Under the pieces are notes generated by a model that worked only from the letters and a program-made list of their open reading frames with translations, ran no database searches and had not been told where the DNA came from. The position numbers and the translations under genes were made by a program. From Gemmatimonadota bacterium (GTDB lineage: Bacteria; Gemmatimonadota; Gemmatimonadetes; Palauibacterales; KS3-K002): a DNA stretch of 35,201 bases. Positions 1 to 35,201 of the stretch are shown here, piece by piece (within the stretch, counting starts at the first letter, position 1; every line of letters starts with the position of its first letter). The stretch is taken from assembly GCA_039586795.1 (NCBI GenBank), contig JBDHJS010000037.1, positions 1 through 35,201 on the forward strand, in the 5' to 3' direction.

Positions 1-730
1 CAGCTCCCGTTTCGAGATCATAGACGCCGCAGACGACATCGAGATCGATCGACATGACGTCGGTAAGGTACTTTCGAACGCTCGAGGCGGTCTGTGCAGC
101 GTTCAGCACAGTGGCCGTGCGGACCAACTCCTCGCGGTACCGTACATTATCTAGTTGCCCACCAACCCCGCTTTCGTCGAGTGCTGTAGCTGCCGCGCGC
201 ACCGAGACGAAGATTCGATCGAGAACCGCCCGCAGGTCGATCGCGGGTGCGATCTCTGGATACGCCGACGGCGTCAGGTAGGCATCGACGGCGCCCGTCA
301 CCGCGCCGCAACCCGTGTGGCCCAAGACAACGACTGTGCGCAACGTGTCACCCAAGTTATGCGCGGCAAAAGCCAGGCTGCCGGTACCTTCGGCAGACAC
401 GACATTCCCAGCTACCCTAACGGTGAACAGATCGTTGAACGCCTGGTGAAAGACGAGCTCCGGCGGCACCCGGGCGTCGGCGCACGAGAGGATCGCGGCG
501 AACGGTTTCTGGGGCGGCGCCACCGTAGCACCGGCTTCGGTGATGCCCAGCAGAGCGCCGTCGAGCGATATGACGTCCTGGGTTTCCGCACCCGGTTCGC
601 CCGCCCTGGCCCGCATGGCGATCGAGCGCGCGTTGCCATCGAGCAGCCGGGCGACAGCCTGGGTGGCGTCAGCTGGTCTTGCTTCGTGGCCCGCTTTGCC
701 GGGGTCGTAACGATAGATGATCTCGAACAT
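1..730 (-). CDS. Beta-class carbonic anhydrase (3' end runs off the window; absent from the ORF track)
   Basis: Manual translation from ATG at 730: MFEIIYRYDP...QKPFAAILSCADARVPPELVF...DLFTVRVAGN...VVVLGHTGCGAV...GVYDLETGA. It contains the beta-CA zinc motifs CxDxR and HxxC, the RVAGN motif and the C-terminal GxYDLxTG. The frame is open to the window edge. Confidence 0.92.
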   Translation of the reverse strand, partial: MFEIIYRYDPGKAGHEARPADATQAVARLLDGNARSIAMRARAGEPGAETQDVISLDGALLGITEAGATVAPPQKPFAAILSCADARVPPELVFHQAFNDLFTVRVAGNVVSAEGTGSLAFAAHNLGDTLRTVVVLGHTGCGAVTGAVDAYLTPSAYPEIAPAIDLRAVLDRIFVSVRAAATALDESGVGGQLDNVRYREELVRTATVLNAAQTASSVRKYLTDVMSIDLDVVCGVYDLETGA

Positions 731-762
731 AGTCTCTCATCGAGTCAGGTTGAGGTGGACAA

Positions 763-803
763 GAACCCACCCCTCCGTGTTGTGACCACGGAAGGGTGGG
801 TTC
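763..803 (-). terminator. Stem-loop after the VPS10/BNR gene (possible intrinsic terminator or mRNA-stabilising hairpin)
   Basis: gaacccacccctccgtg-ttgtgac-cacggaagggtgggttc is a near-perfect 17-bp inverted repeat just downstream of the stop at 820. The following U-tract is weak. Confidence 0.55.
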
Positions 804-819
804 AGTGTGAGGCAGTGTT

Positions 820-3800
820 CTACCCTCCGATACCCTCTATGGGCGGTGCCCCCGTCGCCTCGAGGGCGCTCTCGAGCTCCGGCATCACCTGCTCGGCGAA
901 CCGGTCGATTTCGCTCTGGAGCGCCGCCAGCTCGTTGCGGCCCGCCTGCAGCGTGCTGCGGTGCAGTTCGGTGGGCCCGTAGGTCGTACTGAGCCCGCGA
1001 AAGCCGATGAAGAAACGGTTTCCGGGCGCCGGAGGATCGCGTTCGCCGACTTCGTCCTTCGCCTCGCTTCCCTCCATGGCTTCCCGCAGCTGCAACAGCT
1101 CCAGGCGCGCCTCGTACAATCGGGCGGCGAGCTGCGGGTCATCATCCTCAGCCCGCTCGAGCGCCGTCTGCATCGCCTCCACCTTCTGGATCAATTCGGT
1201 CAAAAGGTTGTCAGCGCGCGCGAGGTCGTGCTGGAAGGCTCCCACCTCCTCGCGGAACGCGGTGATGACCTCGTTGGAGGCTCGTGGAAGCGCCCCTTCC
1301 CTGAGCGGCCGCACCTCGAACGATACGGGGCCGGCCAGCTCGCTCACCACACCCTCCTCGACTTTGACGAGGGTGGCGGTGTAGGTGCCGGGAAGCGCTG
1401 GAAAGCCGAAGCCGCCTCCCGGACTCTCGAGGCCGATCAGGCTCTTGGGCGCGTACCGGAAATCCCAGCTCACCCGGTGGAAGCCGGCGGACGTGGGTCC
1501 GCTGACGCGATTGACGACGTTACCCGCCATGTCCCGGACAACGATCTGGACTTCGGGACCTTGTTCACGCATCTCCTGCTCCAAGGCGTCCCAGCCGGGG
1601 AACGGGACATTCTCGCCCTCGCCGACGCCGCGCTCGCGCGCCTTCCGCGCCGCCTCCATCGACTTGTAGCCGTCACGCAGGTGGTAAGTGAACACAGCGC
1701 CGAATGGTGGGTTCTCCGCCTGGTAATCATCACTGCCCTCAGAATCCACCACGTCCCTCGGCACATACCAAAGCGCCGTCCGGATCGGGAAGAGGGCACC
1801 CTCGCGCCCCAGCATTTCCTCGCTCAGCTCACGCAGCGGTGTATAGTCGTCGAGGATGAAGATGCCGCGCCCGAACGAGCCGGCGACCAGATCCTGGTGG
1901 GTCCGCTGAATCACGATGTCGCGAATGGAGATGGTGGGCATCCCGCCTTCGAGCTTCATCCACTCGCTGCCGCCGTCGAGCGTGAAGAAGACCCCAAACT
2001 CCGTCGCGGCGAACATCAGATTCGGGTTCACGTGGTCCTGCACGACCCGCCACACCAGGTGTCGATCCGGCAGGTCGCCGGCGATGGAGCGCCAGGAGCG
2101 GCCGCGGTCCGTGCTCTTCACCAGATAGGGACTGAAGTCACCGTACTTGTGGTTGTCGAGGGCCATGTAGACGGTATTGGCGTCGAACAGATCGGCTTTG
2201 ATGTCGTTGACGAACGCCGTGCCCGGCACGCCGCGGATGTCACCGACCTCCATGCGGCGCCAGTTCGCTCCGCCGTCCTCGGTCACCTGCAGCAAACCGT
2301 CGTCGGTGCCGGCGTAGATCAGACCCTCAGCGAGGGGCGACTCGGCCAGCGACGTGATAGTGTTGTAGTTGGACATCGCTGAGATGTCCCAAGCATTGTC
2401 CCAACTCTGTTGCCGGCCCCCGATCGGGAGCGTGATCCGCTCTTGGCTCCGGGTCAGGTCGCCGGAGATGGGCGTCCAGCTGTCTCCCCGATCGTCCGTG
2501 CGCCACACGCGATACGAGGCAAAGTAGATCCGCTGCGGATTGTGCGGGCTGATCTCGATCGGCGCGTCCCAGTTATACCGCTCGAAGCCCTCGCCTTCTC
2601 GGGCCTGTGGCTGAATGAAGACCTGCTCACCGGTGATCCGATCCACCCGGTGCAGGCCGCCCTGCTGCGTCTCGGCGTAGATGATGTCGGGGTTGCCCGG
2701 CTCGGTGGCCGAGCCGTGGCCGTCCGCGCCCAGCGTCTTGAACCAGTCTGCGTTGCGAATGCCGTTGCCCGTATCCGTACGCGACGGGCCGCCGTTGGAT
2801 CCATTGTCTTGGGTGCCGCCGTAGACGAAGTAGAACGGCTCAGCATCGTCCACGGAGATCTTGTAGTACTGCATCACGGGGAGATTGCGGATGAACCGCC
2901 ACGTCTCCGTGCCGTCGTACGTCTCGTACAGACCGCCGTCGCTGCCGATCAGCAGGTAGTTCGGGTCGTCTTTCTGGAACGCGATCGCGTGGTCGTCCAC
3001 ATGCCTGCCCCGCACGTTCATCCGGCTGAACGTTGCGCCGTGGTCGTCGGAGACGAGCGACACGTTGCTCACCAGGTAGATTCGCCCGAACTGGTGCGGC
3101 GAGGCATAGAGCTCCTGGTAGTAGTGCGGCCCAGTGCCGCCGGAAACGCCATCGGACATTCGGGTCCACGACGCGCCGCGGTTCGTGGAGCGGTATAGAC
3201 CACCCGACCTGCGGTCGAGCTCGATAGCCGCGTAAACGATGTCGGGATTCTGCGGTGAGATGGCGAGCCCGATCTTCCCCATGTTGGAAGACGGTAAGCC
3301 GGACCTGAGCTCGGTCCACGTCTCGCCGCCATCGGTACTCTTGTGAAGGCCGGTGCCCGGGCCACCACCCATGTAGGCGGCTACGGTGCGATGGCGCTGC
3401 CAGGTGGCGGCGTAGAGGACGTCCGGGTTCCGGGGGTCCATGACGATGTCCGTCACACCCGTCCACTCGTCATCGCCCAGCACCTTGCGCCAGGTTTCGC
3501 CACCGTCGGTCGTCTTGTAGAGGCCGCGCTCGCCGCCAGACGACCAGAGTGGCCCCTGGGCCGAGACCCAGACGACGTCCGAGTTCTTCGGGTGCACCAG
3601 CATTGTCGAGATGTGCTCGGAGCTTCTGAGGCCTTTGTTCTGCCAGGTGCGGCCGCCGTCGGTGCTCTTGTACACGCCGTCGCCGTAGCCCACATGCCGG
3701 CCGCCCACATCTTCACCCGTGCCCACCCAAACCGTGGAGGGTTCGCTGGGATCGATGGCGAGCGAGCCGATTGAGTACGAGGATTGACCGTCGAAGATCG

Positions 3801-4056
3801 GCCGCCAGGTGGTGCCGGCGTTCTCGGTCTTCCACACGCCACCCGAGCCCACCGCCACGTACCACACGTTGCGGTTGTCGGGATGGATGGCGATGTCGGC
3901 GATGCGTCCGCCGTTGATCGCTGGCCCGATGTTGCGGAATGCGAGGGCCCCGAAGTTCGTCGCGCCCAGGCGCGAGTCGGATTCTTGCGCGCTGAGGGCA
4001 CCTGGAACTGTAAGCGCGGTCAGCAGCAGCACGATGCGGGGGATGTACATTTTCAT
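820..4056 (-). CDS. Secreted VPS10/sortilin-like BNR (Asp-box) repeat beta-propeller protein, glycosyl hydrolase-like
   Basis: 1078 aa with a signal peptide, FRNIGPAINGGRIADIA start, many S/TxDGGxTW Asp-boxes, GGTQDNG and RYNWDAPI motifs, and a C-terminal coiled-coil region. Confidence 0.9.
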   Translation of the reverse strand: MKMYIPRIVLLLTALTVPGALSAQESDSRLGATNFGALAFRNIGPAINGGRIADIAIHPDNRNVWYVAVGSGGVWKTENAGTTWRPIFDGQSSYSIGSLAIDPSEPSTVWVGTGEDVGGRHVGYGDGVYKSTDGGRTWQNKGLRSSEHISTMLVHPKNSDVVWVSAQGPLWSSGGERGLYKTTDGGETWRKVLGDDEWTGVTDIVMDPRNPDVLYAATWQRHRTVAAYMGGGPGTGLHKSTDGGETWTELRSGLPSSNMGKIGLAISPQNPDIVYAAIELDRRSGGLYRSTNRGASWTRMSDGVSGGTGPHYYQELYASPHQFGRIYLVSNVSLVSDDHGATFSRMNVRGRHVDDHAIAFQKDDPNYLLIGSDGGLYETYDGTETWRFIRNLPVMQYYKISVDDAEPFYFVYGGTQDNGSNGGPSRTDTGNGIRNADWFKTLGADGHGSATEPGNPDIIYAETQQGGLHRVDRITGEQVFIQPQAREGEGFERYNWDAPIEISPHNPQRIYFASYRVWRTDDRGDSWTPISGDLTRSQERITLPIGGRQQSWDNAWDISAMSNYNTITSLAESPLAEGLIYAGTDDGLLQVTEDGGANWRRMEVGDIRGVPGTAFVNDIKADLFDANTVYMALDNHKYGDFSPYLVKSTDRGRSWRSIAGDLPDRHLVWRVVQDHVNPNLMFAATEFGVFFTLDGGSEWMKLEGGMPTISIRDIVIQRTHQDLVAGSFGRGIFILDDYTPLRELSEEMLGREGALFPIRTALWYVPRDVVDSEGSDDYQAENPPFGAVFTYHLRDGYKSMEAARKARERGVGEGENVPFPGWDALEQEMREQGPEVQIVVRDMAGNVVNRVSGPTSAGFHRVSWDFRYAPKSLIGLESPGGGFGFPALPGTYTATLVKVEEGVVSELAGPVSFEVRPLREGALPRASNEVITAFREEVGAFQHDLARADNLLTELIQKVEAMQTALERAEDDDPQLAARLYEARLELLQLREAMEGSEAKDEVGERDPPAPGNRFFIGFRGLSTTYGPTELHRSTLQAGRNELAALQSEIDRFAEQVMPELESALEATGAPPIEGIGG

Positions 4057-4180
4057 GGCCTTCAGAAGGTTAGAAGTTCGGTAAGTGAACGCGAAGGTGA
4101 GAAACTACACGCGTGGTCGAGCGGGCACAAATCGCTGTCCGGAACGGCAATCCACTCGAAAGGCGCCAGGTGGTCCTAGG

Positions 4181-6799
4181 TCAGTTCCCCAACCGCTCCC
4201 GCAACTCCGCGAACCAATTCAGCACCACGAGGTACCGCGACGTTGCCGAGGATTCTGAAACACTCACGTTTGGAACCAGGACGATAAAGCGATCGCCCTC
4301 GGGGTGAAGATCCCAGCCCTGCCCCGTTTCGATAGCGAGCACAGGCTCCGGAGTGCCGACACGCACGCCTTGCTCGCGGATCACTTCGACGCCGAAGAGC
4401 GTGTCGACCCCGGAGGTCCGCCGCCAGAAGTAGAGCGTCCTGCCGTCGGGCGACCAGCGGGGCCACTCCCCGCCGCCGAACGAAACTCGCCACTCTCCTA
4501 CAGGCGTGGGAAAGTCGCGTAGCCAGACCTCCGTGGGCCCGGTCTTCACGGACGTGTGGGCGGCGATGGACCCGTCAGGAGACAGCGCGAAAGCGCTTTC
4601 GTCCCACGGCGCTTGCAGGTAGGGTTCAGGTTCAGAATCTCCCGAGAGGGAGTACATCATCAAGTCGTCGTTCCCCGCCTCGTCGGAGCCGAACACGATC
4701 AGCTCGTTTTCGAGCCAGGCCAGGGGCCACTGGTTCCCGGGCCGGCTCAATACCCTCTGGGCGGGGCCGCTGTTGTCCGCCGGCTTGACCCACAGATCTT
4801 CGGCGTCGCTCCCTTCCCCCTCGTTATTGAAGAGGATCCGTTCTCCGTCTGGAGACCACACCGGATCGTCGTTGTCCTCTTCGAACGTGATCTGCGTTCT
4901 CGAGTTCGTCACGAGATCGTACGTGTATAAGTCGTGGCCATCGTCGCTCGTAACCTCGAAAGCAATCGTGCGCCCGTCCGGTGAGAAGCTGGGATTTCGC
5001 ATCACCTCCGGTGGGAGACGAAGGGTGTCCGCTCCTCCTGCCATGTTCACGATCAGCAACAATTGACCGCTTCCTCCGCCGAACGCCTCACCCTCGAAGT
5101 GAACGAGCGTCCCGTTTCGCGACAGGGAGTACCCTCGTCGGAAATTCGTGGCCGCCACACGGTCGAGGACGCGTATCGGAGGGCCGCTGAGCCTATGGCT
5201 ACGCCTGTCGAACGGCGCGGCGAACAGGCCGCCAGCCTGGCCAACGTACAGCAGGGTGCCGGGATCGATGTACGTGGGGTGACGACCATCAGGCACGACC
5301 GTCCAGAAGGTGTCTGCGGAAAGGTCGCCGAAGGAGATGCCGCCCCCAAACCGGCTTACGAGAACGCCCGAACCATCCGGCAGCGACCAGGGAACGCCCC
5401 GTGGACCGTTGAGCACCTCGGCGGGACCGCCGGCGCTATTGACGCGGTAATGAAGGCCGCCCTGCAGCGAGAAGAAAACGATCGTTCCATCATCGCCCCA
5501 ATGAGGGAAGAACGGGTTGATCGTGTCAGTGTCGACAAGCGTCAGCGAGCCGCCGCCGGACACTGCCACTTTCATCAGTGCATTCTCGGAGATATTGCTG
5601 AACACGAGCCACTGACCATCGGGAGAGAAGCTGGGAAAAAGACCGTCTTCGGTGCCGGGCACCATCCGGAAGTCGGCCTCGCCCAGCCTGCGGACGTAGA
5701 TCGCCCGGGTTCCATCGACCGTACCCGCGAAGGCGAGCGCGGACCCGTCGGGTGAGATGATCACATCCTGATTCCCCTCGACGGAGACCGATCCAAGACT
5801 GAGATCGAGCCGGGTGACCGGCGCGTCAGGTGTTTGCCGTAACCAGCCCCACACGGTAGTGATCAACAACAGTGCCGCGAGCGCAGCTGCCGGCAGCGCC
5901 AAGCGTCGTCGCCAATCGGTGGCTGGTGCGCTGACGGCAGCCGACTGCGTCGTCGCCGTCGCGAACGCCGGATCGGCCAGCGCCTCCGCGAACCTGGCAG
6001 AGCTTTCGAAGCGGTCCGCCGGCAGCTTCGACAACGACTTCTCTACGGCGGCGGCCACGTTAGGCGGCACCGAACGGCGCAGTTTGGTGACGGACTGCGC
6101 CTCTTCCGTCACGATCTTCATGATGATCTGCTGCGCCGTAGAGCCGACATGCGGGGGATCACCTGCCAGCATCTCGTATAGCACGCAACCCAATGAGTAG
6201 ATATCGGACCGGTTGGTGATGTCCTTCTCCGCCGTCGCCTGCTCGGGGCTCATGTAGTGGGGCGTGCCAAGCGACAGTCCCGTCTCGGTCATCCGGCCGC
6301 CCGCCGCGGCGGAGACCGCCAGCGCGATCCCGAAATCCGCCACCATCGGCCGCCCGTCGTGCAGCAGAATGTTCTCCGGCTTGATGTCCCGGTGGATCAC
6401 CCCGTTTCGGTGGGCGTAGTCTAGCGCGTCTGCCACCTCGGTCGCGATCCTGGAAGCCTCATCGACGCTGAACTGTGTCTCACGGTCCAGCTTGTCGCGC
6501 AGCGTCTCCCCCTCGATGTAGGGCATGACGTAGTAGAGGAAGCCGTCGGCCGTGCCAGAATCATACAGCGGCAGGATGTGTGGATGCTGGAGCGCCGCCG
6601 TGGTCTTTATTTCCTGCACGAATCGCTCGGCGCCCAAAACCGCGGCGAGCTCGGGCTTCAGCACCTTGAGGGCGACCTTGCGCTCGTGTTTCACGTCGTG
6701 CGCGAGGTAGACCGTGGCCATTCCACCCGCGCCCAGCTCACGCTCGATGCGGTAACGGTCACTCAGGGCCGCGTTCAGGCGATCGATCCCTCCATTCAT
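4181..6799 (-). CDS. Hanks-type Ser/Thr protein kinase with TM helix and C-terminal TolB/PD40-like beta-propeller
   Basis: Kinase motifs LGAGGMATVY, VALKVL, HRDIKPEN, DFGIA and GTPHYMSPEQ; a TM segment near aa 300-320; repeated FSPDG/WSPDG PD40-like repeats. Confidence 0.95.
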   Translation of the reverse strand: MNGGIDRLNAALSDRYRIERELGAGGMATVYLAHDVKHERKVALKVLKPELAAVLGAERFVQEIKTTAALQHPHILPLYDSGTADGFLYYVMPYIEGETLRDKLDRETQFSVDEASRIATEVADALDYAHRNGVIHRDIKPENILLHDGRPMVADFGIALAVSAAAGGRMTETGLSLGTPHYMSPEQATAEKDITNRSDIYSLGCVLYEMLAGDPPHVGSTAQQIIMKIVTEEAQSVTKLRRSVPPNVAAAVEKSLSKLPADRFESSARFAEALADPAFATATTQSAAVSAPATDWRRRLALPAAALAALLLITTVWGWLRQTPDAPVTRLDLSLGSVSVEGNQDVIISPDGSALAFAGTVDGTRAIYVRRLGEADFRMVPGTEDGLFPSFSPDGQWLVFSNISENALMKVAVSGGGSLTLVDTDTINPFFPHWGDDGTIVFFSLQGGLHYRVNSAGGPAEVLNGPRGVPWSLPDGSGVLVSRFGGGISFGDLSADTFWTVVPDGRHPTYIDPGTLLYVGQAGGLFAAPFDRRSHRLSGPPIRVLDRVAATNFRRGYSLSRNGTLVHFEGEAFGGGSGQLLLIVNMAGGADTLRLPPEVMRNPSFSPDGRTIAFEVTSDDGHDLYTYDLVTNSRTQITFEEDNDDPVWSPDGERILFNNEGEGSDAEDLWVKPADNSGPAQRVLSRPGNQWPLAWLENELIVFGSDEAGNDDLMMYSLSGDSEPEPYLQAPWDESAFALSPDGSIAAHTSVKTGPTEVWLRDFPTPVGEWRVSFGGGEWPRWSPDGRTLYFWRRTSGVDTLFGVEVIREQGVRVGTPEPVLAIETGQGWDLHPEGDRFIVLVPNVSVSESSATSRYLVVLNWFAELRERLGN

Positions 6800-7105
6800 C
6801 CGAACGATTCCTGGAGGTTCTTCGAGAAGAAGCCAGTTGACGGGAGTACACGACGGGCGCGGCCGTCAGCGTAGCTCGGTTGGGGCATGCCTGCTGAGCT
6901 CCGTAGGGTAGAGGTCGGTGCCGCGGAGCGAACGCGTGGCTCGACCGCGGTGCACGAGACCCGGGAATATGCCCAATCCCCGGGTTTCCAGGCAAGCTCC
7001 ACAAGACCGAACTTCTGCCGCGCCTCAGATCTGATGTCACGCAAGGCGCTGATGATCCGCAACAAGTTCAAATCATGATAGAAAGCCGTACTAAATCCCT
7101 TGTAC

Positions 7106-7122
7106 GGATGCCCACGGCATCC
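7106..7122 (-). promoter_or_regulatory. Candidate bacterial SECIS element 2 (for UGA at 7137-7135), lying in the 3' UTR
   Basis: Minus strand GGAUGCC-GUG-GGCAUCC: a perfect 7-bp stem with a loop starting GU, beginning 12 nt after the UGA. No U-tract follows, so it is unlike an intrinsic terminator. Confidence 0.68.
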
Positions 7123-7128
7123 TGGCCT

Positions 7129-7536
7129 CTACCCTCAACCGTACCAGGGTTTCTCGTCCGGCTCTACCTGCAGGCCCTCCAACAGTTTGTTGAAACCGCT
7201 GAACAGGTCTACTACCGCCATCAGCTCGACGATACCCGCATCATCTAATCCCAGCTTCCGCACCGCGGAAGTGTGAACCTTGATTCAATACTCGCAGCCC
7301 ATGACTGCAGACACGGCTACGGCAATGATCTCCTTTGTCAGTCGATCGAGCTTTCCGGACTCGACCATCACGGCCTTGACCTTGTTCCAGTTCGCCTCGA
7401 GAAAGTCGGGCTTCGTCGCCATCGCCTTATACATGTTCGGCACGAAGTCGATGCCTAGGGAGTTCATGATCTCCTCATACACGTCTTTGACTTTGCCCTC
7501 AGCTTTTTGCTCAGAGATCAGTTCCACAGATGCCAT
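7129..7536 (-). CDS. AhpD/carboxymuconolactone-decarboxylase (CMD)-like peroxidase-related selenoprotein, 135 aa, with predicted Sec84 (CEYU) and Sec134 (YGUG-stop)
   Basis: SD GGGGAG precedes ATG 7536. KEIIAVAVSAVMGCEY-TGA(7287-7285)-IKVHTSAVRKLGLDDAGIVELMAVVDLFSGFNKLLEGLQVEPDEKPWYG-TGA(7137-7135)-GGG-TAG(7131-7129). The sequence after the first TGA completes the AhpD-like CxxCxxxH helix and fold. Both TGAs are followed by SECIS-like hairpins. Confidence 0.88.
7255..7271 (-). promoter_or_regulatory. Candidate bacterial SECIS element 1 (for UGA at 7287-7285)
   Basis: Minus strand CUUCCGC-GGU-GCGGAAG: a perfect 7-bp stem with a GGU loop, starting 13 nt after the UGA. Confidence 0.8.
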
Positions 7537-7680
7537 GTTACTCCCCCATCAATCTGTTTCTTAACTAGCAGAAACGACACGCATGTTGCGAACTTTGCAA
7601 CCGGCAGCCAGCGAGTGCCAGCAGCCGCGAGTACCCTTTACTCTAAGGCCATCGACTTATGAGACATGCGGCGTGCGGGA

Positions 7681-7710
7681 TTGACTGGTCACGACCGACG
7701 CCAGTATGGT
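7681..7710 (+). promoter_or_regulatory. Putative sigma70-type promoter for the small ORF at 7841
   Basis: TTGACT (7681-7686), an 18-nt spacer, then TATGGT (7705-7710) in the divergent intergenic region. Confidence 0.35.
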
Positions 7711-7840
7711 GTGCGAATCGCAAGCGACTGGACCTGCAACTCCCTCACTCTATCGTCATGGCCATGGGCATGCAACCGTTCGTGCCAATGAAGCCTCGCC
7801 CGGTAGAAGTCTCTTCAATCCTAGGATGGGAGAAACGATC

Positions 7841-7993
7841 ATGGAGACGATGTCCGCGACCATCGAGCGACACCATCGGAAGATCATCGCGGCGCTACTA
7901 TTTGTCATAGCGTTCTTTGTAGCGGCGTGCACGTTTCATGACATTCTTCCGATTTGTCACTTCCTCTTCGGATGTGACCACGGGATGCACTAG
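7841..7993 (+). CDS. Small single-TM protein (about 50 aa) with a His/Cys-rich C-terminus
   Basis: GGGAGA SD precedes ATG 7841 (alternative ATG 7850). METMSATIERHHRK-IIAALLFVIAFFVAA-CTFHDILPICHFLFGCDHGMH. The stop abuts the convergent gene end at 8004. Confidence 0.6.
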   Translation: METMSATIERHHRKIIAALLFVIAFFVAACTFHDILPICHFLFGCDHGMH

Positions 7994-8003
7994 CTCGCTC
8001 GGA

Positions 8004-9920
8004 CTACCACCGCGGCGGTAGGTAATTCCAGCGTGCAAGAAACGCGAGCACGAGGACCACACCAACCGCCAGCGACGTGAAGTACGAGCGACGCACGATT
8101 CCCCAGTACCGATAGCTCCAGGCGCGCCACGTAAACGCAAGCACGGCCAGGCCAAGCGTTAAGAGCATATAGGGGACGACGGCCAGCAGTTGCATTTCGC
8201 TCGTCATTCCATAGACGATCCCGCTCGACGTCTCGAGCATGCGAATCGACCGCGCAACGAATCCGAAGGCAAACACGACGAACAACACGAAGAATAAGCT
8301 CGCCGCACCCAGTGCGAACCAACGGCCGGGCTGACGTCCGCGCGAGGTAGCCTCACGGCGTCGCTTTCGCCACCACCATGCTCCGAGCGACGCCAGAGGC
8401 CAGAGCGCGAACAGCACGATAAGGGGGACGCCCACCAAGAATGACATATACTCGTTCTTGAAGGAGGGTCCATCGTACCACGGCAATCGCTCGTAGGCGC
8501 CCGGCAACGCCGCCCCGAATGCCTCTTCGGGTGCGAACATGTGGGTGATGTTACCCTCCGCGTCTCTCCGGAAGGCGATCATGCGCGTACCGTCGACCTC
8601 GCGAAACGCGAGCGAGTCGACCGGGGCGAACTCCACCGTGCGACCTCCAACGGATAGCCTGATCACGCCATCCCGTGACCCCACCCGCCTCGTCATCCCG
8701 AACAACATCGGCAGTCGTTCGATGGTCGAATGCGCGTACCGGGTGAGAAGATACGAGCCCGCAAACGACTCTACGTAGCTCGGGTCCAGCTCCAGCGCGG
8801 CCACTTCGGGTTCGACATGATCAACGGAAGGCGCCATCGCCGAGATTATCGAATCGCGGAGCGCTCGCCCAAACCCCGCCCCTCCGCCATTCGCCACGAA
8901 GAAAAAGCCCATGCGCTCATCCGGAAGGATCAACAAGAGGCTTCTCGTCCCGGGGACCCCACCCGCATGCGCGAGCGCTCTACGCCCGCCCACGTCCTGG
9001 TTCAAGAAACCGTAGCTCATTCCCGGAAGCCGCGGATCGTGCGTGAACTGCTCGCGTTGCATGCGGCGGATCGCTGACGCTGGCAGTACCTCTTCACCAT
9101 CGATCACGCCACCGTTCAAGTGGGCCAAGAGAAACCGCCCCATGTCGGCGGCGGTCGCGTACGCGAGGCCGACAGGATACGGATGTGAAAACGGTTCCGC
9201 GACCGGCTCGCACGTGCCGCTACGACAAGAGTGTCCGACGGCTGTGAACTCGGCAATCGAATCAAGGCGAACGCGATAACTGGTGCGATGCATGGATAGT
9301 GGTGCGAAGAGCACGTCGTGGGCGAGGCGATCGAACGAAATGCCTGCTTCGGCCTCCAATACGTAAGCGGCGAGCGCCATGCCGTGGTTGGAGTAACCGA
9401 CCAGTTCGCCCGGCTCCCAACCCTGCGGCGGCATATTGCTCGCGAGATAGTCGCCGAGCGGCAGCATCGCGTCCCTCGAGGTCGCCGCGTACCCGATGAG
9501 TCTCTCATCGAGGCCGGCGGTGTGGGTCAAGAGGTGGCGAAGCGTTATCGGGCGATCGCCGCCCAACGGGACATTGGGCACAGCGTCACGAACATCCGCC
9601 TCGAGCGATACCTGTCCGCGTTCGGCCATCACGGCGGCAGTTGTCGCGACGAATAGCTTGGCAACGGATGCCACACGAAACGTGGTGCGTTCGGGGTCGA
9701 CGGGCGTCTTGTCCGCAACGCGTGCCAGACCGAATCCACCGAGATAGACGACGCTATCGCCCGCGACGATGACAAGCGCCGCTCCCGGAACGGAGTGCTC
9801 GGCCATCAACGCGGGGACGAGGGCGTCGAAATCGGGATTCTGCTGTGCAAGGAGGTCGCCATGGGCGACGGCGAGAACTAGTATGATCGCAAAACTGCAA
9901 ACACGATTCGCGTATGTCAT
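8004..9920 (-). CDS. Serine hydrolase, beta-lactamase class C/AmpC-like family, with C-terminal membrane helices
   Basis: Signal peptide; FRVASVAK (SxxK), LLTHTAG, YSN and HAGG motifs; about 4 C-terminal TM segments. Confidence 0.9.
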   Translation of the reverse strand: MTYANRVCSFAIILVLAVAHGDLLAQQNPDFDALVPALMAEHSVPGAALVIVAGDSVVYLGGFGLARVADKTPVDPERTTFRVASVAKLFVATTAAVMAERGQVSLEADVRDAVPNVPLGGDRPITLRHLLTHTAGLDERLIGYAATSRDAMLPLGDYLASNMPPQGWEPGELVGYSNHGMALAAYVLEAEAGISFDRLAHDVLFAPLSMHRTSYRVRLDSIAEFTAVGHSCRSGTCEPVAEPFSHPYPVGLAYATAADMGRFLLAHLNGGVIDGEEVLPASAIRRMQREQFTHDPRLPGMSYGFLNQDVGGRRALAHAGGVPGTRSLLLILPDERMGFFFVANGGGAGFGRALRDSIISAMAPSVDHVEPEVAALELDPSYVESFAGSYLLTRYAHSTIERLPMLFGMTRRVGSRDGVIRLSVGGRTVEFAPVDSLAFREVDGTRMIAFRRDAEGNITHMFAPEEAFGAALPGAYERLPWYDGPSFKNEYMSFLVGVPLIVLFALWPLASLGAWWWRKRRREATSRGRQPGRWFALGAASLFFVLFVVFAFGFVARSIRMLETSSGIVYGMTSEMQLLAVVPYMLLTLGLAVLAFTWRAWSYRYWGIVRRSYFTSLAVGVVLVLAFLARWNYLPPRW

Positions 9921-10177
9921 ATTGTTAGTGATACCTGAGCTTTGTTAGGCCGGCGCCCCCGGTTCATAAGCCCTACGTACGACCCCGTGCCGGAGTTTCC
10001 CGATGAGGCTTCGGCCGACGATTGATACCGCTGGTCACTTGACGAGTGACATTTGCACTGCCGGACCATTACAGCACGCGGACCAACGGCTCGATCAGCT
10101 GAATCGCTGACACGGCTTCGACTCCGGTGAAGTAGGATTGGGTGACCGTCCCGCACGGCTGAGAAGCAACCAGGCTC

Positions 10178-12313
10178 CTAAGGTTGTCGGGTTCCGGCCG
10201 TTTGGTTGAGCGTTTGGACGACGTCGAACAGGTCACCCGTACGATAGAAGTCGACGGCGACGACGTTGGGAATCTGACCGCGCTCGCTCCAGCACTGCTG
10301 CGCCCGTGCCAGAAACGGCTCGTAGGCGTTCACTATTTCCGCATCGCTGGGCACCGAGCTGGGCGGTGTGGAGATCCAGTGGTTCATGAGGAACAGAGAG
10401 CCCGATGTGCCACCCCGGTTGGCCGCACATGAAAACTCGGCGGGATCGTGGAAGCTGTACGGAGTCTCCTGGAATACCTCGAAGGCCGGGTGATACCAGT
10501 CCACGCCCTGGCTATCCTTCTCCGCCAATACCAGCACGCGCTTACCGGACCGAATCATCTGCCGTAGTGTCGGCCATGGTGGAGCGGCCCGGCCACGATA
10601 GACGTAGTCGATCAACTCGCTTTCATGGAAAGCGGAGTCGATCTGCGCCGGTGTCACGGCGTCCTCTATGATGATGACCAGCACTTCGTTTGGATTGAGA
10701 ACCAAGAACTCTCGCATCGCCTCGAGTGTGGGCACAAGCGGGAGCGCTCCGAGCTCGCAGAGTCCGTGACACAGATAGAGCGCAGCATCCCCTTCTTGTT
10801 CACTGATCAAGCGATCGCGAATCCGGATGGCCGCATCGAACCCCTCCGCTCCGAGTATCTCCTCGTACTTCTCCCGGACGATCTCGCCTTCGTCGATATC
10901 GGTCTTCACCCGGTCTCCGGCGGGAACTCCGGGATAGACATCGATCAGGAAGGCGCGTATCCCGTCCCGCAGCTGGGCGGATGGCCCTAACTCGTGGTTC
11001 GCGAACATCCAGCCCGGATTCTCAGCGGCCGACATCGCGTTGTGAGCCCCGGGGAACGACACCTGGTCCAGCGGTTGATCGCATAACTCGACGAGTCCGT
11101 TACAGGTGGCCACCGACCACGGTGCCGCTGTCGCCACCGGGCTGCGAGTGAGCGCGGCTGCGGCTATCGCAATCACAGCCACAATGACCGTTCCAGCAAG
11201 TGCCACTCGGACTCTGCCGCGTCGGCGCTCGGGCTCGGGTCGCTTCGCTTCTTCGATGAACGGCAGCTCCGGAAGCACCTCGCTGAACAGGTCGGTCAAC
11301 CCCATGAACAAGACGATGCTGCCTGCAACCAGCATCAGCAGCTGAAGTGTGATCTCCGGCCGAACGATCGCGAGGCCACCTACAACGATCGCGGCCGCCG
11401 CCCTTATCAAACGTGACCGTCCACTGGCAAGCGGACCCCAGAGAACGCCGCGTGCGGTTTGAGCCGCAGTGCTGAAATCGAACTGCTGAACTAGCGATGT
11501 GGCCGCTGCAGCCACGAGCAGGCCAACGACTCCGAGCGCCAGGCCGCGGGAGCGCAATCCGGCGGTGAATGCATCCCACAAGCCTGCCAAGACCGCTCTG
11601 GTCGCCGGTTCAGAGCCTACCAGTTCAATCGCCGGTCCGCCGAGCCGTGCAACCAGGAACACCAGGGCTCCCGCACCCGCGAGGCCGATGCCCGTGCGCA
11701 GCAGCGCCACTCTCCTGTCGATCGCGAGGATCACGCCGAAGCCCAGGAGTAGAATGCCCAGGAAGAACGCGACCTGCGCTTTGAGCGCCGTCCGCTGGCC
11801 GAAGCGCAGCACTTGCACGAGACGCGGCCCAAGCGGCGTGTCATCTACGGCCGCAAGAACCGCAAGCACATCTTCCGGCAGCTTTTCGGCGATCTCCGGG
11901 CGTGGCGCCAGCGCACTCTTCAAGATGATGCCGATATCGGACACCGTCAGAAGGACATCGTGGCCGCCTTCGGTGAGCACCAGCCCGTGGGTCTCGCGCA
12001 GGCTGTGGCGCAGGATGGCTCGAAATGGCGCGGAGCCTACGATGCCTTCGGTGGTGGCCAGCAGGATGGGACGAAACGAGGTGAGGTCGCGTTGTTGATC
12101 GATGACGGCGTCTGTCACTTTTGTGGCGACGAACGATGCGACCCGGGGGTCCGCAAGGCTCGCGGCCGCCCGGTCGGCAAACGCGTCTGAATCGAACACG
12201 ACCCGCGTCGCGTATCCTAGCAGGCCGCCGATGACGATCAGCAGCACGCCGAGCACGCCGCAGCTGCGCGCGGCGATTCCACGCAAGCGGCGCGTGTTAT
12301 TCACCGTTGGCAT
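10178..12313 (-). CDS. Multi-pass membrane protein with a C-terminal PI-PLC X-like phosphodiesterase domain
   Basis: Several TM helices in the N-terminal half. The C-terminal domain has CNGLVELC, GAHNAM, QLRDGIRAFLID, LYLCHG, NPNEVLVIIIED and PNVVAVDFY, typical of PLC-like phosphodiesterases. Confidence 0.82.
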   Translation of the reverse strand: MPTVNNTRRLRGIAARSCGVLGVLLIVIGGLLGYATRVVFDSDAFADRAAASLADPRVASFVATKVTDAVIDQQRDLTSFRPILLATTEGIVGSAPFRAILRHSLRETHGLVLTEGGHDVLLTVSDIGIILKSALAPRPEIAEKLPEDVLAVLAAVDDTPLGPRLVQVLRFGQRTALKAQVAFFLGILLLGFGVILAIDRRVALLRTGIGLAGAGALVFLVARLGGPAIELVGSEPATRAVLAGLWDAFTAGLRSRGLALGVVGLLVAAAATSLVQQFDFSTAAQTARGVLWGPLASGRSRLIRAAAAIVVGGLAIVRPEITLQLLMLVAGSIVLFMGLTDLFSEVLPELPFIEEAKRPEPERRRGRVRVALAGTVIVAVIAIAAAALTRSPVATAAPWSVATCNGLVELCDQPLDQVSFPGAHNAMSAAENPGWMFANHELGPSAQLRDGIRAFLIDVYPGVPAGDRVKTDIDEGEIVREKYEEILGAEGFDAAIRIRDRLISEQEGDAALYLCHGLCELGALPLVPTLEAMREFLVLNPNEVLVIIIEDAVTPAQIDSAFHESELIDYVYRGRAAPPWPTLRQMIRSGKRVLVLAEKDSQGVDWYHPAFEVFQETPYSFHDPAEFSCAANRGGTSGSLFLMNHWISTPPSSVPSDAEIVNAYEPFLARAQQCWSERGQIPNVVAVDFYRTGDLFDVVQTLNQTAGTRQP

Positions 12314-12358
12314 CTGTTATTGATATGGATCAGGCGCGGATGACGCCAGACGTCCGCC

Positions 12359-13459
12359 TCAGCGCTCGTACACCTTCGCGGCAGCCGTGAACCCGCTCAC
12401 CTGATCGGCGGTCAATCCCTCGAACACCTCGACGCGGATCTTCCCGACCTCGAACATCTCGACGAGCATGACGCCCAGTGCCGGAGCCGTGTCTGCGCTG
12501 CCGGGAAAGATGAGCTCATACTCGACAATGCCGTCGGCAGCGCCGATCGTTTCCGGCCGCGGCGCGTTCCCTTTCACCCACCAGATGTCGGGGCGACCGG
12601 GACCCTCGCTGCCGGGCACATCGCGCATCGGTGAACCGTCGGAGATGAAGATGCGGTCCCCCTCCAGGTGGTCGTAGACGATGGCGAGTTGCCGGCTCCA
12701 CTGGACGAAGCTGGTCGTGCCCTCGCGGAACCAGTTGCCGGAGATGCGGCCGGCGACGTCGTAGTCCACCTTGCCGCCGCGCGGTGGCAACTGCCGCACC
12801 GTGATGTCCAGCAATTGCCCGAGCAACGGCTCCTGGTAGTAGTCGAGGATGTCCGCCGAATAGATGTGCCCTTCCGGATAGCGTGAGGGGTTGAGGAAGG
12901 AGAGTTGAAGCTCCCGATCGGTGGCCGAGAAATCCATCGCGGCGTGGGGATCGACGAACCCTAACGTGTCTCCACCCTCCACGACGACGAAGACGTTCCG
13001 GTCATGCTCGTCTGTGGGGATGTCGCCGATCTGGTCCAGGATGTCCTGATGGAGTTCGGTGACGTGCGCGTAGTTCACCGTGATCGTCTCGCTCACCTTG
13101 AGCTGGAGCGCCCAGTCATTGTACTCGCGCCCCCAAAGCTCCTGGGGCGCATCAGGAATCTCGGGAACGGCGCGAATGCCGTGCCGCACCTTGAGGATCA
13201 CCCCATCGCGCACCGCGAATACTGGCGTGCTGGCAGGGAAACTATAGGGATTGCTCAGCCGAAACCCGCCGTGGTCCTTCGGCAGCACGTTTGGCTCGCC
13301 CATGGCGATGAACGACTCGGCGCCTGAGAGCGCGAGTGGCGGATGTGTCCAGAGCACCCTGCCTTCGGGGAACGGGTAGCTGTTGGTGATGGAGTCGCCG
13401 TTGCAGGCGATCGCAAAGAGGACGATGACGACGAGTGCTGGCACCGCGGGGCTGCGCAT
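12359..13459 (-). CDS. Hypothetical lipoprotein (366 aa), possibly a degenerate M23/LytM-like fold
   Basis: GGGAGG SD; lipobox-like FAIAC. PKDHGGF, PVFAVRDG and VNYAHV segments resemble the M23 scaffold, but a complete zinc motif set is not evident. Confidence 0.7.
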   Translation of the reverse strand: MRSPAVPALVVIVLFAIACNGDSITNSYPFPEGRVLWTHPPLALSGAESFIAMGEPNVLPKDHGGFRLSNPYSFPASTPVFAVRDGVILKVRHGIRAVPEIPDAPQELWGREYNDWALQLKVSETITVNYAHVTELHQDILDQIGDIPTDEHDRNVFVVVEGGDTLGFVDPHAAMDFSATDRELQLSFLNPSRYPEGHIYSADILDYYQEPLLGQLLDITVRQLPPRGGKVDYDVAGRISGNWFREGTTSFVQWSRQLAIVYDHLEGDRIFISDGSPMRDVPGSEGPGRPDIWWVKGNAPRPETIGAADGIVEYELIFPGSADTAPALGVMLVEMFEVGKIRVEVFEGLTADQVSGFTAAAKVYER

Positions 13460-13686
13460 CGGACCTCCCGAGAAGGACGTTCGGCATCTACGGGCCGGGC
13501 GTCGCGAAGGACACGCGCCACCCTAGCTCAGGATAACGGCCGGATCAACCGGGTTGTTCCCTGCTCTCGCGATACGCTGATTCCCCGGGTTAGAATACCA
13601 CCATGGTGGAATACCGGTCCTCGTGCCTGACGTGCTATGCATTCTAGGAGACACTTAAGGTCCTAGCCAACAACTCAGGTTGAGGT

Positions 13687-14181
13687 TTGCGGCAACTAAG
13701 CAGCTCTGTCAGGGCAACGTTCGCGGCTGGGTTCGTGCTGGTCTCGCTGTCCGCGTGCGACCTGCCGGAAGCGCCGGAGTGGGATATCGGCACGACAGCT
13801 CCGCTGTCGTCCGATACCGTCACCTGGATCGACTTCCTTCCATCGACCATCGATACGGCGACCGTAGAAGGCCGCAAGGTCTTCGTGTTCGACATCCCGG
13901 AGGACAGCCTCCTTTATCGACTCGGCCGAGTGTGCCCGCCCTGGCGCGTCCTCTTCCACATCGAAGGCTTCCTCACCCTCGCCGGCAGGGCCGGTGTGGT
14001 GGAAGAACTGCTGCGTATTGGCCTGGGCGTGGGTCGCAATCTTGGGTCAGTGGCGCGACTGAGGGCGGACTTCACGTGGGAGAAGGCCGACCTCGATTTC
14101 TACGCCCCCAATGACCACTTTTTTCTCCGCTTTCGCGTCTACCAGGGGTGGTTGCGCCGTTTGACGACGGATGACGGATAG
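13687..14181 (+). CDS. Hypothetical 164-aa protein; lipoprotein-like N-terminus joined to a beta-barrel-like C-terminus (possible deletion chimera or pseudogene)
   Basis: GAGG precedes TTG; signal peptide with LSAC lipobox. After CPP (about 13940) the sequence switches to amphipathic beta-strands ending FFLRFRVYQGW. Confidence 0.5.
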   Translation: MRQLSSSVRATFAAGFVLVSLSACDLPEAPEWDIGTTAPLSSDTVTWIDFLPSTIDTATVEGRKVFVFDIPEDSLLYRLGRVCPPWRVLFHIEGFLTLAGRAGVVEELLRIGLGVGRNLGSVARLRADFTWEKADLDFYAPNDHFFLRFRVYQGWLRRLTTDDG

Positions 14182-14202
14182 CTCCGGCCTACTGACACTC
14201 CA

Positions 14203-14622
14203 CTACTCCCTGAGCTCTATGACGTCCGCGTGGATGTAGAGGGTCGTCTTCGTGAACACGACCAGGTTCAGAATGTCCGTGTCGTACCGCACGTTGGCGA
14301 GCACGAGGTTCCGGCCTTCGGCGCTACCGTGCTCCGCCTCGAAATTGCTCCACAGGTTGACCAGCGCATCGTTGTAGAGCATCGCCGTGCCGCCGACGCG
14401 AACCAGCGCGAAGGTGTTGCTCACGGCGCCGCTGGAGGCGCTGAACCCAAGCAGGTAGTCGGCATAGGCCGTTCCCATCACGTCCTTGGCGACGATCTCG
14501 AAGTTGTCACCGGACAGCTCGACATTGGTCAGGTTCTGGGCGAGGAAGGCATTGCCCGTGGTGCAACCGCTCAGGGCAAGCGCGCCTATGAGTAGCACGA
14601 AGATTACGTCCTTCTTCACCAT
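14203..14622 (-). CDS. Small lipoprotein, DUF6567-like
   Basis: GAGGAGG SD; LSGC lipobox; TNVELSGDNFEIV...G.A...YLLG...LYNDAL.NL...LANVRYD pattern. Confidence 0.75.
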   Translation of the reverse strand: MVKKDVIFVLLIGALALSGCTTGNAFLAQNLTNVELSGDNFEIVAKDVMGTAYADYLLGFSASSGAVSNTFALVRVGGTAMLYNDALVNLWSNFEAEHGSAEGRNLVLANVRYDTDILNLVVFTKTTLYIHADVIELRE

Positions 14623-14685
14623 TTCGAGTCCTCCTCGGTTCCCGCCCTCAGTCGGTTGTAGAGGCGGGGAATCTGGGTTTCGCTG

Positions 14686-14812
14686 AACTATCGAAGCGGG
14701 TCCAAGATTGGTCAGATCCGGGGATTGTGGAAGCGGAACCGTCCAGCGTCGGCCACCACTTCCTGATCCTCAATCCCCGGATGAGTGAATCGTTGAATCC
14801 GCTTCGACAATT
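14686..14812 (-). other. Long imperfect intergenic hairpin (about 127 nt)
   Basis: Nested inverted repeats: tcgaagcgg/ccgcttcga on the outside and a perfect 12-bp atccggggattg (14716-14727)/caatccccggat (14771-14782) inside. The terminal stem pairs fully only on the minus strand, via G-U pairs. Confidence 0.6.
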
Positions 14813-14833
14813 GAACTGATGGAGCCTCAGCCC

Positions 14834-16372
14834 TCAAGCCGTGGGCTGCACCTCGCGGACGGGCGCGGAAAGACCCTCGTCGAGCATGCGCGCCGGCAAC
14901 TCGGGCCGCCGCGTCAGCGTACGCTTGCGGAACGGGCTCCAGAGCAGCTTCAGGATATCCGACTTCTTCATGTGCCGGGCGAAGGTGCGCAGCAGCTTGA
15001 AGGTCTGCACGGGACGCCGGGTTAGGCGGTGGATGAACAGCAGCATGTAGCCCTTCTGCCGCGCCCGGTTCACCACCTCACTGGGCAGCACGGTAGGGTC
15101 GATGTCGGAGCATTTGAACCACTTGTACCAGTCGCGCTCGTCATCGATGATCCCGCGCTGGACGTACTCCTGCCAGAGAGGGGTTCCACGATAGGCGCAC
15201 AAACGGTTGAAGCCGAAGGTGTCAAGCTTGAGTCGCGCCGCGAAGCGGAAGCTCTCCTTGATGTCCGCTTCTGTCTCGTCGGGTGACCCGACCAGGAAGA
15301 ACCCGTGCGCCGTGTCGATCCCGTAACGTTTGGCTTCGCTGACGCCGCGCTCGATCTGCTCCAGCGTCTGCTGCTTCTTGAGCCGATCGAGGACCTTCTG
15401 CGTACCGGCCTCGACACCGAAGGCGAGGAAGCCACAGTTGGCTTCGGCCATGATGGGAAACTGATCGATGGCTACGGCATCGACCCTGCCCTCGCAGCCC
15501 CAGCGGAACTTCAGCTGGCGGTCGATGATCCCCTGACAGATCTCGCTGATCCGCTTCCGCTTGAGCAAGAAGTGATCGTCGGTGAAGTAGATCGAGCGAT
15601 ACCCTTCGTCGCTCAATTGCTGGAGCTCGCCCAGCACGTGCTCGGCAGAGCGGTCGCGCCACTTGCCATCGGCCAGTGAGGGTATGTCGCAGTAGATGCA
15701 CTTGTAGGGACAGCCCCGGGAGGTCTGTACCGTGCAGAAGCGATCGAGGGAGAGGACCGCCGGAACGTCCAGCGGCATCGACTCAATGTAGTCGATAGGT
15801 AACGTCGAGCGATCGGGGTACGGGAACTGGTCCAGGTCCTTGACGATGGGCCGGGCGAGGTTCTGCACGACCGTATCACCGTTTCGCCAGACGAGTCCAA
15901 GGACCGAGCCGGGATCATCCAGCTTCTCCAGAAACTCCGGCAGCAACTCCTCCCCTTCTCCGATGCCGATGAAGTCCAGGTCGGGGCAATCCTCGAGAAT
16001 CTGCGCCCCGTTCATCGACGCGAATACCCCGCCCGCGATGATGGGTGTATCCTGCGCCGCCTGCTTCAACCGGCGGGCCATGCTCTTGGTGGCGGGATAC
16101 GATGTCGTCGATAGGAAGGAGAGGGCGATCACATCGGGATGCTCCGCCCGCACCGCCTCCGCGATGTGCTCCTCTTTCATCTGCGGGTGGCAGGTATCGA
16201 ACATCCGGACATCGTGGCCGTGCTCCCGCACGACCGGGGCTAACGTCTCGATCCCGATGGGTGGGAAGGCCATCACCTGGACGCGGTCCTTGTCGAACCT
16301 GCCGTCGCCGAGCTCCGGCGGCAGCATCTGGTAGAAGTCCTCGTCCCGGACGTAGATCAGAAAGATCTTCAA
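14834..16372 (-). CDS. B12-binding-domain radical SAM protein (class B methyltransferase/BchE-like superfamily)
   Basis: N-terminal cobalamin-binding domain (PPIGIETLA...PDVIALS...IIAGG...GEGE); TSRGCPYKCIYC (CxxxCxxC); FTDDHF, GVEAG and GSPDET. Likely TTG start at 16372 after AGGAGG; the ORF is open to 16396. Confidence 0.92.
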   Translation of the reverse strand: MKIFLIYVRDEDFYQMLPPELGDGRFDKDRVQVMAFPPIGIETLAPVVREHGHDVRMFDTCHPQMKEEHIAEAVRAEHPDVIALSFLSTTSYPATKSMARRLKQAAQDTPIIAGGVFASMNGAQILEDCPDLDFIGIGEGEELLPEFLEKLDDPGSVLGLVWRNGDTVVQNLARPIVKDLDQFPYPDRSTLPIDYIESMPLDVPAVLSLDRFCTVQTSRGCPYKCIYCDIPSLADGKWRDRSAEHVLGELQQLSDEGYRSIYFTDDHFLLKRKRISEICQGIIDRQLKFRWGCEGRVDAVAIDQFPIMAEANCGFLAFGVEAGTQKVLDRLKKQQTLEQIERGVSEAKRYGIDTAHGFFLVGSPDETEADIKESFRFAARLKLDTFGFNRLCAYRGTPLWQEYVQRGIIDDERDWYKWFKCSDIDPTVLPSEVVNRARQKGYMLLFIHRLTRRPVQTFKLLRTFARHMKKSDILKLLWSPFRKRTLTRRPELPARMLDEGLSAPVREVQPTA

Positions 16373-16428
16373 CAGCCCCTCCTGCGCTCGCGCCACGCTT
16401 CAGCGTCGATTAGCCGAAACCGAGGACA

Positions 16429-17973
16429 CTATGGGCTGGCGGGTGGCTGCGCAAGCGCTGAGCCCGAGGCGACGTGCATGCTCCACCAATCGCGCGCACC
16501 CTCGCCCGTCCAGGGGGTCTTTACTTCGCACGCTCCTAGCAGCTGCGAGAGCTCGTCGACAGTCTGAGGTCGATCATCAGGATCCTTCTCCAGGCAGCGG
16601 AGAATGACTTGCTCGAGTGACACGGGTATGTCGAGCTCTGTGCGCTGCGATGGCGGGACAGGTTGCTCTCGTACATGCTGAACTACGGTATCCATCGCCG
16701 TAGCACCGCGAAAAACGAGCTCGCCGGTCACGAGCCAGTACGCCAGGCAGCCGAGGGCATAGATATCGGCGCGTACATCGGTCGGTCGGTCACCCAGGAT
16801 CTGCTCCGGCGCCATGTACCCGGGTGTCCCGCTCACGGCGTCCTCGGCCGTTAACTCCCCAAGTCCGCTCTCCGCCTCCCCCCTCTCCTTCACCAATCCG
16901 AAGTCCAGAACCTTGATGAAGTCCACTTCACGCCCATAGCGGCAGACGTATACGTTTCCCGGCTTGATGTCGCGGTGAATGAACCCCATCTCGTGAGCTT
17001 CGCCAAGCGATTCACAAATTTGCTGAAGGAAGAAAATCGCGCGCTCGGCGGGCACGGGGCCAAAACGCTTGACGATCGTTTCTACATCGAAGCCTTCGAG
17101 GAGCTCCATGACATAGTAGAACGTCCCGTCGTCCGCGACGCCGAAGTCGTAAAGCTGTATGGTGTGCGGTGACCGTAACAGCGCGGTCGCCTGCGCCTCG
17201 CGCTCGAACCGCTTGAGCCCGGTCTGCTGGTTCGGGGCGTCGCCTCCCAGCACCTCCGGATGCATCAGCTTGACCGCCGCCGGACGAGCCAACAGCCGGT
17301 GTTGGGCGCGCCACACCTCACCCATGCCGCCGCGCCCCAACATCGTCTCCAGCCGATAGCTACCCATCTCCAGCGCTTCGGTTGCCTGAACGCCCAGCCG
17401 GTAGACGATTCTGGAGACGAGGGCGGCCAGGACAACCGCAACGACATGGGGAACGAAGCGGGCAGCGGTGATGGCGGGCGGCGCTGGGATACGTCCGGAG
17501 GCGATGAGAGTCAGCAGGCTCAAGGGATCCATGGCGACGATGAGGGTGGCCATCAGAACGACCTTCCCCGTTCGAGCCGGCAGAACGACTGAAAAAACCA
17601 CTGCCCAGACGGCGATCGGCGACCAGTCCATGCTGGGTGTTTCGGGCAGCGGCATGCCGTTGACCACAACTCCCAAAGCAAAGCAGCCCACCATCGCCCA
17701 GCCGTACCCTAGATTCAACAGTACTTTCGGGGCGTAGCGCTCCGTGCGAATCAGATAGTAGAGGATGAAGCTCGAGGCGATGAAAATTCCGTCGAGGACG
17801 TAGTCGAACAGGGCGAGCGGAAGGATGTCCGTGAACACATACAGTGGTATCAAGGCCAGCTCTACCGATCCTACCACAAGACAGAACTTTCCGAGGCGCC
17901 GAGCGGCTTCCTTGTTGAGCTCCGCCCCCCAGGAATGGAGGGCCGGGATCATCTTACTTGCTGGTGTGCCCAT
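16429..17973 (-). CDS. Ser/Thr protein kinase with an N-terminal multi-pass membrane sensor domain
   Basis: About 6 TM helices, then LGRGGMGEVW, AAVK, HRDIKPGN, DFGLVK and GTPGYMAPEQ. The start is uncertain (ATG 17973 or 17952). Confidence 0.92.
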   Translation of the reverse strand: MGTPASKMIPALHSWGAELNKEAARRLGKFCLVVGSVELALIPLYVFTDILPLALFDYVLDGIFIASSFILYYLIRTERYAPKVLLNLGYGWAMVGCFALGVVVNGMPLPETPSMDWSPIAVWAVVFSVVLPARTGKVVLMATLIVAMDPLSLLTLIASGRIPAPPAITAARFVPHVVAVVLAALVSRIVYRLGVQATEALEMGSYRLETMLGRGGMGEVWRAQHRLLARPAAVKLMHPEVLGGDAPNQQTGLKRFEREAQATALLRSPHTIQLYDFGVADDGTFYYVMELLEGFDVETIVKRFGPVPAERAIFFLQQICESLGEAHEMGFIHRDIKPGNVYVCRYGREVDFIKVLDFGLVKERGEAESGLGELTAEDAVSGTPGYMAPEQILGDRPTDVRADIYALGCLAYWLVTGELVFRGATAMDTVVQHVREQPVPPSQRTELDIPVSLEQVILRCLEKDPDDRPQTVDELSQLLGACEVKTPWTGEGARDWWSMHVASGSALAQPPASP

Positions 17974-18144
17974 AGTCGGTACGCGATTTACTTGCCGAGG
18001 GTGATATCTCGGTGAGAATATCAAGGTGATTGTGGGGCTGTTGCACGAAGGCACTTGGCTCGGCTTGTGCCAAGATGCGGCACTTGGGCGTCATGAGCAA
18101 ACGAGGGTCGCCAGCTTGTGGACCGCCAGCCACGGGAGTTCTGC

Positions 18145-18678
18145 TTGAAGGGCACCGCTGTACTCAAGGAGCCGACGAGCTGCACGGAGGTGGAGCGCCG
18201 AGAGTTCGAGCGCCTCGTTCGCGAAGGCTTCGAGGGCTCGGACGACCAGCTACCCGCTCGCATTCGTGCTGCGAAATGGCTCGCGTTCTATTATGCGGCA
18301 GGAAACAGGCTCGTGGCCATCGCCGGTCTAAAGACGCGCAGCGAACGGTTTCGAGACGAAGTCTTCGAGAAAGCGGGCGCGGGCACCAGCGCTGCTGATT
18401 ACTCACTCGAACTCGGCTGGGTCTACGTTCCCGCAGTCCACCGAGGAAACCGCATCGGCAAGTATCTCTGCAAGCAGCTACTGGAATGTGAGCCCGCGAC
18501 CGGCATCTTCGCGACAACTCGCCCGAACAACACTCCGATGATCAAGATCCTCCGCGCACTCGGGTTCGAGCGGGTCGGCAAGCCGTACCCGCGTCGGGAT
18601 GAAGAGCTTGTACTCTTCTTACAGTGCGGCACTGCCGAGTCGAAACCCCTACCCTCTGGCGTTCGTAGGACCCGGTAA
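18145..18678 (+). CDS. GNAT family N-acetyltransferase
   Basis: ELGWVYVPAVHRGNRIG (acetyl-CoA binding motif) and NTPMIKILRALGF. Start is TTG 18145 after GGGAG, or GTG 18118. Confidence 0.82.
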   Translation: MKGTAVLKEPTSCTEVERREFERLVREGFEGSDDQLPARIRAAKWLAFYYAAGNRLVAIAGLKTRSERFRDEVFEKAGAGTSAADYSLELGWVYVPAVHRGNRIGKYLCKQLLECEPATGIFATTRPNNTPMIKILRALGFERVGKPYPRRDEELVLFLQCGTAESKPLPSGVRRTR

Positions 18679-18701
18679 AGCACAATCGGGAGGATTCATT
18701 T

Positions 18702-19772
18702 ATGCACGGTGTCTTTCTCGCTCTTATCATGCCCCTACTCCTGGCCACCCAAGATTTGGACGAGGTGATCTACCCTGGCTACACCTGGAGGCCTTTGGGG
18801 GGGGACGTCTACATTCATACCAGAAACGACCCGCTCGCCGGGCCGATCGACGGCAATTCCACGGTGATCGTCAATGAGAACGACGTCTTCATCGTCGATA
18901 CCCACATCAACCCAGCCGTAGCCCGGGCCGTCATCGCCAAGATCCAGTCGATCACCGACAATCCAGTAACGCACGTCATCAACACCCATTGGCACGACGA
19001 CCACACCAACGGGAATCACGCTTACCGGCAGACGTTTCCGGAGGCCACCATCATCGCCCATCGGGCGACGCGAGCGTTTCTCGATGAGGAGTGGGAGCCC
19101 ATGGAGGACCAACGACGCAGCGCGTTCGAGTCGGTTGCCGGCCGGGACATCTTGGCCGCGGCCGCCGCGGTTGAAGTCGAAGATCCCGAGCGGGCGATAA
19201 TGCTACGAACGTTCGCGGGCTATCGGGACGCGCTCGAACCGGAGTTGCCCACGATGGAATTGGTCTACCCGGACCTGATGTTCGATGAACGCCTGGTCTT
19301 CGAGCGCGGCGAACGGACGATCGTCGTCCAGTGGCTGGGCCGGGGGAATACGGATGGCGATGCGGTGGTGTGGTTGCCCGAGGAAAAGCTATTGATCACC
19401 GGCGACATGCTCGTGGCACCCATCCCGTACGCGTTCGACTCTCCGATGGTCGAGTGGGTGGGCACGCTTCGGAAGGCCGCCGAGTTGGGTGCCGAGACCA
19501 TCGTGCCGGGTCATGGCGCGGTACAGAACGACGCCACGTATCTCGATCAAGTCACGACGCTGTTGGAAGCGACGCTCGCCGCCGTGAGAGATGCGCAAGC
19601 CGCCGGCGTCGGCTACGAGGTTCTAGCCGAAGCGGTGGATCTGGGAGAGTACGAGCGGCTCTTCACCGGCGGCGACGTAACGCGCGAGTACGCATGGCGC
19701 TCCTACTACCTGCAGCCTGGTTTGGCGAGCGCCTGGAGATCTCTCGGATATCCGGTGCCTGACGAGCAGTAG
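18702..19772 (+). CDS. Secreted MBL-fold metallo-hydrolase
   Basis: GGAGG SD; signal peptide; INTHWHDDHTNGN (HxHxDH), TGDML and VPGHG. Confidence 0.92.
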   Translation: MHGVFLALIMPLLLATQDLDEVIYPGYTWRPLGGDVYIHTRNDPLAGPIDGNSTVIVNENDVFIVDTHINPAVARAVIAKIQSITDNPVTHVINTHWHDDHTNGNHAYRQTFPEATIIAHRATRAFLDEEWEPMEDQRRSAFESVAGRDILAAAAAVEVEDPERAIMLRTFAGYRDALEPELPTMELVYPDLMFDERLVFERGERTIVVQWLGRGNTDGDAVVWLPEEKLLITGDMLVAPIPYAFDSPMVEWVGTLRKAAELGAETIVPGHGAVQNDATYLDQVTTLLEATLAAVRDAQAAGVGYEVLAEAVDLGEYERLFTGGDVTREYAWRSYYLQPGLASAWRSLGYPVPDEQ

Positions 19773-19779
19773 AGACACC

Positions 19780-22323
19780 TCAGTCTCTTCTCAAAGCCTC
19801 CATCGGGGCGATCCCTGACGCCCTCAACGCCGGGGCCAAGCCTGCAGCGATGACCATGAAGAGCAGCAGGGCTCCGGCGGACAGGAAGGAGACGGGATCA
19901 ACGGGGCTCAGCCCCAGGAGCATGGAACGCAACGCCGCCGCCGTGCCGACCGCCAGGAGACCGCCCGCCAACAAGCCGGGCCCCACCATGCGAAGCGCAT
20001 CCCCCAGGACATCAAGGATGACGGTCTTTCGACTGGCTCCCAAGGCGATGCGAAGACCGATCTCCCGGGTACGATTCGTGACGGCGAAGGCCACGACCCC
20101 GTGGACGCCCATCGCGGAAAGCAAAAGGACCAGCAGGCCAAGACCGCCGGCGATTTGTCCACTGGTCCGCTGCTCCTGGGTGGCACGGGCCACAAGGTAT
20201 GGGGCGGGTAACAACAACGGAGAGGGCAGACCCGGGTCCACCGATCGCATCGCCTCACGGACCGGTCCAGCGAGTGAGGACGGATCGCTGTCCGCCCGAA
20301 CGAGAACGACGATATCGGGATCGGCCGACTGTCTAAGCGGGAGAAACGCGTGGGGCCAATCCTCCGTTACCGAACTCGATGCCACGTCTGCAACTACCCC
20401 CACGACCGTCCAGGTCATGGCGTCTTCGGCGCCGACCCGGTAGAACTGCTGACCCAGAGCGTCGGCGCCCGGCCAGAGGCGTTCAGCGAACGATCGAGTC
20501 ACGACCGCCACTCGAGGTGCCGTCGCATCATCGGTTCGGAGGAGGGCTCTGCCCTGAAGGACCGGTGTGCCGATAGTGGAGAAGTAATCCTCCGTAACCT
20601 GTGTGTACTCCACCCTCACCCCAGTATCATCAGAGCCTAACCGATCCACAGAGGCGACGGAGAGATAGGCTCGCCTTCGATCGAGTGGAAAGCCATCGGC
20701 CACGGCCACAGATGCGACGCCCGGCAAAGAGCCGACCGCCTCCATCACTTCGTTCACCAGAGCCGATCCACCCTCTTCCATGCTGGGGTAGCCCTCTTCG
20801 GCAATGTCCAGACGCGCGAGGAACGGGCCACCGGTCCGGAAGTCGGTGACCACCATACCTTCGGGTCTAAATCCAATCTGACTTTCGTCCGTTTGCTGCA
20901 AAGAGCGGAGGAACAGTGCCGCTATCAGGAGCAGGAGAAAGGCCGCGCCGGTCTGGAACGCCGCCGCATAGCGTTGGAACCTACCGACCCGTCGGCCGCC
21001 ACCGCCGCCGGTATCATCCTTTAGCGCGGACACCAGCTCCGGCCGGCTGAAGCGAAGCGCGGGCAGGAGTCCGAACGCCTGAGCCGCCACCAGAGAAAGA
21101 ATCAGCGACATGGCTAGCGTCCATCCGCTGGGCGCGAAGGTCGCGCCGGGCGCGGAGATACCCAGGTCCATCGGCGAGACGCGTGTCATCAACGTCATGG
21201 CCAGGAGAATCCCGACTCCCCCACCAACCAGCGACAAGACGACCGCCTCCACCATGAGCTGCCTCACCAGGCGGAGACGACTCGACCCCAGGGCCAGCCT
21301 CACGGCGATCTCGTGTTCCCGGGTAGCAGATCTGGCCAACGCCATCCCCGCCAGATTGCCGCAGATGATGAGAAGGAGAACCGCTAATAGACCGGCGACA
21401 CCGACTACGGCGATCACATCGTAGATACGGTTCTGCGCCGGAAAGCGCCCGTAGCTGACCGCCTTGACCGTGCGGTCCTTGTTGGTCTCGGGATACTCGG
21501 TCGCCAGACCGGCGAACACCGTCTGGACCGCTGCCCGGGCTTCGGACAGCGTTGCACCGGGGCCTAGCCGTCCCAGCACCTGAACCGTGAGCTGTTCCCG
21601 ATCGCTGAACACCGATGCATCGCCGCCGGCGTCCGGGTGCTGAAAGAGGGGCACCCACACATCGACGCCAGACTGATTCACGCGCGCACCTATGAAGTCC
21701 TCCGGCGCGACGCCGACCACCGTGTATGGGATGCCATCCAGAATCAGAGACTGGTCCAGAACATCGGAGCGTCCAGTCAGCTGGTCTTGCCAGAAGTCGT
21801 GGCTCACCACCGCTACCGGGTGTTGGCCGGCGCCCCGGTCCTCGGAATCCAAGAATCCCCTTCCCATCGCAGGAAGAGCTCCAAGGACATAGAAGTACTC
21901 GGAGGTGGCATAAGCCATCCTAATCCGACTGCTGCCGTCTTCTGCACCCAAGGTCGCGTCTCTTTCGGCCCACGCGGTCAGGAACTGGAACGGAGTGTTT
22001 GCGTCTCTGACGCTTTCGAAGTCGGGATAGGCCCACCAGAAGGATTCGTGCCCCCTGATGACAGGGACCATGTCCACGATCCGATCTTCACCCGTCACGC
22101 CCGGAACCGGAGCCAGCAAGACGGAATGGATCGCCGTGAACATGGAGGTGTTCACCCCGATCCCCACGGCGAGGGAGATGACGGCTACAATGGCGAAGCC
22201 TCTGGCCTTTCGGAGGCTCCTAACCGTGTAGCGAACGTCTTGAAGGATATCGGAGAACAGTTTACGGAGCAGCTGAGCAAGCGGCCATACGAACGCTATG
22301 GCGCCGGGTCTTCGCGAGGGCAT
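19780..22323 (-). CDS. Duplicated MacB/FtsX-type ABC permease (ADOP-like orphan permease)
   Basis: AAGGAG SD before ATG 22323; QDVRYTVRSLRK start; two MacB periplasmic domains and two FtsX motifs (REHEIAVRLALGS, RTREIGLRIALGA); ends PMEALRRD. Confidence 0.92.
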   Translation of the reverse strand: MPSRRPGAIAFVWPLAQLLRKLFSDILQDVRYTVRSLRKARGFAIVAVISLAVGIGVNTSMFTAIHSVLLAPVPGVTGEDRIVDMVPVIRGHESFWWAYPDFESVRDANTPFQFLTAWAERDATLGAEDGSSRIRMAYATSEYFYVLGALPAMGRGFLDSEDRGAGQHPVAVVSHDFWQDQLTGRSDVLDQSLILDGIPYTVVGVAPEDFIGARVNQSGVDVWVPLFQHPDAGGDASVFSDREQLTVQVLGRLGPGATLSEARAAVQTVFAGLATEYPETNKDRTVKAVSYGRFPAQNRIYDVIAVVGVAGLLAVLLLIICGNLAGMALARSATREHEIAVRLALGSSRLRLVRQLMVEAVVLSLVGGGVGILLAMTLMTRVSPMDLGISAPGATFAPSGWTLAMSLILSLVAAQAFGLLPALRFSRPELVSALKDDTGGGGGRRVGRFQRYAAAFQTGAAFLLLLIAALFLRSLQQTDESQIGFRPEGMVVTDFRTGGPFLARLDIAEEGYPSMEEGGSALVNEVMEAVGSLPGVASVAVADGFPLDRRRAYLSVASVDRLGSDDTGVRVEYTQVTEDYFSTIGTPVLQGRALLRTDDATAPRVAVVTRSFAERLWPGADALGQQFYRVGAEDAMTWTVVGVVADVASSSVTEDWPHAFLPLRQSADPDIVVLVRADSDPSSLAGPVREAMRSVDPGLPSPLLLPAPYLVARATQEQRTSGQIAGGLGLLVLLLSAMGVHGVVAFAVTNRTREIGLRIALGASRKTVILDVLGDALRMVGPGLLAGGLLAVGTAAALRSMLLGLSPVDPVSFLSAGALLLFMVIAAGLAPALRASGIAPMEALRRD

Positions 22324-22428
22324 GTTAGGCTCCTTCGCCTTGAAGGCTCCTGGATGGGGCACCCGCCAATACGTTCAGGCAGCGAGGGAGGTTTCATGTG
22401 CAGACGCGGCCAGGCAGCCTGCGCCAAC

Positions 22429-22707
22429 TCACGGCGTTGAGGCCAGTTCTCGTATCAGAGCGTTCTGCTCTTGCAGCAGCTCCAGGATCTGATCGTTCTG
22501 CTCAGCCAGTCGCGGCAGCGTAGACATCACGAGTCGCGGCGGGGAGTCTTCTGGCATCCCCTCCATCATACGTCCCATATGCGAGGTCAACCGTTCCCGC
22601 ATCCTTGCAGCAAGGCGGCTGATGGGCTCGTGTCGCTTCTCCGACACAATCCTTGCGGCGACGGCGCCGCCAAGCACAATCCCGGAAACAAGCATTAGCC
22701 GCTTCAT
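22429..22707 (-). CDS. Hypothetical 92-aa protein with an N-terminal TM helix and C-terminal coiled coil
   Basis: Strong AAGGAGG SD 15 nt after the CMD gene stop; hydrophobic N-terminus; Met-rich middle segment. Confidence 0.7.
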   Translation of the reverse strand: MKRLMLVSGIVLGGAVAARIVSEKRHEPISRLAARMRERLTSHMGRMMEGMPEDSPPRLVMSTLPRLAEQNDQILELLQEQNALIRELASTP

Positions 22708-22722
22708 GGCGTTACCTCCTTG

Positions 22723-23166
22723 CTAGATGATCTTGCAGCACAGAGAGTCGGCCTTTCCCCTTATGAATCGAGCCAAACCCACCACCGCCTCGATCTCGTC
22801 GTCCGCGATGCCGACACTGCGCGCGATGGCCACGTGTTCTTCCAAGCTAGAGGTGCAGCTTACCGCATAAGCCGCACCGAGAGACACGAGTTCCTTGATC
22901 CGAGTCGGTTCGCCTGGCTCAGGATCCTCTTCGTCTTCAACATGCGCGACCCTCTTGCGGCCCAGTAGCTTGAAGCCGTGCCTTTCCATGATCTTCTTGG
23001 CTCTGTCGCGCACCGCGATGCCAGCCAACATCGCCTGTTCTACATCTCCGTCGGAAGCGCCAGCTGCGCGCACCCTCTTCAAATGATAGTCGGTGCACGG
23101 TTTACAGCCTGCCGCCAGCGACGTGCCAACGGCGACGAGCTCTCTTTCCTTTATCGTGAGCGACAT
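22723..23166 (-). CDS. Tandem two-domain CMD/AhpD-like protein (147 aa) with CKPC and C-terminal CC
   Basis: KERELVAVGTSLAAGCKPCTDYH...ARAAG in repeat 1 and KELVSLGAAYAVSCTSSLEEH...ARSVG in repeat 2; ends DSLCCKII. Confidence 0.85.
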   Translation of the reverse strand: MSLTIKERELVAVGTSLAAGCKPCTDYHLKRVRAAGASDGDVEQAMLAGIAVRDRAKKIMERHGFKLLGRKRVAHVEDEEDPEPGEPTRIKELVSLGAAYAVSCTSSLEEHVAIARSVGIADDEIEAVVGLARFIRGKADSLCCKII

Positions 23167-23308
23167 ATCAGATATCCGCCAGGGACGGCGCAGGCTAATC
23201 GCGTGTAGATATGGAGAAGTGTGGACTTGGCCTAACATACTACCCGGGCGGACACATGGAAACTCCTTCGTGGGCACGATCAGCCAAACCAGGGCTCGGC
23301 CACTGGCG

Positions 23309-23866
23309 CTAGCTTTCTCGCTTTTGCAGGAGAGCGAGGAGTCTCGTCGTTGTATTCCAATTACGGATGGTCACCTGCGGGTAGATCGGCGTTTGGGATA
23401 TTTTTGATAAATAGCTTTGGCTCGCTCTCTTGATCAGGCGGGAGAAATAGAGAACGCCTTCACCAGCGTACGCCTTATCTACTCCTTCTCTCGTGCGGAC
23501 GCTCCTCAACGCCTCGCGCGCAGTCAGCGGGCGCTTCAGAAAGGCGACGTCATAACGATAGTTATCCGCGTCCTTGCCAAATCCTCTGGGCGCTTGCTTC
23601 ACAATCTTCTCGAGTTCATTCAGCGATACGACGACGACCCGGGATTCGTATTTGAACCGCCTCGAAAGCGCCTCTTCAATCTCTCCCGCAAGAGCGTTGC
23701 GGTTCTTTCCCGATGTTCTGATCAGGACGTTACCGCTTTGAATATAGGTGGCCACATCGGCATGTCCCATCTTCTCGAAGCATGCCTTGAGCTCGGCCAT
23801 CTTGATGATGTTCTTCCCGCCAACGTTGATGCCGCGCAGCAGCACCAGGTAGTGTTTTCCGTTCAT
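23309..23866 (-). CDS. DUF1697 domain protein
   Basis: YLVLLRGINVGGKNIIKMAELK, VATYIQSGNV and TIRNWNT are hallmark DUF1697 motifs. Start ATG 23866. Confidence 0.92.
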   Translation of the reverse strand: MNGKHYLVLLRGINVGGKNIIKMAELKACFEKMGHADVATYIQSGNVLIRTSGKNRNALAGEIEEALSRRFKYESRVVVVSLNELEKIVKQAPRGFGKDADNYRYDVAFLKRPLTAREALRSVRTREGVDKAYAGEGVLYFSRLIKRASQSYLSKISQTPIYPQVTIRNWNTTTRLLALLQKRES

Positions 23867-24003
23867 CTTCTTAGTAATGCAAATACCTGATAAAAGGTTC
23901 TGTGTTGATCCGGAAAGATGTCGTCGCGTGGCAGGTAAATTCAACTGCATCTTCCCCAGCAACGGGATGATGGCGCTTGCGTCGCCCTGCATTCGAGCGC
24001 TAA

Positions 24004-25194
24004 ATGAAAGGCATGTCCACCGTGGTGACCGCCCGCGACGTCATCGTCCCCTGTGAAGCCAAGGGACACAAGGTCCGCCTGGCCGGGGGCCTGCGCTTCT
24101 GGGCCGGCGCACGCTGCCCGGTGTGTCGCTCTCGGGTCGACCCCAAACGGTACCGCCGGGTGCTGCGATGGGTAGCGAACCTCAAAGCGCCAGCTTCGTC
24201 AGCACGCGGACCGCGGGTCGCCTGGTGGACCACGGTTGTGTACCTGGCTTTCGCGATCGTGTCCGCCGCCGCGCTCTGGTGGCTGAGCGATCGCTGGTGG
24301 CTCGCGACGGTGCTGCTATTCGGGCCGAGGTGGGTCCTTCTGCTTCCCCTGCTCCTTATCGCAGCCGCAGCGATCCGTTGGGATCGTGCACTCCTCGTTC
24401 CGCTCCTGCTCTCGGGGCTGATCGTGCTCGGGCCGGTCGTGGGATTCCACACGGGCTGGCTTCGGGCCTTTGTGTGGGAAGACCAGGAGCGTGATATCCG
24501 CGTAGTGAGCCTCAACGCGGAGGGTGGCCGGCTCTGGGCACTCGAGGTGAACAGCCTCATCTACGACTGGGAAGTGGACATAGCGGCCTTCCAGGAGTGC
24601 CGTGGCCCACTGCAAGAAGCTCTAACGTGGCTGGGAGAAGACTGGTACACGGACGCTCGAAGCGGCTTCTGCCTGGTCAGCCGGTTCGAGATCGTCGAAA
24701 CGCTCGAGATGGACCGTGAGGCGTTCCAGTTCGCCGGCGGGGGCGCTGTAATCGCAACCTACCTGCTCGATGTACACGGCGAGTTGGTCCGCCTGACGAA
24801 CGTCCACCTCGAGACGCCTCGTGCGGGGCTCGAGCTAATCCTTGCCGGCCGCCTGGGCGAGGGAATCCTAAAACTCGGTGAGAGGTCGGCCTTGCGTGAG
24901 GTCGAGCTTCGTCGTGCGCGCGAATGGGTAGACCAGTTCTCGGGCCCACAGATCGTGGTTGGCGACTTCAACACGCCGCCCGAGAGCCCGATCTATAGAG
25001 GCCCCTGGTCCGACTGGCAGAACGCGTTCTCGCTCATGGGGCGCGGAGTCGGCGGCACCCGCATGAACGGCTGGATCCGCGTCCGCATTGATCACATCCT
25101 GGCGAGCGAGCACTGGCAGGTCGTCAGCTCGCGGGTCGCCGATGACGTCGGCTCCGATCACCGACCGATCCTGGCCTCAGTGCGCCGGCGCTGA
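24004..25194 (+). CDS. Membrane-anchored endonuclease/exonuclease/phosphatase (EEP) family protein with an N-terminal Cys/His-rich segment
   Basis: VVSLN, AFQE, VHLETP, VVGDFN, RIDHIL and GSDHRP motifs; 3 TM helices; N-terminal C..H...CPVC. Confidence 0.9.
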   Translation: MKGMSTVVTARDVIVPCEAKGHKVRLAGGLRFWAGARCPVCRSRVDPKRYRRVLRWVANLKAPASSARGPRVAWWTTVVYLAFAIVSAAALWWLSDRWWLATVLLFGPRWVLLLPLLLIAAAAIRWDRALLVPLLLSGLIVLGPVVGFHTGWLRAFVWEDQERDIRVVSLNAEGGRLWALEVNSLIYDWEVDIAAFQECRGPLQEALTWLGEDWYTDARSGFCLVSRFEIVETLEMDREAFQFAGGGAVIATYLLDVHGELVRLTNVHLETPRAGLELILAGRLGEGILKLGERSALREVELRRAREWVDQFSGPQIVVGDFNTPPESPIYRGPWSDWQNAFSLMGRGVGGTRMNGWIRVRIDHILASEHWQVVSSRVADDVGSDHRPILASVRRR

Positions 25195-25284
25195 GCGCGT
25201 CACTTCACGTTCCACATCTCGCGGAGCTGTTTCAGAACTTCCATCCGATCTGCCATAGCCAGCTTGACTCCCCTAGTTCTCCGC

Positions 25285-26715
25285 CTAGGCGCCACCGTTC
25301 GGCTGGATATTCTGGTTGAGCCTGAAGAAGTTGTCAGGATCGTACTTGTTCTTCAGCTCGACCAACCGATCGTAGTTTGAGCCGTAGGCCGCGCCCACAC
25401 GCTCGAGTTCGTCATCGGGCATGAAGTTCACGTACACGCCGCCAGTCGCGAACGGCGCCGAGCGATCGAAGAATTCTCGCGCCCACGAGACGCACATTTC
25501 GTCTTCCGCGGGATCTTCCCAACGCGTGTGGACATTGAGCACGAACTCGGCATCTCTGTGGGTGTACGCCGTGGCATCGGCCGGAACGCGGCCCACCGCT
25601 CCTCCCAGGTGCGCGACGAAGATCTCGCACTGGTCGGTGGGTAGTTTGCCGGCGTACTCGAGGAGAATATCCAGTGCGTCATCGCTTAGCTCGGTGAAGT
25701 CGTGCGACTTCCAGTAGTTGCGTGAGCCCGGTGTGAGTAGCGGATCAAACGCCGCCTGGAAGTCGATGAAGTTGTGTGGAGCGATCGCGTCGGCAATCGG
25801 ATTGCCGATCGCCCGCAAACCCGCCATTGCCGCTTCGCCATCCGCCATGTCGCCATTGTACAGAGCTGCGATCACCAGGACTTCTTTCCCGTGCACGTCC
25901 TCCGGCAAGAACGGCAGCGGCGGCGCCTTGCGCAGCACCACCCAGACCGTGAGCTCTTCGGGCACCGAGGCCACGAACTCCCTGTACTGGCGCAGGACGT
26001 CAGCCGCGTCGTTGAACGGATGAACGATCAGGCCGGCCAGCACCTCGGGACCGACCGGGTGCAAGTTGAACTCGAACGACGTCACGATCCCGAAGTTGCC
26101 GCCACCGCCGCGGATCCCCCAGAAGAGGTCGGAATTCTCGCTGGCACTGGCGGTGACCTTCTCTCCTGCAGCCGTGACCACATCGGCCGAGATCAGGTTA
26201 TCGATGGTCAGGCCGTGTTTGCGGCTCAGCCAGCCGAACCCACCGCCGAGGGTGAGGCCGGAGATTCCGGTGGTCGAGTTGATGCCTATGGGCAGTGCGA
26301 GGCCGTGGGCCTGCGTCGCCGCATCGATATCACCCAGCGTGGCTCCCGGCTGCGCCCGCGCCGTACGATTGGCCGTGTCGACCTCAACCGAATTCATCCC
26401 AGACAGGTCGATCATCAAAGCACCATCGGCGATCGAGTTACCCGCGATGTTGTGGCCCGCGCCGCGGACCGAGGTCAGCAGGCCGTTCTCTCTAGCGAAG
26501 CCCACGGCTGCTGCAGCGTCGTCACCGCTTGCACAGCGGACGATCAATGCCGGGCGTCGGTCGATCATAGCGTTCCAGATGGCACGCGTTTCGTCATAGT
26601 CGGCCGAACCGGGCGCTAGCAGTTCACCTTGGATCGCCGAGGCGAGCCTGGCCACCGCATCAGCGCCAACGCTGGTCTCGCCTCCGTTGATGGCTCGGAA
26701 TGTGAGATTAGACAC
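25285..26715 (-). CDS. FAD-binding oxidoreductase, berberine-bridge/6-hydroxy-D-nicotine oxidase-like
   Basis: WNAMIDRRPALI, RGAGHN (covalent-FAD His position), GLTLGGGFG, RGGGGNFGIV and the C-terminal KYDPDNFFRLNQNI (BBE domain). GTG start at 26715 after AGGAGG. Confidence 0.94.
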   Translation of the reverse strand: MSNLTFRAINGGETSVGADAVARLASAIQGELLAPGSADYDETRAIWNAMIDRRPALIVRCASGDDAAAAVGFARENGLLTSVRGAGHNIAGNSIADGALMIDLSGMNSVEVDTANRTARAQPGATLGDIDAATQAHGLALPIGINSTTGISGLTLGGGFGWLSRKHGLTIDNLISADVVTAAGEKVTASASENSDLFWGIRGGGGNFGIVTSFEFNLHPVGPEVLAGLIVHPFNDAADVLRQYREFVASVPEELTVWVVLRKAPPLPFLPEDVHGKEVLVIAALYNGDMADGEAAMAGLRAIGNPIADAIAPHNFIDFQAAFDPLLTPGSRNYWKSHDFTELSDDALDILLEYAGKLPTDQCEIFVAHLGGAVGRVPADATAYTHRDAEFVLNVHTRWEDPAEDEMCVSWAREFFDRSAPFATGGVYVNFMPDDELERVGAAYGSNYDRLVELKNKYDPDNFFRLNQNIQPNGGA

Positions 26716-27008
26716 GACTCCTCCTGTTGTTGGGCTGCTTCTCGTCACGACGCACGGTCAGGACGCACTACGTTCGTGAAGACGCAAGAGCGTTGAGCAA
26801 GTATCGGCGAGGATACAGCCCGGGTGCCGGGCATAGGACGGAACCCGCGAAAGCGGGCCGGCACGAGGTGCTCCAGACAGCTCGGGGGCAACAAGCTGAT
26901 CATGGACTCCTTGGGGCTAATAACCACGCAACGAGGACAGCCGGGAAGATGCGGCGGATGGCCCGAGATGACAAGTGGGGTCCGGCTGGCCGCGTGGCGG
27001 TTCTTGCC

Positions 27009-27722
27009 CTAGGGTACGTCCATGTTGCGCAGGCGCCGGATCGTCAGCAGCAAGAAACCGGCAAACACGACGATCGAGGCGACTATCGCAAACCCCAAGC
27101 TCACATCATCGGCCTCTACAAACCGCCGTTCGTCGAACCCGTGCATCCAGGCGATCGAATAGTAGCGGACGCTCAGAAGCCGTACTCCCGATACGAACCC
27201 CGAAAAGAATCCTTCCCACAGGACGATGTACAGCAGACCGTACCCGATTACCCAGGCGGTCTTGAGGCCGAGCCAGATAAAGGCCGAAGAATAGAGCACG
27301 ACCCCGATCGTGGCGGAAGCGGCGACCGCGACCGCCGCGTTCAAGTCTGCGCTGAACGCTATATAGCCGGTAAAGAACCCGCTGATGGCCATGAACGGCC
27401 CGGCGACGGAGATCGCCGCGAGCAGTTTGGGCACAGCGATCTGCCAGCGGGGGATGGGAGAGAGTGTCAGGTTCGCGAGCGTTCGGTCCTCCAACTCGTT
27501 CGCGAACGCGGCACTCGCGATGGCAAGTACGACCAGTGGTGAGATCGCGCCGGCGAGGATTCCGCTGAGCACACCGTCCTCGAACTCCTGGACGGTCGCT
27601 GCGCCGGTGCTGCTAACCATCAGCAACGCAATCACCACGGGCAACGACGCGAGCACGGTCAAGATCAGCAGTCGCCATTTGCCGGACAGCTGGCGCAGCG
27701 TCAGGTAGAAAACGGAACTCAT
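27009..27722 (-). CDS. ABC-2 type transporter permease
   Basis: About 6 TM helices; ELEDRTL.NLTLSPIPRWQI..PK motif; starts 2 nt after the ATPase stop. Confidence 0.88.
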   Translation of the reverse strand: MSSVFYLTLRQLSGKWRLLILTVLASLPVVIALLMVSSTGAATVQEFEDGVLSGILAGAISPLVVLAIASAAFANELEDRTLANLTLSPIPRWQIAVPKLLAAISVAGPFMAISGFFTGYIAFSADLNAAVAVAASATIGVVLYSSAFIWLGLKTAWVIGYGLLYIVLWEGFFSGFVSGVRLLSVRYYSIAWMHGFDERRFVEADDVSLGFAIVASIVVFAGFLLLTIRRLRNMDVP

Positions 27723-27724
27723 CT

Positions 27725-28654
27725 TTAGCGCTCCACCAGATAGCCGAAAACGCTTTCCAGCGAGTCGTCGAGTGGCTCAACTCGGCGCAAGCTGATCCCA
27801 GCCGATTGCGCCAGACGCGGCAGTTCGACCTGGAGGTCACGCACGTTCCTGCTAAGCACGACGACTGTGCCATCGGGATCGACATTGACGGCCTCGACAG
27901 AGTCGAGCTGAACGACGGCTGCAGCCAATTCGCGAGGCGCGTCGGAAACCACCAACACATGATACGGTCTCTCGTCCAGTGCTACCCGAATCGCGCGAAA
28001 ATCTCCCGACGCAGCCAGCTTGCCATTTACGACGAGCAGTACGGTGTCCGCGACCTGCTCCACCTCCTCCAGAATGTGCGATGAGAGAACAATGGTCCGA
28101 CCTTCCGCAGCCAACTTCCGAAGCAGGCTCTGGAAATGCACTCGCTGCCTGGGATCGGCCCCATTCAACGGTTCGTCGAGAATCAAGACCTCTGGATCGT
28201 GTACCAGCGTTGCGGCCAGTCTCATCCGCTGCCGCATTCCTCGGGAATATGTGCCCAGTCGACGATCTGCGGCGTCGGCCATATCCACGGAAGCGATGGC
28301 CTTTTCGACCGCGCTCTCGTCCTTCACGCCCCTGAGGCGACCCATCATCCTCACGAAGTCGCGGCCCTTCATGAACCCATAAACCGTCTCGTGCTCCGAC
28401 ATCACACCTATTCGCCGGTACAACGGGGGGTTGTCGCGGACCGGTTCGCCAAACACCGTCACAGTTCCGTCGGAAACGTTGGCCAGGCCCGTGATAACTC
28501 GGAGCAGGGTCGTTTTGCCTGCCCCGTTCGGGCCTAACAAGCCTGTGATGCCCGGCCCGACGTCGAACGTCACATCGCTTACCGCGACAACGCTCCCGAA
28601 CCAACGCGATACGTGGTCGACCCTAATTACGGGCGCTACACCGGTCGTGGTCAC
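27725..28654 (-). CDS. ABC transporter ATP-binding protein
   Basis: GPNGAGKTT (Walker A), YSRGMRQR (signature), ILDEP (Walker B) and SSH. The GTG start at 28654 overlaps the upstream TGA (GTGA). Confidence 0.93.
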   Translation of the reverse strand: MTTTGVAPVIRVDHVSRWFGSVVAVSDVTFDVGPGITGLLGPNGAGKTTLLRVITGLANVSDGTVTVFGEPVRDNPPLYRRIGVMSEHETVYGFMKGRDFVRMMGRLRGVKDESAVEKAIASVDMADAADRRLGTYSRGMRQRMRLAATLVHDPEVLILDEPLNGADPRQRVHFQSLLRKLAAEGRTIVLSSHILEEVEQVADTVLLVVNGKLAASGDFRAIRVALDERPYHVLVVSDAPRELAAAVVQLDSVEAVNVDPDGTVVVLSRNVRDLQVELPRLAQSAGISLRRVEPLDDSLESVFGYLVER

Positions 28655-29562
28655 GGGGTCAACCGCCGATAACGCAGCCACAGAACGCCTGCGGGGACGA
28701 GTGTCCACAAGAAGAACCAGCTGACCAGGATCCACGCAGGTAGCTCCGCTGCGGGCGCCTCACGCGTGATGAAACTGGGCTCGCCGAAGATCACGTCATT
28801 CACGTGAACCGGGATGTTGCTCAGGTTGAACATCGAGATCCACTGACCCGCCGTTCCACCGATCTCCATAGCTAGACCCGTGGTGAACGGCGTCGTGATG
28901 ACGAACAACCCGACGAGGAAGACGGCGGCGTACGCGCGTCGTGTCGTGAACGCTGCAACAAGCAGCGCCAATGTCGTGGTGTACGCGGCGAGCGGGATCC
29001 CCGCGGCGAGGAATCTCGGAATATCGAGCCAGTTCTGGAGCAGGTAGTCAACCGGCTGCGGGTCGCCCATGATCAGTCCGATCAAAAGGATGACCTGCGG
29101 CAGCCAGGCAACCGCCACCATCACCATAAAAAAGGCGAGCCAACGAGAGAGGACGTAGTCGGATCCGGTTAAGGGTCGCACCAGGTAAAGATTGATCACA
29201 CCCTCGCGCCTGTCCGGGCACAACAGTTCCGGTGCGCCGACGGCAGCGAAAACGAAGAAGATGATCGACGCGATTCCGTAGTAATCGGAGTGCGAGGGAA
29301 GGTTCAGTTGTTCCGCGCCCTCGGGGCCGATGAGTCTGTCCGCCGCCCCAGCGACCAGGGCCATGATGACAGCGATGAATACCAGCACCCCGATGAACAG
29401 CCACGGGAGAACCTTGGGAAGCACGCCACGGCCAAATCCTAACGAGGTCCGCACGCCGTTCTTGATTACGGAAAGCCGGGCGCGGTTCCGTCCTTCGCGA
29501 GGACCGGTATAGCTCTGGTACCCGATGTCAAAGACGGTACCTCCGCGAGGGCTATTTGTCAT
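28651..29562 (-). CDS. ABC-2 type transporter permease
   Basis: VFDIGYQSYTGPR N-terminus, DRREGVINLYLVRPL motif, multiple TM helices; ATGA overlap with the upstream ATPase. Confidence 0.88.
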   Translation of the reverse strand: MTNSPRGGTVFDIGYQSYTGPREGRNRARLSVIKNGVRTSLGFGRGVLPKVLPWLFIGVLVFIAVIMALVAGAADRLIGPEGAEQLNLPSHSDYYGIASIIFFVFAAVGAPELLCPDRREGVINLYLVRPLTGSDYVLSRWLAFFMVMVAVAWLPQVILLIGLIMGDPQPVDYLLQNWLDIPRFLAAGIPLAAYTTTLALLVAAFTTRRAYAAVFLVGLFVITTPFTTGLAMEIGGTAGQWISMFNLSNIPVHVNDVIFGEPSFITREAPAAELPAWILVSWFFLWTLVPAGVLWLRYRRLTP

Positions 29563-30482
29563 GACACCGCGCTCCCAAACTCTTCACCGTCACGCTGGAA
29601 CAACTCGGTCAGCGCCCGTCGGCAGGGCGCCATCCTACGTAACGGGGCTTTTGCCTCCACCAACGCATCTCTCACCTGGTCGTAGACCGATTCGTCGGGC
29701 CCCTCGATGTAGAGTCCGTGACCGTCGGAGGTTACTGCGATGCCGCGTTGCTCCAAGGCCCGGATGAGAGGTTCACGGTTGTCATCTACTTCGATGAACA
29801 CCGTTTCGGTTTCCTTCGTGAAGTGTTTGACTTCGCCCGACTGGACCAGTCGACCGCTTTGAAGAACCATGATCCGGTCACAACTCCGTTCCACATCGGC
29901 CATCAGGTGCGAGGAGAGGAGTATGCTGATTCCGAACTCTCGGTGCGTCTTGCGGACGAGGTCGAGCATCTCTTCACGTCCCGCCGGGTCGAGTCCGGCG
30001 GTCGGTTCATCCAAAAACACGAAGGTAGGGTCGTGTACCAGTGCCTGGGCGAGCTTGACGCGCTGCTTCATTCCTGTGGAGTAACCACCTATCGCTCGAT
30101 AGCGTTCTTCAAACAGGCCCACGTGTCTCAACGTGTCGGCGGCGCGTGTGCGCGCGTGTGACGGTGGAAGACCGCTCACCTCCGCCATATGGCCGAGAAA
30201 CTCGGTGGCGCTAACATTGCTCGGCAGACAGTCGTGCTCCGGCATGTACCCAAGGCTGGCACGTACAGCGATGCTTTCGGAGGCGTTCTGGCCCAGCGCC
30301 TTTGCCGAACCGGACGTCGGTCGAATCAAACCCAGAAAGAGCTTGATGGCTGTACTCTTGCCCGCACCGTTCTCACCCAGTAGGCCGGTGATGCCGTCCG
30401 AGATCTCGAAGCTGACGTCGTCGAGCGCCACAACGCTCTTGTAATGCTTCGTCAGGTTCTCGGCGGTGAGCATCACTCTCAT
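29559..30482 (-). CDS. ABC transporter ATP-binding protein
   Basis: GENGAGKST, YSTGMKQR, FLDEPT and SSH. ATG at 30482 lies 1 nt after the Sel1 gene stop (alternative ATG 30473). Confidence 0.93.
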   Translation of the reverse strand: MRVMLTAENLTKHYKSVVALDDVSFEISDGITGLLGENGAGKSTAIKLFLGLIRPTSGSAKALGQNASESIAVRASLGYMPEHDCLPSNVSATEFLGHMAEVSGLPPSHARTRAADTLRHVGLFEERYRAIGGYSTGMKQRVKLAQALVHDPTFVFLDEPTAGLDPAGREEMLDLVRKTHREFGISILLSSHLMADVERSCDRIMVLQSGRLVQSGEVKHFTKETETVFIEVDDNREPLIRALEQRGIAVTSDGHGLYIEGPDESVYDQVRDALVEAKAPLRRMAPCRRALTELFQRDGEEFGSAVS

Positions 30483-30483
30483 G

Positions 30484-31392
30484 CTATTCACTCTCACATG
30501 CCTCTTCATACCCAAGTCTGCACGCCCGGCGTAAGAGCGATGCGGCGAGTGCCGGTTGCCGAGGGACACCCGCGCCATTCTGATACAGGACCCCGAGGCT
30601 GTAGCAGCCCTCTGCATGTCTGCTGTTGCAGGCTCGGCGATACAGGTTGGCCGCTTGTTCGAAGTCCTGAGTGACGCCTACGCCCGTCGCGTACAGGTCA
30701 CCGAGCTTGAAGCAGCCTGCCATCTCACTGCCGTCGCAGGCCTGTTCGTAGAGCTCAGCGGCTCGGGCGGGGTCCAGATCGACACCGGCTCCGCTGGCAT
30801 AGGACTCGCCCAGGTTGTAGCAACCGGCCATCTCATCGGCGTCGCAGGCTTGCTGAAAGAGACCTGCGGCCCGAGGGAGGTCTCTAGTGGCGCTCACGCC
30901 AGCTCGGTACATGAGCCCCAAGCTGTTGCAGCCCCTCATGGACTCGCCCTCACACGCTTCTTCGAACAGCTCGAATGCGAGACTAAGGTCCCTGTCCACG
31001 CCAACGCTGTCATGATAGGCCTGTCCTAGCTTGTAGCAGCCCTCCGCCTCATCGCCATCACAGGCGCGCCGGTACAGGCTGATCATGAGGTCCAGGTCCC
31101 CCACGATACCCATGCTATCCTCGTGCATTCGACCAAGCCTGTAACAGCCCTCCGCCACGCCACCATCACAGGCCTGTCCTAGGACTTCGGCGGCGAAGAC
31201 GAAGTCTCTCAGGACGTGATCGCCCTCAACGAGCCTGCGGCCCAGCTCGTTGCAGTCCGCCGCGTTGCCACCCTGGCACGAGAGCCGCAGCTGCTTGGCC
31301 TCCGGATTACAGGCCAGCAGGGCGACAGCCGCCATGGCGAGCAGGATCCTGCCTGCAAAGGCGCTAAAAGGTCGGGCGGTGATCTCGGACAT
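30484..31392 (-). CDS. Sel1-like repeat lipoprotein (cysteine-paired, Hcp-like)
   Basis: LLAC lipobox; about seven 36-aa repeats of the form GCYxLGxxYxxGxGVxxDxxxAxxLYxxACD. Confidence 0.9.
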   Translation of the reverse strand: MSEITARPFSAFAGRILLAMAAVALLACNPEAKQLRLSCQGGNAADCNELGRRLVEGDHVLRDFVFAAEVLGQACDGGVAEGCYRLGRMHEDSMGIVGDLDLMISLYRRACDGDEAEGCYKLGQAYHDSVGVDRDLSLAFELFEEACEGESMRGCNSLGLMYRAGVSATRDLPRAAGLFQQACDADEMAGCYNLGESYASGAGVDLDPARAAELYEQACDGSEMAGCFKLGDLYATGVGVTQDFEQAANLYRRACNSRHAEGCYSLGVLYQNGAGVPRQPALAASLLRRACRLGYEEACESE

Positions 31393-31491
31393 GGCCGTAG
31401 ATAATAGGAATCCTCCGAAAAAAAGCGAACCGGCTGGCTCAACTACGGACTGGAGGGTTGCGCGGTTTCGCGTTAGACGTTTGGACCTGTC

Positions 31492-32193
31492 TTAGAAAGG
31501 GTTTGTCGCGAAAACCGAGAACTCGGGGATGAAGCCACGATTGTCGACCTTCAAGGCCCCGATGATGGCGTCGGCGATCTCCTGGGACCGCAGCTTCTTG
31601 GCGCTGGCTTCCTGCTGACGGCCGAGCTTCGCCTGGAACTCGGTCAGCACTTCGCTGGGGTTCACCAGCATGACGCGCACGTCTGACCGCCGAAGCTCGT
31701 CACGCCAGCACTCGGTCATCCCACGCAACGCGAACTTCGACGAGCTGTACGCCGTGCTCCCGCGTCCGCCCTTGAGTCCCGACGTCGAAGAGATGTTGAT
31801 CAGCTCCCCACTGCCCTGCTTCACGAACTGCCGCGCCGCCTCACGCGCCATGAGGAACGCGCCGAAGACGTTCGTACGGTACACGCCCTCCAGCTCCGCC
31901 ATCTCCATCTCGACGAGCGGCTTGAAGACCCCGTAGCCGGCGTTGTTGACCAGGATGTCGAGGCGGCCGTGCTTCGCAATCACATCGGCTACGGTGCGCA
32001 CCGCATCGGCCTCGATCCCGACGTCGCCCGCGATCCAGTCGACGCCCATCTCATCGGCGGCGGCTCGCAGAGGCTCTTCGCGCCGGCCGGTGATCGTCAC
32101 GAGGCCTCCCTCGTACTTCAGAGCCTCGGCGATGGCTCTGCCGATACCCTCACTGCCACCGGTGACAATCGCGACTGCGCCCTTTAGGTCCAC
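31492..32193 (-). CDS. Short-chain dehydrogenase/reductase (SDR)
   Basis: TGGSEGIG, NNAG, catalytic S and YSSSK; AGGAG SD before GTG. Confidence 0.95.
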   Translation of the reverse strand: MDLKGAVAIVTGGSEGIGRAIAEALKYEGGLVTITGRREEPLRAAADEMGVDWIAGDVGIEADAVRTVADVIAKHGRLDILVNNAGYGVFKPLVEMEMAELEGVYRTNVFGAFLMAREAARQFVKQGSGELINISSTSGLKGGRGSTAYSSSKFALRGMTECWRDELRRSDVRVMLVNPSEVLTEFQAKLGRQQEASAKKLRSQEIADAIIGALKVDNRGFIPEFSVFATNPF

Positions 32194-32245
32194 GGGAAGC
32201 TCCTAGGAGTTGAGTTGGAATAGAGGGCCCGCCGTTGGCGGGACG

Positions 32246-32340
32246 TTCCGACAGCCGACAGCGGACAGCCGTCGCTCGACGTCTGAATCCTGTTCGGCGA
32301 TCGACTTCCGAGTTTCGACGTTCGCGTTCGACGTTCGGAC
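32246..32340. repeat. Imperfect heptamer tandem-repeat tract
   Basis: ccgacag-ccgacag-cggacag-ccgtc ... tccgagt-ttcgacg-ttcgcg-ttcgacg-ttcggac, in the intergenic gap between the lipoprotein and SDR genes. Confidence 0.55.
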
Positions 32341-32348
32341 CCTCTGGC

Positions 32349-32686
32349 TCACGGTGCGCACTGTACACTGAAGGACAGGGTTATCGACTGCCCGGCCACG
32401 ACGTTGGCGTTCTCGTGATTGCTCGCGGTGACCGCGCAGTTGGTCGCCACGTCGGTCAGCAAGACCGAAAATGATCCCGGGCTCTGGTCCGAGAACGTGC
32501 GTGACGCGTTGGCGCCAATCGTCCCCGCCGCAGAGCCGTCGATCGAGACCCCGTAGCTGTCATCCAGCGCGTCCCCCGTCGTCGTCGCCTGGAAGACGAT
32601 GCTTCCGGTCGCGGGAGGGTTGGTACCATCGTCGTCTCCGCAAGGACCGTAGTGAACAGCAAGAAGTACGTTCTTCGCATAATCAT
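32349..32686 (-). pseudogene. Frameshifted small lipoprotein (signal peptide and mature domain in different frames)
   Basis: AAGGAAG then ATG gives MIMRRTYFLLFTTVL. At about 32642 the -1 frame continues CGDDDGTNPPATGSIVFQATTTGDALDDSYGVSIDG...TNCAV...FSVQCAP-stop. Confidence 0.7.
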
Positions 32687-32804
32687 GATCTCTTCCTTGC
32701 AGGTTTCGTCCCACAGTCAAAGAAGATCGCTGAAGTGCCATGGCTGGAGATGGCGGGAACGACACGCATGGATGTCAACCTGGAACTCGATCCGGTACAA
32801 GATA

Positions 32805-33689
32805 TCACCGGCTCACGTCTTCCGATCGGGGCGCCGATCCTGCATAACCGGTCACGACACGCACCGGGAACGGCTCTGTCACGCTACCCGTGTAGAGCGT
32901 TCGGTGCGGGAACGGGATTTCGATGCCATGCTCGTCGAACGCGGACTTGATCTCTTCGTTGATCGAGTTCCGGAGTGCGAGGAAGTTCTCGCGCTTCGCC
33001 CAGACGGAAAACTGCAGTTCGAGGGCTGAATCCCCATAGCCTTTATAGATGAACAACGGAGCCGGCTCCTCGAGGCACAGGGGATTCCGGTCCGCGACGT
33101 CGAAGAGAATCTGGCGGACACGTTGGGTGTCCTCTTTGTAAGCGACCCCAATCTGTAGATCGAGTCGGCGGATAGGGAATCGCGTGAGGTTCACGATGGT
33201 GGCATTGATCATCTCCGAGTTTGGCACGCGCAACATCAGATTGTCGAACGTGCGGACTTTCACCGAGAGCAGGTCTACGGAAATGACGGTGCCCACCCGA
33301 CCGTTGACGTCAAGCAGGTCGCCGACCACAAAGGAGCGCTCGGCGATCAAGAAGAACCCGCTAATGAGATTAGAGACCGCCGTCTGTGACGCGAAGGCGA
33401 TGGCCACCGAGAGGACCCCGGCGGCACCAAGAAGCACACCGACCTTGAAGCCCAGCTGATGGAGCGCCGATGTGACCACGAGCGCCAGCAGAACGTAGTA
33501 AGTCAACCGCTTCACCAGCATGACTTCCTGCGCACTCAAGCGCCGCCGTAGCCCCCGTGCGGCCGCTCCGCTTGCGAGCCGGGCCACCAGGAGCCCGACG
33601 ACGAGGATGAGTGCGGCGCGCACGATGTCCAGTACCCGGTCAGTTGCCAGAAGATCTGACAGGCCAAGGTTACTTAGAAATTCACTCAC
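32805..33689 (-). CDS. mscS: Small-conductance mechanosensitive channel family protein
   Basis: Three TM helices, LLGAAGVLSVAIAFASQTAVSNLISG, F.VGD, RTFDN...VPNS and IEIPFPHRTLY. The GTG start at 33689 overlaps the upstream stop. Confidence 0.92.
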   Translation of the reverse strand: MSEFLSNLGLSDLLATDRVLDIVRAALILVVGLLVARLASGAAARGLRRRLSAQEVMLVKRLTYYVLLALVVTSALHQLGFKVGVLLGAAGVLSVAIAFASQTAVSNLISGFFLIAERSFVVGDLLDVNGRVGTVISVDLLSVKVRTFDNLMLRVPNSEMINATIVNLTRFPIRRLDLQIGVAYKEDTQRVRQILFDVADRNPLCLEEPAPLFIYKGYGDSALELQFSVWAKRENFLALRNSINEEIKSAFDEHGIEIPFPHRTLYTGSVTEPFPVRVVTGYAGSAPRSEDVSR

Positions 33690-34485
33690 GGCCCTTACCG
33701 CCTTTCTTGACGAACAGCTGTCCGAAAGCGTCAAGTAGAAAGCCCTTCGACATCTCTTTCCGTGGCCCTGCGATGCGTTGGGTGACCGCGATCTGCGTAG
33801 GCTTGTTATCCAGCTTGACGTTGGTGCCTTCCGCTGGTCTTGCGTACTCGAGCGTGAGGGCCTCCGTCCACAATTGGCCTTTGTCCGAAGCGAACAGCGA
33901 GAGAAGTGCCACCGGTACTTTGAGCTTCTCGATCAACAGCACCGACTGCGCGCTGTTCCGAATGCGCACGGCCGAGATGGCTTGGTGGGGCCTGCGAGGG
34001 AGATCCTCGAGGTGAAGCCTGGCGCTTGTTTGCAGGGCGTAGCATAGCTCACCGGTCATGGTGTCTGGACCAAACCACGTATCCGAGGGCCTATATATGG
34101 GTGTATCCATCAGCTCCTCTTCGCGCCCATCCAAGTACACCTGAACCCAGAGAGGAACCGACACGTAGAGAGTTGTTTCTTCCCTGGTCGGTACGAAGAA
34201 TGGTTGAGTGGTCTTCACCACCACGTCGAGGTCGGGGAGTGCCGGCGCGAGGCGAACTGATCGATTCCCGCTCCGGCTCGCGAACCGCTTGAAATCAATG
34301 TCATCGCCGGCAGGTTCATCCGACGGCTCGGCAATGACCAGCCGGTCATCGAGGCGGTCCTGCCCGCCAGCGCTCCCGACTCTCCACTCGTTGTCACCAC
34401 GCGTGACCCAGAGAGTCTTGGGACCGAGTTGCCAGCGCAGGGTTTGATTTGCGGCAACCTCATACTCGCCCCACCAAACGTCCAT
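33682..34485 (-). CDS. Conserved hypothetical protein, DUF432-like, coupled to mscS
   Basis: 267-aa ORF with TLYVSVPLW and RPSDTWFGPDTMTGELCY motifs; overlaps the mscS start. Confidence 0.72.
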   Translation of the reverse strand: MDVWWGEYEVAANQTLRWQLGPKTLWVTRGDNEWRVGSAGGQDRLDDRLVIAEPSDEPAGDDIDFKRFASRSGNRSVRLAPALPDLDVVVKTTQPFFVPTREETTLYVSVPLWVQVYLDGREEELMDTPIYRPSDTWFGPDTMTGELCYALQTSARLHLEDLPRRPHQAISAVRIRNSAQSVLLIEKLKVPVALLSLFASDKGQLWTEALTLEYARPAEGTNVKLDNKPTQIAVTQRIAGPRKEMSKGFLLDAFGQLFVKKGGKGRE

Positions 34486-34662
34486 AGACGTCAGCCTTTC
34501 ATTACTCTGATCGGATCACGTGATAGGCGGTGGAATAATCCCGCCGTACTCTCGTCCGACAACAGGTTTCAGGGATTCGTCGCCCAGGTCGATAGCTCCG
34601 GGATGAATCCCCTATCATCCATCTCGAGGGCGGACTTTATGGCGTCCCCGTGCGTGCACGAC

Positions 34663-35201
34663 CTAACCTGGCCTCACACAGCTGAAACTCGCAGCACCCC
34701 TCGGGTCACCGACGCCGTCGTATTCCAGCACGTTCGGATAGGCGCACACCGGCCGTGACCCGGCTGGCTGCATGCTCTCGTCCAGCCAATAGGCGACGAT
34801 CTGGTCCGGCGCTCTTCCGGACTCTACCCAGTTGTCGATTTCATCCAGGAAATTGACCCAGGATGGCCCGGGACCACCGAAACAATGCTCGACACCCGGC
34901 ATCAGGAACATCCGCACATCGTCTGCCGCGGTCTCGTCTTCGGTCAGCACCTGCTCGTAGTACTCGACGAACGCGAGCGACGTCTGCGCGTTGTCCGACC
35001 ACCCGTTGTAGATCAGGAGCTTGCCACCGCGCTCGCGGAACGCCGACAGATCCGGATTCGTGGCGTTCAGGGTCTGCGCGACCCGCTCGGCGTCCTTTTC
35101 GAAATCGTCCCAGTCGTAACCCACATAGCTCCAGTCGGGATCGTTGTAGACGAAGTACTTCATGACCCCGTTTCCAAACCCGAAATACGCGTTGGGTTCG
35201 A
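34663..35201 (-). CDS. Tannase/feruloyl esterase family alpha/beta hydrolase, C-terminal part (5' end beyond the window)
   Basis: ATNPDLSAFRERGGKLLIYNGWSD, FLMPGVEHCFGGPGP, WVESGRAP and SRPVCAYP. The frame is open to the window edge. Confidence 0.92.
   Translation of the reverse strand, partial: EPNAYFGFGNGVMKYFVYNDPDWSYVGYDWDDFEKDAERVAQTLNATNPDLSAFRERGGKLLIYNGWSDNAQTSLAFVEYYEQVLTEDETAADDVRMFLMPGVEHCFGGPGPSWVNFLDEIDNWVESGRAPDQIVAYWLDESMQPAGSRPVCAYPNVLEYDGVGDPRGAASFSCVRPG

Follow-up and report, generated by a model that had tools for sequence, protein, structure and literature searches.

Whether a single small protein of the AhpD/CMD fold can carry two selenocysteines (Sec), one in its core and one next to last on its tail, and what the second of these would be for, is the question raised by a gene in the window analyzed here, the whole stretch of 35,201 nucleotides. 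Read on the minus strand from the ATG at 7536, the frame passes a TGA at 7287-7285 and reaches PWYG, after which come TGA (7137-7135), GGG (7134-7132), and TAG (7131-7129). As judged from the sequence, the gene most likely encodes a two-Sec protein, with U84 in a CxxU motif and U134 penultimate on the tail. The features are as follows.

7129..7536, minus strand: AhpD/CMD-fold gene of 135 aa with two TGA codons putatively read through, from Pfam CMD, TIGR00778, and likeness to 2OUW
7541..7547, minus strand: purine-rich run resembling a ribosome-binding site, 4 nt upstream of the ATG, by sequence
7273..7332, minus strand: putative proton-relay residues Glu69, Cys81, Tyr83, Sec84, and His88, from the spacing in PA0269 and conservation
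7285..7287, minus strand: first candidate Sec codon, U84 in CxxU (CEY-U), from TGA/Cys alternation across loci
7255..7271, minus strand: candidate SECIS for U84, within the coding sequence, with a 7-bp stem and a loop starting 20 nt past the codon
7132..7170, minus strand: predicted C-terminal coil, residues 123-135, ending PWYG-U-G, from the AlphaFold2 model and conservation
7135..7137, minus strand: second candidate Sec codon, U134, penultimate, from TGA/Cys alternation across loci
7129..7131, minus strand: true stop codon TAG, from TAG/TAA/TGA variation in relatives
7106..7122, minus strand: candidate SECIS for U134, in the 3' UTR, from the hairpin and its covariation

In the window the gene is flanked by a Ser/Thr kinase gene and a small divergent open reading frame (ORF), and a beta-lactamase-family gene also lies near this copy. 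The divergent ORF (7841-7993, plus strand) encodes 50 aa without a Pfam match, and a similar ORF is found near the two-Sec gene in L061 and two other loci.

From 121 related GTDB loci we took the best 80 for comparison, and from 363 metagenome loci likewise the best 80, the latter queried with Cys84 proteins ending at Gly133. Codon 84 is TGA in 139 of the 160 loci and a Cys codon in 21. Codon 134 is not covered in L073 and L092, which were left out of the two-site counts; in the remaining 158 loci, representing 150 distinct proteins, it is TGA in 143 and a Cys codon in 15, and TAA, TAG, and TGG do not occur. The cysteine orthologs that the initial annotation had named as a test of a Sec at this position were thus found. 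So was the conserved TGA-Gly-stop arrangement, with GGN following TGA134 in 136 of 143 loci and a varying true stop after it. All four glycine codons are used (55/40/24/17), and the true stop among the 69 GTDB TGA134 loci is TAG in 29, TAA in 20, and TGA in 20; Sec would be penultimate in 56 of these loci and be followed by 2 to 7 residues in the others. The synonymous variation at codon 135 and the freely varying next stop indicate that translation past TGA134 is under selection. Existing annotation has a blind spot here: among 120 database proteins, Cys occupies both sites in 50, Trp stands at the two Sec codons in 31, which probably reflects a reading of TGA as Trp, and 36 have Cys84 and stop at Gly133, although one cluster at 90% identity mixes 133-aa members with Cys-extended ones. 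Tryptophan as the true residue was rejected: Cys is what aligns with TGA134, TGG is absent, and TGA ends 1426 long ORFs in the gene's own genome.

Downstream of codon 134, exactly 12 nt past the TGA, starts a stem of 7 bp (7122-7116 paired with 7112-7106, minus strand) with a 3-nt loop lying 19 nt past the codon and a folding energy of -11.6 kcal/mol. This satisfies the bacterial SECIS model as given in the available text of PMC13188914 (stem of 4 to 16 bp, loop of 3 to 9 nt with G in the first two places, spacing of 16 to 37 nt, and minimum free energy of at most -7.5). Taken alone, the window hairpin is of modest significance, with a z of -2.2 and 5 equally good folds among 200 shuffles. In a scan for stems of at least 6 bp that have G as the first or second loop base, at 14 to 24 nt past the codon, a hairpin was found in 60 of 69 GTDB and 43 of 74 metagenome TGA134 loci (56 of 74 with at least 5 bp), against a background of 80 of the 1426 TGA stops of long ORFs in the same genome. 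The hairpin is kept in noncoding DNA, and the flanking bases are not. In a MAFFT alignment of 70 sequences, two-sided changes were seen in all eight pairs tested (61 cells, a count inflated by relatedness among the sequences), which none of 500 shuffles reached, and the true register pairs in 84% of cells compared with 20 to 47% in slid registers; the outermost pair is formed in just 18 of 68 sequences. No terminator-like site was detected in 6700-8100, no U-tract follows the stem, and no Rfam family matched in 6800-7900 at E values up to 1. Coordinates and covariation thus agree with a SECIS in the 3' UTR, as described in the initial annotation (7-bp stem, 12 nt past TGA134, no U-tract), and covariation had been one of its tests. 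The 3-nt loop that it described is correct for the window sequence but not for the family, where the innermost C-G pair is mostly unformed and the loop has 5 nt (CGUGN, G second). With the Cys orthologs, the TGA-Gly-stop arrangement, and the covarying hairpin together, the proposal of a two-Sec AhpD/CMD protein is strongly supported, and UGA134 is almost certainly read as Sec.

The hairpin behind the first TGA goes with its codon: a stem of at least 6 bp is present in 65/69 and 69/70 TGA84 loci but in 2/11 and 1/10 Cys84 loci. The best explanation is that each UGA would be decoded by SelB through its own downstream hairpin, the second of which lies past the stop codon because Sec134 is next to last. 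A SECIS motif is still found downstream in five Cys134 loci (L070, L071, L072, L087, and L162), which suggests that the change from Sec to Cys was recent there. L087 is a close relative of the Sec134 loci L064 and L086.

The host genome has tRNA-Sec, selB, selA, and selD, all above cutoffs, and its selD itself contains an in-frame TGA with a hairpin. Among 39 genomes with TGA134 that were tested, at least one Sec marker was found in 36 (selB above the cutoff in 33, selA and tRNA-Sec in 3 more), and the searches made found no marker in the other 3, all of which are drafts. One genome with a two-TGA gene, G020 (locus L020), is a single-contig chromosome with selA and tRNA-Sec and no selB above the cutoff. 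As a discriminator of Sec genes from Cys genes selB fails, being present in 33 of 39 TGA134 genomes and 6 of 10 Cys-only genomes. The subfamily was found across 11 named phyla, and its distribution is patchy: in a sample of the phylum, the two-TGA gene occurs in 3 of 251 genomes and selB in 204 of 251, a tally that includes G101, G201, and G226, flagged as unpublished. L166:1501-1960 and L167:1501-1960, from two different genera, have an identical protein and an identical printed 3' flank, through either recent transfer or binning carry-over. A search of sequencing runs gave five matches (word shares of 0.13 to 0.22), and the four examined were contigs, mostly of relatives less than 90% alike, and hence uninformative on expression.

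The predicted protein is a CMD-family member by Pfam (PF02627; E 4.9e-17, 62.1 bits against a cutoff of 23) and by TIGR00778 (52.8 against 27.8 bits). At 135 aa it misses the cutoff of TIGR01926, a model of about 178 aa (73.9 against 81.8 bits), and those of NF041238, NF041047, NF041537, NF045649, and NF053654 (15 to 29 bits against 110 to 510), and the ESM Atlas gave generic CMD clusters and nothing more specific. Glu69, Cys81, Tyr83, Sec84, and His88 have the spacing of the relay residues Glu36, Cys48, Tyr50, Cys51, and His55 of Pseudomonas PA0269, as given in the available text of PMC3141380. Among the 138 two-Sec loci, E69 is kept in 135 and C81, Y83, and H88 in all; W131 and G133 are invariant over 158 loci. 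The AlphaFold2 monomer (mean pLDDT of 90) has six helices in an all-helical AhpD fold followed by the coil at residues 123-135, and with a pLDDT below 50 at residues 133-135 the tail is predicted to be loose, in line with the flexible tail proposed earlier. The tail marks one subfamily, since PWxG-C was found in 4 of 150 cluster representatives, all of them close relatives.

The closest solved relative, the Rhodospirillum rubrum AhpD-core protein 2OUW (E 5e-23 over residues 2-128, 38% identity), shares the fold and the CxxC...H site, but it is all-Cys, its alignment ends at residue 128, it has no PWYG-C/U tail, and its function is untested. Despite the 38% identity, the monomer model deviates from 2OUW by 14 Å rmsd, and longer relatives reach a TM of 0.7 in Foldseek; we infer that the model folds onto itself where the real chain would pair with a partner. 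In crystals, 2OUW is a dimer/hexamer according to the available text of PMC3141380.

The initial annotation had likened the tail to that of mammalian thioredoxin reductase, an oligomer whose flexible GCUG arm has Sec as its next-to-last residue and Gly after it. The likeness, an analogy only, stands for the penultimate position and not for the vicinal Cys: Gly precedes Sec134 in all 138 two-Sec proteins and Cys81 is the sole conserved Cys, so no vicinal Cys-Sec ring would be possible in the tail, in contrast to the vicinal selenylsulfide of the mammalian enzyme noted in the available text of PMC4607533. The fold is also unrelated, with no flavin/NADPH domain. Having no neighboring Cys, Sec134 would have to react elsewhere, whether with the core site, with a partner, or with a metalloid.

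Sites 84 and 134 combine as Sec/Sec in 138 of the 158 loci, Cys/Sec in 5, and Cys/Cys in 15, with no Sec/Cys; that is, Sec occurs in the tail only in five loci and in the core only in none. His88 is replaced by Tyr in 18 of 20 Cys84 loci, in which position 134 is still Sec or Cys. About three switches between Sec and Cys per site suffice on the tree, and the asymmetry of five to none therefore rests on few events.

The surroundings of the gene were compared over the 160 loci. Within 3 kb, arsM, an arsC-like gene, or acr3 is found in 34 of them, a count that excludes ArsR-family genes and in which arsM was tallied after the removal of four generic methyltransferases (L006, L106, L111, and L118) from a 21-locus cluster. 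The other 126 have none of the three, many of them on short contigs. In the GTDB set the count is 13 of 80, spread over six named phyla and one delta proteobacterium, and in the single control genome, the gene's own, 0.4% of positions are as close to such genes. The order acr3-gene-arsC on one strand, with gaps of 20 to 89 nt, occurs in eight loci, and L127 has the order arsM-gene-arsC. The commonest recurring neighbors are ECF sigma factor (28 loci) and zinc-finger anti-sigma genes; others are arsM (17), a Cys-rich protein (17), SHOCT (16), an arsC-like gene of the low-molecular-weight phosphatase fold (15, with a representative that scores 91 against the NCBIfam ArsC cutoff of 158), a second CMD protein (14), an MddA-like protein (14), ArsR-family regulators (13), and acr3 (12). 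Neither ahpC nor halogen-metabolism genes are among them, and near the window copy there are no arsenic genes, the ars cluster of this genome lying on another contig. The arsenic link is thus no more than suggestive, as one 18-row clade contributes most cases of the acr3/arsC layout, 126 loci have no arsenic gene, and the control is one genome. That arsenic detoxification is a client of the two-Sec protein in many hosts is a suggestion that we make tentatively.

Several other genes in these surroundings deserve mention. The Cys-rich family of about 170 aa that adjoins the two-Sec gene in 17 of 160 loci (L057:1109-1681, L013:497-1018, and 15 more) has a CxxC near its start and no Pfam or NCBIfam match. 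Directly upstream of the two-Sec gene in L031, one open frame (L031:1068-2219) joins an HgcB-type ferredoxin, barely above the NF040864 cutoff, to an MddA-like methyltransferase. A CMD-family protein elsewhere in the window (22723-23277, minus strand), with two CMD stretches, a CxxC, and a Cys-Cys near the C terminus, resembles by eye the additional CMD gene that accompanies the two-Sec gene in 14 loci. The same genome also holds a second AhpD-like gene, L002:1487-2068 (G000:C77), which has a TGA in CxxU...H with its own hairpin and no tail Sec.

What the second Sec may do follows from this arrangement only conditionally. On the sequences compared, we lean toward a redox relay of three chalcogens whose tail selenol is recycled by the CxxU site, often in the service of arsenic detoxification (ArsC/ArsM); the relay from tail to core, taken by itself, we regard as fairly likely. 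The protein would be an oligomeric AhpD-fold thiol/selenol oxidoreductase with Cys81 and Sec84 as a fixed site and Sec134 on the loose tail. Sec134 would most likely attack a disulfide in a substrate or partner, or else an adduct of a metalloid and a thiol, and exchange with CxxU, in either its own subunit or a partner one, would then set it free, the tail acting as an exposed arm and CxxU as an internal reservoir. Shuttling from the tail to the CxxU center, possibly between subunits, had already been proposed for this protein. In many hosts, ArsC or ArsM may be re-reduced in this way, as AhpD re-reduces AhpC; the role of AhpD as an adaptor reductant for a partner is described in the available text of PMC3141380. 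It is somewhat unlikely that the protein is an unrecognized component of arsenic resistance whose lone C-terminal Sec arm passes electrons or As(III) between CxxU and ArsC or ArsM, a thioredoxin-reductase-like arm on an unrelated fold. Such a two-Sec protein would have escaped notice in databases because annotation either ends at the tail codon or translates it wrongly.

ArsR, ArsD, and ArsM bind As(III) through three thiols, and MerA has a C-terminal Cys pair. Instead of relaying electrons, Cys81, Sec84, and Sec134 might form a site of three ligands that takes up As(III), Sb(III), or Hg(II), the protein serving as a sink or chaperone for metalloids or soft metals. There are exactly three conserved chalcogens, the tail is retained in proteins that have lost Glu69 and His88 of the peroxidase relay, and acr3, arsM, ArsR-family genes (13 loci), and the HgcB-type ferredoxin of L031 are neighbors. 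However, most loci have no metal-resistance gene in view and 135 of 138 two-Sec proteins keep all five residues of the AhpD relay, which points to catalysis, and we consider this explanation unlikely.

The protein might otherwise act in general stress defense as a peroxidase or disulfide reductase, with Sec134 as a resolving residue that protects or recycles Sec84 and with the ars genes as fellow passengers on stress islands. This would fit the prominence of ECF sigma (28 loci) and anti-sigma neighbors and the patchy occurrence in the phylum, and the AhpD-like PA0269 with the same relay is weakly peroxidase active in the available text of PMC3141380. We hold it to be quite improbable in view of the operon-like position between acr3 and arsC or between arsM and arsC, the resolving thiol already provided by Cys81, and the tail-only forms, which have no core Sec to protect. 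It is very unlikely that the protein resembles Bmp8, a debrominase of the AhpD fold, in being a thiol-dependent reductive dehalogenase or a comparable small-molecule enzyme, its tail serving both as a lid and as a second nucleophile: sequence matches to (R)-2-haloacid dehalogenase reach E 6e-14, and Foldseek matches to these dehalogenases and Bmp8 have a TMq of 0.67 to 0.70, but they are fold-level matches at 15 to 24% identity and the recurring neighbor clusters contain no halogen-metabolism genes. These three explanations agree that Sec134 is real. That TGA134 is instead a plain stop, followed by a hairpin that serves stability or termination, as the 36 database proteins annotated as ending at Gly133 and the z of -2.2 of the window hairpin by itself might suggest, is extremely improbable given that the codon is never TAA or TAG in the 143 loci whereas the next stop varies freely, that Cys aligns at codon 134 and Gly135 varies synonymously, that 133-aa and Cys-extended proteins fall together in one 90%-identity cluster, and that no U-tract follows the hairpin.

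A Sec in CxxU of AhpD-like and CMD-like proteins has been known since 2005 (PMC1088965, available text), and Table 1 of PMC13188914 gives one Sec each for the AhpD-like (TIGR01926) and CMD-like (PF02627) families. With these families (available text of PMC1088965, PMC2398784, and PMC13188914) the two-Sec subfamily shares the CMD/AhpD domain, CxxU, an in-frame SECIS, and a predicted redox role; it adds the C-terminal Sec, a SECIS beyond the stop, and tail-only forms. Two-Sec proteins are a small minority in this 2026 catalogue, whose available text has no stand-alone AhpD/CMD protein with two Sec among its 119 prokaryotic families, and the distinction is one by listing, as the catalogue representatives may include truncated members. 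No description of a tail Sec in an AhpD-like protein was found in the literature, namely in the available texts of PMC13326102, PMC2398784, PMC1976440, PMC1088965, PMC4674687, and bioRxiv 2026.01.29.699744, and the main text of PMC12013277 contains no AhpD/CMD terms; BSepDB, Haft and Tolstoy 2025, and supplements may hold such sequences. The earlier statement that no AhpD-like family with this layout has been described thus holds for the literature searched and for the available text of the catalogue, and within that scope the tail Sec on a stand-alone AhpD/CMD protein is new.

Other known proteins share parts of the design. Mycobacterium tuberculosis AhpD and PA0269 have the five-residue relay with the same spacing (with Tyr as in PA0269; available text of PMC3141380), but in the two-Sec protein the second position is Sec and a third chalcogen is on the tail. 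The ArsM/AhpD fusion (NF041537), a selenoprotein family that links an AhpD-type domain to arsenite methylation, and MduS (NF045649) are likewise multi-Sec with an AhpD-type CxxU domain, but they are larger methyltransferase fusions whose additional Sec are listed in different motifs, and the window protein scores 27 bits against a cutoff of 510. PDB 6E8L, which we take to be the three-cysteine AhpD of Streptococcus pneumoniae, has a third thiol on an AhpD fold but is 183 aa long, has no Sec, and is 13% identical to the window protein in the structural match. KCU-star/DUF466 and SaoC (available text of PMC4607533 and bioRxiv 10.1101/2022.07.06.499078) have Sec at the very C terminus, so that the SECIS lies beyond the coding sequence, as for U134, and is missed by standard searches; they are, however, unrelated small proteins with Cys-Sec dipeptides, in contrast to Gly-Sec-Gly, the AhpD fold, and the second Sec here.

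In conclusion, the natural Sec/Sec, Cys/Sec, and Cys/Cys versions of a protein of 135 aa make a ready test system for a lone tail selenol, and the same set of variants bears on why one site retains Sec in preference to the other. Lying in noncoding DNA, the SECIS of U134 is under no constraint from protein sequence and offers models of bacterial SECIS elements a clean set of covarying sequences. Should the linkage to ars genes be functional, the protein would add a selenium-dependent step to arsenic detoxification.

Follow-up and report, generated by a model that had tools for sequence, protein, structure and literature searches.

Proteins of the AhpD type have peroxidase activity or serve AhpC as reductants, and lipoamide systems return them to the reduced state (PMC8945050). 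Variants with selenocysteine (Sec, U) in place of cysteine are known, as an earlier note on the present DNA had stated, and have been described since 2005: AhpD-like and CMD-domain selenoproteins with a CxxU motif were found in the Sargasso Sea (PMC1088965) and GOS (PMC2398784) studies, and the "CMD domain-containing protein" of the former is probably the "AhpD-like 2" of the latter. A 2026 inventory gives one Sec each to the AhpD-like and CMD-like families, three to a fusion of ArsM with AhpD and two to the MduS fusion (PMC13188914).

The gene considered here lies in a Gemmatimonadota contig, within the 35,201-nt stretch of DNA that was analysed as a whole (the window). Judged from its sequence and that of its relatives, it almost certainly encodes a double selenoprotein of the CMD/AhpD type, with Sec predicted at positions 84 and 134 (Table 1).

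Gene layout and read-through

The mechanical ORF call (7285-7536) comprises 83 residues and ends exactly at the first TGA, after ...MGCEY. An entry in a public protein collection has exactly this truncated form, the outcome that the earlier note had foreseen for standard gene callers. The same frame runs on through TGA84, in the context C-E-Y-TGA-I-K-V-H, and 49 sense codons to ...KPWYG, followed by TGA134, GGG and TAG, so that the 3' end reads PWYG-TGA-Gly-TAG. The 49 codons do match the second half of CMD proteins, as had been proposed. Against PF02627 (CMD, cut-off 23), the truncated form scores 28.9 bits over model positions 2-40 of 84, whereas the read-through product scores 62.1 bits over positions 2-80, near the full model, and Cys aligns at the UGA. 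The score against TIGR00778 (AhpD core domain, cut-off 27.8) rises from 24 to 52.8 bits. The interval 7129..7536 given in the earlier note is the right gene; its strand, left unstated there, is minus. The plus-strand reading of the same interval contains two stops and hence is not the gene. The earlier note followed the frame correctly to ...KPWYG and recognized U84, but overlooked the penultimate second Sec with its own hairpin. Because the next codon is itself a predicted recoded TGA, ...KPWYG is probably not the C-terminus.

A check of the TGA in reads had also been suggested. Among the contigs of the runs examined (4 of 24 listed), only one, of 503 nt from public run X1, bridges both TGAs; it is identical to 7063-7565 and carries both without difference, but X1 may be the source sample and the contig is therefore not independent. 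Contig pieces from X3 reach each TGA, but too near their ends, and the single contig of the RNA run (181 nt) lies upstream of both TGAs and says nothing on expression. Three observations had been named that would speak against Sec at position 84 (TGC or TGT in reads, no similarity downstream, no Sec machinery); none of them was made.

Table 1. Features of the double-TGA gene and its flanks, in window coordinates.
Feature	Position	Strand	Remarks
Full gene; CMD/AhpD-like product of 135 aa, Sec predicted at two positions (U84, U134)	7129..7536	-	true stop TAG 7131-7129
Start codon ATG	7536-7534	-	read from sequence
Shine-Dalgarno-like GGGGGAG, 4 nt ahead of ATG	7541..7547	-	read from sequence
Glu69, 12 residues ahead of Cys81; predicted Glu-His relay partner	7330..7332	-	alignment
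Cys81 (TGC), first residue of CxxU	7294..7296	-	C81 in at least 90% of 51 aligned rows
TGA84, predicted Sec in CxxU-xxx-H	7285..7287	-	conservation; downstream hairpin
His88 of CxxUxxxH	7273..7275	-	conservation
Putative SECIS 1, 7-bp stem, GGU loop, within coding region	7255..7271	-	pairing, covariation, fixed synonymous codons
TGA134, predicted second (penultimate) Sec, PWYG-U-G tail	7135..7137	-	conservation; Cys in PWYGCG homologues
Putative SECIS 2, 7-bp stem, GUG loop, wholly in 3' UTR	7106..7122	-	covariation; begins 6 nt past TAG

Conservation of the two TGA sites

The two sites were compared in the best 80 of 121 genome loci and the best 80 of 378 metagenome loci. All but one of these 160 could be parsed; the exception, L090, retains TGA at site 84 but has lost its C-terminal part. 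In the 159 parsed loci, site 84 is TGA 147 times and Cys 12 times, and this distribution indicates that TGA is not there by chance. Site 134 is TGA in 149 and Cys in 10. Neither TGG, TAA nor TAG occurs at either site in the 159 loci, and none of them combines TGA84 with Cys134. The genome loci divide into 68 TGA/TGA, 1 Cys/TGA, 10 Cys/Cys and the unparsed one, the metagenome loci into 79 TGA/TGA and 1 Cys/TGA. Among the best 80 of the 121 genome loci, the two-TGA forms span 11 named phyla; those closest to the present gene are from Gemmatimonadota, with up to 88% identity. The loci are not independent of one another, as L031 and L039 encode identical proteins.

In related genomes the gene is patchy: a close match was found in 0 of 2 genomes of the same genus and in 5 of 30 of the same family. 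All five are TGA/TGA and, being apparently identical with L020-L024, are counted only once. Patchiness of this kind would suit a nonsense pseudogene, one form of a reading (the other being a sequencing error) that carries a negligible probability. It is ruled out by the conservation of both TGAs across phyla, the same codons recurring in about 150 loci of 11 phyla with the downstream frame intact; the identical X1 contig and a complete Sec machinery also stand against it.

The protein search gave 2646 matches, and in the 120 listed the residues at site 84, position 88 and site 134 are C/Y/C in 44, W/H/W in 31, C/Y/end in 18, C/H/end in 17, C/H/C in 5 and other in 5. That 36 of these 120 are annotated as ending at W[YFH]G would fit a protein of 133 residues in which UGA84 alone is Sec and translation ends at TGA134. 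A single Sec is also favoured by the stop-codon usage of the genome, in which TGA is the most frequent, and by release factor 2, which would compete at TGA134. The catalogued CMD-like selenoprotein, moreover, has one Sec and no such tail in the form given in PMC12013277. Termination at TGA134 is nevertheless very improbable. All 149 loci without Cys at site 134 have TGA there, TAA and TAG being absent, whereas the next stop downstream is free to vary (TAG 30, TAA 20 and TGA 20 of 70 genes, the window included), usually after one residue (57 of the 70). Cys occupies site 134 in 50 of the 120 listed matches (of 2646). P0013, annotated with 133 residues, matches L112, whose DNA goes on with TGA-Gly-TAG and a hairpin, and a covarying hairpin at SECIS spacing sits in non-coding DNA past site 134 (see below). 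P130, W131 and G133 are invariant across 51 aligned proteins; the tail is therefore under selection.

In a quick tree (unrooted, with 43 of 89 inner branches open), the Cys forms P0037, P0044, P0002, P0010, P0015 and P0018 are interspersed with two-TGA rows, which hints that Sec was replaced by Cys repeatedly. The metagenome locus L173 (1501-1905) has an additional TGA at position 81 (UxxU plus tail U); this single locus may be either an error or a selenoprotein with three Sec. Genome G065, of the same family, carries L107, a distant AhpD-like gene with a single TGA (CHY-U-LNSH) and without the tail.

SECIS-type hairpins

Each TGA is followed by a hairpin that agrees with the published bacterial SECIS model (PMC13188914, section 5), the loop starting 20 nt past TGA84 in SECIS 1 and 19 nt past TGA134 in SECIS 2. 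The folding energies are -15.5 kcal/mol for site 84 (48 nt) and -13.8 kcal/mol for site 134 (43 nt). Since the z-scores of single-sequence folding are modest (-1.8 to -2.8), the case for SECIS elements rests on comparison. Of 69 two-TGA genes, 65 have a stem of at least 6 bp downstream of site 84 and 60 have one downstream of site 134, compared with 14 of 414 control codons; a stricter hairpin rule picks out 986 of 129,676 genome TGAs (0.76%).

In SECIS 2, 91.5% of 482 cells are paired vs 82.8% after shuffling, a value reached by 0 of 500 shuffles, and double (compensatory) changes occur at all 7 pairs; the relatedness of the loci inflates these figures, as it does the pairing, covariation and codon counts for SECIS 1. 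Pairing drops to at most 50.9% if the alignment is slid, and RNAalifold recovers, unprompted, 6 of the same pairs. SECIS 1 shows 96.1% paired cells vs 92.2% shuffled, with double changes at 4 of 7 pairs. Here the synonymous codons are nearly fixed: Ala91 is encoded by GCG in 140 of 146 cases and Val92 by GTG in 142 of 142, vs 486 of 1489 (33%) and 515 of 1922 (27%), respectively, in the remainder of these genes. The Cys84 loci L112 and L081 serve as natural controls, having failed the SECIS 1 test and kept TGA134 together with SECIS 2.

The hairpin at site 134 is not uniform. Only 47 of 78 two-TGA loci in the metagenome set (best 80 of 378) reach a 6-bp SECIS 2 stem, most others having 4-5 bp and the same core, and L079 has TGA134 with no typical hairpin there. 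Three Cys/Cys loci from Chloroflexota-type genomes (L087, L088, L089) keep the SECIS 2 core in the 3' UTR after TGC at site 134, possibly as a relic of a recent Sec-to-Cys change. A terminator scan of 6780-8050 found none, and by that scan SECIS 2, which has no U run, is not a Rho-independent terminator. A promoter scan of the same region gave a single promoter-like site, on the opposite strand and at chance level.

Selenocysteine machinery and genetic code

The genome (4.68 Mb, 97.8% complete) contains SelA (E 1.9e-137), SelB (364 bits, over cut-off), SelD and tRNA-Sec (anticodon TCA), each above its family cut-off. The SelD gene has an in-frame TGA of its own and, after it, a hairpin of 9 bp whose GGC loop lies at 17 nt. 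The proposal of the earlier note that UGA84 is Sec thus finds support in the aligned Cys of homologues, the conserved TGA, the conserved SECIS-type hairpin and the complete machinery. For 50 of the 80 genome loci, in 49 genomes that include incomplete MAGs, SelA is present in 36 of the 39 that carry a TGA form and in 7 of the 10 with Cys/Cys; because Cys/Cys genomes carry SelA too, its co-occurrence does not discriminate between Sec and Cys forms.

An alternative genetic code, with TGA read as Trp, would account for the W that stands at site 84 in 33 and at both sites in 31 of the 120 listed protein matches (of 2646); P0039 has W at site 84 only. Because no TGG is found at either site in the 159 DNA loci (best 80 of 121 and best 80 of 378), the W forms are most likely artefacts of gene callers using a table in which TGA is Trp. 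Trp decoding has practically no probability here and is contradicted by stop-codon usage: TGA is the ordinary and commonest stop of the genome, closing 1429 of 2936 ORFs of at least 300 codons, and the alternative residue at these sites is Cys. Decoding as Sec remains the preferred reading of both codons.

Other candidate selenoproteins with SECIS-like hairpins occur in the same genome (G000 C53:46943(+), C20:91946(+), C22:122451(-) and C59:49817(-)). These four are an ArsM-like protein (KG-U-IAG), a TPA-U-PTC protein, a PT-U-GCC protein and a small CMD-like protein (CYP-U-MEH); the family match is backed for the ArsM-like one only, and the genome-wide list of TGA-hairpin pairs from this search is mostly chance.

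Structure and proposed mechanism

The closest solved structure is 2OUW (Alkylhydroperoxidase AhpD core; E 5.4e-23, residues 2-128). A monomer model of the read-through protein, with a mean pLDDT of 80.8, consists of helices only, one of them spanning residues 82-94, and has no regular structure past 122. Residues 131-135 have a mean pLDDT of 40, which is compatible with a mobile tail but is no evidence that the tail extends to the active site.

In the AhpD motif the second Cys is the attacking residue, activated by a Glu-His relay, and for this reason Sec84 is proposed to attack, Cys81 to resolve and Sec134 to shuttle. A three-cysteine AhpD has reportedly been found in S. pneumoniae. The mechanism put forward by analogy, in which a CxxU redox centre is recycled by a flexible C-terminal Sec arm, is held to be reasonably likely. 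In translation, SelB-Sec-tRNA is very probably recruited for U84 by SECIS 1, inside the coding region, and for U134 by SECIS 2, a few nucleotides beyond the true stop, with termination at TAG, two codons after U134. Sec84, at the predicted start of a helix and activated by His88, would reduce peroxide or an oxidised partner, and Cys81 would resolve it to a selenenylsulfide. The flexible W-Y-G-U-G tail would then swing in, electrons passing between the CxxU centre and an outside reductant or client. The setting suggested by the genes next to relatives may be metal or metalloid stress, including arsenite methylation.

The residues of the relay differ between Sec and Cys forms. Position 88 is His in all 147 parsed TGA84 loci and Tyr in 11 of 12 Cys84 loci (best 80 of 121 and best 80 of 378); all 10 Cys/Cys genome loci have Tyr there, as do 63 of the 120 listed protein matches (of 2646). 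Within the Cys/Cys clade (L087-L089, L092, L094-L099; P0064 and others) the His of CxxCxxxH is replaced by Tyr throughout and the tail Cys is kept. Glu69 is poorly conserved, being Asp or Ala in many Cys/Cys homologues. With His88 often Tyr and Glu69 often Asp or Ala, the canonical proton relay is not kept family-wide. A similar Tyr/His relay has been described for sestrin (PMC11429811).

A bolder version, doubtful as it stands, would see in these proteins an uncatalogued subfamily of stand-alone enzymes, spread across phyla, and would have a Sec-to-Sec relay on an AhpD fold of 135 residues, with an arm like that of thioredoxin reductase, serve as a dedicated reductant for methyltransferases of arsenite or other metalloids. 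The tail Sec would be the more essential one, because Cys84/Sec134 forms exist and no Sec84/Cys134 form occurs in the 159 loci (best 80 of 121 and best 80 of 378).

Genomic neighbourhood

The window gene stands alone, between a Ser/Thr kinase gene (6799-4181) and a serine beta-lactamase-like gene (9920-8004) on its own strand, and its GC content is 54% vs 62% for the window. Two ORFs of the window, 12313-10178 (-, 711 aa) and 13459-12359 (-, 366 aa), have no Pfam or NCBIfam match. Some genes recur around related loci. Counted up to 4 kb from the best 80 of 121 genome loci, they encode a SigZ-like sigma factor (20), a CRFCP-motif protein (15), the arsenite methyltransferase ArsM (11), another methyltransferase that is MddA-like (7) and a second CMD protein (8); at least one of the five is present in 44 of the 80 and none in 36, and none flanks the window copy. 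The CRFCP-motif protein (about 170 aa, e.g., L074:2109-2681 (+)) is without an NCBIfam match. ArsR-family regulators also recur near related loci. A two-domain second CMD protein occurs in the window as well (23166-22723 (-), CxxC-xxx-H, ending CCKII), 15 kb from the gene. In L044 and L052 the motif of the second CMD protein carries TGA (CxxU). The double-Sec protein and the second CMD protein may work together, as their genes lie within 4 kb of each other in 8 of 80 loci and the latter is CxxU in L044 and L052.

The recurrent neighbours indicate metal or metalloid stress, so that a role in binding and transfer stays the main rival to the redox arm. The tail Sec would then capture As(III), Hg(II) or methylated species and hand them to the CxxU site or to a methyltransferase, an option that is on the whole unlikely. 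Of the 80 genome loci (best 80 of 121; together 0.54 Mb), 11 have ArsM no more than 4 kb away, compared with 2 matches in the whole 4.7-Mb genome to which the gene belongs, and ArsM is also near 4 of 80 short metagenome loci (best 80 of 378). The SigZ-like factor (20 of 80) belongs to ECF238, a group proposed to be probably metal-activated through a Cys-rich tail (10.1101/2019.12.11.873521). The recurrence of ArsR-family regulators points the same way, as do the catalogued ArsM/AhpD fusion with three Sec (PMC13188914, Table 1) and the dispensability of His88 in the Cys clade. However, the loci behind the neighbour counts are not independent (the L031 and L039 proteins being one), the window copy has no such neighbour, and His88 is kept in all two-TGA forms. 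A fused form was not found either: a weak search of 377 longer candidates gave one match, a tandem CMD protein. The redox arm remains the preferred of the proposed functions.

Comparison with known selenoproteins

The CxxU half of the finding is ordinary. The CMD-like selenoprotein MBW1767730.1 is likewise a one-domain protein of the same size class with CxxU-xxx-H, and by eye only, about half of its residues are identical to those of the present protein (PMC12013277). In contrast to the two recoded TGAs predicted here, it is catalogued with one Sec and shows no PWYG-U-G tail in the published form (PMC13188914, PMC12013277); as the tail is absent, it would lack a second Sec and need no SECIS past the stop. 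The AhpD-like selenoprotein (TIGR01926/COG2128, MCB9421940.1) shares the AhpD superfamily and CxxU with the present protein, but is longer (model of 178 positions) and has one Sec. Against TIGR01926 the present protein scores 73.9 bits, below the cut-off of 81.8, and among 4 natural homologues only P0037 passes (82.6 bits). The ArsM/AhpD and MduS fusions are multi-Sec and carry an AhpD-like CxxU domain like the one here, ArsM also being a recurrent neighbour of the present family. They are, however, methyltransferase fusions of about 340 residues, and the match extends over about 50 residues and stops before the tail. All named NCBIfam selenoprotein models compared score below cut-off and membership is rejected: ArsM_AhpD_UU (NF041537) 27 bits vs 510, MduS (NF045649) 15.3 vs 380, GSU3128 (NF041047) 22.8 vs 110, AhpD_rel_CFYUT (NF041238) 29 vs 175 and YciW-related (NF053654) 20.4 vs 310. 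Finally, 2OUW and proteobacterial CMD proteins have the same AhpD core but CxxC without Sec, and their alignments stop at 127-128, before the tail. Plasmid CMD proteins are 43-45% identical to the Cys homologue P0037.

The string PWYG has 0 matches in the rows displayed of the deep-Sep supplements (PMC12013277) and in the BSepDB supplement (PMC13326102). A full-text motif search for a PWYG-U tail in print gave one irrelevant match; Haft and Tolstoy (2025) and Haft and Gwadz (2023) may describe it. The CxxU site is of a known type, and the penultimate second Sec is absent from the catalogues examined, the published count for the CMD-like family being one (PMC13188914). Gene callers cut the gene to 83 aa or to 133 aa, or insert Trp, so that a widespread selenoprotein, present in at least 11 phyla among the bacteria of soil and sediment, is mis-annotated. 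The natural Sec/Sec, Cys/Sec and Cys/Cys versions form a ready series for the contribution of selenium at each position, and SECIS 2, free of coding constraint, would display the minimal sequence needs of a bacterial SECIS.

Bacterial proteins with a near-terminal Sec include SaoC, HgcB and KCU-star, whose folds are unrelated to the present one; their motifs are listed in PMC13188914, Table 1. Mammalian thioredoxin reductase ends in a C-terminal arm with Gly-Cys-Sec-Gly, and the likeness to it is a functional analogy: a Sec near the C-terminus on a mobile tail, on an unrelated fold. The tail described here has no Cys adjacent to Sec, and any partner of Sec134 must therefore be the CxxU site or another molecule.
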